In this document: piece after piece, positions 1 to 64,000 of the stretch
Position numbering within the stretch: the first letter of the stretch is position 1
How the letters are laid out: every line of letters starts with the position of its first letter
DNA from: Spirochaetia bacterium
GTDB taxonomy: Bacteria; Spirochaetota; Spirochaetia; CADAEX01
Length of the DNA: 64,000 bases
Assembly: GCA_963662795.1 (NCBI GenBank)
Contig: OY759746.1
Location: 256,001-320,000, forward strand
Direction: 5' to 3'
Position numbers and translations under genes: made by a program
The notes under the pieces: generated by a model
The model's input: only the letters and a program-made list of their open reading frames with translations
Databases searched by the model: none
Told to the model about the DNA's origin: nothing

Positions 1-1280
1 TTGTCCAGGCACTTTATAATATAACAGACAGGGTTTTCGTAGGACGAAGCGTAGGGATTGACGGAATATCCGCACTTACAGCAAATTTCCCCATCATGCT
101 TGTGCTGATGGCTTTCGGCATGCTGTTCGGGATAGGAGGATCTGCGGCATTCTCAATATATCTTGGAGAAAAGAATACGGAAAAAGCTGAAAAGGTTATA
201 GCAGGGACACTGTTCATGCTTATTGCGGCAATACTTGCCCTTTCTGTAATCGGACAGATATTCGCGGTAAGAATACTGTCGCTTTTCGGCTCAAGCAGAC
301 AAATTCTTGATCTGTCACTCGATTACCTTAGAATTATCCTCGCAGGAGCTGTAATAAACTCATTTGCCCATGCCATGAACAATTTCATAAGGGCTCAGGG
401 CAGTCCGCGGACTGCAATGATCGCAATGATTGCAGGCGGTCTTACAAATATAGTACTCGACTATATTTTAATATTTATTTTCAACATGGGAGTAAAAGGC
501 GCAGCAATAGCAACTGTAATCAGCCAGGCATTGAGCGCTGTTATAGTTTTTTCATACCTTTTCGGAGAAAAAAGCTTTATAAAAATACATTCAAGAAACC
601 TCATTCCTGAAATTGCCATAGCCAAAAGGATACTATCCATTGGTTCCGCCCCCTTTGCGATGCAGCTTGCTTCAAGTCTCACCAATGGCCTGCTTAACAA
701 TCAGCTTCAGAGGTACGGAGGGGATGCAGCGCTTTCCATAATGGGGATGATATTTTCATTCATGACATTGCTCTTCATGCCTGTACTCGGGGTGAATCAG
801 GGCAGTATGCCGCTTATAGGATATAATTTCGGGGCAAAGCGGTATGACAGGGTCATAAGCACAGCGCTGACGGCAATTACAGCCTCGACAGTTATCATGA
901 CGGCAGGTTTTATTGCGACAAGGATATGGCCGCGGGAGATACTGCTGCTTTTCGGGAAAAACAGCGACAGGATTATGGATGACGGAATCACGGCAATAAG
1001 AATTTTCTTTTTCATGTCGCCCTTGATCGGATTTCAGATAGTCGCATCAGGTATGTTTCAGGCAATCGGAAGGCCCTCCCTTGCCCTCATCATGAGCCTT
1101 TCAAGACAGGTGCTTTTTCTGATACCGCTTATTTTTATTGTTCCGGTTTTTTTCGCTCTTGAAGGAATCTGGCTTGCATGCGCATCAGCAGATCTTCTCT
1201 CGGCAATTGTCACTGCCGCATTTTTCATCAGGGAGATTGCCGGTATGAAAAAGAAGCATGAACTGGCCTCTGCAGGCTGA
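1..1280 (+). CDS. MATE family efflux transporter (MepA-like), 5'-partial
   Basis: Frame is open from base 3 (VQALYNITDRVFVG...). Motifs NIVLDYILIF..MGVKGAAIAT and GYNFGAKRYDRV; many TM helices. Confidence 0.9.
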   Translation, partial: VQALYNITDRVFVGRSVGIDGISALTANFPIMLVLMAFGMLFGIGGSAAFSIYLGEKNTEKAEKVIAGTLFMLIAAILALSVIGQIFAVRILSLFGSSRQILDLSLDYLRIILAGAVINSFAHAMNNFIRAQGSPRTAMIAMIAGGLTNIVLDYILIFIFNMGVKGAAIATVISQALSAVIVFSYLFGEKSFIKIHSRNLIPEIAIAKRILSIGSAPFAMQLASSLTNGLLNNQLQRYGGDAALSIMGMIFSFMTLLFMPVLGVNQGSMPLIGYNFGAKRYDRVISTALTAITASTVIMTAGFIATRIWPREILLLFGKNSDRIMDDGITAIRIFFFMSPLIGFQIVASGMFQAIGRPSLALIMSLSRQVLFLIPLIFIVPVFFALEGIWLACASADLLSAIVTAAFFIREIAGMKKKHELASAG

Positions 1281-1337
1281 TTTTCAAACGTGACACAGTA
1301 TCCGGCGCTGGTTAAGGCTCCGGGTTAAAGTGCCGGG

Positions 1338-2732
1338 TTACTCCTGCGAAAGGGTAAAATCACCAGAGCCTGCGGCTGGGAGGATATCATCCTCATCAAG
1401 TGAGAATGAATCCGGAAGCCGCTTGTTTGTAGGGGCTCCAAGCTGTCTCAGGTTTTCAGAAAGTCTTACAAGATTACCCTTGCCTGTTGAAAGCTTATTT
1501 ACCGCCTTGTCATAACTCTTCCTGGCGTTATCAAGTCCTTTCCCCATGTCCTCAAGGTCAGTCACAAACCCGATAAATTTATCATAAAGAAGCCCGGCCC
1601 TCCGTGCTATCTCCCTTGCGTTCCTGCTCTGGTTCTCGTACTTCCAGATATTCTCTATAGTCCTCAAGGACGCGAGCAGAGTAGACGGGCTAACCATGAT
1701 AATATTTTTCTCAAAAGCTGCAGTAAAGATTGTGCTTTCCGCCTGGACCGCGGCAGAAAATGCCCCTTCAATCGGTACAAACATGAAAACAAAATCAAGT
1801 GAATTTATACCGAGGAGTTTATGGTAATCCTTGTCGCCCAGCCCCTTGATATGTGCTTTTATTGAAAGGACAAGATCCTTTTCCGCAGCAAGCTTTTCAA
1901 TATCAGTATCAGATGCGACAAGCCTTTCATAAGCTACAAGGGATACTTTTGAGTCAATTACAATATCCCTTCCCTCAGGCAGATGTACAATCACATCAGG
2001 CTGATACCTTTTGCCGTCAGGCGATTTCAGACTCTCCTGGACCTCAAACTCCCTTCCCCTGACAAGCCCGGACTTTTCAAGCACCTTTTCAAGAATCATC
2101 TCGCCCCAGGTCCCCTGTGTCTTAACCTCTCCCCTGAGCGCTTTTGTAAGGTTTTCCGCTTCTTCTGTTATCTGCTGGTTTAATTTGGCAAGCCCCTGTA
2201 TCTCTGTTTTAAGCGATGCCCGCTCTGACAGGTCCGCCTCCCTTGAGGTATCAAGCTGTTTTTTAAAATTCTCTATCTGCTCGCGGAAAGGACGGAGAAG
2301 CTGATCCAGCGCCGAACTTGTCTGGGAGGTAAAAACCTTGTTTCTGCTGTCAAATATATCGCCGGAAATCGCCTTGAACTGGGCGGTAAGCTCCTCTTTT
2401 GCGCTGTTTAAAAGGGCAATCTTCTCTTCATTCTGGCTGCGTTCTTTAAAGAGTGTTGTCTCTGAAACAGAAAGCCTCTCCTGCAGGGAGGATAACCGCT
2501 CGGTAAGCACGTCAATTTTTCTGTTCTTTTCATCAAGATCTTTTCTGTACTCAAGAGCCCTTTCATCAAGTCCCTTTATCCTCTCTGCAAGGGCCGCATT
2601 CTCCTTTCCGGCTTCTGCCGCGCCTGATTCCCATGCACGGGCAATATTACCCCTTAGTATAATAAACGCGGTAAAACCGCCGAGAAATATACCGCTTAAA
2701 ACCGCTGCCGCAAGAATAAAAGAATCTCCCAT
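1338..2732 (-). CDS. rmuC: DNA recombination protein RmuC
   Basis: N-terminal TM plus coiled coil; motifs GTWGEMILE, QPDVIVHLP, IVIDSKVSL, DFVFMFVPIE, SPSTLLASL; SD GGAGGAG. Confidence 0.93.
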   Translation of the reverse strand: MGDSFILAAAVLSGIFLGGFTAFIILRGNIARAWESGAAEAGKENAALAERIKGLDERALEYRKDLDEKNRKIDVLTERLSSLQERLSVSETTLFKERSQNEEKIALLNSAKEELTAQFKAISGDIFDSRNKVFTSQTSSALDQLLRPFREQIENFKKQLDTSREADLSERASLKTEIQGLAKLNQQITEEAENLTKALRGEVKTQGTWGEMILEKVLEKSGLVRGREFEVQESLKSPDGKRYQPDVIVHLPEGRDIVIDSKVSLVAYERLVASDTDIEKLAAEKDLVLSIKAHIKGLGDKDYHKLLGINSLDFVFMFVPIEGAFSAAVQAESTIFTAAFEKNIIMVSPSTLLASLRTIENIWKYENQSRNAREIARRAGLLYDKFIGFVTDLEDMGKGLDNARKSYDKAVNKLSTGKGNLVRLSENLRQLGAPTNKRLPDSFSLDEDDILPAAGSGDFTLSQE

Positions 2733-3066
2733 AAACTCCTCCCGTAATATCAGCCGCTATCCTCAAGGTGAATCTGTCCGCAGTGCCGGGAGACTTCCGG
2801 CTGTCAGCCGGCTGCACTTCTGCAATTACTCTGACCGCATATCAACCTCACGTTACCCCAGCCGCACACCAGCTGTATCCCAATCATACCTCAAAAATCC
2901 TGCAGCAGAAAGCCGTATTTTCATTTTTCCGTCAGGCTGCTTAAGGCGAAAGTATATGATAATTTTCAAGTCAGCATTGTTAAAAACAGTATAACCGGCT
3001 AAGTTAATTCATTCCTTCCCGGATTGAGTGTATTTTTTTTTTAACATATCTTTTATTCAGTAAAAA

Positions 3067-3969
3067 TTAACGGCTGAAAGCTTTCCGGAGAGCTGCAATA
3101 TCAAACTTTTTCATTTTCAGAAAAGCTTCAGTCAGATTTCTTATCTGCTTGTCGGTGCCCGAATTCATCATCTCATCCATAATGCGGGGAACAATCTGCC
3201 AGGATATTCCGTACTGGTCTTTTACCCAGCCGCATTGTTCAGAATCTGGAACTTTCGAGAGCTTTTCCCAGTAATAATCAATTTCTTCCTGAGTATTACA
3301 GTAAATTATAAGTGACTGCATCTCGTTAAAGAAAAAGTCATGATCCCCGGCACTTTCCATAACAACAAATTCCCTGCCGGCAAGGGTAAATCTTGCATAG
3401 TTTATGTTTCCTTCCCTTTCGGGGGCCTCTCCAGCCCCGTAACGTGAAAGATGCCCCGGCAGCAGAGCCGCATTTTTATTTATTGAAATATAATATTCCA
3501 TTGCCTCTTCTGCCCTGCCGCAGACATCTCCGGTAAACATAAGAGCAGGTGTCAGGCTCTGGACCTGCATGCCGCCGTTATGCATTATCTGCCAGGATAC
3601 CCCGTATTTATCTTTGAGCCACCCGTACCGCAGGCTGAAGTCATATCTATTAAGCGGCATCAGTACATCGCCGCCTTCAGACAGCTTATTCCACAGCCCG
3701 TCAACCTCTTCAGCTGTTGAGCATGCAATCATATATGAAAATGAAGGATTCCTGTCAAAGAGTTTTCCCGCGCTTATAAACTGGAAATTCTGACCCCACA
3801 GAGTGAGAGTTACAATATCAGCATCGCCGGACGGGGTGTCATGCAGGATGACGTTATTGTGTATCCTTGAGTCCCTGAAAATACTCACATACCAGAGTGC
3901 CGCTTCAAGCGCTTCTTTCTCAAACCAGATGTGAGGTATTATTTTTTGAAATTCAAATAAATTAACCAT
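3067..3969 (-). CDS. VOC/PhnB-like protein (tandem 3-demethylubiquinone-9 3-methyltransferase-like domains)
   Basis: Two repeats ending YGWLKDKYGVSWQ and CGWVKDQYGISWQ; C-terminal MKKFDIAAL; SD AGGAG before ATG at 3969. Confidence 0.85.
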   Translation of the reverse strand: MVNLFEFQKIIPHIWFEKEALEAALWYVSIFRDSRIHNNVILHDTPSGDADIVTLTLWGQNFQFISAGKLFDRNPSFSYMIACSTAEEVDGLWNKLSEGGDVLMPLNRYDFSLRYGWLKDKYGVSWQIMHNGGMQVQSLTPALMFTGDVCGRAEEAMEYYISINKNAALLPGHLSRYGAGEAPEREGNINYARFTLAGREFVVMESAGDHDFFFNEMQSLIIYCNTQEEIDYYWEKLSKVPDSEQCGWVKDQYGISWQIVPRIMDEMMNSGTDKQIRNLTEAFLKMKKFDIAALRKAFSR

Positions 3970-4248
3970 TTTAATCTCCTGTTTAGAGGTTCTCTTCCGC
4001 ACTATTGCAGAATATTGAATATATTACACAGTTCTCATCCGTATATTTTCAAATACTATATATAATAATACATATAGATTCTTACAGCAAATAATTCCAA
4101 AGGTCTTACTAAAATTATATCCCTGCAAAACAACCCGCTTTTCTTTTATGCCGTAAATTTTAATATCAGGTTTTTATAATTTAAATGGATTTTTTTGCAA
4201 ACACAAAAAGCATCTTCTATAATTTACATTATGATGAAAGTATTAGGC

Positions 4249-4977
4249 ATGTTAGATCAGATAAAAATTAATCCTGATTATAATCGTATTATAAAATACG
4301 CACGATCCAAAAACGAACTTGCTTTCCTGCTTGTAAGCGAAAAGGATGCCAAATGCCTTGTAATGGAGTACGCCGATATTTCTCAATCAGATAAGGAATT
4401 CATAAACTCTGTCAGACAAAATTTTACCAGGGTCGACACTGCGGTTGTATCTCCATCTGTTTATGAAAGTTCATTTAATATAATTCAGGATACCGGCTCA
4501 TTTAAATTTATCCCGATTGACGGCAGCGATATTGATACTTCAATCGAAAATTTTATAACCGCCTCAAAAAGCGAAAACAAGAGAGGCAGCAACAGATTCT
4601 GCTGGCCTCTTACTGCCGGGTTTTCAATTGATAACGGTGAAGTAAGCAAGCTGGATATTTACTCTATCAGCTCCGGCGGCGCATACCTTGAGAGTGCAAA
4701 ACTTATTCCTCCTGCGGGAAAAGAGGCATTTCTGAAGATAAACTTTAAGAACTCGCAAATAGAAACAAAATGCGTTATCAATGATTATTACTCAAGGTCA
4801 AGCAAGTATCCCTTCGGGTTCAGCGTATCTTTTACATCGCTTTCCGATCAGGCAAAACTCACTCTTGACCGGATGGTTGATGACGCTATAATCAGGATAC
4901 TTCTCGATCCCCATACTGAACCGGATATACCGTCTCTTGATTCTGACATGCTTACCATTGATTCTTTTTCTCTCTGA
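4249..4977 (+). CDS. PilZ-domain protein
   Basis: KRGSNRF (RxxxR) followed by SISSGGA (degenerate D/NxSxxG) and FGFSVSF; start position uncertain. Confidence 0.65.
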   Translation: MLDQIKINPDYNRIIKYARSKNELAFLLVSEKDAKCLVMEYADISQSDKEFINSVRQNFTRVDTAVVSPSVYESSFNIIQDTGSFKFIPIDGSDIDTSIENFITASKSENKRGSNRFCWPLTAGFSIDNGEVSKLDIYSISSGGAYLESAKLIPPAGKEAFLKINFKNSQIETKCVINDYYSRSSKYPFGFSVSFTSLSDQAKLTLDRMVDDAIIRILLDPHTEPDIPSLDSDMLTIDSFSL

Positions 4978-5006
4978 AAGTGCAGCCAGCTGCCTGACGC
5001 CGGACT

Positions 5007-6173
5007 TTAGTCTGTTTCTTTTCTTTTTTCCTTAAGAAGGGCGGCAAAAGGATTATAGCTGCCGGAATCCTCTTCCATATACTTTTTATAATCCTTATTA
5101 TCAGGATTATTTGAAGCCGGTTTAAGTGATATTCTTTTTTTCCCGGTGTCGATACTGTTAATCTGAACAGTAACGCTGTCCCCTTTCTTCAGGACTTTTC
5201 CGGAAGGATTATCCCGTGTGTCGCTTTCGAGGTCGGAGATGTGGATAAGGCCGTCAAGTCCCGGTTCGAGCGAAACAAAAGCCCCGAAGTTTGTAATCCG
5301 GACAACTTCGCCGGTGTGCCTGGTTCCTGTTTTATATTTTTTTTCAGCTTCATCCCATGGATCAGACAATAATTTTTTCATACTCAGACTGATCCGTTCA
5401 TTTTTCCAGTCAAGTTTAATAATTTCAGCCTCAATTTCCTCACCGACTGTCAGTGATTTTTGTATATCCTCAACACGGCTTCTGCTGATTTCAGAAATAG
5501 GAAGAAGTGCCTGGACACCGTCTATATCAACAAAAGCGCCGAAGTTCTGAAGTGATATGACTTTCCCCCTGACAATCATGTTTTCATATAATTTCTCTTT
5601 AAGAATTTCCACTTTATTCTTTTTATCTTCTTCCAGTATTGCCCTGCTGGAAACAAGTATATTTCGTCCATTTTCACCGTATTCCATAATTTTAAATGTA
5701 AAATGTTTTCCAATATACTGATCAGGATTTTCAGCGCGTTTCTCTCCCATCTGGGAAAACGGGCAGAATGCCCTTGAATCCCCTATTTTTATCTCATAAC
5801 CGCCTTTAATCTCTTTTTCAACTGTACCCTCCACAGGAATACTGTTTTCAAAAGCATTAGCAAGGACATCCTTTCCGGCTTTGTCGCCGCTGATCCTGGT
5901 TGTAAAATGCATTTCCCCGTTTTTTGCATAAAGGAAAAACGCTTTTATCTTATCCCCCTCTTTTACAGTAATATTGCCGTCTTTATCTACAAATTCCGCT
6001 GTATCAAGCAGGCCTTCACTCTTGCCGCTTAATTGCAGGAAAACACAGTCTCCCGAAACAGAAACAACTTCGGCTTCTATTATTTGTCCCGGCTTCAGCG
6101 TTGTTATGCCGGAAAAGCTTTTTTCCAGAAGTTCTTTGAAATTTTCTTCTTTTTCGTCAAAATCTTTATTCAT
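5007..6173 (-). CDS. Short ribosomal protein S1-like protein (4 S1 domains)
   Basis: Repeated S1 motifs NFGAFVDI..G, NFGAFVSLEPGLDGLIHISDL and RISLS; C-terminal NPFAALL. Confidence 0.85.
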   Translation of the reverse strand: MNKDFDEKEENFKELLEKSFSGITTLKPGQIIEAEVVSVSGDCVFLQLSGKSEGLLDTAEFVDKDGNITVKEGDKIKAFFLYAKNGEMHFTTRISGDKAGKDVLANAFENSIPVEGTVEKEIKGGYEIKIGDSRAFCPFSQMGEKRAENPDQYIGKHFTFKIMEYGENGRNILVSSRAILEEDKKNKVEILKEKLYENMIVRGKVISLQNFGAFVDIDGVQALLPISEISRSRVEDIQKSLTVGEEIEAEIIKLDWKNERISLSMKKLLSDPWDEAEKKYKTGTRHTGEVVRITNFGAFVSLEPGLDGLIHISDLESDTRDNPSGKVLKKGDSVTVQINSIDTGKKRISLKPASNNPDNKDYKKYMEEDSGSYNPFAALLKEKRKETD

Positions 6174-6379
6174 TATTTCTTTACTCCAGAATTAAATATA
6201 TCCGCAAATTATTAATTACATTAAACAATATATAGAGCATAAATAGCAATATTTGTTAATGTGACTTATCAGGATTTATGTAATAATTTGGAATCTATAT
6301 TTTCGTCAATAATCATGCGGCATCAGGTCACTGCCGACAGTTCCGTTCCCGGAATAAACAAAACCTTTAGATTTCATAC

Positions 6380-6889
6380 TTATTTTTTAATTATATCAAA
6401 TACTCCCTTAACAACGTCAATAATTGAATAAACCGTCATGATAAATGCTGAAATCGGCATGCAGGAATAAAGAACTGCTTTTGGCATTCCGATTACCGGT
6501 GTAAATTCGTGGGATTTAAGTGTAATTTCCAGGGCATAAATAAGGAAAATAAAAATAAATGTGAAACAGGCCGTACTTATAAAAAACCTGTAGATGGCTT
6601 TTAGCCGGTTGCTTTTAGCATATTTTGATATCCAGTCGCCGATACTGAAATGAGCTTTTCCGATCCAGACTATCGCTGATCCGTAAAAAACAAGGGATGC
6701 GTAAAGCATTTCCACAACTTCGTCAAACCAGTGCAGGGATATGACAGGCACAAAACGGACAAAAACGTTAGCCGTTAGTATAACAGTAAGCGCTGTAAAA
6801 AGAATTATTGTGAACCATTTCAATGCAGATTTAATAATGCGGTCCATGGAACTAAAAATACTGCCAGCTATCTTTCCGGTACGCGTCAT
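6380..6889 (-). CDS. TRAP transporter small permease (DctQ family)
   Basis: Four TM helices, NVFVRF..HWFDEV, HFSIG; adjacent to DctM and DctP. Confidence 0.85.
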   Translation of the reverse strand: MTRTGKIAGSIFSSMDRIIKSALKWFTIILFTALTVILTANVFVRFVPVISLHWFDEVVEMLYASLVFYGSAIVWIGKAHFSIGDWISKYAKSNRLKAIYRFFISTACFTFIFIFLIYALEITLKSHEFTPVIGMPKAVLYSCMPISAFIMTVYSIIDVVKGVFDIIKK

Positions 6890-8175
6890 TTTACATCTCC
6901 CATAACAAGGTTTGGCAGAAATGTTGATATTTCAGGGATAAATGCTATAAAAAGTGTTACAATCAGTATTCCAAAGATATAGATCCACGATTCCCTGGCT
7001 AGAACCCATACACCGACTTTACTGAAACTGGATACAGCAAAGAGGCACATTCCTACCGGGGGAGTAAGATTGCCTATCATAATAAGCAATGTCATGACAA
7101 CACCGAGATTGACCAGGTCGAGACCGAATCCGAGAGCGATAGGAAGAAAAATTGGAATTGTAATAATAAAAATAGCGTTCCCCTCCATAAATAAACCGAG
7201 GATAAATACTACTGTGATAATAAGAATCATTACCTGGGTAGATGACGCGCTCATACCGGTAAGAACCGCAATAATATTATCAGGTATTTTTTTATAAATA
7301 GTAAGCCAACCGAAGAAATTCGCGGCAGCCATGATAAAAAGAAGTGATACTGTCTGTTTTATTGACTGATAAAGAATTTCCGGAATATCTTTTAATTTAA
7401 GATCCTTATAGAAAAAACCCAGAAGCAGAGCATAAAGACAGACAACAACAGAGGCCTCTGTCGGAGTGAAAATACCTGATAAAATCCCCCCGATAATAAT
7501 AACCGGGGCAAGCAGAGGAAGGAAAGCTTCACGGAAACTCATTATTACTTCCCTTAACCCGGCTTTTTCAAAACTCGGAAATTTACGCGGTCCCGACATT
7601 ATGCCGACCGCAGCCATCAGGGCCAGTCCCATTAGAATGCCCGGGACAAATCCGGCAAGAAAAAGCCGTGCTACTGACACTGTTGTCAATGCACCGTAAA
7701 GAACAAATGGGATACTAGGCGGTATAATCGGTCCTATTGTTGACGCAGATGCAACAATAGCGGCGGAAACTTCAGGCTTGTATCCGTTGTCAACCATCGC
7801 TTTATGCTGGATCTGACCAAGTCCTGCTGCATCGGCGACGGCAGAACCCGACATACCGGAAAAAATCATGCTTGATATGACTGAAACCTGTCCAAGTCCT
7901 CCCGGTACATGACCTACAATCGCCCGCGCAAAACGGAAAATCCTGTTGGTTATTCCGCCTGTGTTCATGAGATTACCTGCAAGAATAAAAAAAGGTACCG
8001 CGAGAAGAGTAAAACCGGTCGTTCCTGCATACATCCGCTGGGCAAGCATTGAAAGAAAATTGCCCTCGCCAAGCGCTATGAAAAAACCGATGGCAGTCAG
8101 ACCCATGGCTACAGCTATCGGAAGATTTAGAATTATCAGGATCAGCAGAACTATGAAAATTGATATAGTCAGCAT
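6886..8175 (-). CDS. TRAP transporter large permease (DctM family)
   Basis: LLAVPFFILAGNLM, SGSAVADAA, IIPPSIP, TPTEAS, LTPPVG. Confidence 0.95.
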   Translation of the reverse strand: MLTISIFIVLLILIILNLPIAVAMGLTAIGFFIALGEGNFLSMLAQRMYAGTTGFTLLAVPFFILAGNLMNTGGITNRIFRFARAIVGHVPGGLGQVSVISSMIFSGMSGSAVADAAGLGQIQHKAMVDNGYKPEVSAAIVASASTIGPIIPPSIPFVLYGALTTVSVARLFLAGFVPGILMGLALMAAVGIMSGPRKFPSFEKAGLREVIMSFREAFLPLLAPVIIIGGILSGIFTPTEASVVVCLYALLLGFFYKDLKLKDIPEILYQSIKQTVSLLFIMAAANFFGWLTIYKKIPDNIIAVLTGMSASSTQVMILIITVVFILGLFMEGNAIFIITIPIFLPIALGFGLDLVNLGVVMTLLIMIGNLTPPVGMCLFAVSSFSKVGVWVLARESWIYIFGILIVTLFIAFIPEISTFLPNLVMGDVK

Positions 8176-8216
8176 AAATTACTCCTAAAAAATTGTATCA
8201 TGAAACTGCTGAAAGT

Positions 8217-8242
8217 ACGGTGCGGTTTTCCGGCCGCACCGT
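8217..8242 (-). other. GC-rich stem-loop between dctP and dctM (probable mRNA-stabilising or attenuating hairpin)
   Basis: ACGGTGCGG-N8-CCGCACCGT perfect 9-bp inverted repeat just after the dctP stop. Confidence 0.6.
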
Positions 8243-8257
8243 TATTCTGATATTCAG

Positions 8258-9268
8258 TTACTTATTTTTTGCAAGCATTTCCATGAATTTATCATAATCA
8301 GCCTGTCCCACCTTTGCCTTGAGTTTCTCATAAGCCGGGCCCATGGCTGCCTTGAAAGGTTCAAGATCAGGATAGGACACTTCCATACCGAGTTTTTTAA
8401 GCTCTTCAATCTGTCCTGCTTCCTGGTCGCGCACAGTCTTTCTCATGAAAGCGGATGCTTTCAGGGATTCTTCCTTAATTATATCCTGATATTTTTTAGG
8501 CAGGCTGTCATAGGTTTTCTTATTCATTACATGCGTCATCGAGGCATAGGTATAATTGAGAATCGACAGGTACTTCTGCGATTCATATATCTTGTTTGAG
8601 TATATTACTCCGATCGGGTTTTCCTGGCCATCTACTACTCCGGTTTTCAGAGCCATAAGCAGTTCAGTAAAGGAAATGGTCTGAACAATTCCCCCAAGCG
8701 CTTCAACTGTAGCCTGGTTAACAAAATCAGGAGGAGTACGTATTTTTAGACCTTTGAAATCCTCGGGTTTCAATAATGGTCTTTTAGAGTTGGTAAAGGT
8801 TCTGAATCCCCATTCCCAGTTTGAAAGGTGTACAAGCCCGGCTTTTTCAAGATCCGGCTGAACCCATTTTATGAAGTCACCGTCAAGAAATTTATCCGCG
8901 GCCTTATAATCCCTGAACGCAAATGGCATGCCTACCAGATCAAACTTTTTTACATATTTTGCCAGTGCCGCCTGTGTCGGCAGAGTCATATCCACAACCC
9001 CGAGAGTAACCTGCTCAAGAACCTCCGGCGGAGCCCCAAGCGCGTTGTTCGGAAAAACAGTGACTTTAACCTTTCCCCCTGTCCTTTCCTCGACGGCCTT
9101 TGCAAACATCAGAGAAGCGGCCTGGCTGGGATGATTTTCCGCACCGTAATGTCCAAGCTTTATCTCAATAGTTTTCTCCGGATCCGCTGCCTTTTCCTTG
9201 CCTCCGGCAGCGAAAACCAGACTTCCGACAAGAAATATAACCAAAACCAGTAATGCGCATTTTTTCAT
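8258..9268 (-). CDS. TRAP substrate-binding protein (DctP family)
   Basis: Signal peptide ending AAGGKE; WGFR, DFKGLKIR, ALKTGVVDGQENP. Confidence 0.95.
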   Translation of the reverse strand: MKKCALLVLVIFLVGSLVFAAGGKEKAADPEKTIEIKLGHYGAENHPSQAASLMFAKAVEERTGGKVKVTVFPNNALGAPPEVLEQVTLGVVDMTLPTQAALAKYVKKFDLVGMPFAFRDYKAADKFLDGDFIKWVQPDLEKAGLVHLSNWEWGFRTFTNSKRPLLKPEDFKGLKIRTPPDFVNQATVEALGGIVQTISFTELLMALKTGVVDGQENPIGVIYSNKIYESQKYLSILNYTYASMTHVMNKKTYDSLPKKYQDIIKEESLKASAFMRKTVRDQEAGQIEELKKLGMEVSYPDLEPFKAAMGPAYEKLKAKVGQADYDKFMEMLAKNK

Positions 9269-9484
9269 TTTGCGCCTCCTTTATAAAACATAAAATTGTT
9301 AAAGCGGAGCAGCCGCATACCGCGGCAGCTTATACCCCGGAATTTAACCGCGGGTGATCCGCCGTCTAATACAATTGAACGCAATACGGTAGTAAATAAT
9401 ATCCGGTACATCAGCTTACAGACAGAAAGTTACCGGAAAAATAACCGTTTTCACTATGGCACCCAGTACTTTTCAGCCTTATTA

Positions 9485-9600
9485 TTTCATATTATAAAAC
9501 ATCGTTCCCATATAATGGCAAATAAAAGTTTTTGTTTCATATTGCAAAACTTCTGTCCATGTTATGAAATAATATTAGCATAGTTGTTTCCTGCTGTCAA
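9485..9600 (-). promoter_or_regulatory. Sigma70 promoter of the TRAP operon with four putative IclR boxes
   Basis: TTGACA (9600-9595), 17-nt spacer, TAATAT (9577-9572). Imperfect palindromes resembling TTTCATAWTRYGAAA at 9485, 9506, 9535 and 9555. Confidence 0.6.
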
Positions 9601-9692
9601 ATTAAAAAAAGGCAGCCCTGTTTATTGAATTAAGTATTATTACTATTATGCTATATTGGCAAAATCATATAAGCAGGCTACTATTAGCTTAA

Positions 9693-10457
9693 ATGACTGT
9701 ACAATCGATAGAAAGAGTATTTGATATAATTGAACTTCTGTCCCAGGAACACAAAGGATTGCAGCTGACTGAAATAAGCCGTCGTCTTGATCTGCATAAA
9801 AGCACTGTTTACAGACTTATGGCAGTATTAAGAAAAAGGGGATATATTGAAAAAAGTGAGTACAATCTTTACCGCATAGGCATTCAATTTATTGAATTAT
9901 CAAGTATTTACCTGAATAATGTTGAGTTAAAAACCGAAGCCGAACCATTTTTACGGAAATTATCCATGGAAACATCACAGACTGTATTTCTTGCAATGAT
10001 CCAGGAAGGAGAAGTTATATACCTGGATAAATTTGAACAGTTTAACAGTATCCGCAAGTATTCAATTATCGGCAGAAGAAGACCGGCTTATTGTACTTCA
10101 CTTGGAAAAGCAATGCTGATGGATAAAAGCGCCGAAGAAATAGAAAAAATATTTTCTAATATCCCGCTTAAGAAGTATACGGAAAACACAAAAACCGATC
10201 TGCCTTCCCTGCTTGAAGATTTAAATGAATCACAATTAAGAGGATGGAGTTTCGACAATGAGGAATATGATTACGGAGAAAATTGTCTGGGAGCGCCGCT
10301 TTATGATTATCGAGGGGCCGCAATAGCAGCCATCAGCGTTGCCTGGAGAAAAGAAAGCAATATCAAACCAGAAGAAGTCTGTAATCAGGTTACGCAAACA
10401 GCGAAAGAGATATCCAAAAGGCTTGGATATACAGGAAAGAAAAAAAATCAATCCTAA
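9693..10457 (+). CDS. IclR family transcriptional regulator
   Basis: VQSIERVFDIIE, HKSTVYRL HTH, CTSLGKAML, DNEEYDYG..CLGAPL. Confidence 0.95.
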   Translation: MTVQSIERVFDIIELLSQEHKGLQLTEISRRLDLHKSTVYRLMAVLRKRGYIEKSEYNLYRIGIQFIELSSIYLNNVELKTEAEPFLRKLSMETSQTVFLAMIQEGEVIYLDKFEQFNSIRKYSIIGRRRPAYCTSLGKAMLMDKSAEEIEKIFSNIPLKKYTENTKTDLPSLLEDLNESQLRGWSFDNEEYDYGENCLGAPLYDYRGAAIAAISVAWRKESNIKPEEVCNQVTQTAKEISKRLGYTGKKKNQS

Positions 10458-10638
10458 GCAGACTTATTGTCAGCAGAAATTACTATCCCTGTCGACTTTG
10501 AACTTTTATTTTTTCTCTATCACTCATTCTATAGCTTCTCAGACTTTTTAAAAACCCCAAACTTTTCGGTTTACTGATATTTATGAATTGGTTTCCTTAT
10601 CCGGTATACAACAGTTACAGGATCCGATGTATTCAATA

Positions 10639-11157
10639 CTACTGATTCAAAGTAAAACGCCAGGAACAGTTACAAGAATCGTCTGTGATATCTGGAAAAC
10701 AGCTGATGCATTCGCATGAAAACCGATTATCAATAATCTTTGCAAATCCTGTGTATTCTATTATTCCTACCGGTTTACATGGATGTAGATTTATCCCTTT
10801 CCGTACCCTTGCTCTCTGGACACGGCACTCAAGGATCCTGTAAACAAGAGTGTTATCTGAAATTATTATTTCATCGCGATTAATATTTGCATAAAAACGC
10901 AAACTCAAAGCCTTTTTTAATCCTTGCAGTCCGGGGTGAACAGGAAGTTTTAGAAATGCCTTAATTTTATTTGCCTCAATTCCCGTAAAACTGCGCCAGA
11001 CTTCTGCATCATGAAACATTGCTTCTTTCATTCCTGCTTTTTTTTCAATGGACTGGAACCAGAGACCATCCATTGCAAGAGTATTTTTTGAGTATATTTC
11101 AATCAGGTCAATTAACTCCTCCCTGGATAAGTCATGTAATACACTGTTTTTATTCAT
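10639..11157 (-). CDS. DUF6125-like cysteine-containing protein
   Basis: DGLWFQSIE, ECRVQRAR..G...PCKPVG, CECISCFPD..CSWRF pattern. Confidence 0.65.
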   Translation of the reverse strand: MNKNSVLHDLSREELIDLIEIYSKNTLAMDGLWFQSIEKKAGMKEAMFHDAEVWRSFTGIEANKIKAFLKLPVHPGLQGLKKALSLRFYANINRDEIIISDNTLVYRILECRVQRARVRKGINLHPCKPVGIIEYTGFAKIIDNRFSCECISCFPDITDDSCNCSWRFTLNQ

Positions 11158-11199
11158 AAGATAATATTTTCCCTTTATTGTAATTTTATACAATTATCG

Positions 11200-11600
11200 C
11201 TAAAAGTGAAACACAATCCAAAGATAAGCGGAATAATATATGCTTCTATATAACAGGCATGAAGATATGAAGGGACTGCCGCAGATGCCATTTTGACAGC
11301 ACTGCTGCCCGTTTTGTGCTTTTTTCTCAAATTGATTGCTTAGCGGTCATCACAGATACTGCACCGGCAAAAAGGTTTTTATTGTCGCAATTGACAGTTG
11401 GCCCCGGAAAAATGATAAGAATATTGTGAAAATCCCGGAAATAAAACTGGCAGTCATTCCAAAAACAATCCGGCCGCAATCGGAAATACATTCATAAGAA
11501 CAAAACAACCTTTTCCCACCAGTATGTGAACTGTTTTGAAAAAATGTTATAGCCAATAATCGCGAATACCAATATGTAGAGATCGTATTTTTAATGTTCT
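11200..11600 (-). pseudogene. Possible decayed membrane-protein gene (SpoIIM-like C-terminus)
   Basis: Hydrophobic fragments in different frames: LYILVFAIIGYNIF, GMTASFISGIFTIFLSFFRG, ACYIEAYIIPLIFG. Confidence 0.25.
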
Positions 11601-12155
11601 TCCAGGATTCCTAGACCACTCCTACCGGCTGGAAACAGCAGTTTACAGTTGCATCAGGCATATGTAATTTTAATTTCTTTTTCCGTTACACGGCTATGCA
11701 TTAACAGTTCGTGACAGATTGTGCACTCTGTCACAAATCTCTTAAAGTTTGTATCTGTTCTTTTTATTTCAGGTACAGTAACAGAAGCCGGGTCTGCTGC
11801 GAATGTTTGTTTAAGCTTCTATTTTTTAAATTTTTCAGAAAATCCTTACTTGGAATTTTTTGAATACAAATAAATTTTTAACAATTATAGTTTAATTAGT
11901 TTTTTGCATTAATAGAATTATTCTGTTTACTCTTTTTTTTTATGAAATCAAGAATATTTTATTGTTAGGAATCGCCTGCCGGCCGTCATTTGCTTAGCCC
12001 AGCATCAGTCATTTTCAGTTTTTACATAAAAGCCTGGTGATCACGGTCAAAAGTATAATTCTATATGACCGCGGGCACACAGACGAACGATGCATTCCTG
12101 ATGAGTGTCTTTGTCCATGGTAAAAAAATGTGAGGCGTCAATTTTATCAGATTTT

Positions 12156-12821
12156 TCATATATGTCTGCAACACTTATTATTAAACACTTCCTGTGAACT
12201 ATGCTGCCAATCCTGCTGAAGTAAAACATCCTCTCCCCGTTTGTATAAACAAGAGAATCCACCATTTACTGGATCGGGAATTCTAGGTAACCTTGACAGT
12301 GGAGTGAATGAATAGTGTGCAAGGGCGACTTTAATCGCTATCCAGTGAGAAACCACAAATATGTTCTTATTTTTATTATCAGCAAATATGATCTCCAACT
12401 CTTCTACCATCCGATTCTGCAGTTCCTGAAATGTGTCAGCTCCGGGAAGATTGAATAAATCGGGGCTCTCCCAAAAAGATATGTATTCATCAGGATGAGA
12501 AATCGCTGTTTCCTCTCGTGTCTTACCTTCCCATGGTCCAAGATTTATTTCTCTGAGATTGTCTTTAACAGCAGCTTTAATTTTCCTGTCCTGCAGGATT
12601 ATTTCCGCCGTGTCCCTTGCTCTTTTTAACGGACTTACATATGCAAGGTCGACCGGAAACTGTTCAAGAGATTTTTTTACCTCATAGGCTTGTTTAATCC
12701 CTAAAGCGGTTAACGGAGAATTTTTATTACCCTGCAGTCTGTTCTGTTTATTCCATTCAGTCTCGCCATGCCGCACGAGGAATATTTTTGTTTCCACAGG
12801 CATTGCTACGCAGTCTAACAT
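12156..12821 (-). CDS. Histidine phosphatase (phosphoglycerate mutase family)
   Basis: RHGETEWN, SPLKRARDTA, LREINLGPWEG, VSH. Confidence 0.92.
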   Translation of the reverse strand: MLDCVAMPVETKIFLVRHGETEWNKQNRLQGNKNSPLTALGIKQAYEVKKSLEQFPVDLAYVSPLKRARDTAEIILQDRKIKAAVKDNLREINLGPWEGKTREETAISHPDEYISFWESPDLFNLPGADTFQELQNRMVEELEIIFADNKNKNIFVVSHWIAIKVALAHYSFTPLSRLPRIPDPVNGGFSCLYKRGEDVLLQQDWQHSSQEVFNNKCCRHI

Positions 12822-12865
12822 ATTATACTTCCCTGTTTATTAATATTATAAATGATACTCATCAA

Positions 12866-14443
12866 TTACAATCCTGATTTTTCAGCGATTGCATCAGCGC
12901 ATCTGACTCCATCCACGGCAGAACTTATTATGCCTCCCGCATACCCCGCCCCTTCACCTATCGCGTAAAGACCTTTGGTATTAATGCACTGAAAATCTTC
13001 ACCCCGGAGGATTCTAACCGGAGATGAAGTTCTTGTTTCAACTCCGGTCAGGACTGCCTCGCCGGTTATAAAGCCGCGCATTTTTCTTTCAAATGTCTGT
13101 ATTCCTCTTTTCATCTCGGAAACTATCCACCCGGGAAGGAATTCTTCAAGCGATGCCGGCCTGATTCCGGGAAGATATGAAGAGGTTATACCGCTGTCAA
13201 TCCTGTCATGCTTTCTGCTTAAAAATGAGGTCAGTTTCTGAGCAGGCGAATGAAACATCCCTCCGCCTGCCAGGAAAGCCTTACGTTCGAGTTCCCTCTG
13301 GAATTCTAGTCCGCCCAGCGGCCCATCAGGGCAGTCTTCCGGTCTCACAGTTACAACAATAGCTGCATTTGACATCTCATAATTTCTTTCTGAATTGCTC
13401 ATGCCGTTAGTGCAAAGGCCTCCCGGCTCTGAAGAGGAATTGATTATTCGCCCGCCGGGGCACATGCAAAAAGAATATATCCCGCGACCTGTCTCAGGAT
13501 TTGTATACACAAGACGGTATTCAGCGGCAGGAAGATTATATTTCTTATAATCTTGTCCGTATTGTATTTGATTTATAAGGTGCGCCGGATGTTCCAGCCT
13601 GACACCTGCGGCAAATCCTTTCTTTTCCATAATAACATTTTTTTTATACAGGACTTCCAGAGTGTCCCTGGCAGAATGTCCTATTGCAAGAATCAGATTT
13701 TCAGCAGATATTTCCCTGCCGGCGGCAGTTATAAATCCATGACATTTTCCGCTGTTGATCTGTAAATCAATTATTTTTTCCTTAAAAAGTATTTCAGATC
13801 CTGCTGATAATATTGAAGAACGAATATTCTTGATAACTCCTGCGAGTCTGTCTGTTCCAATATGGGGATGACTTTCCCAGGCAATTTCTTCCGGCGCGCC
13901 GTATTCAAGAAGTTTATTATAAATCCATTCCGATTCCGGCCTGTTCGAGCGTGTATAAAGTTTTCCGTCAGAATAAGTTCCTGCGCCTCCTTCCCCGAAA
14001 AGTACGTTGCTATCCGTATCAAGCGTCCCTGATTTTTCAAGCAGGCGGATATCCTTAAATCTCTCCTCAACCGGTTTCCCCTGTTCAAAGAATAATACTC
14101 TGGCGCCATGACTTATGAGTCTTAGACCGCAAAACAAGCCCGCGGGGCCTGTGCCGATTATATGAAAAGTTTTTCCGGATAAAGATTTATGCGTCACATT
14201 CGTTTCTGAGCGCGTATGTATTTTCACATCCTCACGCTGTTTAATCTTTTGATACTGCTCCCGTGTAACCTCTGCGATTATTTTATAGCGGTATACAATA
14301 TTATTCCTCTTGCGGGAATCGAGTGATTTTTTGGATATTTTAAAGCTGCAACCGCGAAGACCGTAAACAGAGCTGAGAATCGAGGCTATGTCATTGATAC
14401 TTTTATTCGGAGAGAGCGCGATTGAATCAATAAGAATCTGCAT
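12866..14443 (-). CDS. Uncharacterised FAD-dependent oxidoreductase (COG2509-like)
   Basis: IGTGPAG, FGEGGAGTYSDGKL, YSFCMCPGG, ETRTSSP, GEGAGYAGGIISSAVDG. Confidence 0.88.
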   Translation of the reverse strand: MQILIDSIALSPNKSINDIASILSSVYGLRGCSFKISKKSLDSRKRNNIVYRYKIIAEVTREQYQKIKQREDVKIHTRSETNVTHKSLSGKTFHIIGTGPAGLFCGLRLISHGARVLFFEQGKPVEERFKDIRLLEKSGTLDTDSNVLFGEGGAGTYSDGKLYTRSNRPESEWIYNKLLEYGAPEEIAWESHPHIGTDRLAGVIKNIRSSILSAGSEILFKEKIIDLQINSGKCHGFITAAGREISAENLILAIGHSARDTLEVLYKKNVIMEKKGFAAGVRLEHPAHLINQIQYGQDYKKYNLPAAEYRLVYTNPETGRGIYSFCMCPGGRIINSSSEPGGLCTNGMSNSERNYEMSNAAIVVTVRPEDCPDGPLGGLEFQRELERKAFLAGGGMFHSPAQKLTSFLSRKHDRIDSGITSSYLPGIRPASLEEFLPGWIVSEMKRGIQTFERKMRGFITGEAVLTGVETRTSSPVRILRGEDFQCINTKGLYAIGEGAGYAGGIISSAVDGVRCADAIAEKSGL

Positions 14444-14573
14444 GTAAAGTCCATCCTCTATTTTAATACCACACAATATTGGAAATAAACTTCATTATCA
14501 ATAGAAAAATTCACCCGCTTGTAATTTCAAGCGGGATATAATCACTTCATATTACTTTGTCATGCCGGTGAGG

Positions 14574-15638
14574 TTAATCCGGCTTGCTTTCAGGCAGTGT
14601 GAGTACAATTTTTCCGGTGTGCTGTTTTGTCAAAAAATATTTTTGGGCCTGGGCAATCTGCTCTAAAGGAAATGTCCTTGCTATAACCGGGACAACAGAG
14701 CCCTGTTCAATGTGCCTGACAAGACTGGCAAAAACCTCTTTTCCCAGTACTGTGCACCCGAACAGACTCAAGTCTTTTAAATAGAGAGTCCGGACATCAA
14801 GCTCAACAAAAGGGCCTCCTATTGCTCCTGATACCGCATAACGTCCTTTGGGCCTGAGTACTTCCAGAAATTCCGGCCACTGTTTACCGGCAACAAGATC
14901 AATGACAACATCAACACTGCCGGTTCCGAGAGTTTTAACAAGACTATCTTCCCGTAATAAAACATTATCAGCCCCGAGACTTAGCACATTAACTGTCTTG
15001 GATCGGCTTGTAATGCCGATGACCCTGGCTTTACGGACTTTTGCCAGCTGTATTACAGCCGAACCGACACCACCGGATGAACCTGTAACCAGTACTGTAT
15101 CATTTTCAGTAACGTTTGCTCTGGTTAAGAGGTTTTCTGCAGTGGAGTAGGAACAGGGAAAGGACGCCAGTTCAATATCAGTCAAACTGCTTTCAATTTG
15201 ATAAGCATGACAGGATGCAACAACCATGTATTCGGCGAATCCGCCGTCACATTCTGAACCTAAATACCAGGTCTGCTCCAGTATTTTACCATGGGCTTCT
15301 CTTAAACATGGTTCAACTATAACTCTTTCTCCTAACCGCTCTTTTCCGACTTTATCACCGACAGCAACAATTCGCCCGCACACATCAGCGCCTTGAATCA
15401 GGGGGAACCGGATAGAATTACCCGTCCAGCCTGCATCACTGCTTTCTCCATCACCTTTCGAGTACCAAGCCTCCCGTGTATTGATATCAGTATTGTTAAC
15501 CGCGGCAGCCCCTACCCTGATTAGAACATCGCCTGGACCGGGTCCGGGGACAGGAATATCATCTCGTATCACTAATTTATCAAGTCCGCCATGACCTGTT
15601 AAATAAACACCTGTCATCTTTTTTGGTAATTCACTCAT
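14574..15638 (-). CDS. MDR-family alcohol dehydrogenase / quinone oxidoreductase-like protein
   Basis: VNNTDINTR, GADVCG, GGFAEY, VLVTGSSGGVG, HTGKIVL. Confidence 0.88.
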   Translation of the reverse strand: MSELPKKMTGVYLTGHGGLDKLVIRDDIPVPGPGPGDVLIRVGAAAVNNTDINTREAWYSKGDGESSDAGWTGNSIRFPLIQGADVCGRIVAVGDKVGKERLGERVIVEPCLREAHGKILEQTWYLGSECDGGFAEYMVVASCHAYQIESSLTDIELASFPCSYSTAENLLTRANVTENDTVLVTGSSGGVGSAVIQLAKVRKARVIGITSRSKTVNVLSLGADNVLLREDSLVKTLGTGSVDVVIDLVAGKQWPEFLEVLRPKGRYAVSGAIGGPFVELDVRTLYLKDLSLFGCTVLGKEVFASLVRHIEQGSVVPVIARTFPLEQIAQAQKYFLTKQHTGKIVLTLPESKPD

Positions 15639-15764
15639 GATTTAATTCCTTTTTTATCTTACAGAACTTTGACAGTCTTTATAAGATTTCACTGCAAACA
15701 TCATAATATATTATAGTTTAAGTTCATCAGCTGCCGAAAACAATTTTCCGTTTATAGGATTAAT

Positions 15765-15793
15765 AAAAAAGCCCCCATCAGGGTTGATGGGGG
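15765..15793 (-). terminator. rrn operon terminator T2
   Basis: CCCCCATCA/TGATGGGGG stem followed by a T run on the minus strand. Confidence 0.8.
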
Positions 15794-15806
15794 ACTTAAT
15801 TGCTGT

Positions 15807-15890
15807 GTATTTTCATCCCGCAAACGGGAACACCATGAACTCGCAGCCTATCGGCTTCCATGCCTCCTCTGCTGTCCCCGTTTACGTGGG
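15807..15890 (-). repeat. Degenerate copy of the GGA-hairpin repeat found in the thrS leader
   Basis: cagcctatcggcttccatgcctc (15844-15866) matches cagccttccggcgtccatgcctc (25708-25730) at 20/23; flanks gtattttcatccc and gctgtccccgt also match. Confidence 0.6.
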
Positions 15891-15904
15891 TTTTTTCCTC
15901 CATG

Positions 15905-15945
15905 AAAAAAAAACCTGGAATGCCCGTAACGGGATAGCCAGGTTT
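15905..15945 (-). terminator. rrn operon terminator T1
   Basis: AAACCTGG...CCAGGTTT stem with inner CCCGT/ACGGG, followed by T9 on the minus strand. Confidence 0.7.
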
Positions 15946-16011
15946 ACATTTCTTTTCAAGTAAAATATTCAGCACAGTCATTCAAATCAGCAGTGTAAAT
16001 AAATAAAAAAA

Positions 16012-16123
<112 letters not shown>

Positions 16124-16213
16124 TTAATTTAATTTTTTATTTCACCACAGTTATCAGGTGAAAACCTGATAACTCCAGCAAAATATATATTAAAAGAAGG
16201 GTTAAATAATAAT

Positions 16214-19213
<3,000 letters not shown>

Positions 19214-19420
19214 ATTACTTTTTAACCCTTCTCTATATTCTCCGTACTACTTTTCTTTCATACAGGAATCTTCTTTTTAAAGACCGAAGCCATTGATGGC
19301 GTATTTCTGCTTTAGCCCGTTTACCGGGTCAGCCGTAAAGGCAGTTAAAAGCAGTAATCGGAAATTTTAGATAAATGAAAAAAAGAAATTAAGAATATTT
19401 AAATTTTTTCATTTATTTAC

Positions 19421-19494
19421 TGGGCCTGACAAGACTTGAACTTGTGACCTCGCGCTTATCAGGCGCGCGCTCTAACCACCTGAGCTACAGGCCC
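19421..19494 (-). tRNA. tRNA-Ile(GAT), no encoded CCA
   Basis: GGGCCTGTAGCTCAGGTGGTTAGAGCGCGCGCCTGATAAGCGCGAGGTCACAAGTTCAAGTCTTGTCAGGCCCA folds as a cloverleaf. Confidence 0.97.
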
Positions 19495-19676
19495 AATTAA
19501 AGGGAACAATGCCCTAAAAAGGGTATTATACCCCATAATATTATAAAAAAAGAGGGAGACCTGAAGCTTAAATGGGCCGCCTTACTGCCGGTGTGATTGC
19601 TCACAACCCTGCGGCAAGGACTTTGATTACTCAACTGTAAATCCTTTCGGTTCTACTTAGAGCTTTATACCTTTCT

Positions 19677-21228
<1,552 letters not shown>

Positions 21229-21348
21229 ATTCCATCAAGCCTAAGCTTGATAGTTTCTAATTTCGTTTCTCTCCCAGCTTCACTCTTACAAAAAAATGAA
21301 ACTGTCAAAAATTACTTCTTGACCCGCTTCAGGTCCCTTCTCTTCTTC

Positions 21349-21659
21349 TTTTAAAGAACATACCATTCATCCTGTAATGCAGGGAGGATGGCTTTGTACC
21401 GGCCTGCCATTTTTTATCCCGCATTGCGGGGGGATGGCGTAATGGACGGTACTTGTTTTCACACCCTAGCAACTTACGTGCCAAAATGCTCAATATTTGT
21501 AGCAGTTATAATTTTCAGTGTCAACCGGTTTTCTTAAAGAATTATTATTAAAATCAATAAAAAAAACTGAAGGAAAAACTCATTAACCGCCTGCACTTTG
21601 CAGGATTAATTCCTGTTTCGCGCAAGGACAAATATATGTTTTTTAAAAATTTTTGTCAA
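21349..21659 (-). promoter_or_regulatory. rrn promoter(s) and boxA
   Basis: TTGACA (21659-21654)-17-TATATT (21636-21631); second TTGACA at 21524-21519; boxA TGTTCTTTAAAA at 21360-21349. Confidence 0.7.
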
Positions 21660-21701
21660 CACGGGACAACAGTTTTTCGCAGCAACATAAAGCTTTTCAA
21701 A

Positions 21702-22289
21702 TCACTTTTCGCTGCCGTAGAATTTATGTTTCAGCATAATCAGATAATCGGCAAGTGATGCCAGCGCTGATACAGCGGACAGGATAAAAAACACTTTTGC
21801 CGCGAGAAGGGCGCTGCCTGAATATCCGGTAAAAAACCCTGTTCTTAAGATGGAGACATAAAGCAGTCCTGATATTCCTGAAAAAGCATAACTCCAGGCC
21901 TTAAGCTTTCCGCCTGCCCTGGCTCCCATAACGAACCCCTTTTTAACAGCAAGCATTCTTATAAAAAGGATACCGAGTTCCCTGTACATAATTATCGCAA
22001 AAACAAGAACCGGCATAAAACCGCTTACCGCAAAACAGAGGAAATAGGTCAGGCGGCTGACAACATCTGCAAAAGGATCAAAAACCTTGCCGAGATCGCT
22101 CACCTGGTTCGCGGCCCTTGCTGCCATTCCGTCAAAAAGATCAGAGAGTTCCATGAGGATGAATAAAGACCAGCAGATGACAACGGATGAAAATCCGAAC
22201 CTTCCTGTCCATACAGGAGTAAAATAAACAATCAGAAAAACGGGAGACATTACGATCCTGCTCCCGGTAAGGATATTTGCCAGATTCAT
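21702..22289 (-). CDS. pgsA: CDP-diacylglycerol--glycerol-3-phosphate 3-phosphatidyltransferase
   Basis: NLANILTGSR, SDLFDGMAAR..QVSDLGKVFDPFAD, GGKLK. Confidence 0.88.
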   Translation of the reverse strand: MNLANILTGSRIVMSPVFLIVYFTPVWTGRFGFSSVVICWSLFILMELSDLFDGMAARAANQVSDLGKVFDPFADVVSRLTYFLCFAVSGFMPVLVFAIIMYRELGILFIRMLAVKKGFVMGARAGGKLKAWSYAFSGISGLLYVSILRTGFFTGYSGSALLAAKVFFILSAVSALASLADYLIMLKHKFYGSEK

Positions 22290-22350
22290 GGTAAAAAATC
22301 TAAAACGTTACCACTTTAATGTCAAGACAGCCGGAATGATGCAAGACGGG

Positions 22351-23862
22351 TTAAAACCCGTAAACATCTGAATACTTCCTGTCCAGATAATCAAGAAAAT
22401 ATCCCGGATCAGCTGATTCACCTGTAACCCTCTGAATAAGCTCATCAGGTGTATATAAACTTCCATACTTATGGATATTTTTGCGGAGCCAGGCGAGAAT
22501 CACACCGAAATTACCCTGTGAAGCAAGAAAATCAAGTGATCCGGTCTCTTTTTCCATTGTGGAAACAAACTGGGCCCCGTAAAGATTCCCAAGCAGATAT
22601 GTCGGAAAATAGCCTATGGCTCCGAAAGACCAGTGGACATCCTGAAGCACCCCTTCCGCATCGGAAGAAGGTTTCACCTTTAATAGTTTTCCGCTCATGC
22701 TGTTCCACGCTTCAGGCAGGTCGGAGACTGAGATTCCCCCTTCAATTAATGCTTTTTCAAGCCTGTAGCGCATGATTATATGAAGATTATAGGTTACTTC
22801 ATCTGCATTTATCCTGATAAGGGAAGGCTCAACCCTGTTTACCCCCCTGAAGAAATCATCAGCCTTTCTTCCCCTGCCTGCTTCAGGAAAATACCCGGTA
22901 AAATGAGGCCAGATAAATTCAGCGAATCCGGCGCTCCGGCCGACTACATTCTCCCACAGCCTGGACTGTGATTCATGTATTCCCAGCGATGTACCTTCGG
23001 CAAGACAGGTATCCTTTATATCATCAGCGAAACCCTGTTCATAAAGAGCGTGGCCGCATTCGTGAATAATGCTGTAAAGACCGGAAAGAAAGTAATCTTC
23101 CCTGTATCTGGTTGTTATCCGCACATCGGAGAAACCGAGTGTTGTTGTAAAGGGATGGGCAGATACATCCATCCGCCCCCTCTTCGATTCATATCCCAGC
23201 CAGTCAAGGACTTTTCTGCCCAGTTTATCCTGTCCATCCGGGCTGAAACTGCCTTGAAAAAGGGAATCATCTATCTGATTGGCCGAAAGGATTTTTTCAA
23301 GCAGATTTCCAATCCGTTTTTCAACAGTATTGAAAATGCTCTCGAGGGCAGATGAGGTTATCCCTTTTTCATACTCATCAAGCAGTGCATCATAGGGAGT
23401 CTTCTCATACCCCAGGCACTCTGCCTTCTCTTTGACCAGATGAAGCATTTTTGAAAACTCTCCCGAAAAAAGAGGATAGTTGTTTTCTGTCCTGGCTTTT
23501 GCCCAGATGTGCTGGGTAACGCTTGCCTGTCTTGAAAGCTCAGAAACAAGGGATGAAGGCATCAAAGCCTGCTTTCTGTATCCGTCAAAAAACTTCCTCA
23601 CAAACGCCCTGTCCGCTGCTGCGGCACTCTCGAATTCAATATCCTCAAAGCGCTCTGCTCCTGAAAAAACGGATTTTACGCTTTCGGAAGTTATTCTTTC
23701 GTGAACAAGACTGCTTAAAAGAGAAAGTTGCCTGCTCCTTTCTTCAAGCGCTCCGGAAGGCATATACGTCTCCTGGTCCCAGCCGAGGGCGGCCGCGGTA
23801 TGCGACAAAAGAAGTACTTCGCTGTCAACCTTTTTAAGCAGCTTGATATCACTTTTTTTCAT
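22351..23862 (-). CDS. Carboxypeptidase M32 (Taq type)
   Basis: WDQETYMP, HPF, HECGH, HESQSRLWEN, IRINADE, QDVHWS, GYFPTY. Confidence 0.95.
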   Translation of the reverse strand: MKKSDIKLLKKVDSEVLLLSHTAAALGWDQETYMPSGALEERSRQLSLLSSLVHERITSESVKSVFSGAERFEDIEFESAAAADRAFVRKFFDGYRKQALMPSSLVSELSRQASVTQHIWAKARTENNYPLFSGEFSKMLHLVKEKAECLGYEKTPYDALLDEYEKGITSSALESIFNTVEKRIGNLLEKILSANQIDDSLFQGSFSPDGQDKLGRKVLDWLGYESKRGRMDVSAHPFTTTLGFSDVRITTRYREDYFLSGLYSIIHECGHALYEQGFADDIKDTCLAEGTSLGIHESQSRLWENVVGRSAGFAEFIWPHFTGYFPEAGRGRKADDFFRGVNRVEPSLIRINADEVTYNLHIIMRYRLEKALIEGGISVSDLPEAWNSMSGKLLKVKPSSDAEGVLQDVHWSFGAIGYFPTYLLGNLYGAQFVSTMEKETGSLDFLASQGNFGVILAWLRKNIHKYGSLYTPDELIQRVTGESADPGYFLDYLDRKYSDVYGF

Positions 23863-23866
23863 AATT

Positions 23867-25609
23867 CTATATCAGTTCCTTCGCCGCTATTTTGTTCCCG
23901 ATAAATGATACAGCCTCATCAAGGGGCAGCCCGTTCATCTGCTCTCCCGTCCTTAACCTTATCGAAACAGCGTTATTCTCAGCCTCTTTTTCTCCGCAGA
24001 TAATCATGTACGGAACTTTATCATTCTGGGCGTTTCGTATTTTAGCGTTCATCCTCTGGTCACTCAGGTCGGATTCAACCCTTATCATTTTAGCTTTCAG
24101 CGCTTTTTCAACCTTTTTGGCATAATCATCAAAGGCTGGAGCGACAGGTATTGTAACTGCCTGTACAGGGGACAGCCATACTGGAAAAGCGCCTGCATAG
24201 TTCTCTATAAGAACGCCGAAAAACCTTTCAAGAGATCCTAAAAGCGCCCTGTGAACCATATAAGGCCTTTTTTCTTTGCCGTCAGCGTCTACATAAGTCA
24301 TGTTAAACCTGTCCGAAAGGTTGAAATCAAACTGGATTGTCGTCATCTGCCATTCGCGGCCTATCGCGTCCCTTATTTTAAGGTCAATCTTGGGCCCGTA
24401 GAAAGCTCCGCCGCCCTCATCCACTTCATACTCAAGTCCTTCGGCTATTACCGCTTTTTTAAGCGACTCGGTCGCCTTGTCCCATCTTTCCTGGTCCCCG
24501 ACGCTCTTCTCAGGCCTTGTTGATAGATAGGCTTTTATCTCTGTAAACCCGAAAGCTTTCCATATACTGAGTGAAAACCTCAGAACCTCAAGAATCTCAT
24601 CCTCTATTTGCTCAGGCGTGCAGAATATATGGGCATCATCCTGTGTAAAGCCCCGCACCCTCATGAGGCCGTGAAGTACGCCTGATTTTTCGTATCTGTA
24701 GACCGTTCCAAGCTCCGCCCATCTGCATGGCAGTTCCCTGTAGGACCTTTTTTTATTGTTGTAGATCAGGATGTGGAAAGGACAGTTCATCGGCTTGGAA
24801 TAATAGTCCGCGTTATCCATCTGCATCGGCGGATACATCCCGTCGCTGTAAAAATCAAGGTGCCCTGAAGTCTCCCAGAGCCAGGATTTACCGACATGGG
24901 GTGTAAACAGCATCTCATATCCGTTTTTGATATGCTCGCTTCTCCAGAAATCCTCTATTGCCATCCTTATACGGGCTCCCTTCGGGTGCCAGTAAACAAG
25001 TCCGGGACCTGCCTCTTCGTGCAGGGAAAAGAGGTCAAGCTCTTTGCCGAGTTTCCTGTGGTCGCGCTTTTCCATCTCCTCAAGGTGCTGGAGATGAAGG
25101 CGCAGATCCTTCGGGTTTGTCCAGGCGGTCGCGTAGATCCTCTGAAGCATGGGCCTTTTTTCATCACCTCTCCAGTAAGCTCCTGCTACAGACAGGAGCT
25201 TGAACGACTGGGGATTGAGCTTTGATGTGTTTTCCACATGAGGGCCTCGGCAGAGATCTGTAAATATTCCCTGGGTATATGTTGATATCTCCACATCTTC
25301 GGGAAGGTCTTTGATAAGTTCGATTTTATAGTCCTGCCCTTCAAACATCTTAAGTGCTTCTTCCCTGGTAACAACTTTCTTAACAAAATCAGACTTTCCC
25401 GCAATAATTTTCTTCATCCGCTCTTCAATCTCTTCAAGATCTTCCGGTTTGAGCGGCCTGGGCAGGTCAAAATCATAGTAAAAACCGTTTTCTATAGCAG
25501 GGCCGATAGCTATTTTAGCTTCCGGAAACATCTGCAGAACAGCTTCCGCCATTACATGAGACATCGAGTGCCTGATTCTTTCAATCTGTTCAACTTTTTC
25601 TTCAGCCAT
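23867..25609 (-). CDS. thrS: Threonine--tRNA ligase (short form without the N-terminal TGS domain)
   Basis: RHSMSHVMA, DLCRGPH, RDHRKLG, KPMNCP, RGFTQDDAH, AFYGPKID, HRALLGSLERF. Confidence 0.98.
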   Translation of the reverse strand: MAEEKVEQIERIRHSMSHVMAEAVLQMFPEAKIAIGPAIENGFYYDFDLPRPLKPEDLEEIEERMKKIIAGKSDFVKKVVTREEALKMFEGQDYKIELIKDLPEDVEISTYTQGIFTDLCRGPHVENTSKLNPQSFKLLSVAGAYWRGDEKRPMLQRIYATAWTNPKDLRLHLQHLEEMEKRDHRKLGKELDLFSLHEEAGPGLVYWHPKGARIRMAIEDFWRSEHIKNGYEMLFTPHVGKSWLWETSGHLDFYSDGMYPPMQMDNADYYSKPMNCPFHILIYNNKKRSYRELPCRWAELGTVYRYEKSGVLHGLMRVRGFTQDDAHIFCTPEQIEDEILEVLRFSLSIWKAFGFTEIKAYLSTRPEKSVGDQERWDKATESLKKAVIAEGLEYEVDEGGGAFYGPKIDLKIRDAIGREWQMTTIQFDFNLSDRFNMTYVDADGKEKRPYMVHRALLGSLERFFGVLIENYAGAFPVWLSPVQAVTIPVAPAFDDYAKKVEKALKAKMIRVESDLSDQRMNAKIRNAQNDKVPYMIICGEKEAENNAVSIRLRTGEQMNGLPLDEAVSFIGNKIAAKELI

Positions 25610-25673
25610 TTATTTCCTCCATATAGTCTGACCTTTTCATAGTGAGGATGATTGAGTATTTTAAGGCTGTTGT

Positions 25674-25806
25674 CCCCGTCCACGGGGGTATTTACATCCA
25701 TGTAACTCAGCCTTCCGGCGTCCATGCCTCGGCTGAGTATTTACATCCCTGTAACTCAGCCTTCCGGCGTCCATGCCTCGGCTGAGTATTTACATCCCTG
25801 TAAATA
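25674..25806 (-). repeat. Tandem 49-bp hairpin repeat (2.4 copies) with GGA loops on the mRNA strand
   Basis: Unit gtatttacatcc(a/c)tgtaactcagccttccggcgtccatgcctcggctga at 25688, 25737 and partially at 25786; extra hairpin ccccgtccacgggg at 25674. Confidence 0.95.
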
Positions 25807-26160
25807 AAAAAAGCCTTGCATGCCAATCATCCAAACACAACTGCATTAAGCCAAAGCTTAAACAATTGTAAGGACGATAAACATCAAGACTTTGAATGTT
25901 TCCGCGGTTCCACCTTACTTCAGCATCAAATGCTGCGCTCGAGGTGCCTTTTTAACGGGGGCAAAACCGGCCAAATCTACTCAGCTTTCATTTTAAACCA
26001 TCAGGTTAGGTAAAAAGCTTTTCGGATGGCAGCTCGGGAGTGGTTTTCATCTGCACTTGTGCCGGAAATCTTCCAGCCAGCCGTATTTCATTAAGTCTTA
26101 CGGATCGGATTCCCTCTCTCTTGACACAGCGGCGCAGTTACTTTTCTCCGTCAATGCTGT
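25804..26160 (-). ncRNA. T-box riboswitch (Thr, ACC specifier) with intrinsic terminator
   Basis: T-box AAGGTGGAACCGCG (25916-25903); stem I GCATTGACGGAGAAAAGTA...GAAAACCACTCCCGAGC with ACC at 26044-26042; terminator AGTCTTGATG..CGTCC/GGATG..CAAGGCTTTTTTT; upstream of thrS. Confidence 0.92.
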
Positions 26161-26267
26161 TAGGTAAAAAATATTACTGTTGAAATTAAAAGTCAAGAGT
26201 CACCATTAAAAATTGCAATTCTTATTTTTAATTATTTTAACTTCTATATTTAAATACAAATAAATAA

Positions 26268-27254
26268 TTAAAATTCTAAAATTGTTTCATCAATAATTTT
26301 TTCTGTTATATTCACCATTTCCTTTTTGCATACTTTTATAATTACATCTCTGTAATCAACATTCTTTTCCAAAGATTTTTTCTTGATTATTGGTAAAAAA
26401 CTGGAGTGAAGACCTGAATAACCACAAACAATTTCATCAGTTGAAAATCTATTTTTCTCCGAAAGCATTGGGAAAATTACTTCATCGTTTAATGCAGAAA
26501 GGATTTTATAATCAAAATTATTAGTATATCCATATCTTTTTAATAACAGAGTTAATATTTCTGTTGGAGCATTTCCAGAACTTCTACCCAGACCTCCAAC
26601 ACTTGCATCAATTTCCTCAGCCCCGCATTGTACAGCTGTTATAGCATTTATTACTGCTAATTGCATGTTATTATGGGCATGAAAACCTATTGGTATATCT
26701 GTATTCATGTTTGCGTTTATAATATACTCTTTTACCATCTCCGGGATAAAACTTCCAGCAGAATCCATAAGTGTAATTAAATCAATTGGCCACTTAGACA
26801 TGTTTTCAATAATTATACAAAATTCTTTTAAATTAACTGCATATGATTTCATAAGACATACATTCACCCATAATCCTAGTGATTTTGCATATTGCACTGT
26901 TTCAATTATTTGTAAATATTCAGTAATATTTGTTCCAATGCGGATAAATTTCATGCCTTTTGAATATGCCTTTTTAATATCTTCATCTGTACCGTATTTT
27001 TTTAAAAAGAAGAAACCATATTTTGATTTATGTAATGTTTCTTTAGCAATACTCAAATATTGATCATCTGTAAGTGCTGCAGCTTTTTGTAAATTACGAC
27101 TTGCACCCAATCCAAAACCATGCCCCATATCTATCCATTCAATACCAGCTCTTTCTAAATCACTTAGTATTCTTCTTGTCTTAATTTCATCAAATTGAAA
27201 ATCAATAGCATTACTACCATCTCTGAGAGTGCAATCTATTAATTGAAGTCTCAT
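26268..27254 (-). CDS. 4-hydroxy-2-oxoacid aldolase (DRE-TIM, DmpG/HOA family)
   Basis: DCTLRDG, GHGFGLGAS, DSAG, GFHAHNN, GLGRSSGNAPTE, and a DmpG communication-like tail GYSGLHSSFL. Confidence 0.85.
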   Translation of the reverse strand: MRLQLIDCTLRDGSNAIDFQFDEIKTRRILSDLERAGIEWIDMGHGFGLGASRNLQKAAALTDDQYLSIAKETLHKSKYGFFFLKKYGTDEDIKKAYSKGMKFIRIGTNITEYLQIIETVQYAKSLGLWVNVCLMKSYAVNLKEFCIIIENMSKWPIDLITLMDSAGSFIPEMVKEYIINANMNTDIPIGFHAHNNMQLAVINAITAVQCGAEEIDASVGGLGRSSGNAPTEILTLLLKRYGYTNNFDYKILSALNDEVIFPMLSEKNRFSTDEIVCGYSGLHSSFLPIIKKKSLEKNVDYRDVIIKVCKKEMVNITEKIIDETILEF

Positions 27255-27353
27255 TTAACGCTCCTTCATAAAAATATTTTAAAAGCTTAACTGCTGATTT
27301 AAAATATTTACTCTTTATTCCCTTATAAAATAATCATTCCAACAACATACTAT

Positions 27354-28064
27354 CTATATCCCTAAAAACGCTTTTCTAACAATTTCAGATTTTAATAGTT
27401 CTTTACCACCTTCTTCTATTATTTTACCCGTCTGAAGCACATAAACCTTATCTGCAACTTCAATTGATTTTTTAACGTTCTGTTCAACTAGTAATATACT
27501 GATATTCATATTCGTTTTTAAAACTTCTATAGCTTTAAATAGATCTCTTACAAGTGTAGGCATTATACCTAAGCTTGGTTCATCTAACATTAGTAATTTC
27601 GGATTAGACATAAGTGCTCTTCCAACAGCTAACATCTGTTGCTCTCCACCACTTAATGTTCCAGATATTTGATTATATCTTTTTTTCAACACAGGAAACA
27701 TTTGAAATATTGTTTCTATCATATCTTTTCGAAATATTTTATTTTGTATTTTGTAAGCACCTAAGTTGAGATTTTGCTGTACAGTTAATCTTGTAAATAA
27801 ATGTTTTCCTTCCGGTACTAATGATAGACCAATTTCTAATCTTTCTTGCGGTTTTAATTCAACAATATTTTTATCTTTATACAATATTTCCCCTGTTGTT
27901 TCTTTCATCAGCCCAGAAATAGTTTTTAGAATCGTACTTTTACCTGCACCATTTGAACCGATAATTGAAACTATAGTACCTTGATCAATACTGAAATCAA
28001 TCCCGTTTATTACATTATTTCCCTCAAAATATCCTATTTTAAGATTCTTGACTTGAAAAAACAT
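27354..28064 (-). CDS. ABC ATPase, LivF-like
   Basis: GSNGAGKST, LSGGEQQML, LDEPSLG, LVEQN. Confidence 0.92.
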   Translation of the reverse strand: MFFQVKNLKIGYFEGNNVINGIDFSIDQGTIVSIIGSNGAGKSTILKTISGLMKETTGEILYKDKNIVELKPQERLEIGLSLVPEGKHLFTRLTVQQNLNLGAYKIQNKIFRKDMIETIFQMFPVLKKRYNQISGTLSGGEQQMLAVGRALMSNPKLLMLDEPSLGIMPTLVRDLFKAIEVLKTNMNISILLVEQNVKKSIEVADKVYVLQTGKIIEEGGKELLKSEIVRKAFLGI

Positions 28065-28778
28065 TTATTCTCCTCCAAGATAGCATTCAATAACGGATTG
28101 TTCTTTTGATATTATGGATGGCTTCCCTTCAGCTATTTTATTTCCAGCATTAATAACAACAACTTTATCAGATATTGGCATTACAATTTCCATAACATGT
28201 TCTACAATAATTAAACTAATTCCTATATCACGTATTTTATTGACCATTTCAATTGCTTGATTGGATTCTAATGGAGTTAGTCCAGACATTGCTTCATCCA
28301 ATAATAATAATTCAGGTTCAGTTGCTAATGCACGTGCGATACTTAATATTTTTTCATCAGCTAATGTAAGTTGATTCCCATAATAATCTTTTTTATCATA
28401 AAGATTTGTAAAATTTAAAACACTTTTCGCTTTATTAATTGCTTCATTTTTACTATTAGTTCTACAGAATGATCCTACCATAACATTTTCTAAAACTGTC
28501 ATTTTTCTAAATGTCTGAGGGATTTGAAAAGTTCGGGCAATTCCTTTTTTATTTATTATATAGGGTTCTTTATTTTGAATTTCATCTTCACCAAAATATA
28601 TTTTGCCAGAATTAATATTTAAAAAACCAGTTATACAATTAAAAATTGTAGTTTTACCAGCACCATTAGGACCTATAAGTCCAACAATTTCACCAGGATT
28701 AACATTAAATGAAACAGCATTAGTTGCTAATAAGCCTCCGAAATATTTGAAAATATTTTCAATCACAAGTTTTTTCAT
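28065..28778 (-). CDS. ABC ATPase, LivG-like
   Basis: FGGLLA, GPNGAGKTT, ARTFQ, LLDEAMSGL, VEH. Confidence 0.92.
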   Translation of the reverse strand: MKKLVIENIFKYFGGLLATNAVSFNVNPGEIVGLIGPNGAGKTTIFNCITGFLNINSGKIYFGEDEIQNKEPYIINKKGIARTFQIPQTFRKMTVLENVMVGSFCRTNSKNEAINKAKSVLNFTNLYDKKDYYGNQLTLADEKILSIARALATEPELLLLDEAMSGLTPLESNQAIEMVNKIRDIGISLIIVEHVMEIVMPISDKVVVINAGNKIAEGKPSIISKEQSVIECYLGGE

Positions 28779-29778
28779 TACATCTATCCTTACAAGATTT
28801 TGTTATTTTAGCTTTATATATACCAAGAATACCATTTGGCTGATAAAGAGCCATTATCATTATTATTAATGCATATATAATTAAATCTATTGCTCTTCCA
28901 GTTCCACCAACATAAACCCTAAATATTTCACTAATAGGTACTAAAATTAATGCTCCAATAAATGGACCCCATAAATATCCAACCCCACCAACAACTGCTA
29001 CTAATAATGCATATAAAGATGTTCTGAATTCAAAAAATGTCTCATGACTAAGATATAAAGTATATTGAGCCATAAACACACCTGGAATTGTTGCTATAAT
29101 TGCACTAATAATAATAGCGGTTGTTTTAATATTTCTTATATTAACACCGAGGCTTAAAGATGCATCTTTGCTTTCTTTCATTGCTTTTAAATAGTATCCA
29201 TATTTTGAATTCAATAAATATTTATTAAATATTATTATTGTGATAAAGAAAATAAAAATTATAAAATAATATGGATTTTTAGTTGTTACAAATTGAAACG
29301 CAATCCAACTATTAGTTTTTTCAAATGGAATAAAAAGACCAACAGATCCACCAACATATTTCCAATTCATTATAAGTGTACGAGTTATCTCTGCTAATGC
29401 TATAGTGGCTATTGCATAATAATGTCCAGCTAGTTTTGAAAATATTTTACCAAGCAAATATCCTAATATGCTATTAATTAAAATAGCTAATATTAAACCA
29501 ATCCAAGGATTTATCCCGTACTTAATATTAAATACTCCTACGACATAAGCACCCAATCCAAAAAAGACAGTTTGACCTAATGAAACTATTCCTGATGATC
29601 CAAGAATATTCCACGAAATACCAAGAATAGAATACATAAAGACCGTAATCATTAAATGAATCGGGAAAGTTGTTTTTATAAATAAAGGAAATAAAAGAAA
29701 GATGAAAAACCCACTAATAATTATTTTATTTTCTATTTTACTGAATGTGCTTAAAAGATTCAAATTAATACCTCCCAA
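28759..29778 (-). CDS. ABC permease, LivM-like
   Basis: SLGQTVFFGLGAY, YYAIATIA, VVGGVG..WGPFIG. Start uncertain. Confidence 0.9.
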   Translation of the reverse strand: MGGINLNLLSTFSKIENKIIISGFFIFLLFPLFIKTTFPIHLMITVFMYSILGISWNILGSSGIVSLGQTVFFGLGAYVVGVFNIKYGINPWIGLILAILINSILGYLLGKIFSKLAGHYYAIATIALAEITRTLIMNWKYVGGSVGLFIPFEKTNSWIAFQFVTTKNPYYFIIFIFFITIIIFNKYLLNSKYGYYLKAMKESKDASLSLGVNIRNIKTTAIIISAIIATIPGVFMAQYTLYLSHETFFEFRTSLYALLVAVVGGVGYLWGPFIGALILVPISEIFRVYVGGTGRAIDLIIYALIIMIMALYQPNGILGIYKAKITKSCKDRCNEKTCD

Positions 29779-30625
29779 AAAAGCCTCTTGGTTTTATAAT
29801 TAGAACTATAATAAAAGTAATCATAACTGCTGTAAGTTTAAAACTTGGTTCAAAAAAATAAGCAGAAAAAACTTGTATAAATCCAACTAAAAAAGCTCCT
29901 AAAAAAGCTCCACTGATACTTCCAAATCCGCCCATTGCTACGGCAATAAATGAAAGTGTACCAAAACTTGAACCAACCGTAGGGTATGCATAGTATAAAC
30001 CACCTAACAAGGCCCCTGTTATACCTATACAAGATAAGCTTATTCCCCAAACCAACATATACATTTTATCAGGATCAATTCCCATCAAAGAAGCTGTTTC
30101 AGGATCTTCGGATACTGCTAAAATTGCCTGTCCAGTCTCAGTTTTTTTAATAAACCAAAACAGTGCTACTAGTATAAAAATTGAAACAATAATAATAATT
30201 ATATTGCCTACTTGTATTGATAAACCATCAATAATATCAATTCTATTTTTTACAATTGCTTTATTTACAGATCTAAAATTAGATGACCAAAAAAATTGTG
30301 CCAAACTCGATAATAGAAGAGATAATCCATATGTAGCAAATATTTGAGTTACCATCTCAGCTTTGAGTATTTTTTTTATTAAATAACGATGCGTTAATAC
30401 ACCAACAATAAATAAAATAATTGCTGCCAAAGGTATTGAATATAATGGATCCAAACCAGTAATCGAATATGTCCAGAATGCAATATACATTGACAACATT
30501 AATGCTTCACCGTGAGCAAAATTTACAATCTCAACTGTTCCAAATATTAGACTCAACCCTATTCCTAATACAGCAAATGTAAATCCAAGACTAATTGCAT
30601 TTATTAACATTTGTATAAAAGCCAT
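29765..30625 (-). CDS. ABC permease, LivH-like
   Basis: GLSLIFG..IVNFAHG, TGQAILAV, GGFGSISG, KPRGFFG. Confidence 0.92.
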   Translation of the reverse strand: MAFIQMLINAISLGFTFAVLGIGLSLIFGTVEIVNFAHGEALMLSMYIAFWTYSITGLDPLYSIPLAAIILFIVGVLTHRYLIKKILKAEMVTQIFATYGLSLLLSSLAQFFWSSNFRSVNKAIVKNRIDIIDGLSIQVGNIIIIIVSIFILVALFWFIKKTETGQAILAVSEDPETASLMGIDPDKMYMLVWGISLSCIGITGALLGGLYYAYPTVGSSFGTLSFIAVAMGGFGSISGAFLGAFLVGFIQVFSAYFFEPSFKLTAVMITFIIVLIIKPRGFFGRY

Positions 30626-30737
30626 TTATTATTCCCTTTTAATACGTCCTCCCATGCAAATATTTCAGAAAATATTACAGTGAAGGACAAATATTTTATT
30701 TTACACATTTTAAAAAAATATAAAATATTATTTTAAG

Positions 30738-32003
30738 TTATTTTCTTTCTCTCCATTTATGAAGTGGGTAACTTACATCAGTTATAGATGAATCAAAAGG
30801 CCATATTTGATGTAACTCACCATTTAAATATTGTACAAGAATTCCATTCGATTTTATATTTAATCCATTTGAGTTAAATTTAACTCCGTTCCATGGTAAA
30901 AATAATTTATCTGCAGGTATATCAGTTTCTTTTAATGCTTTTTGTATTTCTACAGGATCCGTAGAGCCTGCTCTATTAATTGCGTCTGCAAGTACAATTA
31001 TACCATCAATAGCTCGAGGAGCATTTCCAAAACCTCCACTGTTTTTCTCGTGCCATAATTCAGAAACTATTTGAGCATTTTTATTTTTTTTAGTAAAATC
31101 TTCGTTAAAGACTTCTCTAAATATCATTCCCTCTGCATCGTTACCTAACGCTTTAAAAATTGCTGGATACTGTACACCGCTAAAAATCATCTCGACATTA
31201 AAATCTAAAAGTTTCATAGTATTTATCAATAATATCTGATCCTGAGCAAAGCATATTTCCAGTAAAATATCCGGATTTGATTTTTTTAATTTTGATACTT
31301 CAGAAGATAAATCAACTGTACCAGACGGAAAAGAAACTTTTTCTACAACATTATAACTATATTCTTTTGCATATTTATCAACAATGTTTGCACAATCTGT
31401 TCCCCACAAACTATCTTCATGTATTATAGCTATTCTTTGATAAGCAACATTATCTCTTTGTTTTAAATCTTTTAAAAAATCAAAAAAAGATTTTAATAAT
31501 ATTTCATCATCAGGTGTAGTTCTAAAAAACCATTCTAATCCTTTTTTATTCAACATTGGCGATGAAGCTAATGCATTCAAAAAAGGGAACTTATGACGTT
31601 CAGCTATCATTTGAGCAGTTGCAGTTACTGAACTAGTATATGATCCTGTTATTGCAACTACTTTTTCTGAGGTAATCAATCTCTCAGTTTCGCTCATTCC
31701 TTTTTCCGGCAAACCTTGATCATCTGCATAAACTAACTCTATTTTTGCATTTCCGAGTGCTGGTAATCCAATTGTTCTTGCAAGCGGCATATCTGCATCA
31801 ACGGCGTTATTAACAATATAAGCACCTAGATCATAACCAGCTTTTAGGTATTCACCGTCAAGAGCCATTTTGCCACTTAAAGGTAATAATACTCCGATCT
31901 TAATAACATTTTCTTGAGGTGTTTTTACTTCTTTCTGCCCGCCTGAATAGACCAGACTAATCGTACAAAATGCTATTAGCATTATTAACACGATTTTTTT
32001 CAT
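30738..32003 (-). CDS. ABC substrate-binding protein, Leu/Ile/Val-binding family
   Basis: Signal peptide ending SGGQKE; IKIGVLLPLSG, ADDQG, GSYTSSVT, WFFRT, ADAINRAGS. Confidence 0.9.
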   Translation of the reverse strand: MKKIVLIMLIAFCTISLVYSGGQKEVKTPQENVIKIGVLLPLSGKMALDGEYLKAGYDLGAYIVNNAVDADMPLARTIGLPALGNAKIELVYADDQGLPEKGMSETERLITSEKVVAITGSYTSSVTATAQMIAERHKFPFLNALASSPMLNKKGLEWFFRTTPDDEILLKSFFDFLKDLKQRDNVAYQRIAIIHEDSLWGTDCANIVDKYAKEYSYNVVEKVSFPSGTVDLSSEVSKLKKSNPDILLEICFAQDQILLINTMKLLDFNVEMIFSGVQYPAIFKALGNDAEGMIFREVFNEDFTKKNKNAQIVSELWHEKNSGGFGNAPRAIDGIIVLADAINRAGSTDPVEIQKALKETDIPADKLFLPWNGVKFNSNGLNIKSNGILVQYLNGELHQIWPFDSSITDVSYPLHKWRERK

Positions 32004-32024
32004 ACTAACTGCTCCTTTATAAAA

Positions 32025-33221
32025 TTATTTTAACAGCTCAACGGCTGCTTTAAATCTTTTAAGGCCTTCATTTATATTTTCCATTGATGTAGCAAAGGTA
32101 AGTCGGATAAAACCAGGATACTGGAAAGCGGTTCCCGGTACTGTTGCTATTTTTCCATTATCCAAAAGGAATTCACATATATCAATTTCATTTTTTAATT
32201 TTTTATCGTTAAATGACTTCCCAACAAGGGCACGTACATCGGGGAACACATAAAATGTTCCATCTGGATTATTACAGAAGATACCCTCAATTTCATTTAG
32301 TTTTTGGACCATATAGATTTTTCTCTTTTCATATTCCAATCGCATTTCTTCTATAAATGTATAATCCTTAATCAAAGCATCTACAGATACTTTTTGTGTA
32401 ATAGTGTTTACATTTCCTGTCACATGAGATTGGAACTTGATCATTGCAGATATAATATCTTTAGGACCAGCAGCAAATCCGAGTCTCCAACCAGTCATGC
32501 AATATGTTTTTGAAACAGCATTTACAGTTATAGTTCGTGCAGCAATTTCTTTTCCAAGGGATGCAAGACTTATTGGTTTGTTTTCAAAATAAATACTCTC
32601 ATATACTTCATCAGTTATAACCCACATATCTTTTGAAACTATGAATTCAGCAATCTTTTCAAGATCTGCAATGGTAGATATTGCACCAGAAGGATTATTA
32701 GGATTATTCAACAGAAGACATTTCATTCCGCTTTGATAATAATCCTTAAGTATTTCAGGACTTAGTCTAAAGTTTTCTTGCGCTTCTGTGGGAATAAAAA
32801 CCGGTTCAGCACTGGCAAGCCGTATTTGTTCAAGAAAACTGACATAGCATGGAGTTGGAAGAAGGACTTTATCTCCTTTTTCACATAATGTATAAAAGGC
32901 ATTGAACAGTGCTTGTTTTGCACCATTTGTTATTATAACCTGATCCGGCGTATACTCAATATCGTTATCTCTTTTAAATTTTTGACAAACCGCTTCTCTT
33001 AATTCAGCTATTCCCTGTACAGGAGTATATCTCGTGAAATTGTTTTTAATTGCTTTAATTCCCGATTCTTTTAATACAGATGGTGTGTCAAAATCAGGTT
33101 CACCAGTTGCTAAACTTATTACATTTATTCCTTCATTAACCATTTGTTTTGCCTTATTAGCAATTACTATAGTTGCAGAAGGATTTATTCCATCAACTGC
33201 TGTAGAAATTCTTTTGCTCAT
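32025..33221 (-). CDS. PLP-dependent aminotransferase class I/II (AspC-like)
   Basis: GEPDFDTP, NNPNNPSG, DEVY, SKTYCMTGWRLG. Confidence 0.93.
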   Translation of the reverse strand: MSKRISTAVDGINPSATIVIANKAKQMVNEGINVISLATGEPDFDTPSVLKESGIKAIKNNFTRYTPVQGIAELREAVCQKFKRDNDIEYTPDQVIITNGAKQALFNAFYTLCEKGDKVLLPTPCYVSFLEQIRLASAEPVFIPTEAQENFRLSPEILKDYYQSGMKCLLLNNPNNPSGAISTIADLEKIAEFIVSKDMWVITDEVYESIYFENKPISLASLGKEIAARTITVNAVSKTYCMTGWRLGFAAGPKDIISAMIKFQSHVTGNVNTITQKVSVDALIKDYTFIEEMRLEYEKRKIYMVQKLNEIEGIFCNNPDGTFYVFPDVRALVGKSFNDKKLKNEIDICEFLLDNGKIATVPGTAFQYPGFIRLTFATSMENINEGLKRFKAAVELLK

Positions 33222-33232
33222 TGCTTTCCTCT

Positions 33233-34246
33233 TTAAATTAATAATTTTCCATTATCAATAATTACTATTTCTCTTCCATCTTTCATATAAAGGGTTATAG
33301 TTGGGGTTTTCATTATGTTATCGAAATGATATTTTTCACTACGGTTTATACCAAGTCCTTCAGAGTTTCCCATTGCGAAATGAACTCCTCCGGAAACTTT
33401 TTCACAATTTGAAATATTATCATCAAAAACAGCCCAATCATTGCAGCCTATTGATAATTCAGCAATCCACATTCCTATAAAAGATTTTACCCTGTTATCA
33501 GATTTTTTTAAAAGTTCAAGCAACTTCTGCAAATATTTTTCATCTCCCATAACATCAATAATAACACCATCTTTAAAATTCCATTTTATAGGTTCCAGAG
33601 GTTCACCCATTCCGGTAGCTACTCCGTCAATAACCATTATCCCATTAAAAGTCAATTCTTCTGGACAACTCATAACTTCTCCTTCCGGAGCCTGATTCCA
33701 ATAAAATCCATCATTATAAATTGGACTCCTGGGCATAATATTATGAGTATAGAGACTAAAACTCAGATCAGTTCCCAATGATGAAGTAGCTCGCAAATAT
33801 TTGCTGTTTTTTAAAAGATCTTTAATTTTTATTGCTTTATTACGAACAGAATTATTATTAGCAGCGATTCCCTGCAAAAAGTAAATCTCTTTAGGATCAT
33901 ACAAATATACATACTTTGTTTTATTATCCACACATATTTGCTGCAAAGGTCTGTTAAATGTAAAATTCTCCTCACTAATTCTGTTAACCAGATAAATAAC
34001 TGCATCAGAATTTTTTACGGAACCAATTAGAGGATCAGGAACTTTTGTTATCGGCCTGAAAATTTCCGGCAATATAGAATAAGTTACATTGTTGATTTCT
34101 TTTTTTTGTAAGGCTTCCAGTAAAAACCCAGCCATAATGTTCATTGATTCTGAAGCTAAAACCAATACTTTGCTGTTAATATTTAAATCTAAAGTATCTA
34201 GCAAGTTAACTGCTCCATTGATATACTCTTTTCTATTACTTTGCAT
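33233..34246 (-). CDS. M29/aminopeptidase-T-like metallo-enzyme (COG2309 / NicX-related fold)
   Basis: NQAPEGEV, IAELSIGCN, EKVSGGVHFAMG, HFDNIMKTPT resemble the family motifs NLPxGE, AELGIGxN, EKxxGxxHxAxG, HxD. Confidence 0.65.
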   Translation of the reverse strand: MQSNRKEYINGAVNLLDTLDLNINSKVLVLASESMNIMAGFLLEALQKKEINNVTYSILPEIFRPITKVPDPLIGSVKNSDAVIYLVNRISEENFTFNRPLQQICVDNKTKYVYLYDPKEIYFLQGIAANNNSVRNKAIKIKDLLKNSKYLRATSSLGTDLSFSLYTHNIMPRSPIYNDGFYWNQAPEGEVMSCPEELTFNGIMVIDGVATGMGEPLEPIKWNFKDGVIIDVMGDEKYLQKLLELLKKSDNRVKSFIGMWIAELSIGCNDWAVFDDNISNCEKVSGGVHFAMGNSEGLGINRSEKYHFDNIMKTPTITLYMKDGREIVIIDNGKLLI

Positions 34247-34263
34247 TTCTTCACCCCTTATTT

Positions 34264-34407
34264 TTATATTGAAAAAAGTGAACCATCCTCACTTATATAA
34301 TCTTTAATACCACATAGTCCTAATGCCATTCACAAACTAGCCTGATTACTTGAAATTACTTTTTTACCCGTTTCCTTTTCAAGGAGATCAATAATTTCAA
34401 CACATTT
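34264..34407 (-). pseudogene. C-terminal remnant of a maleate cis-trans isomerase / Asp-Glu racemase family gene
   Basis: KCVEIIDLLEKETGKKVISSNQASL*MALGLCGIKDYISEDGSLFSI*; in-frame TGA at 34332-34330 replaces the conserved Trp; no N-terminus. Confidence 0.75.
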
Positions 34408-34408
34408 T

Positions 34409-35050
34409 CTAACCCTCACTTTTAAAATTCTTTGCCAATACTTCTCTGCTTTTTTTTATATGAAGCCTCATGAAATTTTCAGCTTTTTCCTGATTGCCTG
34501 ATTTAAGAAGGTCAATTATTTGTCTATGTTCATTTAGTGTCTCTGCTGGATCTCTTACTAACCCAATATTAAATGATAATAAACTGATATGGAAATTTGA
34601 AATAATGTCCGAAGTTAACTTTGCCCTACTGTAATCAACAATTTTTTCATGAAAATCTATATCACAATCAACATATTCATCATAATTTGATTCAGATACG
34701 GCTAATTTCATTTTTTGAAATATTTTTTCAAGTTCAAGAAATTCTCTATTTGATGTTCTAAGAGCAGCATATCTTGCGCTTAAACCTGCCGTGACTTCAC
34801 GCAAATCATAAATCTCAAGAATCTCTTCATTTGTATAATTTTTTAAGTAAACACCTTGTCTTGGATGATCTTCCAGAAGTCCATCTTTAACCAGAGCGGT
34901 AAAAGCCTTTTTTACAGTTGTTCTGCTAACTCCAAGCAAATCAGATATATGTTCTTCATTAATTTTTTGTCCAGGCTTAAAATTACGTTTAATAATCATT
35001 TTTCTTAGTTCAAAATAAGTCTGTTCACTTAATGTCTTGCTTAATGCCAT
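34409..35050 (-). CDS. GntR family regulator (FCD domain)
   Basis: LGVSRTTVKKA wHTH, EIYDLRE, DIDFH, EHRQII, MRLHI. Confidence 0.93.
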   Translation of the reverse strand: MALSKTLSEQTYFELRKMIIKRNFKPGQKINEEHISDLLGVSRTTVKKAFTALVKDGLLEDHPRQGVYLKNYTNEEILEIYDLREVTAGLSARYAALRTSNREFLELEKIFQKMKLAVSESNYDEYVDCDIDFHEKIVDYSRAKLTSDIISNFHISLLSFNIGLVRDPAETLNEHRQIIDLLKSGNQEKAENFMRLHIKKSREVLAKNFKSEG

Positions 35051-35075
35051 AAAATCCTCTCATTAAATATCGCGT

Positions 35076-35138
35076 TATTGCATGCAATATATCATCTTTG
35101 CATGCAATTATATTAACTTGCATGCTTTTACTTGTCAA
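35076..35138 (-). promoter_or_regulatory. Island promoter with three TTGCATGCAA operators
   Basis: TTGACA (35138-35133)-17-TAATAT (35115-35110); palindromes at 35078, 35098 and 35118 (last one TTGCATGCTT). Confidence 0.8.
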
Positions 35139-35275
35139 GAATTAATTTATTCTTTTTATTAAATTGCAATTTTCAAAACTATCGAGACAAAATCATATTT
35201 TAAATTTTTCTCACCTATTGCGCAAAGGAGTAAAATATTTAAAAATATCATTATCCAGATACGAAGGAGAATATT

Positions 35276-36370
35276 TTGAAAAAATTAATTGCTGTACTTG
35301 AAGGCGACGGAATAGGTCCTGAAATAATGAAGGAAGGGATCAAGGTTCTTAAAGCGGTAGAGAAAAGATACAACCATGATTTTACTCTTGAATATGCCCC
35401 TTTCGGAGCTTCAGCTTATTTTTCCGAAGGTTCTCCTTTCCCTGATAAAACAAAAAAAACATGTGATGCATCAGATGCCATCATCAAGGGGCCGGTTGGT
35501 ATTTCAGTTGAAAAAATGAACACTATCCCGCAGAAAATGCGCCCGGAAGCCGGAGCCATCCTCCCTTTAAGAAAAAGATACGATACTTTCGCAAACTACA
35601 GGCCGGTAAGACTGCCCGAAGCGCTTGCCCATTTTTCTCCGCTTAAAAAAGAAATAATCGGGAGCGGCGTTGATATCCTGATGATACGGGAACTTGTAGG
35701 CGGCATCTATTTCGGCAAAAAAACCGAAGGTGAAGACAACAACATGAAATTCGCAAGCGATGACTGCGTATATACAGAAGAACAGGTAAGGCGTATTGCT
35801 GTTGTTGCTTTTGAAGAGGCAAAAAAAAGAAAAACCCTTATGACAAATATACATAAATCAAACGTACTTGCGACTTCAAGATTCTGGAATGCGGTTATTG
35901 AAGAGGTAAAACAGGATTACAGGGATATTGAATATAAATCAGTCCTTGTTGACAATGCCGCCTACCAGCTCATGATCAATCCGCGGCAGTTTAACGGAGT
36001 TATGCTTTTTGAAAACATGCAGGGAGACATACTGACAGACCAGGCCGGGGGAATTTTAGGTTCAATGGGGCTTATGCCGTCAGCCTGCATAGGACCTGAA
36101 AAAGGGTATGTGGAGGCAGCCCACGGCTCTGCTCCTGATATAGCGGGGAAAAATATAGCAAACCCCTATTCCATGATTGGAAGTATCGCTTTTCTGTTTG
36201 AAAAAATATTCGCCCTTGAAGAGGAAGGCAGCCTGATCTGGAACTCCCTTTTCCGCCTGTTTGAGGAAGGGTATACGACCTATGAACTTGCCGGCGATAA
36301 AAACGGGGACAAAGTCTTAAGCACCACCGAATTTGGAGACAGAATTGCAGGGTATGTTTCAGGTACCTGA
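35276..36370 (+). CDS. leuB: 3-isopropylmalate dehydrogenase
   Basis: GDGIGPE, LRKRYDTFANYRPV, RELVGGIYFG, KSNVL, VDNAAYQL, EAAHGSAPDIAGKNIANP. Confidence 0.93.
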   Translation: MKKLIAVLEGDGIGPEIMKEGIKVLKAVEKRYNHDFTLEYAPFGASAYFSEGSPFPDKTKKTCDASDAIIKGPVGISVEKMNTIPQKMRPEAGAILPLRKRYDTFANYRPVRLPEALAHFSPLKKEIIGSGVDILMIRELVGGIYFGKKTEGEDNNMKFASDDCVYTEEQVRRIAVVAFEEAKKRKTLMTNIHKSNVLATSRFWNAVIEEVKQDYRDIEYKSVLVDNAAYQLMINPRQFNGVMLFENMQGDILTDQAGGILGSMGLMPSACIGPEKGYVEAAHGSAPDIAGKNIANPYSMIGSIAFLFEKIFALEEEGSLIWNSLFRLFEEGYTTYELAGDKNGDKVLSTTEFGDRIAGYVSGT

Positions 36371-36408
36371 AAATCCGCGAATTTTTTAATTTAATAAATA
36401 TAATCCGC

Positions 36409-36472
36409 TTGCCACACAACATATAGCGTGATATTATTATTCCTGTACTTAAAACTCCTACATATATGGGGT
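36409..36472 (+). promoter_or_regulatory. nrd operon promoter with NrdR boxes
   Basis: TTGCCA (36409)-17-TATTAT (36432); NrdR box ACACAACATATAGCGT (36414-36429) in the spacer; weaker second box at about 36457-36472. Confidence 0.82.
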
Positions 36473-36511
36473 GATTTGACGATAATTTAAACAAGACAGG
36501 ATGTAAAAAAA

Positions 36512-37063
36512 ATGCTCTGTCCCTATTGCGGCAGTATGGAAGACAAAGTAATAGAATCACGTCAGAATTCAACAGGAACTTCCATAAGACGGCGCAGGGA
36601 ATGCCTTGAATGTAAATACCGGTTTACTTCATATGAGCAGATTGAAGAAAAAAAGCTGATGGTTATAAAGAAAGACGGAAGCCGCGAACCTTTCGAATCC
36701 GTCAAGATAGCAAGAGGCCTTGAAAAATCACTTGAAAAACGTCCTGTCTCAACTGAAAAAGTAGATGAAATGCTTCAGGCTATTGAAGATGAGGCAAACA
36801 TGAAGGGAAAAAACAGCAGGGAAATCACAACCGCAGAAGTGGGAGATCTGGTTCTCAAACATCTTTTTGAAACAGATAAGGTTGCGTATATAAGGTTTGC
36901 CTCTGTTTACAGAATGTTCAGCGATGTAAATGAGTTTATGAACGAAATTGAAAAACTCACAGGAAAACAGAAAAAGAACAAAAGAGGGACCCCCGATGAA
37001 CCTTCGGCTGGTCCCTTTATCCCGGATTTTAAAAATCCGGGGCATACAGACACTTTGCCATAG
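36512..37063 (+). CDS. nrdR: Transcriptional repressor NrdR
   Basis: CPYC..VIESR..IRRRREC..C.RFTSYE zinc ribbon, ATP cone, VAYIRFASVYR; ~30-aa extra tail. Confidence 0.97.
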   Translation: MLCPYCGSMEDKVIESRQNSTGTSIRRRRECLECKYRFTSYEQIEEKKLMVIKKDGSREPFESVKIARGLEKSLEKRPVSTEKVDEMLQAIEDEANMKGKNSREITTAEVGDLVLKHLFETDKVAYIRFASVYRMFSDVNEFMNEIEKLTGKQKKNKRGTPDEPSAGPFIPDFKNPGHTDTLP

Positions 37064-37120
37064 GCACGCATTGCGATCGCCGGGGGCATAAGGAATTATT
37101 TTTTTCCAAGTGCCTAAAAA

Positions 37121-39271
37121 ATGACTGCACTCAGGGGGGGGGATGTGGATAGCAGCAATATTGGAGACTGGAAGGAATTTTTAAACCTTGAAGAAGGTAA
37201 AACAGAAAATTCTGCAATGATCAGACAGATTGCTAAACGGGACGGCAAAATTGAAAAATATGACAGGTGGAGGATTGCAAGCGCAATTGGGAGGGCAATC
37301 ACCTCTGTCAGTAACCAGGAAGATACTCAGCTGACAGAAGCTCTTACAGCTAAAACTGAAGAGAAAATCATGGAGCTTATGAAAACCAGACACAGGAATT
37401 CCATTCCTGCTGTCGAGGAAATCCAGGATACCGTAGAAGCCGTCCTGATTGAAGCAAACATTCCGCAGGTCGCGAAATCCTACATTATTTACAGGGCCCG
37501 CCATGAGGCAATGAGAGACACAAAAAAACTCATGCTTGATATCAATACTACTATGGACGGGTATCTGTCACAATCCGACTGGCGTGTAAATGAAAATGCG
37601 AATGTCAATTTTTCACTCGGAGGGCTTATCCTTCATAATTCAGGAACAATAACTGCCAACTACTGGCTTAAAAACATTTATCCTGAAGATGTGGCAACTG
37701 CCCACAGGGAAGCTGATTTTCATATACACGACCTTTCAATGTTTTCAGGCTACTGCGCCGGCTGGTCTCTGAGGCAGCTGATAAAAGAAGGACTTGGAGG
37801 GGTACCAGACAAGATCACTTCAAAACCGGCCAGGCATCTTTCCACACTGATACAGCAGATCGTAAATTTTCTGGGAATCATGCAGAACGAATGGGCAGGG
37901 GCGCAGGCCCTTTCAAGCTTTGATACATATCTTGCCCCGTTTATAAAAATCGACAATCTCTCTGACGAACAGACAAAGCAGAGCCTCCAGAGTTTTGTTT
38001 TCGGGGTAAATACACCGTCAAGATGGGGAAGCCAGGCGCCGTTTACCAATATTACCCTCGACTGGATTGTTCCTGACGATCTTAAAAATGTTAAGGCAAC
38101 TGTCGGCGGTGTTGAGCTTGATTTTACCTACGGCGATTGCCAGGAGGAGATGAACAGGATCAACAAGTGCTTTATTGAGCTTATGCTGCACGGAGACGCC
38201 AACGGAAGGGGGTTTCAGTATCCGATTCCGACATACAATATCACTAAATCTTTCGACTGGGAGACGGATAATGCAAGACTGCTTTTTGAAATGACGGCAA
38301 AATACGGGACACCGTATTTCCAGAATTTCATCAACAGCAGCCTTAATCCGGAAGACGTAAGATCAATGTGCTGCCGGCTTCAGCTCGACAAAAGGGAACT
38401 CAGGAAACGGGGCGGCGGCCTTTTCGGCTCGGATGAATTTACAGGCTCTATCGGAGTTGTAACAATCAACCTTCCAAGGATCGGCTATCTCGCAGGTTCA
38501 AAGTCCGACTTTTACCGCCGCCTTACAGACCTGATGGATACCGCGGCAAAGTCGCTAACAATCAAGCGCAAGGTAATTAACCGCCTTATGCAGTCGGGAC
38601 TTTTCCCCTATACAAAAAGATATCTTCAGCATCTCGACAATCATTTTTCCACAATCGGAATAACAGGGATGAACGAGTGCCTTCTCAATTTCATGGGAAA
38701 GGATATTACGACAGAAGAAGGGAAACAATTCGCACTTGATATACTTGACTTCATGAGAGAGCACCTGTCGCTTCTGCAGGAGAAAACAGGAAACCTTTTC
38801 AACCTTGAGGCAACACCTGCGGAAAGCACCAGCTACCGGCTGGCAAAACACGACAAAAAAAAATATCCTGATATTATTGCATCCGGCGATAAGGACCCGT
38901 ATTACACAAACTCAACATGGCTTCCTGTTAACTATACAGAGGATATTTTTGATGCACTTGATCACCAGGATGAGCTGCAGGCAAGATATACAGGGGGGAC
39001 GGTATTCCACGGATTTATAGGGGAAGCGCTTGATGACTGGAAATCGTGCAGGGAGCTTGTAAAGGCAATAGCAGAAAATTACAAACTGCCCTACTTTACA
39101 ATTTCACCGACTTTTTCCGTGTGCCCGGTACACGGGTATCTTTCTGGAGAGCATTTCAACTGCCCTAAATGCATGGATGAAGAAAAAGCAGGAATTACGG
39201 AAGAAATCAACAGATTAAAAACAGAAAAAGATAAAATTCAAAAAGAAATGATAAATCAGGAGGGGGAATAA
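37121..39271 (+). CDS. nrdD: Class III (anaerobic) ribonucleotide reductase catalytic subunit, redoxin-type, lacking the glycyl-radical loop
   Basis: ATP cone (KRDG); HIHDL..GYCAGWS; RSMCCRL finger loop; LEATPAES; YTGGTVFH; CPVH..CPKC Zn ribbon; no RxxGY. Likely true start is GTG at 37145. Confidence 0.93.
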   Translation: MTALRGGDVDSSNIGDWKEFLNLEEGKTENSAMIRQIAKRDGKIEKYDRWRIASAIGRAITSVSNQEDTQLTEALTAKTEEKIMELMKTRHRNSIPAVEEIQDTVEAVLIEANIPQVAKSYIIYRARHEAMRDTKKLMLDINTTMDGYLSQSDWRVNENANVNFSLGGLILHNSGTITANYWLKNIYPEDVATAHREADFHIHDLSMFSGYCAGWSLRQLIKEGLGGVPDKITSKPARHLSTLIQQIVNFLGIMQNEWAGAQALSSFDTYLAPFIKIDNLSDEQTKQSLQSFVFGVNTPSRWGSQAPFTNITLDWIVPDDLKNVKATVGGVELDFTYGDCQEEMNRINKCFIELMLHGDANGRGFQYPIPTYNITKSFDWETDNARLLFEMTAKYGTPYFQNFINSSLNPEDVRSMCCRLQLDKRELRKRGGGLFGSDEFTGSIGVVTINLPRIGYLAGSKSDFYRRLTDLMDTAAKSLTIKRKVINRLMQSGLFPYTKRYLQHLDNHFSTIGITGMNECLLNFMGKDITTEEGKQFALDILDFMREHLSLLQEKTGNLFNLEATPAESTSYRLAKHDKKKYPDIIASGDKDPYYTNSTWLPVNYTEDIFDALDHQDELQARYTGGTVFHGFIGEALDDWKSCRELVKAIAENYKLPYFTISPTFSVCPVHGYLSGEHFNCPKCMDEEKAGITEEINRLKTEKDKIQKEMINQEGE

Positions 39272-39798
39272 TGGAAAGGCTGCAGCAGATCGACGAGCAG
39301 ATAAAGGCACTTGAGGAAAAACGCTCAGCAGTTACAGGAACAGAAACAGAAGTTTATACAAGGATTGTAGGATACTACAGGGCTGTAAAAAACTGGAACA
39401 AGGGCAAGAGGGAAGAATACAGACACAGGATTTGTTTCTCAAGTCTTGAGCATAACAGGACAAACAGCATTGAAAAAAATACACTGCCGGAAAACAACGC
39501 TACAAAGGTTGTTGTTTTTGAAAACGCAGACAGGGAAAACATCACTTCATATTACTGTTTCTACAGGAAAACCTGTCCCAACTGTCCGTCTGTTAAAAAA
39601 TATATTGATAAACTCGGGATAAGAGGTGAATTTATTGATGCTGATACTCCTGAAGGGGCAATCATGGCAGTGGAAAGACAGGTTCTTTCTGTTCCGACCG
39701 TGATTTTTACCAACAGTCTGGACAAGGAAGTTGCACGGGCAAAAAACGTGCATGAAATCAGGGAAATACTGCCTGCCGCCCTGGTTTGCGCAGTTTAA
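39271..39798 (+). CDS. Stand-alone NrdD glycyl-radical domain fused to a thioredoxin/glutaredoxin-like domain
   Basis: TEVYTRIVGYYRAVKNWNKGKREEY (radical Gly34); CPNC at residues 102-105; VLSVPT cis-Pro motif; SD AGGAGG and TAATG overlap with nrdD. Confidence 0.85.
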   Translation: MERLQQIDEQIKALEEKRSAVTGTETEVYTRIVGYYRAVKNWNKGKREEYRHRICFSSLEHNRTNSIEKNTLPENNATKVVVFENADRENITSYYCFYRKTCPNCPSVKKYIDKLGIRGEFIDADTPEGAIMAVERQVLSVPTVIFTNSLDKEVARAKNVHEIREILPAALVCAV

Positions 39799-39887
39799 TT
39801 GCCGACAAAATCTCTCCCGGTCCGGTGATGGTATTCACGCGGCCTTTCCGGATCGGGTATTACCTCAGGTAAGCTTATATATCTATT

Positions 39888-40583
39888 ATGCCAATAAACA
39901 AAGCAGGATTTTTAAAGACAACCCTGATCGATTATCCGGGAAAAATCGCAAGCACACTGTTTCTTCCCGGGTGCAATCTAAGGTGTCCGTTCTGCCACAA
40001 CAGGGATCTTGTGCTTGGAGGAAAAGACAACCTCCTCCCGATTGAGGAAATACTTAGGTTTTTAAATAAAAGGAAAAACATTATTCAGGGAGTCTGCATA
40101 TCAGGCGGAGAGCCCCTTATCCATAACGATCTGCCGGATCTGATACGTGAAATAAGAAAAACCGGGGTAAAAATAAAAATCGACACCAACGGCCTGTTGC
40201 CTGAGAAACTGGCTGATATTTCACCCGACTATATCTCAATGGATATTAAGACATCGCCTTTAAAATACAATCTGCTTCTCGAAGGCATCGAGGCAGGAAA
40301 AACTGAAAAACTATTAAGGGAATCTGTAAAACTGATTATTGAAAGCGGAGTTGATCATGAATTCAGGACAACGCTTGTGCCGGGAATTGTCGACATTGAT
40401 GATATTGAAGTAATAGCGGAAATAGCAAACGGGTGTAAAAGGTTCACATTAAACAAATACAGACCGCAGAATACGCTTGACCCCTCTTATGAGAAGATAA
40501 TCCCCTTTACAGAGAATCAGTACAGATCTTTTTCAGAAGCTTTTGAAAAATCCGGAATAAAAGCTGTTTTCAGAGGCCTTTAA
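39888..40583 (+). CDS. nrdG: Anaerobic RNR activating radical SAM enzyme
   Basis: IDYPG, GCNLRCPFCHN, ISGGEP, KIDTNG, MDIK, EFRTT. Confidence 0.93.
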   Translation: MPINKAGFLKTTLIDYPGKIASTLFLPGCNLRCPFCHNRDLVLGGKDNLLPIEEILRFLNKRKNIIQGVCISGGEPLIHNDLPDLIREIRKTGVKIKIDTNGLLPEKLADISPDYISMDIKTSPLKYNLLLEGIEAGKTEKLLRESVKLIIESGVDHEFRTTLVPGIVDIDDIEVIAEIANGCKRFTLNKYRPQNTLDPSYEKIIPFTENQYRSFSEAFEKSGIKAVFRGL

Positions 40584-42531
40584 TATTCTCAAGAAGTTTG
40601 ATTATATAAAGTTCAATATAATTCCTGAACGGTTCCTTCTTTTTAATCCCGATTTTAGAGGTTTTATTCACAAGGTCGTCTGTAAGGGAAGCAATCCTCT
40701 TCACATCCGGCGGATAGCGGAGCATGAGCTTCTTTTTCTTCCTGATAAAATCCCTGACAAGTGAGTTTATATCCTCAACAAGATTTGCTCTTGCCGTTTT
40801 ATCATATAAAGGGTTCCACTTTTCCGCAAGTTCATCAAGCGTAGGATTTAAAGCCTTATCTCCCTTAAGGAATTTGCCTTTAAGTGTTTTGACAGCTTCC
40901 TGATAACCCGGAGCCTGAACAATTTTATCTCCTGACTGCTGTTTCGAGGCTGCCTCTCTTGATCCTTCGCCGAATTCCTGGAAAACCTCATCCGCCGGGG
41001 ATGCCCCGGACCCGCCCTGCTGAGGATATCCGGATCCTTCCTTTTTTTTACCCATAAAGAGAGCGCTGAGCGCAGCTATCAGTCTGCCGAATACAGGAAG
41101 ACTGTATTGTATCGGGAGAGAAGCTTTTACCTGCCTTAAAAGATCCTGTCTGTCAATTCCAAGGAGAACATCCATCTGTTTAAATTTTCCCGGTTCTGAA
41201 AAGCAGGAGTCAACAGACATCTTAATCCGGCTGTTGGTTTTATCAGTTTTGTTTGCGAGAAATATAAGTCCCGGGTTAAGCAGGGCATTCAGCAGTTTAT
41301 AGTCCGCTTTGACCAGGGCAGTAAGGGAATCGATAAAATCAGAATCATGCTGCATTTCCCTGTTTTTTTTGAATTTCCTTAAGATTTCACACCACTCCTG
41401 AAAATATTTTTCCCTTATTTCCTTGCTGTTTTCTATCAGTTTTTTCAGAAAAACCTGCGGAACCATGTCCCTCTGAATGTAATAATCTTTTTTACTGTCA
41501 ACAGATACCTTCACAAGATACGGAAGGTCCTCTCCTTCTTTTACAATTGTTGCAGTTTTTATAAACTCGGTGACAAACTCGCGTGAATATTTGGCGCTGT
41601 AGGGTTTTCCGGCATTATCTGTTATTTCATACATTTCACTGCTGCTGAAAATTAAAGGCGGGTTTTTTACCTTTACAGCCAGGTCTTTTAAATCATTTTT
41701 CTTCTGTACATCCTGCTGGACAAGGGCTCTGCCGTGTGTAATAAATGCCCTGAGCATCGACATGGATTGGTATGTGTAAATATCGGAGGCTGTTTTATCA
41801 TTTTTATCAGCAAGATCCTTCAAAACCTTGTTGCACATAAATGAGAAAAACTTGAATGCAAAGTCTGCGGGTTTTCTTATATGGTCCCTGAAATTTGAAG
41901 GCCCGTTAAGCATTGATTCCATCATGGTTTTCACTGCCATTTCATTGCCTTCAAACGCTTTTCTCAGGTATCGCCCCAGATATGCGTAATTGTTCTGGTT
42001 TTGAATATAAAGGTGTATTTTCTTGAGAACCAGGTCAAAAAAGGTTGTCTTGATAATCTCCGGCGGGACAACTATATCGCTTATTCCTTCCTGAAATTCT
42101 ATTATGGCGACTTTTCCTTTTTCAGCTTCAGGAAAATTCATTATATCCATAAAATTGCCCTGAATACTGAATACCATAATCCAGTTTGTATCTATTGTAA
42201 AACTGAAAGACCTGAGGTCAGGAAAAGGGATGTCCGGACGGTCTTCAAGGTTTTTATAATACTTCATTATAAGCTGTCTGTAGTATTTATGGATCTGGAA
42301 AGAGGAAATACGGGCGGATTCATAATTGATTGTACAGCTGCCCTCCGCCTCCATTTTTTTCAGAACAGGTATTGCGGAAAGCCTGAAGTCTTCGGCATTC
42401 CTCAGTTCCACCTGTTCCCTGTTTGATTCAAACCAGGAAGTAAGCTGATCCATGAAGAATGTGTAGTTTATTAAAGGATTATTCCTTTTAATTACAAGAA
42501 CCTTGATTATTTTTTCTATTATTTCATACAT
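40570..42531 (-). CDS. Hypothetical protein (653 aa, soluble, mostly helical)
   Basis: Long ORF with normal codon usage; C-terminal WNPLYD..ARANLVEDINSLVRD; no motif recognised. Confidence 0.7.
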   Translation of the reverse strand: MYEIIEKIIKVLVIKRNNPLINYTFFMDQLTSWFESNREQVELRNAEDFRLSAIPVLKKMEAEGSCTINYESARISSFQIHKYYRQLIMKYYKNLEDRPDIPFPDLRSFSFTIDTNWIMVFSIQGNFMDIMNFPEAEKGKVAIIEFQEGISDIVVPPEIIKTTFFDLVLKKIHLYIQNQNNYAYLGRYLRKAFEGNEMAVKTMMESMLNGPSNFRDHIRKPADFAFKFFSFMCNKVLKDLADKNDKTASDIYTYQSMSMLRAFITHGRALVQQDVQKKNDLKDLAVKVKNPPLIFSSSEMYEITDNAGKPYSAKYSREFVTEFIKTATIVKEGEDLPYLVKVSVDSKKDYYIQRDMVPQVFLKKLIENSKEIREKYFQEWCEILRKFKKNREMQHDSDFIDSLTALVKADYKLLNALLNPGLIFLANKTDKTNSRIKMSVDSCFSEPGKFKQMDVLLGIDRQDLLRQVKASLPIQYSLPVFGRLIAALSALFMGKKKEGSGYPQQGGSGASPADEVFQEFGEGSREAASKQQSGDKIVQAPGYQEAVKTLKGKFLKGDKALNPTLDELAEKWNPLYDKTARANLVEDINSLVRDFIRKKKKLMLRYPPDVKRIASLTDDLVNKTSKIGIKKKEPFRNYIELYIIKLLENIKGL

Positions 42532-42547
42532 ATCTTTATTTAATATT

Positions 42548-43381
42548 TTAATATAGTTTTAGCTTATCCGCTACTTCTTTTATTATCCAGTCAGGAGTTG
42601 AAGCCCCGGCTGTAATACCGACTTTATTGAAATTCCTGATTTCATCAGGAATTTCATCAGAATTCTCTATGTGCCATGCTTTTTTCCCGAGTTTGACAGC
42701 GCTCTGGTAAAGTCTTATAGTATTGGCGCTGGTTTTCCCTCCAATAACAATTACAGCATCTACATTCTCCGCCATGTCTGCAAGAGCTTTCTGCCTTTTT
42801 TCTGTAGCAGGACATATTGAACCCGCAATCTTTATATCAGGATACTTTCTTTTTAAAGCACTGCATATCAGATTATATTCATTTTCACTGAAAGTTGTCT
42901 GGCTTATTATCATTGCAGGTATTTTTAAATCAAGTTTTTCCGCCTGAAGCGCGTTTTCAATAATATCATAACTTTCCGCGTAACCGGCCAGACCTTTTAC
43001 TTCTCCATGGTTTCTGTCGCCCGCGATTATTATATGAATCCCCTTATGTGAAGCTTCTTTAACCTTATTCTGTGATGCAAGAACCCTCGGGCATGTCGCG
43101 TCAATTACAATATCAGCCTTTTCTTCAAGCCGTTTTTTTATTTCAGGGCTTACTCCATGCGCCCTGATAATAACCACACCTTCAGCTTTTTCAGGATCTT
43201 CAAGTATACCCACCCCCCTTGAGGCAAGATCTTCAAGAACAGAGCGGTTATGGATAAGAGGCCCGAATGTAAATATCCTCTTCCCTTTTTCCTTCTCAAT
43301 TACGTTATAAGTCATCTGCATCGCTTTTTTTACACCCATGCAGTAACCCATACTTTCCGCGAAAATTACTTCCATCATCAT
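42548..43381 (-). CDS. ispH: 4-hydroxy-3-methylbut-2-enyl diphosphate reductase
   Basis: GYCMGV, LIHN, RAHG, DATCP, HGEV, SQTT, ICPAT..RQ, SANT, AGASTP. Confidence 0.95.
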   Translation of the reverse strand: MMMEVIFAESMGYCMGVKKAMQMTYNVIEKEKGKRIFTFGPLIHNRSVLEDLASRGVGILEDPEKAEGVVIIRAHGVSPEIKKRLEEKADIVIDATCPRVLASQNKVKEASHKGIHIIIAGDRNHGEVKGLAGYAESYDIIENALQAEKLDLKIPAMIISQTTFSENEYNLICSALKRKYPDIKIAGSICPATEKRQKALADMAENVDAVIVIGGKTSANTIRLYQSAVKLGKKAWHIENSDEIPDEIRNFNKVGITAGASTPDWIIKEVADKLKLY

Positions 43382-43440
43382 AGTTTAACAATAAAATCAT
43401 TATCCTGCAAATGCAAGATGGTAAAATTTCTCAGGCAGGA

Positions 43441-44070
43441 TTACTTATTCCTGAGGCTTAAAGTAATGCCGTGCCCTACGGGGAGTATAACTGAATAAAG
43501 ACGGCTGTCGGCAAAAACAAGTCTGTTGTATTCATCAGTATATCTTCCAAGGTTTCTCCTCACATCCTTGTTGACATGAAAAAGGGTATCATCCGCTATT
43601 ATGATTCCCCCCGTTTTTGTAAGAGAGACTAATTTATCATGCAGAAGCGGATAGAGATATTTTCCGCAATCCTGAAAAACAATATCAAAAGAATGATTTC
43701 CATCCAGACACATTCTCTCCACAATATCTTCCGCGTTCCCGTCAATCATTGTGACAATACTGTTCAGACCCGCGCTTTCTATATTTTTCAGCGCCTCACC
43801 CCTGGTACGGGGGTGATTGTCTACAGTAAGAAGAGTGCCGTTATTTTCCCTAAGGGCTTCCCCTATCCAGATCGCGGAATTGCCTATCCCGGTGCCCAGC
43901 TCCAGTACATTTACGGCATTCATCGCCCTAACCAGAAAAGAAAGGAACTTTCCCGTTTCCGGTTCTACAAAGGGCTGTATATCGTCCCTTCCCGCACTTT
44001 CCTTTTCTATCCTGTCAACGACTTCGCTGCTGCCGGCTATGAAGCTCCTCAGATACTGTAAATAATCCAT
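43441..44070 (-). CDS. SAM-dependent O-methyltransferase (YrrM/caffeoyl-CoA family)
   Basis: VLELGTGIGNS, FDIVFQD, GGIIIADD, PVGHG. Confidence 0.85.
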   Translation of the reverse strand: MDYLQYLRSFIAGSSEVVDRIEKESAGRDDIQPFVEPETGKFLSFLVRAMNAVNVLELGTGIGNSAIWIGEALRENNGTLLTVDNHPRTRGEALKNIESAGLNSIVTMIDGNAEDIVERMCLDGNHSFDIVFQDCGKYLYPLLHDKLVSLTKTGGIIIADDTLFHVNKDVRRNLGRYTDEYNRLVFADSRLYSVILPVGHGITLSLRNK

Positions 44071-44171
44071 ATAGCAAGAATATAATTTTTTTACTGTTTT
44101 TTTAATACCTTTTTGTAAATCTTTAAAAATAACCGATTGACTAAAAAAACAAATAATCAAATTATTTAGAT

Positions 44172-44894
44172 ATGAATATTCCTGAAAAAATCAAAGAACG
44201 ATACAGCTGGTTCAAACTCCATTCAGCGTGTGAAGAAACACCGGGAACAGCCCTCGAAATTATCAGCAAAGACAAGGAAGGTCTTCTTTCCGAAATTACA
44301 TCAAAAATTCATTCTTTCGGCGGGAACCTTTCCTTTATGCAGTCGTGGCTTGAATATGACGGAAAAAGCCATATAACTCTTCAGATTGACAACGGCAGAG
44401 AACAGGATTCCCTGATAAAATCACTTGAGGAAATAAAAGAAATAGAATCCCTGAAAATTATTCCGACAAGCAGAAAAACATGGGGAAAAAGAATAATTAT
44501 AATCGGAGGCGGAGCCCAGGTCGCAAGCGTGGCATCCGGTGCCATTGCAGAGGCTGACAGACACAATATCCGGGGAGAGACAATCTCTGTCGATACAATA
44601 GCTGTAGTCGGCGAGCTTGAGATAGCAAATACGATATCCGCTGTCGGAAAACTCCACAGGGTCGGCATACTGGTTCTTGCAGGAGCCCTTATGGGGGGAA
44701 AGATTACTGAAGCTGTAAAAAACTTAAGGACAGATTACGGTATTCCTGTAATAGCGCTTAATATGGCAGGCTCTGTGACAAAAGCGTGCGATCTGGTTGT
44801 AACAGACCCTATCGAGGCGGGAGTAATGGCAGTAATGCTTATCAGCAATATAGGAAAATTCAATCTTCTCAAAATTCACGGCAGGAAATACTGA
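44172..44894 (+). CDS. ACT-domain plus DUF5612-like protein
   Basis: DKEGLLSEI ACT motif; GKRIIIIGGGAQVA, EADRHNIRGETISVDT, LVLAGALMGG, DPIEAG. Confidence 0.75.
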   Translation: MNIPEKIKERYSWFKLHSACEETPGTALEIISKDKEGLLSEITSKIHSFGGNLSFMQSWLEYDGKSHITLQIDNGREQDSLIKSLEEIKEIESLKIIPTSRKTWGKRIIIIGGGAQVASVASGAIAEADRHNIRGETISVDTIAVVGELEIANTISAVGKLHRVGILVLAGALMGGKITEAVKNLRTDYGIPVIALNMAGSVTKACDLVVTDPIEAGVMAVMLISNIGKFNLLKIHGRKY

Positions 44895-44967
44895 AGTCTT
44901 CAGGGCATTGAAATTATTGCCCTGTTGAAGTATCCTTCCAGTCTAAAATGCAATTCAGGTAGAAACA

Positions 44968-45786
44968 ATGAACACATTAAAATCAGTTACAGCAAATTAT
45001 CATACACATACTTTCAGATGCAAACACGCAACCGGAGATGCATCAGACTATGCACAGGCAGCATGGGAAGCAGGGCTTACAACACTGGGATTTTCCGAGC
45101 ACACCCCTGTTCCGGACGGCAGGTGGAACGAGGTAAGAATGGATATGGACCAGCTTGACAGTTATGACGAAGCTATCCGCAGTGCGCAGGAAGCCTTTCC
45201 CGGCCTTAATATATTAAAAGGGATGGAATGCGACTGGATACCGGAATACAATAATTTCTACAAAGAGGAATTCAGGGAAAAACGAAATTACTGCTATCTG
45301 ATAGGAAGCATACACTGGTTCAAATCCGAAGGGGAATGGATTTTCAGCTATTCTCCCGAAGCTTTTGGAAAAGCCAGGGAATACGCGGATTTACTGATAG
45401 AAATGATAGAATCAGAGTCTTTTGACTTTATTGCCCATCCCGACCTTTTCGGGCTTTTCAGCAGAAAATGGAACACGGAAACTACAGCCATAAGCAGGGC
45501 AATCTGCGAAGCGGCGAAAACGTACAGTATCCCGCTTGAAATAAACGGTTACGGGTTCAGGAAAGCCAGGATAGAGACAGCGGAAGGGACAAGACACGCT
45601 TATCCGGTTGAAAAGTTCTGGGAAATTGCCTCCGACTACGGGATTGAGGCTGTCTGCAATTCCGATGCGCACAGGCCTGAGGATGTAAACAAGTCAATCG
45701 ATCTGTGTCTTGATATCGCAAATAGGAATTTTCTGCCCCTGGCGGAATTTGACTTCGATAAATGCGCCAAAGAGGTGCTGCAATGA
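44968..45786 (+). CDS. PHP-family phosphatase (histidinol-phosphatase HisK-like)
   Basis: NYHTHT..CKHA, SEH, GSIH, AHPD, EIN, SDAH. Confidence 0.88.
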   Translation: MNTLKSVTANYHTHTFRCKHATGDASDYAQAAWEAGLTTLGFSEHTPVPDGRWNEVRMDMDQLDSYDEAIRSAQEAFPGLNILKGMECDWIPEYNNFYKEEFREKRNYCYLIGSIHWFKSEGEWIFSYSPEAFGKAREYADLLIEMIESESFDFIAHPDLFGLFSRKWNTETTAISRAICEAAKTYSIPLEINGYGFRKARIETAEGTRHAYPVEKFWEIASDYGIEAVCNSDAHRPEDVNKSIDLCLDIANRNFLPLAEFDFDKCAKEVLQ

Positions 45787-46328
45787 TTGAACTCCTGAAA
45801 AAAAGAAAGTCAACAAGAAATTTTTCCGGTAAACTCATAGGAAAAAACATAATTGACCAGATTCTTGAAGCGGCGCTTCTGTCGCCGTCTTCGAGAGGCA
45901 TAGATCCCTGGGCTTTTGTTGTTGTGGAAGACAAAAAAGCAATAAAACAACTCTCCCTGGCAAAAGAGCATGGCTCGGCGTTTCTTGCCGGCGCGCCCCT
46001 TGTTATTGCTGTTACGGCTGATAACACAAAAAGCGATGTCTGGATTGAAGACTGTTCAATTGCGTCAATTATTATACAGCTTGAAGCGGAATCAACAGGG
46101 CTCGGTTCCTGCTGGGTTCAGATAAGAAGGAGAAAAACAAAAGACGGAACAGAGTCTGAAGTTTTTGTGAAAAAACTCCTTGGTATTTCTGATGAATATT
46201 CAGTTTTATCCCTTATCGGCATAGGCTATCCGGCAGAGGTAAACACTGCACCTAAAAACAAGAGCCTTGACAATAGTAAATGCCGCTATAACAGCTTCAA
46301 CTCCGGCTATTTCACCGACAATGAGTAA
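45783..46328 (+). CDS. Nitroreductase family protein
   Basis: RKSTRNF, SPSS..PWAF, GLGSCWV, IGYP. Confidence 0.9.
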   Translation: MIELLKKRKSTRNFSGKLIGKNIIDQILEAALLSPSSRGIDPWAFVVVEDKKAIKQLSLAKEHGSAFLAGAPLVIAVTADNTKSDVWIEDCSIASIIIQLEAESTGLGSCWVQIRRRKTKDGTESEVFVKKLLGISDEYSVLSLIGIGYPAEVNTAPKNKSLDNSKCRYNSFNSGYFTDNE

Positions 46329-47214
46329 GCTGAAAGCAGGCAGTAAAGCTGAAATATACGCTATATCTGCAGTCCTGCTGTGGTCAACTGTAGCTACTGC
46401 TTTCAAAATCGCGCTTAAAAACCTGACATACGAAGAACTTCTTTTTTATTCTCTTCCCGCAAGCCTTGCCGCAATCGCTGTAATACTGACAATACAGAAT
46501 AAGTGGGGAAGGGTTTTCAGGGCACAAGTATTTTATAAATCCCTTGTCTCCGGTTTTTTCAATCCGTTTTTATATTATCTTGTCCTGTTCAGGGCCTATG
46601 AGATTCTTCCGGCTCAAAAGGCGCAGCCGCTTAATTTCACCTGGGCTGTTTTACTTGTAATTCTCTCTTCATTTATTCTCAGGACAAAACTTAAAACAAG
46701 GGACCTTGTATCTGTTTTAATAAGCTTCTCAGGTGCCGTATTGATTGTAACCGGCGGAAATCTTTCAGAATTTAAAACACAAGAAATCCCGGGAGTTATT
46801 CTCGCACTTGGAAGCGCGTTTATCTGGGCTTCATACTGGCTTTTTACAAAAAAAGATAAATCCGAAGAATCTGTCAAACTGTTTGGCAGTTTCGCATCAG
46901 GATTATTTTATATATCAGTATATATGATTTTTAAAGGCTCTTTCCGACTGCGTACACTGATCGAAATTGCCCCGGCATTCTATGTCGGTTTATTTGAAAT
47001 GGGGATAACATTCTACCTCTGGAGCAGGGCCATGCATTTTGCCGAAAATACGGCCAGAATAAGCAACTTGATCTACCTTTCACCGTTTTTGTCATTCATT
47101 TTTATCAATGTCATACTAAAGGAATCAATCAGGATATCGTCTTTCGCAGGGCTGCTGCTGATAACAGCCGGCATACTGATAAGCAGAAAGTCAAAATCTC
47201 CGGATCGGGTTTGA
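46321..47214 (+). CDS. DMT/EamA family transporter
   Basis: LLWSTVATAFK, NPFLYY, AQPLNFTW, ISNLIYLSPF; about 10 TM helices. Confidence 0.9.
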   Translation: MSKLKAGSKAEIYAISAVLLWSTVATAFKIALKNLTYEELLFYSLPASLAAIAVILTIQNKWGRVFRAQVFYKSLVSGFFNPFLYYLVLFRAYEILPAQKAQPLNFTWAVLLVILSSFILRTKLKTRDLVSVLISFSGAVLIVTGGNLSEFKTQEIPGVILALGSAFIWASYWLFTKKDKSEESVKLFGSFASGLFYISVYMIFKGSFRLRTLIEIAPAFYVGLFEMGITFYLWSRAMHFAENTARISNLIYLSPFLSFIFINVILKESIRISSFAGLLLITAGILISRKSKSPDRV

Positions 47215-47296
47215 CTGCATCATTACCTTTTATACTTCTTTTTATACTTCTTTACACGGATTGTCATAATATTATAAAATACCGGTAAGAGTGTGT

Positions 47297-47734
47297 ATGG
47301 AAAAACAACTGAAAATCAGAAAATGCCTGAAAGAAGATGCTGATGCTGTATTTAAAATGATCTGCCAGCTCGAAGGAGAAAATCCGGAAAGGCCGGATTT
47401 TGACAGGGTATTTTTATCAAATCTTGAAAACAGGGAAGTCTTTTATATAATTGCGGAACTCAATTCCATAATAATAGGTTTTGCAAGCATGCATATACAG
47501 GTTCTGCTTCATCACACAGGGAAAGTAGCGGAGATACAGGAAATGTATATTGACCCGTTATACCGCAGCTCAGGATACGGGGAGGAAATGCTATACTATC
47601 TCAGGGATATCGCAGAAGAAAAAGACTGCCGGCATTTTGAGGCAACCTGCAATATAGTACGGACCAAGACCCATAATTTTCTTGGAAACAGGGGAATGCA
47701 GAGTACCCACTACAAGTTTACAGAGCGGCTCTAA
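47297..47734 (+). CDS. GNAT acetyltransferase (PhnO-like)
   Basis: LLHHTGKVAEIQEM, YRSSGYG acetyl-CoA motif, THYKF. Confidence 0.8.
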   Translation: MEKQLKIRKCLKEDADAVFKMICQLEGENPERPDFDRVFLSNLENREVFYIIAELNSIIIGFASMHIQVLLHHTGKVAEIQEMYIDPLYRSSGYGEEMLYYLRDIAEEKDCRHFEATCNIVRTKTHNFLGNRGMQSTHYKFTERL

Positions 47735-47785
47735 CAGACGTTTTTTTTATTTACTTACCAATACCTGTGATTTATAATCGTAACT

Positions 47786-50059
47786 ATGATACAAAGCAGA
47801 CACAAAGACTGGGAAGAAAAAACAGACCTTGTTCTTGAAAAGGCATGGAACGAAGAAAGGACTCAGCTTTTTGAGCATGAAGTTTATGAAATACTTAAAT
47901 CACTCGGCATCGCAACTCCAATACATTCGTTTATCACAAAAGAAGATGATATAAACAGGAATTTTTTAAACTCTTTCGGAAGCAGTAAAGTAGTTTTAAA
48001 GATTGTATCCGACGCTGTAATTCACAAAAAAAAACTGGGCGGGGTGAGGATTGTTTACAAGGACCTGGATTTTGTTAAATATTCATTTACAAAAATGATT
48101 GATGAATTTAAGGGCCTTGATCTGCCGGTAAGAGGCATACTTGTCACGGAATTTGTCAATTATTCAGAAGAGATAGGAAACGAGATTCTTATAGGGTTCC
48201 GCGAAACACCGTCGTTCGGGCCTGTCCTCTCATTTACAAAAGGAGGGGCAGACGCGGAACATTTTGCCTCACGTTATTCGCCTCCCAACCTTGTTCTTCC
48301 CCCTGTTACGCTTAAATGGGCAAGGGACCTTCTTTCTTCAACAGAAATATATAAAAAATACACTTCAGATAAGCGGGAATTGCATATAGACCTTATCAAT
48401 AAGGCACAGGTAAGGTTCAGCGATCTTTCAATGGCATTTTCCGGTTTTTTCCCCGGGAACAGCAGATTCAGATTAAAAGAGTTTGAAATCAACCCTTTTG
48501 TTTTTGACAGGGACGGGAACTTTCTTGCCATAGACGGATACGCCTCCTTCGAACTTAAAAAGGAAAAACCGTCAGTTTCAATTTCTTCCAACCCTCCCCT
48601 TTCAACAATGACCCCGTTTTTCTATCCGGAAGGAATTGCGGTTCTGGGCGTAAGCGGCAGCAATCCGCTTAAATCCGGAAACGTTATTGTAAAGAACCTG
48701 ATTAAGGCGGGCAGGAGCGATGTTTTCTGCGTCAATCCGCGGGGCGGCACTGTAGAAATAGAAAACCGGAACATGAAAATGTATAGCTCGATTAATGAAA
48801 TTGCTGAAAATATTGATTTTGCGGTTATAACGGTTCCGGCAGCTGCAGTGCTTGATTCCGTAAAAGAGTGCGCGGTCAAAAAAGTCAAAGCTGTGCTTCT
48901 GATCCCCGGCGGTTTCAGCGAAACAACAGACAGCCGTGATATCGAGGATGAGATACTTTCAATCGCAAGAAATAATAATTTCAGGATAATGGGGCCCAAC
49001 TGTCTCGGCATTTATCATTCAGAGGGAAGGATAAACACCTTCTTTATCCCGGAGAACAAATTCAGCGTCCGGAAAAACGCGAGACAGAATGTCGCGATAT
49101 TAAGTCAAAGCGGGGCGCTGGGAATTGTTGAAATATTCAACCTGAGGAACGCTGTTTCACCAAGGGCAATCATAAGCTACGGTAACGAACTTGATTCCGG
49201 CCCCTGTGATCTTGTCCCCTATTTCGCGCAGGACAGCGAAATAAAGGTTATTGCCCTCTATGTAGAGGGTTTCAAGGAAGGGGACGGAAGAAGGTTTTTC
49301 GATCTTGTATCAAAGATTCACAAGCCGGTTGTGGTTTACAAGGCAGGAAGGACCCAGGCGGGACAGAAGGCAACACAGTCTCATACCGCAAGCATGTCGG
49401 GAGAATACGCTGTGGCAAAGGCGGCAATGGTACAGGCAGGCATAATTGTTGCCGACTCAATGGCCGATCATACAGGCTATATAAAAACCTTCTCCCTTTT
49501 CAGCGCCCTTACAGTGCATGACAGGAGAATAGCTGTCATCGCAAATGCGGGTTATGAAAAAGCAAACGCGGCGGATAATATCGGCGATCTTGAGATTGCC
49601 CGGCTTGACAAAGAGACCCTTTACAGACTTAAAACAATTATTCCCGACTTTGTGAAACCTGAACCGCTGCTGGACCTTACTCCGATGGCGGATGACAGCG
49701 AATACATTGAATCGGTAAAAATACTTCTCGAAAGCGACAGCGTTGATGCGCTTCTTGTTTCAATAATCCCCCAGGCCGGCCCGCTGCATACAACAAATAA
49801 CGAGATATTATCCTATGAAAAAAATATCGCGGCCGAACTTGTAAAAATTGTAAGGAAATATAAAAAACCTGTAATTGCTTCTACCGGGATTGAGTCTTCA
49901 TCCGGCGGTGATTTCAGCATGCTAAACGAAATACTTGATGCCGGAGGTGTTCCCTCTTTCAGCAGTGCGGAAAAAGCCATGAAATATCTTAATGCCTTTA
50001 TCAGGTATAAACTGATAAAAGAAAAAAATATTATGAGCGAATGGTTAAGGCAGGAATAA
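47786..50059 (+). CDS. ADP-forming acyl-CoA synthetase, fused with the ATP-grasp domain first
   Basis: N-terminal VLKIVS..HK..GGV and EINP; then CoA-binding domain, GPNCLG, SQSGA, SHTASM phospho-His. Confidence 0.85.
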   Translation: MIQSRHKDWEEKTDLVLEKAWNEERTQLFEHEVYEILKSLGIATPIHSFITKEDDINRNFLNSFGSSKVVLKIVSDAVIHKKKLGGVRIVYKDLDFVKYSFTKMIDEFKGLDLPVRGILVTEFVNYSEEIGNEILIGFRETPSFGPVLSFTKGGADAEHFASRYSPPNLVLPPVTLKWARDLLSSTEIYKKYTSDKRELHIDLINKAQVRFSDLSMAFSGFFPGNSRFRLKEFEINPFVFDRDGNFLAIDGYASFELKKEKPSVSISSNPPLSTMTPFFYPEGIAVLGVSGSNPLKSGNVIVKNLIKAGRSDVFCVNPRGGTVEIENRNMKMYSSINEIAENIDFAVITVPAAAVLDSVKECAVKKVKAVLLIPGGFSETTDSRDIEDEILSIARNNNFRIMGPNCLGIYHSEGRINTFFIPENKFSVRKNARQNVAILSQSGALGIVEIFNLRNAVSPRAIISYGNELDSGPCDLVPYFAQDSEIKVIALYVEGFKEGDGRRFFDLVSKIHKPVVVYKAGRTQAGQKATQSHTASMSGEYAVAKAAMVQAGIIVADSMADHTGYIKTFSLFSALTVHDRRIAVIANAGYEKANAADNIGDLEIARLDKETLYRLKTIIPDFVKPEPLLDLTPMADDSEYIESVKILLESDSVDALLVSIIPQAGPLHTTNNEILSYEKNIAAELVKIVRKYKKPVIASTGIESSSGGDFSMLNEILDAGGVPSFSSAEKAMKYLNAFIRYKLIKEKNIMSEWLRQE

Positions 50060-50106
50060 ATTCAACTGATATACGCGTATTATCAACATCAAATGAGGTA
50101 GCCAAA

Positions 50107-50772
50107 ATGGACAGTCTGACAGAAATGATTAAATATTCCGAAACCGGGGAGACAGATAAACTTAAAATCCTTATCACCGAATATCCCGACCTTATCGACA
50201 AACCCGGAGATAACGGGCTGACGCCGCTCACGGCAGCCCTTAAACACAACAGAACTGATGCAGTAATGCTTCTGCTCAATCAGGGCGCATCCAGGCTGAC
50301 TCAGATGGAAGACGGGCTTTCAGCGCTTGAATGGGCTAAAAGACAGACCGGCCATGGAGCATCAACTATTCTCCTCGCCTGGGATTACCTTGACAGACTG
50401 TACGAAGCTGCCGGGCTATGGAAGAAACACGGAATTAAGGAAGCCTACTGCGATGTATGTACAGCCCGCATAACGGAAGAGGAAAGCACAATGCTCAGGA
50501 TGGATGAAGTATTTGCCCATGGGCCGTATACGGAACAACTGATAAAGCAGGCTGTAAAAAGCTTCCCCGCTGATCTTGAAAAAAAGAAAAAGAGCGATAT
50601 CCTGAAAACTATCAGGGAACAGATAGAAAAATCATCAGTTACAGGACGCTACTTTGTATGCAACCAGTGCATGGAAAGTTTTTTTCTCCCTGTTGTATTC
50701 GGGAAAAGCATGGATGCTGTATTTGCAATCGTAGAAAGCATGTTTGAGAACACGGAAAAAACCGGCAATTGA
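50107..50772 (+). CDS. Ankyrin-repeat protein with C-terminal CxxC...CxxC domain
   Basis: GLTPLTAA..LLLNQGA and GLSALEWA ankyrin motifs; CDVC and CNQC. Confidence 0.7.
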   Translation: MDSLTEMIKYSETGETDKLKILITEYPDLIDKPGDNGLTPLTAALKHNRTDAVMLLLNQGASRLTQMEDGLSALEWAKRQTGHGASTILLAWDYLDRLYEAAGLWKKHGIKEAYCDVCTARITEEESTMLRMDEVFAHGPYTEQLIKQAVKSFPADLEKKKKSDILKTIREQIEKSSVTGRYFVCNQCMESFFLPVVFGKSMDAVFAIVESMFENTEKTGN

Positions 50773-51391
50773 GAAAAATGTGTCTGAAAAAATAAAAGTT
50801 CCGGCCGGGCTTCCGTCAAAAGTTGAAATCGAAATAAAAAAATCAAAATTCATAGGCTGCTGCTTTCATGCTTCAAATGACAAAGAAGCACGGCAGATTA
50901 TAGCTTCGGTTAAATCGGAACACAAGCTTGCAAGGCACGTTGTATACGCTTTTATCTGCGGAAAACCAGGCAGTCAAAATATGGGGATGAGTGATGACGG
51001 TGAACCTAAAGGGACGGCAGGAAAGCCTGTTCTGCAGGTTCTCAAAGGGAGCGGAACAACAGATATACTCTGCACAGTAGTAAGGTATTTCGGAGGAATA
51101 AAACTCGGCACCGGAGGGCTTGTAAGGGCTTACACTGAAGCTGCGAAAGCTTCGCTTGAAAAGCTTGAAACAAAATATCTTGCAGATGAAACTGTGATAT
51201 CTGTTACTGTAGATTTCTCCAACTACGATAACGTCAGACGCCTTATCACATCAGCAAAAGGCGCCTGCATAACAGGGGAAGAGTTTTTGTCAGAAGTAAC
51301 TATCAGGGCTGTGGTGCCTGATGCTGCACTCGATGCGCTTAGCAGCGGGATAACAGATATCACATCAGGAAAAGCCTTAATCAATAGATAG
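50744..51391 (+). CDS. IMPACT/YigZ family protein
   Basis: IKKSKFI, SDDGEPKGTAG, VRYFGGIKLGTGGLVRAY. Start probably GTG at 50780. Confidence 0.93.
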   Translation: MRTRKKPAIEKNVSEKIKVPAGLPSKVEIEIKKSKFIGCCFHASNDKEARQIIASVKSEHKLARHVVYAFICGKPGSQNMGMSDDGEPKGTAGKPVLQVLKGSGTTDILCTVVRYFGGIKLGTGGLVRAYTEAAKASLEKLETKYLADETVISVTVDFSNYDNVRRLITSAKGACITGEEFLSEVTIRAVVPDAALDALSSGITDITSGKALINR

Positions 51392-51395
51392 AACT

Positions 51396-52718
51396 TTAAT
51401 CGGAAGCTATATCTCCTTCTGCTTTCTGCCAGTCAAAATATGCTGAGAGATATTCATAAACTGCAGATATATGACTTATTCTTGCCAGTTCAAGACTTAC
51501 AGTTGCATCCTTCAGGTCAAGCTGTGTCGCCATTCCATTATTATAGGAACTTTGTGCAATTTCATATGCTTTTTGTGCTGTGCCCATGGTTGCATTTGCA
51601 GAATCTATTCTTTCATACGTTTCCTTCAATGTAAGGTATATGCTGTTTATCTCCGAGTATACTTCCTCCCTAAGCTGCTTCAGTTTTATTCCGGTCTGTT
51701 CCAGCTCGAGCTGCGTTTTTTCATCCTGAGCAGAGAGAGCTCCTCCTGTAAATACCGGTAGAGATACTGTTAAACCTATCTGGGTTTGTGTTGCATCATA
51801 ATCATCAAAATCTGTATCGCGCATCATTGAAGAAGCATAAAGGATGTTTCCCTTAACAGTAGGGTAATGATCTGCTCTTGCTGCTTTCACGTTTATTTCC
51901 CTTAAGGAAAGCTCCCTCATGGTTGCCTTGTAATCAGGCCGCTGGGCAAGGATCTCATCAAGCGGAACAAGCAAGGGAATTTCAGGGTAAGCATTGATAT
52001 CACATGCAAGTTCCAAATTCTCATTTGCAGATATTCCTGCAAGGTTTTTGAAATTGATTTCCGCAAGACCAAGGTTTTTCTGTGCCTGTGTTGTTTCCGG
52101 TATTTTCATTTTCCAGTCAACTTCAGCACGTAAAAGATCAAACTGGGATACAAGTCCGTTGTCAAATTTATTTTTTATATTCAGATAATTCTCATAAGTA
52201 TTCTTTTCCATATTTATTTTAACCTTGAGAAGCTGATCAAGGAGAAAATACTGGTAGTATACTTTTTTTGCTATTGTAACGACAGTCTGATGCTGTACAT
52301 CGTATATATTTGCCGTCATCAGTTTATATTCCCGACTGGCTTTTATCGCATTAAAAACTTTCATATTAAAAAGTTCCTGACTTAATGAAAAACCGAAACT
52401 GAATTCGTTATCGTAATTGGAATCAAGATCCTTGTAAATCAGCATCCCACTTGACATATCTGCAGCTACCGGATAAGACTGCTCAATATCTGAAAGATTT
52501 CGTATATATCCTGTTTGTGCCCCTATCTGCGGATAAATCTGTGATCTTGAAGCTTTTTCAGTTGAACCGGCTATCTCAATATCCTTCGCGGCAGACATTA
52601 GCTGCTTGCTGTTTTTTTCAACAAGCCTTATATAGTTTTCAAGTGTAATTTCAGAGCCGAATAAATCATTAAAAGCTGCTGATAAAATTAATACGCTGAT
52701 CAGTGTTGCTTTTTTCAC
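51396..52718 (-). CDS. TolC-family outer membrane efflux protein
   Basis: Signal peptide; two OEP repeats; GLVSQFDLL and GMATQLDL. Confidence 0.88.
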   Translation of the reverse strand: MKKATLISVLILSAAFNDLFGSEITLENYIRLVEKNSKQLMSAAKDIEIAGSTEKASRSQIYPQIGAQTGYIRNLSDIEQSYPVAADMSSGMLIYKDLDSNYDNEFSFGFSLSQELFNMKVFNAIKASREYKLMTANIYDVQHQTVVTIAKKVYYQYFLLDQLLKVKINMEKNTYENYLNIKNKFDNGLVSQFDLLRAEVDWKMKIPETTQAQKNLGLAEINFKNLAGISANENLELACDINAYPEIPLLVPLDEILAQRPDYKATMRELSLREINVKAARADHYPTVKGNILYASSMMRDTDFDDYDATQTQIGLTVSLPVFTGGALSAQDEKTQLELEQTGIKLKQLREEVYSEINSIYLTLKETYERIDSANATMGTAQKAYEIAQSSYNNGMATQLDLKDATVSLELARISHISAVYEYLSAYFDWQKAEGDIASD

Positions 52719-55700
52719 TTGCGAACCTCCATAATTTTCTTTTCAGCATTTGAGGAATGAGATAAAAGATATTCAAGCGCAGGGATCAGAAACAGGGTCA
52801 GTATTGTTGCTGAAATGATACCTCCGATAATGACCATACCCATCGGCTGACGCATCTCGGCACCTGATGCGCCTATCCCCATTGCCATCGGGAGCATTCC
52901 CAGGACAATGGCAATGTTACTCATAAGAATCGGTTTTAGCTTTACAGGGCAGGCTTCAATAAGCGCATCATGCGTGCTGTACCCTTTTTGTTTCAGCTGA
53001 TTATAATAATCAAGCATCAATATCGCGTTATTGACTACAATACCGACCAGCATGACCATGCCGAGCATGGCTGTACCGTTAACAACAGTTCCCATAATCA
53101 GGCATAGAAAAACAACTCCTATGATCGAGAGGGGAACAGTAGAAAGAATGAAAAGCGGCTGAGAAAGACTCTCGAGTGTAGCTGCAAGAAGCATATAAAC
53201 AAGGATAACTGCAATGATAAATACAATTGCAAGGTCTTTTACAGTATCTCCAAGCATCTCGGTTGTACCGCCCTCCGACACTGAATAACCGGCAGGCATA
53301 TTTATTTCACTTATGGATTTATTTATTTGAGGAAGGAGATTGCCTACAGCGTATCCTCCAAGTGTATCTGCTGTAATTTCAACTGTCCGTACCTTATCAA
53401 GCCGCATAATCTTGCTGCTGCTGTCGGAAAAATATATATCAGCGTAGCGGGAAAGCGGGAATACCCCGGCCTTGGATATAATCGGTATATTCTTTATATC
53501 ATCAATATTCTTTAGTGAGCTGTCTTTTATGGTTACCCTGACATCATATTCTTCACTGCCATCCTTGTATGTTGTGGCTACAAACCCGTCTACTGCAGCA
53601 CGGAGCGTCAGCGCCACAGCCTGAACAGAAAGGCCGTCTTCCGAAATCTGTTTGCGATTCGGAGAAAAGGACAATTCCAGTTTCCCTGATTTACTGCTGA
53701 GGGAAACATTTGTAACGCCGGGAATTTTATTCATCCGTGCCTTGATTTCATCAGCAATGCTTTGAAGTGTATCGTTGTCATCTCCCTTTAGAAACAGATC
53801 AATTGCTGATGTGGAAGCAAGCTGTATTTCAGAAACCGGTGATACCCTTATTGCAGCTCCGGAAATGTCTGACAATTCCCTTATCATTTTTGATGCAAGG
53901 ATATTGATACCTGCCTTGCGCTCTGACCTCGGAACAAGGTAAACGCTCATCTGTGCTAAACTGACATCCTGATCCAGCATTCCCATTGTTCCCAGATTTG
54001 TCTGTATGGCTTCAACTTCTTCGTATTCGGAAAGGCGCCTCTCTATCTCTGCAAGGACCTGTCCTGTTGAATCAATATCATTGCCCTGCGGCAGTTCCAC
54101 GTTTACCTGCATTTTTCCTCCGTCTGTCTGGGGGAAAAGCTCAAACTGGAGATGCGAAGCAGAATCAATGGAAACCGCAAAGATTATAAGAGTAAGAAGA
54201 ACTACTGCTGCACTTGTCCATTTGTTTTTTAAAACACCGGAGAGCAGCCATTTGTAGCCCATATCCCATTTTTTAAAAAAGGCTTCAAGCCAGATGCCTA
54301 TTTTGGTTTCACGCTTGACCTTTTCAGGAAGAATCCTGGAAGCCATCAGGGGGGTGAGCGTAAATGAAACAATTATTGAAAATACAGTTGCAATTACAAT
54401 TGTATACGCAAAATTACCCATCATGCTTCCCATAATGCTTGACATATTGGCGAGAGGTACGAACACAGCGACATTGGTCAGGGTTGAGGCGAATACTGCA
54501 AGAAGAACCTCTTTTGTTCCTCTGGAAGCGGATTCTATTCTTGAATGTCCCATTTCCTTGTGCCGGAAAATATTTTCTATGACCACAACAGAGTTTGCAA
54601 CCAGTGTTCCTGTAGCGCTTGATAGCCCCATCAGGGACAGGATATTCAAATTTATTCCCATAGCCTTCATGATAAGGAAAGTAGAAATAATCGAAAACGG
54701 CATGGCAAGGGCTACAATAATTGTAGAGCGGATATCATGAAGAAAGAAAAGAAGAACAAGCCCTGTGAGAATGACACCAAGATATATATTATTAAGGGTA
54801 TCGTTTACTGTATCCTTTACATAGGTCGCATCTTCCTTGATAACCTTTAGTTTTACACGCCCCGCAGACATGGCCTCGATTTCATCTATCTGCTTCATTA
54901 TCCCGTTAACTACCGAAACTGTATTCGCGCTCGGGTTTTTGACTACCTGGATAACAATGGCATTATCATCCCGCGTACCTGCCTTTTTATCCAGGAGAAT
55001 TGTTCTTTCACGCGCTGTCTTGCTGCTGTCTTTGACTTCTGCAAGCTGCCTTAGCTTGAATATCCCGTTGCCTGTCGGTACATCGAGGTTTTTGATTTCA
55101 TCCAGGCTTTTAAACTTCCCTTTCATTCCTACAGGGATATCCCTGTTTTCATACTGGAAATTCCCTCCCGGAATTTCGATGTTGGCTGCCGCAAGTATCC
55201 CGTTAATCTGCATTATTGGAATAGCCTGTTCATAAACAGTATAGCGTTCCAGTTCTACCCGGATTTCCCTTTCCTTTCCCCCTGAAAGTGTGATGCTTCC
55301 GACTCCGGGAACCTGTGAAAGGCGGTCATTTACAGTTGTGCTTGCATAGGTATAAAGCTCTGTAGCCGGCATTTCGCCCTCAAGCACAATATTCATTATT
55401 GGCATTACATCTGACAAATTAATTTTAGACATTTTTGGTTTTTCAGCATCATCCGGAAAATCACTTGTAACTACATCTACCTTGTCCCTGACCTCCTGCA
55501 GGGCAAGATTTTCATCCTTGCCATAGTTAAATTGAGCTATAATGATGGAAAGACTGTCCATTGAGTATGAAGTTATTGAATCAAGGTCTGATATTGATGA
55601 TATCTTGTCTTCAATTTTTTTTGTGATCTGTGTTTCAATGATATCAGGACTTGCACCTGGATAGACAGTCTGGATTGCAACGTATGGAATGGATGCATCA

Positions 55701-55813
55701 GGAAAAAGACTGATCGGTATTGTGAAAAAAGAAAGCAAACCGAATAAAAAAAAGGCAAGCAGTGCCATTAATATAAGAATTGGCCTTTTTATTGATAAAT
55801 CGACTATATGCAT
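52715..55813 (-). CDS. RND efflux permease (AcrB family)
   Basis: SIKRP, YPGASP, VVIENI, TLTP, GIVVNNAI, PILM, GAEMRQPM. Confidence 0.95.
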   Translation of the reverse strand: MHIVDLSIKRPILILMALLAFFLFGLLSFFTIPISLFPDASIPYVAIQTVYPGASPDIIETQITKKIEDKISSISDLDSITSYSMDSLSIIIAQFNYGKDENLALQEVRDKVDVVTSDFPDDAEKPKMSKINLSDVMPIMNIVLEGEMPATELYTYASTTVNDRLSQVPGVGSITLSGGKEREIRVELERYTVYEQAIPIMQINGILAAANIEIPGGNFQYENRDIPVGMKGKFKSLDEIKNLDVPTGNGIFKLRQLAEVKDSSKTARERTILLDKKAGTRDDNAIVIQVVKNPSANTVSVVNGIMKQIDEIEAMSAGRVKLKVIKEDATYVKDTVNDTLNNIYLGVILTGLVLLFFLHDIRSTIIVALAMPFSIISTFLIMKAMGINLNILSLMGLSSATGTLVANSVVVIENIFRHKEMGHSRIESASRGTKEVLLAVFASTLTNVAVFVPLANMSSIMGSMMGNFAYTIVIATVFSIIVSFTLTPLMASRILPEKVKRETKIGIWLEAFFKKWDMGYKWLLSGVLKNKWTSAAVVLLTLIIFAVSIDSASHLQFELFPQTDGGKMQVNVELPQGNDIDSTGQVLAEIERRLSEYEEVEAIQTNLGTMGMLDQDVSLAQMSVYLVPRSERKAGINILASKMIRELSDISGAAIRVSPVSEIQLASTSAIDLFLKGDDNDTLQSIADEIKARMNKIPGVTNVSLSSKSGKLELSFSPNRKQISEDGLSVQAVALTLRAAVDGFVATTYKDGSEEYDVRVTIKDSSLKNIDDIKNIPIISKAGVFPLSRYADIYFSDSSSKIMRLDKVRTVEITADTLGGYAVGNLLPQINKSISEINMPAGYSVSEGGTTEMLGDTVKDLAIVFIIAVILVYMLLAATLESLSQPLFILSTVPLSIIGVVFLCLIMGTVVNGTAMLGMVMLVGIVVNNAILMLDYYNQLKQKGYSTHDALIEACPVKLKPILMSNIAIVLGMLPMAMGIGASGAEMRQPMGMVIIGGIISATILTLFLIPALEYLLSHSSNAEKKIMEVRK

Positions 55814-55817
55814 ATCT

Positions 55818-56873
55818 TTATTCCTGTTTCGCCGCGGTTGAGCCGACAACCCTGACACGCATACCGTCGGTCAGATCCTGAATACCTTTTGATACAATAT
55901 GATCGTCTGTATAAAGCCCTTCGGTAACCTCAAGCAGGAGTCCTTTTTCCCTGCCGGTTTTTATTATCCGTTTTTCCGCTGCATCCCCGTTTACAACAAA
56001 GACATAAAAACCATCTTCAGTATTAATAGTTTCATTCCGATTTATTACAATTGCATTACTTTTCCTGTATGTTTCAACCGATACATCGACGCTCATACCG
56101 CTTACAAGAAATATGGGCTTTTCACTGAAAAACGCCTTGACCGGGAATGCTTTTTTCTCTGCATCCATTGTAAGCGATATTTCGCTTATACGTCCAATAA
56201 GCAGTTCACCGCGATTTTCAATTGATGCGGGAGACCCTGTTTTAATCTGACTGATTTCATCAACTGAAACATAAAACAATGCTTCGAATCCGTCATTATT
56301 TGAAATGGTAAAAAGAGCATCGCCTGATTTAATATCTGAAGAAGTATGTACATAAAGCTGTGTTACATATCCGTCAATAGGCGCCTTGATTTCGATCATT
56401 TCCCTGGCTGCCCTGAATGCTTCCCGTGCCAGTTCATACTGGGTCTGGATATTATCAAGGCTCTGTTTGGATACCCCGCCGTCCCTGAAAAGAACCTGCA
56501 GCCTGTTATATTCCGACTCAAGATTTTCGAGTCTCAATTTTGCCTGCTGGTATGCTGAATTGTCGTGAGATAAAACAAGGACAACCTGATCGCGTTTAAC
56601 CTTATCACCTATTTTTACACGAACTTCACGTACGACATCACTTATATCGGAATATGCTATTGACTGGTTTTGGGCCCTGAATTCAGCAGGGAAGGAAAGA
56701 GAAACTGAAAAAGATTCAGGTTTAATTGCCCTGACATTTACCGGCTTTCCTTCTTCTGCATATATCTGTTCCATGCTTCTGGAATCAGCTGTTTTTTCAT
56801 TTTGTCCGGTGCAGGATGCAAAGATGATACTGATTAAAACCGCTATCAGCACATAAATTGACTTGTTTTGCAT
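55818..56873 (-). CDS. RND membrane fusion (periplasmic adaptor) lipoprotein
   Basis: Lipobox IFASC; VKIGDKVKRDQ, IKAPIDG, GMS, EVTEGL. Confidence 0.9.
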   Translation of the reverse strand: MQNKSIYVLIAVLISIIFASCTGQNEKTADSRSMEQIYAEEGKPVNVRAIKPESFSVSLSFPAEFRAQNQSIAYSDISDVVREVRVKIGDKVKRDQVVLVLSHDNSAYQQAKLRLENLESEYNRLQVLFRDGGVSKQSLDNIQTQYELAREAFRAAREMIEIKAPIDGYVTQLYVHTSSDIKSGDALFTISNNDGFEALFYVSVDEISQIKTGSPASIENRGELLIGRISEISLTMDAEKKAFPVKAFFSEKPIFLVSGMSVDVSVETYRKSNAIVINRNETINTEDGFYVFVVNGDAAEKRIIKTGREKGLLLEVTEGLYTDDHIVSKGIQDLTDGMRVRVVGSTAAKQE

Positions 56874-56948
56874 TAATTCTACCTCTTCATTGAACATTGT
56901 GCATTTTTGAATAATGTTCAGTCAACATATAAAAAAGGTATCTTTTTG

Positions 56949-57635
56949 TCAAGGATGTTCAGTTTTTATTTCTTCAGAAACAGGCGAAATAAACAGGCCT
57001 CTTGAAATAATGTCGCGGAAGACGGAAAAAATAGTATCTGTACTGAAATACTCTAAAAAAGGATTGTCTGACTGGAATATGAAATCCTGGAATTTGATTC
57101 CCTGTATCAAAGAGAAAAAAATGTCAATGATTGTAACTGCCAAAAGTTCGGGATCAGCATGCATGACAAGAGTACCGTCGGATTTGCCGGCTCTGAAAAT
57201 ATCGGCGATAAAAGAGACAAAAGAGGAGAACTTATTTCTGATTGAATTCCGTATTACTCTGCCGACAACTTCCGAAGGCCCAGCGGAGTTAAATGATAAT
57301 TGACCGAACAATTCAATATGCGGGTCTCTTCCAATAATTTCAAGATAATCAAGAAGCTTTATAAGCCTTTCTGCGCCGCTTCCTGCAGTCCCGACAAATG
57401 AAAATAAAGAGTTCTGCTGTCTGGCTGTAAATTCCGCAATAAGGTTCGCGGCGATATCTTCCTTGGTTTTAAAGTAAAGATACAAGGCTCCTGTGCTAAC
57501 ATCAGCACGTCTTGCAATCTCGCGGATTGTAACGCCGGCATAGTTCTTTTCATGGACGAAAATCTGTTTACAGATTTTAAGAATTCGTTCCTTTGTTTCC
57601 TTTTTGCGGCGTTCAACTCTTGAAATCATTTTCAT
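56949..57635 (-). CDS. TetR family regulator
   Basis: TIREIARRADVSTGALYLYFKTKE. Confidence 0.92.
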   Translation of the reverse strand: MKMISRVERRKKETKERILKICKQIFVHEKNYAGVTIREIARRADVSTGALYLYFKTKEDIAANLIAEFTARQQNSLFSFVGTAGSGAERLIKLLDYLEIIGRDPHIELFGQLSFNSAGPSEVVGRVIRNSIRNKFSSFVSFIADIFRAGKSDGTLVMHADPELLAVTIIDIFFSLIQGIKFQDFIFQSDNPFLEYFSTDTIFSVFRDIISRGLFISPVSEEIKTEHP

Positions 57636-57733
57636 AGGGCAAAGCTCCTGAAAATTAGTTTTATCATAATATCATTTATCTTTTTACAAATAAAGAAATA
57701 TAAAGCAAGAAACAAGGCAAGGGATATGACTGA

Positions 57734-58528
57734 TCAGCTTATTTCCTCAAGATAGGATTGGTACCGCCCGTTAACCCTGTCAAATACAATTGCGCCAAGT
57801 TCCTTCCTTTCAAGATTTCCGGGATCAAGGGCTTTCAGCATTTCAAGTTCAACATCAAGCGATTTAAGCATCATAACCTTCATAAACTGAGGCATGAATT
57901 TCATACCGCCAAAATATCCTATTCTTGCAAAATCATCAGTTGTAAAGTTCTTTCCATTAATTTTTTTATACATTATGCAGACAGGAAGTATTTGAGCGCC
58001 TGTGCCTGTTACTGCGCTCATCAGGGAGCTTTTAAAGGGAAGAAGGGCCTTTCCGTTTGAGCAGGTTGATTCAGGAAAAAAGCAGACATTGAGCTTCCTT
58101 CTGAAGGCATTTCCAATTTCAGGTATTTCAGTCTTTAAGGTCGTAATTTTACGCCTTTCTACAAACAAACATCCGGCAAGTACCGCGATCTGTCCGAGAA
58201 AAGCTCTCCTTTTCATATCTGTGGAAGTTATTAAAAGGGTTCTGAACTTTGCCACAATAAGAAAAACGTCCACAAAGGAAACATGGTTGCCCATTATGTA
58301 CCATGATTTTTTATCTGAATAATTATCCTCACCCTTAAAGACTGCCTTTATATTCAAAATCCGGATAAATATCCAGGCAAAAAAGCTGTTTATGCGTGAG
58401 AGGATATTTTTCCTTCTGTAGCGGTCTGCAGGCAGTATAAAAGCAACGGCTGCGGCAATTGCGTAGAAACCTATCGTAACCACACATAAAAATAATTTAT
58501 AAATCAGTCTCCATAGCTGAAGAATCAT
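57734..58528 (-). CDS. 1-acyl-sn-glycerol-3-phosphate acyltransferase (PlsC family)
   Basis: NHVSFVD, FVER, FPEST, PFK. Confidence 0.88.
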   Translation of the reverse strand: MILQLWRLIYKLFLCVVTIGFYAIAAAVAFILPADRYRRKNILSRINSFFAWIFIRILNIKAVFKGEDNYSDKKSWYIMGNHVSFVDVFLIVAKFRTLLITSTDMKRRAFLGQIAVLAGCLFVERRKITTLKTEIPEIGNAFRRKLNVCFFPESTCSNGKALLPFKSSLMSAVTGTGAQILPVCIMYKKINGKNFTTDDFARIGYFGGMKFMPQFMKVMMLKSLDVELEMLKALDPGNLERKELGAIVFDRVNGRYQSYLEEIS

Positions 58529-58635
58529 CAGGTTGCCCCCGTTTTTGAGACTTGTCGGTATCTTTAACAAAGCAGATCCTGCGGTTATAATAAGCCGCCT
58601 GAATACAAAAAATCAACACGGGAGAGTAGCTTATT

Positions 58636-59055
58636 ATGTCAGAGACAGAAATTGTTGTAAGATACGCGGAAACAGACCAGATGAAAATAGTTCACCATTC
58701 AGTTTATGCAATATGGTTTGAAGCTGCAAGAACCGATTATATGGAAAAGGCAGGATACCCCTATGCCCGTATAGAAGAAGAGGGGCTGATGCTTCCTCTT
58801 TCAAAACTTGAATGCAAATTTCTTTCAGGGGCAAGGTACGGCGATACAGTTGTAATCAAAACTTTTATGAAGAAAATAACTCCTGTCAGGCTTGAAATTC
58901 ATTACACAGCTTACCGTAAAAAAGACAGCGCTCTCCTGGCTGAGGGGATAACAGTGCATGCATGGACAGACAGCAGTCTTAAAATAATAAACCTGAAAAA
59001 AAAGTCTCCTGCCTTATACAGCCTCCTTGAAAAAGAAGCGGGTGCAGATGCATGA
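58636..59055 (+). CDS. Acyl-CoA thioesterase (YbgC/4HBT family)
   Basis: VRYAETDQMKIVHHSVY..WFEAAR. Confidence 0.92.
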   Translation: MSETEIVVRYAETDQMKIVHHSVYAIWFEAARTDYMEKAGYPYARIEEEGLMLPLSKLECKFLSGARYGDTVVIKTFMKKITPVRLEIHYTAYRKKDSALLAEGITVHAWTDSSLKIINLKKKSPALYSLLEKEAGADA

Positions 59056-59082
59056 GCCTGAAAGCTCCCGCAATAGACACAT

Positions 59083-59126
59083 AAAAAAAGCCGGTCAATC
59101 AGTACCCTGACAACCGGCTCTTTTTT
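59083..59126. terminator. Bidirectional intrinsic terminator
   Basis: A7-GCCGGT...ACCGGC-TCTTTTTT between convergent genes. Confidence 0.75.
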
Positions 59127-59152
59127 AATCTTTTTCTATAGAAAAGAAAGCT

Positions 59153-61621
59153 TTATAATCCCAAATCCACAACAAAGACTACCCTTCTGTTCTTCCATCT
59201 TTCTTTTAAGTCTTTAACAGGCGCGATAGGATGTTTTCCGCCGAATGCCTCAATTTTGAGAGACTTTTCAGGAACACCGAGTTTTATGAGCTCTTTCCTT
59301 ACGCTTTCAGCCCTGTCTACAGTAAGTTTTTCAAGTATTGCTTCTTCTTTTTTCTCCCTTGCGGTGCCTGCTCCGAGCAGGACATTCAAGGCATGCCCTT
59401 CGATAACAACAGAGTATTCAGGATAGGCTTTCATAAGATCTGCAACCCGTTTTAGTGATTTTCTGTTGATTGCCGCGGTTTCCTTTCCCCTTGAATCAAT
59501 AGATGATTTATAGGCAGAAAAGATAATATTTTCAGTGTTGATGTAGTATTTCCCGTCCCTTTTTATCAGAGCTATATCAACAGGAAATTCTCCCTTTGCT
59601 GTACCTATATTGCCGGCCATATCTGCTACACGGATTGAAGCAGTATATACAGCACCGGAGATAAGCTTATAGTTGTTCTCAGTTTCGCCGGACCATATAA
59701 TATTTGATTCAGGGTCACCTTCTGCGGAAAAACTCATAACCTGTTTTCCATCAGAATCGGTAATAACGCCTTCCCATCCGTAAATTTTATAATTCTCTTT
59801 TACATCAAGGGCAAAATCGGTCTCTCCCTCGTAACTTCCTCCTGCATCCGCAAAAGGAGTGGAAGAAATACCAAGATCGACAAGAGGCGCGGTAAGGTCG
59901 TAATAAATATCATCTATCTTTTTCTCTGTTACGCCGCCGTTACTGTAAACAACCTTGAATCCTGCATTGTAGAAACCCTCGCCGTTTCCGGTTTTTCCGT
60001 CCCAGAATATGTGATCGGGAAGAGTGTTTCCTCCGCTTTCAGATGCCGCGATTTTCCCGCTGCTGTCTTTAAGCTCAAATGTCCATGAAGTTATCTCGTC
60101 TTTCGGTCCGGATATCACTTTGAAATAAAGACCTGAATTATCTTTGCCATCAAGAAGCCTGATTATGCCGGGTATCACAAGAATATCAGCAGCGCCTACT
60201 CTTCTTTTAACCGTAATTTTTTCTGTCTTGTGGTTATAGGTATTTCCAGCCCTGTCTGTAAACGAGGCGGATAGAAAATAATCGCCGTCACTCAGATAAT
60301 TTCCAGAATCATCCATACCTTCCCAGACAATCAGAGATGTTGTATCCTCGTCAGAGGTTTCCACAACTTCCCTGCCGCTGCTGTCTTTTATAACTCCCTT
60401 CCATGTAACTATCTCGTCTGATTTGAAGGAAATATCTGTACTGTTCCCGGGTTCATCCCTGCCCGGTGATATGACACGGCTGCTGATATTTACAGATACT
60501 GTCGGCATTACCCTGTCAATTACTATTGCTTCACTATGGGCAACTTTAGCCCCGTTATCATAGAAGTTTACAAATCCTGCATTATATTCCCCGTCAGGAA
60601 GCATAGTCCCGTTACTGTCAAGACCGTCAAAAACTGCTTCGTACATACCGGGTTCGCTGCCTGTGTAGGAAGCCTTTATTCCTCCTGTTTCATCAGCAAG
60701 AAAAACTTCCCAGTTTTTAAGGCCTTCCGGGTCGTTATGGCCGAAGGAGAGAACTATTGTATCCTTTGATCCGTCGTTATTGGGTGAAACATAATGATCA
60801 GAAAGCCTGAAAACAATTGCGGGATTTCTTGTATCGATGACAATCCCTTCTATTGTTTTTTCATCCATTTTATTGCCGGCAAGATCGGTTGAATTCAGCT
60901 TATATGTGTATTTGCCGTCAGGCAGAATCATGCCGCCGTTATCTTTTCCGTCCCAGAGCAGTTTTTCAGGAGGTGTCCCTTTCCATTCATATTTTTTTAC
61001 AGCTTTGTTATCGGAAGAATATATTTCAGCTGTCCAGAGGTGTTCGTCACTGCCGTTAATATGGCTGATTTCAAAAAAATCAATAGACCCGTCATTATCG
61101 GGAGAGAATTTTGGATTGGCAGGGCCTTTTAACGTAATGTCAGGTTTAACTGTATCCACAACATATTCGTCGAGGTCTGCCTCCCTAACTATTCCGGCAG
61201 GATCTTTTATCCAGATTTTTGTATTGTATATACCATCAGACACAACCTTTCCGTCCAGGTCCTTCCCGTCCCATACAATGGATTTTTCAAGCGTAAATTT
61301 TGAATATTTTGTAAAAAGTCTTATAAACCAGCCGATATCGGACTTTTCAGTTTTTACAACTTCCTTTACAGTCTTTCCGGCTTTATCAATTACTTTTACA
61401 CCATATTCAGGAACATACCCCTGCTTGCTTTTGACATATAACTCTACATTGAACTTCAGCTCCGCGCTGTCCTGTACTTTGTTATTGTCAGGCGATATAT
61501 ACTGAGTTCCGGATGTTGTTACAGTAAGGCTGGGCTCTTCACGTTTCCCTCCTGCATGAAGAGACACAGATACCATAATAAGTATCAGTAACTGAAATAA
61601 AATCTTTTTCAATTTGTTCAC
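59153..61621 (-). CDS. Exported protein with FlgD-like Ig repeats and C-terminal OmpA domain
   Basis: Signal peptide ending HAGGKRE; about six repeats SPxxDG..WDG..G..LPDG.Y..D.AGN; OmpA-like IEGHA..RA..V..FGG..P..NRRV. Confidence 0.85.
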   Translation of the reverse strand: MNKLKKILFQLLILIMVSVSLHAGGKREEPSLTVTTSGTQYISPDNNKVQDSAELKFNVELYVKSKQGYVPEYGVKVIDKAGKTVKEVVKTEKSDIGWFIRLFTKYSKFTLEKSIVWDGKDLDGKVVSDGIYNTKIWIKDPAGIVREADLDEYVVDTVKPDITLKGPANPKFSPDNDGSIDFFEISHINGSDEHLWTAEIYSSDNKAVKKYEWKGTPPEKLLWDGKDNGGMILPDGKYTYKLNSTDLAGNKMDEKTIEGIVIDTRNPAIVFRLSDHYVSPNNDGSKDTIVLSFGHNDPEGLKNWEVFLADETGGIKASYTGSEPGMYEAVFDGLDSNGTMLPDGEYNAGFVNFYDNGAKVAHSEAIVIDRVMPTVSVNISSRVISPGRDEPGNSTDISFKSDEIVTWKGVIKDSSGREVVETSDEDTTSLIVWEGMDDSGNYLSDGDYFLSASFTDRAGNTYNHKTEKITVKRRVGAADILVIPGIIRLLDGKDNSGLYFKVISGPKDEITSWTFELKDSSGKIAASESGGNTLPDHIFWDGKTGNGEGFYNAGFKVVYSNGGVTEKKIDDIYYDLTAPLVDLGISSTPFADAGGSYEGETDFALDVKENYKIYGWEGVITDSDGKQVMSFSAEGDPESNIIWSGETENNYKLISGAVYTASIRVADMAGNIGTAKGEFPVDIALIKRDGKYYINTENIIFSAYKSSIDSRGKETAAINRKSLKRVADLMKAYPEYSVVIEGHALNVLLGAGTAREKKEEAILEKLTVDRAESVRKELIKLGVPEKSLKIEAFGGKHPIAPVKDLKERWKNRRVVFVVDLGL

Positions 61622-61788
61622 CTCTTAATTTTATAATAATTATTATAACATATTTTCAGCCGCAAATATAATCATGCAACAAAAATAAGCAATATTTTAT
61701 GATATGGAAATATAAATACCCCTAATAAACAAATTTACTTGCACCCATGTTACAAAAATATTGAAAAAAGAGTGATAATAAAATAGGA

Positions 61789-62793
61789 TTGCCCATGCAT
61801 AAATTATTGATTTTTCTCAGGGAATCTGCGGTAAATACGTTAACTGTCTGCAGGATTCTCTTCATTCTGATGATACCTATCAGTATAATAATGAAAATAA
61901 TCAAGGAACTCGGGCTTATAGGATATATTGGGGATTTTCTTGCCCCTGTCATGGGTATTGTCGGGCTGCCTGGAAGCTACGGGCTTGTATGGGCTACGGC
62001 GATGTGCACAACCATTTACGGGGCAATGCTTGTTTTTTCAAATATAATAACGCAGCAGCCCATTACCACCGCGCAGACAACTGTCCTGGGTATAATGATT
62101 CTGGTCGCGCACGGGCTTCCGGTGGAAAGCTCCGTGGCAAGAAAATCCGGTATAAGATTAAGGGTTTCTCTTGTCATAAGAATCGGAATGGGAATTGTCT
62201 TCGGTTTTATTTTTTACCGCTTTTTCAGCTTTTTCAATCTTTATGATACAGAACCTGTAATCCTGTGGATTCCGAAAAACAGCGCGCCGGGAATTGCAGG
62301 CTGGGCAGCCGGAGAAGTTAAGAATTATGCTGTAATGACTGTGATAATTTTCACACTTATCACAGGGATGAAACTGCTTGAAAAATCCGGTTTTATCGGA
62401 ATACTTGTTAAACTCCTGCGGCCGCTGTTAAAAATTCTGGGAATAGGCGAAAAAGCAATACCGGTAACCATAATCGGAACAGTACTGGGCTATGCATACG
62501 GCGGAGGACTTATCATACAGGAGGCAAAATCAGGGAGGATAACAAAGAAAGACCTGTTTTATACTATAGTCCTTTTATCCCTCTGCCACAGTTTTATTGA
62601 AGACAGCCTGCTAATGGTATCAATCGGCAGCGCCGCGCTTCCTGTTTTTCTCGGAAGATTTGTCCTCGCATACATAACCTGTTCAATTATTGTTCTTCTC
62701 ACAAGGAGAATGGATTACAGCCTTTTTCTTAAAATATTTTTCAGGCCGGAGACAGCGGCAAAGAAAACCGCAGAGCAGCCGACAGGCCTTTGA
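61789..62793 (+). CDS. Nucleoside-recognition (gate) domain membrane protein
   Basis: LAPVMGIVGLP, AHGLPVE, GYAYGGGLII, LCHSFIEDS. Confidence 0.7.
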   Translation: MPMHKLLIFLRESAVNTLTVCRILFILMIPISIIMKIIKELGLIGYIGDFLAPVMGIVGLPGSYGLVWATAMCTTIYGAMLVFSNIITQQPITTAQTTVLGIMILVAHGLPVESSVARKSGIRLRVSLVIRIGMGIVFGFIFYRFFSFFNLYDTEPVILWIPKNSAPGIAGWAAGEVKNYAVMTVIIFTLITGMKLLEKSGFIGILVKLLRPLLKILGIGEKAIPVTIIGTVLGYAYGGGLIIQEAKSGRITKKDLFYTIVLLSLCHSFIEDSLLMVSIGSAALPVFLGRFVLAYITCSIIVLLTRRMDYSLFLKIFFRPETAAKKTAEQPTGL

Positions 62794-62808
62794 ATATTTA
62801 TGACTGAT

Positions 62809-62840
62809 AAAAAAAGCCGCTCCCGTATCCGGGGCGGCTT
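62809..62840 (-). terminator. Intrinsic terminator of glyA
   Basis: AAGCCGC-TCC/GGG-GCGGCTT stem with T7 on the minus strand. Confidence 0.75.
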
Positions 62841-62866
62841 CATCATTATGTTTTTTACAATTCCAT

Positions 62867-64000
62867 TTATTCGTACATCGGATATTTCGCTGTAAAAGCG
62901 TAAACTTCATCCCTTATTGCTGAAAGGGCCGCATCATCCTCAACATTCTCGACAACCCGTTTTATGAATTCAGCCACAACAGCCATTTCTGCTTTACCCA
63001 TGCCTCTTGTGGTAAGAGACGGCGTTCCAAGCCTTATCCCGCTTGTTACCATCGGCTTCTGCGGATCAAACGGGATTGTATTCTTGTTTGCGCTTATCGC
63101 GGCTTTGTCGAGGGCAGCTTCAACAGCTTTGCCGGTAAGTCCTTTCTTTGATACATCGACAAGCATGAGGTGGTTGTCCGTACCGCCTGAAACAAGTGTA
63201 AATCCCCTCTCCATAAGGGCGGAGGCGAGTGCTTTTGCGTTATCATTTACATTCTTCATGTATATTTTATAATCCGGCTTAAGGCATTCGCCGAAAGCTA
63301 CAGCTTTTGCGGCAATTATGTGCATCAGCGGGCCGCCCTGTATACCGGGGAATATTTCCCTGTTGATTTTTTTGGCAATTTCTTCGTTATTTGTAAGAAG
63401 ATAACCTCCTCTCGGACCGCGGAGAGTTTTATGTGTTGTACCGGTAACTATATCCGCATAGGGAACAGGTGAGGGATGAAGTCCTGTCGCTACCTGACCT
63501 CCGATATGCGCAATATCAACCATAAGGGAAGCTCCCACTTCATCGCATATTTCCCTGAATTTTTTAAAATCAAGGAACCTCGGATAGGCGCTGGCACCGG
63601 CGATTATCATTTTAGGGCTGTTTTCTTTTGCAATCTTCCTGAGTTTGTCGTAGTCTATCTGCTGTGTTTCAGGAGAAACCTGATAGGCAACCATATTATA
63701 ATGCTGCCCTGAGAAATTAAGGGGATGCCCGTGAGTAAGGTGTCCTCCGTGGCTTAAATCCATACCCATAACAGTATCGCCCGGTTTTACCAGAGACATA
63801 TACGCGGCCATATTTGCCTGAGAGCCGGAATGGGCCTGGACATTCGCGAATTGCGCGTTAAAAAGTGTCTTTATTCTGTCGATGGCAAGTTTTTCAGCTT
63901 CATCTACAAATTCACATCCCCCGTAATATCTTTTTGAAGGATAACCTTCGGCGTACTTGTTTGTCATGATACTGCCGTCCGCTTCAAGAACAGCCATTGA
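62867..64000 (-). CDS. glyA: Serine hydroxymethyltransferase, 5'-partial
   Basis: [43 protein letters not shown]. Confidence 0.98.

Follow-up and report, generated by a model that had tools for sequence, protein, structure and literature searches.

The window, a 64,000-nt stretch of the Spirochaetia bacterium assembly GCA_963662795.1 (contig OY759746.1, positions 256,001–320,000; genome of 3.93 Mb, labelled G000), carries on its minus strand thrS (23867..25609), a gene for a threonyl-tRNA synthetase of 580 amino acids that was assigned from the list of open reading frames and served to find relatives. All features of the thrS locus described below lie on this strand. The gene is preceded by a T-box leader (25867..26163) that contains the conserved T-box sequence AAGGUGGAACCGCGG and, when read by eye, an ACC (Thr) specifier. 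The leader matches the Rfam model RF00230 in full (model positions 1–219; 78.4 bits, E = 3.6e-17), under the gathering score of 93, and is the sole T-box match in the genome; the match reaches 80.3 bits in the relative G002 and 70.5 bits in G005, showing that the T-box leader is conserved. Judged by its T-box sequence and by the helix followed by seven U residues, it is predicted to work like a T-box despite a Rfam score below the cut-off. The terminator arm (25806..25866), recognized from the sequence and as a long helix in a 301-nt fold, ends in GGCAUGCAAGGC and the U7 run (25812–25806); a simple terminator scan misses it because the stem is interrupted. Just 5′ of the leader lies a candidate promoter (26168..26196; TTGACT, 17-nt spacer, TATTTT) with 9 of 12 matches in a consensus scan, which is only a candidate since the region holds two promoter-like sites against a mean of 2.5 in shuffled sequences. 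The Shine-Dalgarno sequence of thrS, GGAGGA (25615..25620), stands in a context, AUGGAGGAAA, like that of flaB Shine-Dalgarno sites. A UCCUC box able to pair with it (25644..25648) sits in CAUCCUCA (25650–25643), which is conserved between G000 and G002; a helix sequestering the Shine-Dalgarno sequence (UCCUC/GAGGA) was nevertheless rejected, its predicted fold not being significant (z = −1.25). A complete rRNA operon (16S, spacer tRNA at 19421–19494, 23S and 5S; 16012–21226, minus strand) lies ~4.5 kb from thrS.

An array of small hairpins follows the T-box terminator, ahead of the Shine-Dalgarno sequence; its onset is 2 nt past the U7 run that closes the leader. All strings that the initial annotation had listed for an array 3′ of the terminator are found on the minus strand, and its counts are reproduced by sequence, Tandem Repeats Finder and fold: six GGA-loop hairpins and eight GGA sites in 130 nt, built from a 49-nt unit present 2.4 times in the layout A-B-A-B-A-C (Tandem Repeats Finder: 25688–25803, period 49, 2.4 copies, 98% matches, score 225). 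The string CCGGAAGG is present twice. Hairpin A1 (UUACAGGGAUGUAA, UUACA[GGGA]UGUAA; 25803–25790), identified by sequence and fold, is followed by module B1 (25755..25786), which folds into a 7-bp outer stem, CUCAGCC/GGCUGAG, around an inner hairpin, GGC[AUGGAC]GCC, and a GGAA bulge. Hairpin A2 (25754–25741) and module B2 (25706..25737) repeat A1 and B1 exactly, as shown by sequence and the tandem-repeat match, and the inner hairpins of the two B modules, GGCAUGGACGCC, lie at 25777–25766 and 25728–25717. Next come hairpin A3 (UUACAUGGAUGUAA, UUACA[UGGA]UGUAA; 25705–25692) and hairpin C (CCCCGUGGACGGGG, CCCCG[UGGA]CGGGG; 25687–25674); 3′ of the latter follow ACAACAGCC, a truncated B-module start recognized by comparison with relatives, a ~50-nt spacer and the Shine-Dalgarno sequence.

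A single unit folds as (((((....)))))...(((((((..(((......)))....))))))), that is, an A hairpin, a 3-nt linker and a 7-bp outer stem enclosing a small GGA-loop hairpin (−19.9 kcal/mol, z = −4.69, with none of 200 shuffles as good), and the 130-nt array as a whole reaches z = −6.49. Neither a promoter-like nor a terminator-like site was found by consensus and terminator scans within 25674–25813 on the minus strand. Two other uses of the sequence were rejected. A small open reading frame at 25725–25552 differs in frame from thrS and is broken by indels in G002, and autoregulation by the synthetase through anticodon-like hairpins finds no counterpart in the loops, whose four nucleotides (GGGA, UGGA) are, by eye, unlike the anticodon loop of tRNA-Thr.

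In G000 this type of array occupies the thrS locus only. No further copy of the unit was found in the genome by BLAST (blastn-short), and a genome-wide motif-pair scan found two CA(N)GGAYG hairpins 15–60 nt apart in the thrS leader alone. A scan for clusters of GGA-loop hairpins (150-nt windows holding at least four such hairpins, with Watson–Crick stems of at least 4 bp) returned only the thrS leader and two further places, of which one is a CRISPR array. A scan of the genome for terminators followed by hairpins gave no dispersed copies (7 GGA loops versus 17 TCC loops among 238 hairpins) and missed the thrS terminator itself. Of four public runs, all made up of contigs, X1 and X4 break inside the repeat, as expected; in X4 the word depth is 25–55 on the repeat versus about 14, which may faintly suggest further copies.

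Two further hairpin-bearing features of G000 are recorded here. The CRISPR array, at ~2.330 Mb of contig C1, has a repeat that holds a GGA-loop hairpin and is the only other strong cluster. Five hairpins with stems of 8–13 bp and CA(U/A)GGAUG loops (G000:C1 ~1895481, 1896928, 1900244, 2041230 and 2044033; loci L302 and L303) each occupy a gap after a plus-strand open reading frame, beside a ~100-nt conserved stretch that is repeated between genes; their layout recalls gene-cassette recombination sites, and no Rfam match was found at E ≤ 0.1.

Relatives carry many copies. The thrS array of G002, which belongs to the same genus as G000, reads A-B-A-C-B′-A-C; its modules are shuffled, and compensatory substitution has turned the outer stem from CUCAGCC/GGCUGAG into CACAGCC/GGCUGUG. 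Arrays of the same architecture and of different sequence lie 3′ of the thrS T-box terminators of three g4 species; that of G005 consists of UUUCAUGGAUGAAA and GCCGAUU[GUCCAGGGAUGGAC]...AAUCGGC, twice over. When the G005 array was compared with the g4 genomes by BLAST, diverged copies were recovered elsewhere in G005 and G008 at five loci, all five of which start directly 3′ of an intrinsic terminator; four (L226, L227, L229 and L230) are flanked by convergent genes, and L228 is located upstream of era. A covariance model built from five g4 units (R1) found, at E ≤ 1 and with 150 candidates scored per genome, 26 matches in G005, 16 in G008, 9 in G011, 7 in G002, 12 in G015, 11 in G013 and none in G007; over 97.6 kb, comprising 19 additionally fetched loci and the earlier ones, it aligned 47 matches. 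When 151 genomes of the class were searched with a broader model (R2), units that keep the two-loop design turned up in two of them (G040 and G159, from two other spirochaete families), a count that is a great underestimate, as 32 candidates were scored per genome and G000 itself was missed. The unit of G000 scores 20.5 bits with R1, and both models missed it among their first-look candidates (150 for R1, 32 for R2), so that neither can show absence from a genome. Other modules, such as a CACCWGUACCUG...CAGGUG hairpin, repeatedly accompany A and B, giving the arrays a mosaic character, and the commonest loops across 41 units are CAUGGAUG and CAGGAUG. The thrS array thus very probably belongs to a dispersed family of structured repeats, in which "dispersed" rests on the relatives, the family being confined to the thrS locus in G000.

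Beyond these genomes, thrS leaders look different. T-box leaders of thrS outside the family measure 109–168 nt from the T-box sequence to the start codon and contain at most one strict GGA-loop hairpin. A metagenome scan with the T-box sequence gave 119 loci, 30 of them with thrS downstream, and all 30 have at most one strict GGA-loop hairpin; no further array was found among these metagenome leaders, none of the 30 having two or more such hairpins. In g3 genomes the spacer from T-box terminator to start codon is expanded to 241–405 nt and holds non-GGA hairpins (L005 in G007, L006 in G015 and L009 in G004). The T-box is gone before thrS in the g3 genomes G004 and G010, where only a terminator-like remnant is left, and three leaders examined from g2 genomes (L014, L020 and L022; G003, G006 and others) have no T-box motif before thrS. 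Two thrS spacers, in L021 (G032, another family) and L179 (metagenome), are rich in GGAAC and GGAUG words and lack clean hairpins.

All three stems of the A-B unit covary strongly. Over 46 distinct rows and 585 cells, 93.5% of the cells are standard pairs, compared with 66.8% in shuffles, and both partners have changed in 12 of the 15 pairs, values that none of 500 shuffles reached; controls with slid partners were 23–42% paired. These figures lean towards structure, having been obtained from an alignment fitted to the model, and the compensatory changes are obvious also in a plain MAFFT alignment. Outside the loop-closing pair, the stems hold 12 G·U pairs versus 3 A·C pairs, and in some subfamilies (8 rows) tandem G·A/A·G pairs are kept in the outer stem. 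Both loops keep CA(N)GGAYG while the stems change by compensation, although the constancy of GGA among model matches is partly circular, the loops being contained in the model. The combination of constant loops with covarying stems, and likewise the excess of G·U pairs, suggest that what is recognized is a folded, GGA-bearing single strand; neither observation distinguishes RNA from single-stranded DNA.

Of 31 arrays, 26 start at most 10 nt from a T-run of at least four T residues, as against 509 of 3,000 random positions in the same loci, and a strict GC-rich hairpin with T-run precedes 18 of the 31, as against 23 of 3,000 controls, a rule that misses bulged stems, including three T-box terminators. 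The orientation of an array is always that of the terminator, so that the copies in relatives are not randomly oriented, the 26 arrays following the T-run in the T-run's own orientation. Arrays usually begin 40–200 nt past the end of the upstream gene and often face a convergent gene downstream. Three species differ at one orthologous site: in G011 it is empty, the terminator being followed directly by the convergent gene, while G005 holds a ~75-nt element and G008 a different, longer mosaic. From these empty and differently filled states at the one site compared, it follows that elements are gained, lost or replaced at orthologous sites.

A similar comparison at trpS was set aside, as the G011 trpS behind a three-unit array is an extra paralogue that has no orthologue in G005 or G008. 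In this locus (L250; G011:C1:1977720-1978917), the array stands between two consecutive terminators and the Shine-Dalgarno sequence of the paralogue, which is 50% identical to the trpS common to G000, G002 and G005; the locus showed no T-box. No transposase linked to the repeats was found among the 20 genomes of the family: Y1_Tnp (PF01797) genes occur in 8 of the 20 and do not fit repeat content, being present in no repeat-carrying g3 genome and yet in some repeat-less g2 genomes, and the flanks of the G000 Y1_Tnp gene contain no CA(N)GGAYG motif.

The GGA loops raise the question of CsrA. The Csr reading of the initial annotation presupposed csrA in the genome, and G000 indeed has csrA (PF02599, 90 bits) and fliW (PF02623, 130 bits) side by side at ~2.870 Mb, adjoining a 419-aa gene with a flagellin N domain. 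The consensus obtained for CsrA by SELEX is RUACARGGAUGU with GGA in a hairpin loop, and passages of the same source describe FliW as a protein regulator of Bacillus subtilis CsrA and leave a CsrB-like sRNA role there open (PMC4347634). Hairpins A1 and A2 fit this consensus at 11 of 12 positions (positions 2–12). All three flaB leaders of G000 have a CA(N)GGAYG hairpin, with the loops ACAAGGAUGU, GCAAAGGAUGC and GGCAAGGACGCC, 10–25 nt before a Shine-Dalgarno sequence that contains GGA. Under a strict definition (CA-N(1–2)-GGA-UG, stem of at least 5 bp), 43 hairpins occur in the 3.93 Mb of G000, three of them in the thrS leader and two in flaB leaders. By these sequence resemblances, the array loops are credible as putative CsrA sites.

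How csrA and the repeat are distributed among genomes adds to this. The gene was found in all five genomes with a thrS array and in three of five g3 genomes. Genus g2, which looks like a reduced, probably non-motile lineage, has csrA in none of nine genomes, flagellin in neither of two tested and repeat matches at noise level only (best E 0.15), a correlation that is confounded by genome reduction (g2 genomes, 1.2–1.8 Mb). In G013 and G015, which have repeats and flagellins, csrA and fliW were not detected in assemblies that are 90% and 58% complete; the one weak flagellin-N match of G015 (60 bits) lies at a contig end and is interpreted as a flgL-like gene, such as the one that adjoins fliW-csrA in G000. 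Given the incomplete assemblies and the position of this match, the non-detection is no evidence of absence.

Taken together, the thrS array is probably a locally amplified copy of a dispersed, terminator-docking, REP/BIME-like repeat, for which any CsrA binding would be a by-product or a secondary co-option. The unit would have spread by a DNA-level mechanism to a site behind the T-box terminator, chosen as one intrinsic terminator among many, and tandem duplication would then have expanded the thrS copy to A-B-A-B-A-C. That the T-box terminator is of the intrinsic type would account for the place of the array; since the family is dispersed behind ordinary terminators, no thrS- or starvation-specific explanation is needed for its position. 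Every productive, read-through thrS mRNA would carry the array, and its 5′ UTR would therefore expose up to six CsrA-type hairpins together with a Shine-Dalgarno sequence that contains GGA. CsrA may bind these and so modulate thrS translation or mRNA stability, in line with a by-product or secondary co-option. What had first been proposed for the locus is thereby divided: the CsrA-like loops and the presence of csrA stand, a thrS-specific device is not supported, the unit lying behind ordinary terminators in relatives, and the REP-like alternative raised alongside it is backed by dispersed, structured copies in sister genera with gain and loss.

Binding of CsrA in vivo is somewhat less likely than not. 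Against it, the A1 and A2 loops are GGGA and the A3 loop UGGA, versus AGGA in the flaB leaders. Some copies have loops without GGA, namely AAUGAC in L226 and CAUGUAUG in L267, and the C hairpin loop of one relative reads UAAA on an RNA-library contig of depth 2.1. Most family copies are without a nearby Shine-Dalgarno sequence. Over 25786–25940, the two RNA-library runs gave a single contig, of depth 2.1, which may be DNA. Against the repeat reading, on the other side, it could be held that two genera retain the array ahead of an essential gene, which may reflect selection for a thrS-related role.

Such a role is the core of the alternative that survives best, which is still unlikely: a dedicated CsrA device on thrS, in which the array binds CsrA upon T-box read-through and either tunes thrS together with the Shine-Dalgarno sequence or titrates CsrA and thereby derepresses flagellin. 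It draws on the fit of the loops to the CsrA consensus (PMC4347634) and to the flaB leader hairpins of G000, on the presence of csrA and fliW, and on the flaB-like context of the thrS Shine-Dalgarno sequence. Further, G002 and all three g4 species retain an array in their thrS leaders, the array is the sole one of its kind in G000, and the A and inner B loops lie ~25 nt apart. This spacing would suit one CsrA dimer per unit. Against such a device, the unit is found in relatives behind many unrelated terminators, often at convergent genes, where there is no Shine-Dalgarno sequence to control. The array is absent from the thrS T-box leaders of other spirochaete families and from two g3 leaders that keep the T-box, although three of five g3 genomes have csrA; moreover, the nearest hairpin lies ~55 nt from the Shine-Dalgarno sequence versus 10–25 nt in flaB, and the array has no promoter-like site. 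It also counts against the device that sponge stoichiometry is hardly to be expected from a leader on a housekeeping mRNA. Titles and abstracts in the literature yielded no report of CsrA–thrS or T-box–CsrA coupling.

A function common to all copies is distinctly unlikely. Here the repeat would be a terminator-associated RNA element, whose hairpins on read-through transcripts bind CsrA or another protein, or block an exonuclease or RNase, and so cause decay or secondary termination or insulate downstream and convergent genes; at thrS, the array would merely tax or stabilize the read-through mRNA. Its position 0–10 nt after the U-run in fixed orientation and its frequent occurrence between convergent genes agree with this, and the covarying stems with constant loops suggest loop recognition in a folded single strand, as do the 12 G·U versus 3 A·C pairs on the GGA strand and the subfamilies with tandem G·A/A·G in the outer stem (8 rows). 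Against it, abutting the T-run this exactly is more typical of target-site insertion than of RNA function, and the orthologous site is empty in G011 and differently filled in G005 and G008. Copy number, too, varies among close relatives (R1: none in G007 versus 26 in G005). Titles and abstracts likewise gave no report of terminator-docking or CsrA-linked extragenic repeats like these. A distributed, read-through-gated form of CsrA docking appears quite improbable; in it, CsrA-binding RNA would report global terminator read-through and, at thrS, the charging of tRNA-Thr, which would couple translation or termination stress to the FliW–CsrA–flagellin circuit.

The starvation-gated sponge that had been proposed as a design specific to thrS finds no support in a family whose members come and go behind ordinary terminators, often at convergent genes; with no promoter-like site, no Rfam Csr/Rsm match and a place in a low-abundance leader, a dedicated sponge is very improbable. 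A last alternative, neutral duplication in tandem of a local spacer that happens to be rich in hairpins and belongs to no family, has in its favour the 98% likeness of the two full units and the lack of BLAST copies in G000, and is scarcely credible in view of homologous units with compensatory changes in G002, the g4 species and other families and of a unit fold with z = −4.69.

On the reading preferred here, that of a locally amplified, REP/BIME-like repeat, the locus represents an uncatalogued repeat class that is very exact in its targeting of terminators and on which a global regulator may dock. Even if the repeats are merely selfish DNA, they form an uncatalogued, strongly covarying family with a very exact bias towards the 3′ edge of intrinsic terminators, and they show that an essential gene under riboswitch control can harbour such a repeat in its leader. 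Its recognition is of use for annotation, for avoiding false calls of sponge RNAs and for the study of terminator targeting. If CsrA truly binds, FliW-type Csr systems would have RNA partners other than flagellin mRNAs, and read-through at terminators would feed into Csr control.

Among known systems, the array resembles the sponge RNAs CsrB, CsrC and RsmX/Y/Z in being an array of GGA-loop hairpins, six of them in 130 nt. It differs in lying inside an mRNA leader instead of forming an independent sRNA gene, in lacking a promoter-like site of its own and in belonging to a host with a FliW-type CsrA system; no Csr sponge sRNA is known from bacteria of this kind. A search of the array against Rfam gave no Csr/Rsm match, nor any other. 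CsrA-repressed flagellin leaders, as described for B. subtilis hag, Borrelia burgdorferi flaB and Treponema denticola flaB1/flaB2, in the last of which the CsrA sites are close to the Shine-Dalgarno sequence (passages of PMC9481697), are alike in having an upstream GGA hairpin and GGA within the Shine-Dalgarno sequence. The flaB leaders of G000 share this layout and the CA(N)GGAYG loop, whereas thrS is an aminoacyl-tRNA synthetase gene with six hairpins instead of one, the nearest ~55 nt from the Shine-Dalgarno sequence.

Nearest to the repeat in concept is the motif TwoAYGGAY (RF01731), which Weinberg et al. 2010 (Table 1; PMC2864571) class as a probable RNA that probably does not act in cis. 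It comprises two hairpins with AYGGAY loops, which the A3 loop (AUGGAU) and the inner B loops (AUGGAC) match and from which the A1 and A2 loops (AGGGAU) are one position off. It is also alike in having no known function and CsrA-site-like loops. The model (gathering score 43 bits) gave no match at E ≤ 1 in 25500–26350 of the window or in G000, G002 and G011, and none at E ≤ 10 in the 11 loci with the best units; its best sub-threshold matches, 24.6 bits in G005 and 22.9 bits in G008, both fall on members of the repeat family. It differs in length, with 168 model positions versus 49–54 nt for the array unit, and in source, having been described from human gut, gamma-proteobacteria and Clostridiales, whereas the array comes from spirochaetes.

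A further parallel is offered by the REP/BIME elements of enterobacteria and pseudomonads, which are short extragenic hairpin repeats that form mosaic or tandem clusters at gene 3′ ends and in convergent gaps, vary in copy number among relatives and are gained and lost at orthologous sites. The family described here has the same extragenic, clustered hairpins, the same siting at 3′ ends and between convergent genes, variable copy number and gain and loss at an orthologous site. It differs in having no linked RAYT-type transposase, in units that are direct instead of alternating inverted repeats, in stems that diverge by compensation around constant loops, and in elements that abut the U-run of the terminator.

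Follow-up and report, generated by a model that had tools for sequence, protein, structure and literature searches.

The DNA analysed here is a stretch of 64,000 nucleotides from a Spirochaetia bacterium (the window; contig OY759746.1), and all positions below are those of the window. On its + strand lies a series of genes of ribonucleotide reduction, which is likely to be an nrdR-nrdD-small ORF-nrdG operon with nrdR (36512-37063) as its first gene. The latter encodes a repressor with a Zn ribbon and an ATP-cone (PF22811, 4e-19; PF03477, 3.7e-22), and an NrdR-like signature on the same strand was seen in 65 of 80 related loci. Upstream of it, also on the + strand, are a promoter-like site at 36409-36437, the best sigma-70-like match of the region (10/12 plus TG), and two palindromes read from the sequence (about 36414-36431 and 36459-36475), which resemble what we take to be the NrdR-box consensus. 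The gene of the NrdD large subunit (716 aa, 37121-39271) is followed by a small ORF of 175 aa (39271-39798) and by nrdG (39888-40583), coding for the radical-SAM activase (TIGR02495, NrdG2, 176.1 bits, cut-off 131); in 69 of the 80 related loci the small gene had an nrdG-like ORF directly 3' of it. Of the words of the sequence, RNA runs contained only 4-6%. The junction between the two central ORFs (39258-39273) consists of AGGAGG at 39258-39263, five G at 39262-39266 and a TAATG stop/start overlap at 39269-39273. Elsewhere the genome carries a thioredoxin reductase gene (384.5 bits, cut-off 343) and a second RNR large subunit, of class I/II, at C1:3132938 (PF02867, 371.9 bits).

The large ORF matched the Pfam NRDD family (PF13597) with 595.7 bits over model positions 1-538 of 562, and NCBIfam PRK08270 with 1083 bits (cut-off 548) over positions 2-660 of 684. 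It comprises an ATP-cone (residues 36-129, 37226-37507; PF03477, 5.2e-17), the barrel, the finger loop M416-C417-C418-R419-L420 with the thiyl radical site (38366-38380), which was identical in all of 67 aligned large subunits, and the active-site Glu motif from N561 to E568, NLEATPAE (38801-38824), in which E563, A564, P566, A567 and E568 were invariant in the same alignment. The zinc site C668-x2-H671...C681-x2-C684 (39122-39172), where the second Cys is replaced by His, kept all four ligands in these 67 sequences. The best solved relative is the T. maritima NrdD 4coi, residues 200-685 of the query being aligned with 111-609 of the 651 in that chain. After the zinc site the protein ends in a tail of 32 residues that contains an amphipathic heptad helix (39173-39268; dN/dS 0.31, from a single pair only), and the final codons of this tail contain the Shine-Dalgarno sequence of the small ORF. 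The glycyl-radical loop with its RxxGY motif is missing from the 716-aa chain and lies at residues 31-35 of the ORF that follows. Among the 120 nearest large subunits 119 lacked the loop, and in 119 the chain ended 22-39 aa past the zinc site.

The open frame of the small ORF offers a single start codon, the ATG at 39271. The encoded protein starts as an amphipathic heptad helix (residues 1-22, 39271-39336), continues with the glycyl-radical loop (residues 23-56, 39337-39438; Gly34 codon at 39370-39372) and a variable linker (residues 57-92, 39439-39546), and ends with a thioredoxin-fold domain (residues 93-175, 39547-39795) which contains C102-P-N-C105 (39574-39585) and Pro142 (39694-39696). 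Positions 532-561 of the Pfam NRDD model, PF13597, map to residues 25-55. The redoxin domain reached 23.1 bits with PF00462 (Glutaredoxin), a bare pass of the 22.9 cut-off, and stayed below the NCBIfam thresholds of YruB (18.8, cut-off 88.6) and mycoredoxin (18.6, cut-off 89.5); against PDB sequences it gave weak matches to small thioredoxins only (best E = 0.009). Besides NRDD and Glutaredoxin, Pfam gave Thioredoxin_3 and one chance match for the small ORF, and no glycyl-radical family of the PFL type. In 81 aligned small proteins G23, E27, Y29, R31-R37, N41-N43, G45, K46, E49 and R53 as well as C102, C105 and P142 were invariant, which appears to be more than chance would give, since the mean column identity of the alignment was 33%. 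Both RxVGY and CxxC were present in 120 of the 120 small-ORF matches listed out of 1666 matches of 96-307 aa; in these 120 proteins the distance from the motif to CxxC was 59-105 residues, and 114 of them carried CPNC. Relative to the nearest relative dN/dS was 0.157 for the whole ORF, 0.038 for codons 1-57 (helix plus loop), 0.27 for the linker and 0.13 for the redoxin. The databases name these small proteins inconsistently (reductase, thioredoxin, glutaredoxin, hypothetical), and none of them reaches the cut-off of an NCBIfam model. An earlier note on this DNA had described the locus in the same terms, with an NrdD that ends past the zinc ribbon in a heptad helix and has no RxxGY, a small ORF with a helix, a Gly34 loop, a linker and a CPNC/cis-Pro redoxin, and a junction with its own AGGAGG, a TAATG overlap and frames that one extra G would join; the Pfam matches, the alignment and the reading of the junction bear out each of these statements.

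Comparison of the chain ends indicated that the two helices at the break are both conserved. Both are strict a/d heptads. In the large-chain tails (n=119) the positions +8, +12 and +15 after CxxC were hydrophobic in 100% and +22 in 95%, while +19 was always K or R. In the small chains (n=120) the positions -27, -24, -20, -17, -13 and -10 before Arg31 were hydrophobic in 86-100%, and the Gly at -8 was invariant. The helices are retained where the genes are unlinked and where the redoxin was lost. At +16/-16 and +11/-21 the charges are swapped in a way that suits e-e' and g-g' contacts in an antiparallel arrangement; the signal comes from 6-7 of 85 distinct pairs, which probably belong to one or two clades. 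Most single-chain relatives have 8 residues in place of the two helices; a 34-residue insert occurs in two single-chain proteins (P0129 and P0138), and in another (P0131) both helices lie in one chain, joined by an 8-residue loop within a 50-residue insert.

In a survey of 301 Spirochaetota genomes, the loop was found in a short free-standing frame in about 118 of the 141 with a match. Three split forms occur in the phylum, namely helix, loop and redoxin as in the window, helix and loop, and a mini form of 58 aa; redoxin-less variants are common among the relatives and the redoxin is missing from two of the three forms. The helix and loop form has lost it, and the mini form never had it. Split and single-chain forms are interleaved in the trees; in one tree of weak support, three single-chain forms stand within groups of split ones. 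That the split arose only once was rejected by a tree test (p-AU 3.5e-37 for a single clade), so that the chain was divided at this same site on two or more occasions. In some genomes one barrel is accompanied by 3-4 loop genes. A loop gene without a barrel was present in all five phage records tested, and the phages in GenBank gave 2 weak matches, neither spanning the helix. Since an Rfam scan of 11 viral loci found nothing, recognisable introns are not the cause of the short viral frames. As judged from these sequences, the two-piece arrangement is common in spirochaetes and found also in viruses.

The two ORFs are thus arranged as separate, conserved genes under purifying selection which are independent of each other. 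The best explanation of this architecture, to which we assign a probability of about 75%, is a working class III RNR assembled from two polypeptides. The ATP-cone, the zinc site and a barrel of ten strands that bears the Cys-Cys finger loop lie on the large subunit, and the small subunit would supply the glycyl-radical loop in trans. For docking, the end helix of the large chain would pair with the start helix of the small chain, most likely in antiparallel orientation, and this pairing would put Gly34 inside the barrel at the position that it has in the single-chain enzyme. NrdG, encoded beside the small gene, would generate the Gly34 radical. The CPNC domain on its loose linker could re-reduce the active-site disulfide in each turnover and be recharged in turn by the thioredoxin reductase encoded elsewhere, and the two ORFs are probably translationally coupled here via TAATG. 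Because the large chain is without any loop, the small protein would be obligatory.

One objection to a two-chain enzyme is that the break may be a sequencing or assembly frameshift in the five-G run, the true gene coding for a single protein of about 890 aa. The frames would indeed be joined by a sixth G at 39262-39266, and one relative (P0147) shows a fused reading through the G-run, which may be an error or a real re-fusion. However, four sequencing runs, belonging to three or more studies, yielded contigs in which the G-run was free of indels; contigs of another study with another organism label (X4) differed from 38900-39900 by 6 substitutions and zero gaps, a wastewater contig (X8) covered 39182-39422 with no gap, and the sixth G, on which the earlier note had made the reality of the split depend, is absent from the independent assemblies. 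A further contig (X1; 867 nt, depth 3; side 24) joins 39172 to 39394 via 57 other letters, and its length fits the unsplit NrdD of another organism in the sample. The genome search proposed in the earlier note, for a loop-less NrdD followed by a small RxxGY/CxxC ORF, gave a large gene adjacent and two ORFs kept in 74 of 80 related species loci (the other six were 1 unlinked, 4 cut by contig ends and 1 fused), and the small frame stood alone in 31 of 40 relatives. The homologues, which the note had considered might be uniformly single-chain, are mixed. The junctions vary: the gap measures between -4 and about 400 nt, and the frame offset is 0/1/2 in 21/21/29 loci. In two complete genomes a distance of more than 500 kb separates the two genes (G056, at 712 kb and 1315 kb; G254, at 1446 kb and 937 kb), and one MAG (G041) has them on two different contigs. 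An artefact is refuted for the family by these data and is hardly conceivable for this locus; they support the view that the split is natural and ancient and that the small protein is an autonomous gene. Nor does it seem at all probable that recoding, by ribosomal frameshifting, stop read-through or RNA or protein splicing, rebuilds a single chain. A TAATG or ATGA overlap beside the G-run in the clade and the shared frame in 21 of 71 loci would suit such a mechanism, but the unlinked genes and the long spacers speak against it, as do the lack of any intron or other RNA family in the Rfam scan of 35000-42000 and the inserts, which sum to about 56 residues. A split intein was rejected as well, since no intein family was found in either ORF by Pfam and the inserts are only 32 and about 22 residues. 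That the locus is a decaying pseudogene, class III RNR having been lost and its task left to the class I/II enzyme, finds some backing in the presence of that second large subunit; it is nevertheless extremely improbable in view of the strong purifying selection on both ORFs, the invariance of the catalytic residues across 67 and 81 sequences, the intact nrdG and the maintenance of the arrangement across many families. Real inteins do occur in other NrdDs, namely P0160 and P0168 (PF14528 and PF14890).

The fission may have been neutral, in which case the enzyme would work as the single-chain one does and the helices would merely mend the backbone, with no gain in repair, exchange or regulation. 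The interleaving of the two forms in the trees is in agreement with this, and split RNRs exist in other classes, one of them a class II enzyme from Pseudomonas aeruginosa that appears among the references of PMC9669993. On the other hand, the repeated fission at the same site, the 3-4 loop genes per barrel and the loop genes that stand alone in phages are more easily read as a modular use of the loop, and we regard neutrality as possible but the less favoured account. A smaller yet real chance is left for the CPNC domain not feeding the active site at all but guarding the loop, reducing NrdG or another partner, or being a relic. Its loss from one split form and its absence from the mini form from the start, together with the bare Pfam score, would be consistent with such a role; against it stand the invariance of C102, C105 and the cis-Pro in 81 sequences, the dN/dS of 0.13 and the occurrence of the same type of domain at the C-terminus of about 26 single-chain double-Cys NrdDs. 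As regards the reductant itself, the double-Cys MCCRL finger loop and the Glu of NLEATPAE, by which PMC9669993 recognises redoxin-type NrdDs, are both present, so that the motifs named in the earlier note stand. The exclusion of formate, which that note had drawn from them, does not, because Met416 is kept and the redoxin is absent in two of the three forms; with Met416, formate may still be used on sequence grounds, and according to the same source Met-containing double-Cys NrdDs may contain the components needed with either reductant.

The two-chain enzyme allows a wider reading, which we offer tentatively and as a whole consider rather doubtful, that the class III RNR loop of Spirochaetota is a free, exchangeable and mobile cofactor protein. 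NrdG would then activate the loop protein off the barrel, and the protein would plug in by helix pairing, or by the loop alone in the mini form, to be discarded and replaced after cleavage by oxygen. Several paralogous copies would be retained in some genomes, and a phage radical subunit could plug into the host barrel and sustain the dNTP supply during infection. The form in our Spirochaetia bacterium would also deliver the reductant on the same disposable subunit. The extra loop genes per barrel and the phage-borne loop genes are circumstantial indications of such a spare-part economy against O2.

An obligatory separate loop subunit would give class III RNR, an essential enzyme, a new quaternary form, and one widespread in the phylum to which the treponemes of the mouth and the gut belong. 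Such an enzyme would provide a natural test system for the way in which the buried loop exits the barrel to reach the activase and for the installation of the radical off the enzyme; it also suggests a repair economy in microaerotolerant anaerobes, and the phage loop genes may represent a new class of auxiliary gene. The literature searched, mostly outside the subscription journals, yielded no account of a class III RNR in split form.

To our knowledge, glycyl-radical enzymes are taken to bear the radical on their own C-terminus. The catalytic chain of an RNR is likewise divided into two genes in the class II enzyme NrdJa/NrdJb of Pseudomonas aeruginosa, which belongs to a different class, is split at a different point and has no radical-bearing piece. 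In class I RNR, catalysis and radical storage are also on separate polypeptides, but by analogy only, the radical subunit being unrelated, with a ferritin fold, a metal-tyrosyl radical and long-range radical transfer instead of an inserted loop. Closer to the small subunit is GrcA/YfiD, another free-standing glycyl-radical loop protein that serves a separately made large barrel. GrcA/YfiD, however, serves as a back-up for a PFL that is complete in itself, once O2 has cleaved it, whereas the sole NrdD locus of this genome encodes a barrel without its own loop and its partner should be obligatory; the small subunit further differs in its match to the NRDD family and to no PFL-type family in Pfam, in its putative docking helix and in its redoxin. 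In section 5.3 of a 2026 review (PMC13450708), the formate lyases are given as the only class of glycyl-radical enzymes with free-standing glycyl-radical proteins. The single-chain double-Cys NrdDs (T. maritima, 4coi/4u3e; Neisseria bacilliformis, as described in PMC9669993) share with the present enzyme the ATP-cone or barrel, MCCR, the Glu, the C-terminal zinc site, the sequence of the glycyl loop and the NrdG activase. Their loop follows about 8 residues after the zinc site in the same chain, whereas here a helix ends the chain and the loop is on a second protein which has a helix first and a redoxin last. Another close counterpart is a single-chain NrdD with a C-terminal redoxin, on which we found no paper; it has the same barrel, loop, linker and CPNC-type domain in one protein of 807-885 aa (such as P0121, P0123, P0135 and P0139), and these chains are 33-45% identical to the small subunit over 77-95% of its length.

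On the + strand of the window, the scan of the ORFs against Pfam and NCBIfam placed nrdR (36512-37063), a 716-aa NrdD (37121-39271; Pfam NRDD and NCBIfam PRK08270), a small ORF of 175 aa (39271-39798; the end of Pfam NRDD followed by a glutaredoxin/thioredoxin domain) and nrdG (39888-40583). The 716-aa NrdD matched positions 1-538 of the 562 in the NRDD model and positions 2-660 of the 684 in PRK08270. Its zinc site is C668-x2-H671...C681-x2-C684, and the chain stops 32 residues beyond it. In the 175-aa protein the NRDD match was confined to the final 30 positions of the model, which correspond to residues 25-55 and include Gly34, and residues 97-147 matched the glutaredoxin/thioredoxin domain, with C102-P-N-C105 and Pro142 present. 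At the junction of the two ORFs AGGAGG is followed by five G and then by TAATG; reading of this sequence confirmed the statement of the earlier note that one additional G would fuse both frames. In the whole-genome search neither a second NrdD barrel nor a second glycyl loop of the same family was found in this genome, which also encodes one class I/II RNR large subunit and a thioredoxin reductase.

In order to decide whether the interruption is natural, as the earlier note had claimed, contigs of four public runs, two of which possibly represent the source sample, were aligned to 38900-39900. A run of different organism label and study covered this region fully, free of gaps and with 6 substitutions. 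A contig from wastewater spanned 39182-39422, likewise without a gap, and the sole indel listed among the aligned contigs was at 39815; assembled contigs lose rare variants, and the comparative evidence weighs more than these alignments. An 867-nt contig from run X1 (depth 3) links 39172 to 39394 via 57 other letters, a length compatible with an unsplit NrdD that belongs to another organism of that sample.

The protein homology search gave 1666 homologues of the small ORF, 96-307 aa in length. Among the matches listed, RxVGY and CxxC were present together in 120 of 120 and CPNC in 114. A free-standing small frame of 162-199 aa was found in 31 of 40 relatives. Scanning 185,579 species genomes supplied the best 80 species loci, and in 74 of them the enzyme was split with the large gene adjacent; the remaining ones were a small gene without the large gene beside it, four loci cut by contig ends and one fused form. 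The large/small junctions vary, from overlaps of -1 or -4 to gaps of up to about 400 nt; in the 71 loci scored the frame offsets 0, 1 and 2 occurred 21, 21 and 29 times, and the stop codons were TAA (47), TGA (21) and TAG (3). The small-subunit profile, run against 1.84 billion cluster representatives, gave 155 matches at E <= 1e-30, the best 150 of which were all 125-345 aa long. The gap-free contigs over the G-run, together with the differing junctions of the split loci, establish the split as natural and not an artefact.

Three single cases belong here. In P0147, a homologous protein of 572 aa, a split-type junction is read through at a Gly-rich stretch and the stop lies 45 residues past the loop, either by a homopolymer error or by genuine re-fusion. 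P0026, a small-subunit homologue of 171 aa (47% identity), carries the label of a transcript from the anaerobic protist Anaeramoba ignava; its source could be a symbiont, a contaminant or gene transfer. One genome (G132:C1:1172175-1174097) carries an additional ordinary single-chain NrdD, a 950-aa frame, alongside the split one.

The large and the small genes are independent of each other. Two genomes of one genus, each complete in a single contig (G056 and G254), have them more than 500 kb apart: the large gene, in both a 710-aa frame with the heptad tail, is at 712 kb and 1446 kb, and the small gene with nrdG is at 1315 kb and 937 kb, respectively. In a third genome parA/parB-like genes follow the large gene, and the small gene and nrdG are on a different contig. 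Genes placed like this cannot be joined by a frameshift, by read-through or by cis-splicing. The activase gene stays with the small one: nrdG is immediately downstream of it in 69 of the 80 best species loci and accompanies it in all three unlinked cases examined. In the G254/G056 genus (L137, L138, L143, L144) the gene next to nrdG, far from the heptad-tailed large gene, encodes a redoxin-free helix+loop protein of about 95 aa, and this short form was found in all 9 genomes of the genus within the phylum sample.

Both chains carry a helix at the split point, and both helices are strict a/d heptads. Numbered from the CxxC of the zinc site, all large tails (100%; n=119) have a hydrophobic residue at +8, +12 and +15 and 95% of them at +22, and +19 is Lys or Arg throughout. 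Of the small proteins (n=120), counted backwards from Arg31, 86-100% have a hydrophobic residue at -27, -24, -20, -17, -13 and -10, and Gly -8 is invariant. The glycyl loop is missing from 119 of the 120 nearest large subunits, which end 22-39 residues past the zinc site. The split point and both helices are conserved, which the genome search proposed in the earlier note was to examine. The strongest co-variation among 85 distinct pairs was a charge swap at +16/-16 and +11/-21, a signal that comes from 6-7 of the pairs and probably reflects few events. With i paired to -(i+5), these positions are of the e-e' and g-g' kind, as expected of antiparallel helices. Geometry would point to the same pairing: the loop has to begin close enough to the zinc site, like in the forms with an 8-residue spacing, so that the start of the large helix should lie near the end of the small one. 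Even with unlinked genes and no redoxin the helices are retained, which argues that they would serve assembly and not translation coupling.

About 26 single-chain proteins of 807-885 aa combine barrel, loop, linker and CxxC domain, and in most of these relatives 8 residues separate the zinc site from the loop, like in ordinary NrdD. P0129 and P0138 have a 34-residue insert at this place, and in P0131 a 50-residue insert contains both helices and an 8-residue connecting loop in one chain; the alignment of the small subunit with P0131 begins at residue 4 and covers the helix. From this comparison the split form corresponds to a redoxin-fused NrdD with a helix-loop-helix insert that was cut in the loop.

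The small-subunit profile was also run on 301 evenly drawn genomes of Spirochaetota (E <= 1e-10) and matched 141 of them; in three large families no match was obtained (0/45, 0/38 and 0/17 genomes sampled). By a hand count of the rows for 132 of the 141 matching genomes, the form of the window (helix, loop and redoxin; frames of 160-235 aa) occurs in 41 genomes, helix and loop only in 9, all of one genus (105-148 aa), the loop alone in 68 (50-238 aa), a form fused with redoxin in 3 (835-877 aa) and long ordinary frames in 10 (710-849 aa); 1 genome was unclear. The loop-alone form is a second split, seen in 25 of the 26 loci read (L134-L136, L139-L141, L196-L214); the glycyl motif search gave no match in the 26th. 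Here the large chain is 682-744 aa long in 24 of 25 loci and ends with CPxxH and about 17 residues unlike the tail of the helix form. The small ORF, 50-69 aa in 23 of 25, matches only NRDD positions 533-562 and is followed by nrdG. The gap between the two genes reaches 185 nt with any frame offset, two computed values being negative owing to the choice of start codon. At one such locus (L139, genome G052) the large chain lies in two frames of 290 and 452 aa, possibly a pseudogene or a sequencing error, while both the mini loop ORF and nrdG remain intact.

For a tree of the core, 44 rows were trimmed at the zinc site and analysed with IQ-TREE (quick mode, LG+G4); 11 of 40 split and 9 of 29 fused rows were kept and five long-branch rows removed. 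The mini form groups as a clade (support 99) next to an ordinary NrdD (support 100), and lies outside a 36-row group (support 100) of helix forms, fused forms and other ordinary ones. Forcing all split rows into one clade costs 314 log-likelihood units (p-AU 3.5e-37); the tested group was defined after viewing a FastTree tree, which weakens the p-value and hardly the effect size. The NrdD chain was therefore split at least two times, at one and the same structural point.

Selection was estimated as dN/dS against the nearest relative, thus from one pair only. The values were 0.157 for the whole small ORF, 0.038 for helix plus loop, 0.27 for the linker and 0.13 for the redoxin, and 0.045 for the last 200 codons of the large ORF and 0.31 for its 32-codon tail. 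The locus contains two genes, both under selection, each with half of the class III RNR parts, and the activase gene is next to the small one. Judged from sequence comparison, this would be a new quaternary architecture for an established enzyme. The literature search, in which most subscription journals were outside coverage so that an earlier mention is possible, returned no description of a split class III RNR. No NCBIfam model matched any small form at its cut-off, and the database names of the small protein vary between reductase, thioredoxin and hypothetical.

In the proposed working of the enzyme, antiparallel pairing of the helices would seat Gly34 beside Cys417/418, and the radical would be made by NrdG. 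The CPNC domain, on its 35-residue linker, would reduce the active-site disulfide and be recharged by thioredoxin reductase. In the clade of the window translation may be coupled by the TAATG overlap. The earlier note regarded the enzyme as redoxin-dependent rather than formate-dependent, which goes too far: the double-Cys loop and the Glu agree with a redoxin-using enzyme, but Met416 is retained, and according to PMC9669993 a Met-retaining double-Cys NrdD may hold parts for either reductant.

Why the split persists can be read in two ways. The small subunit may be an exchangeable spare part, an attractive reading; the main rival is neutral fission as the reason for which the split is kept. 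The evidence in favour of the spare part is circumstantial and comes from loop genes in extra copies and in viruses. Four genomes of the mini type (G199, G183, G242 and G151; L215-L225) have one barrel and several free-standing loop genes (1+3, 1+3, 1+4 and 1+2), and the three extra copies whose surroundings were read are intact, among unrelated genes and without nrdG. The scan of viral contigs gave 49 loci (L146-L194), in 40 of which the frame with the loop does not exceed 250 aa. These short frames include about 13 helix+loop proteins of 63-103 aa and one helix+loop+redoxin protein of 166 aa; others start within the zinc-site motif, and the Rfam scan of 8 of the latter gave no intron. At viral locus L150 a heptad-tailed large gene is directly upstream. 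In five helix-type viral records searched whole (two at least 92% complete, one with terminal repeats) no NRDD barrel was found and the loop gene was the sole NRDD match, although fragments cannot prove absence; in these records the loop gene is neighboured by phage primase, helicase, methyltransferase and phosphatase families. The extra and the viral genes together hint that the loop protein may be used as a module. The small protein does not belong to the GrcA family, though it possibly works in a similar way.

Further features of the window were also recorded. Two palindromes (36414-36431 and 36459-36475), putative NrdR-box-like sites, overlap the best promoter-like site 5' of nrdR and would suggest autoregulation of an nrdR-nrdD-small-nrdG operon. 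Convergent with nrdG, a 652-aa ORF on the - strand (40570-42531) matched no Pfam family at E <= 0.01. A complete rRNA operon is present on the - strand at 16012-21226, with the 16S rRNA at 19682-21226, tRNA-Ile(GAT) at 19420-19495, the 23S rRNA at 16214-19211 and the 5S rRNA at 16012-16122.
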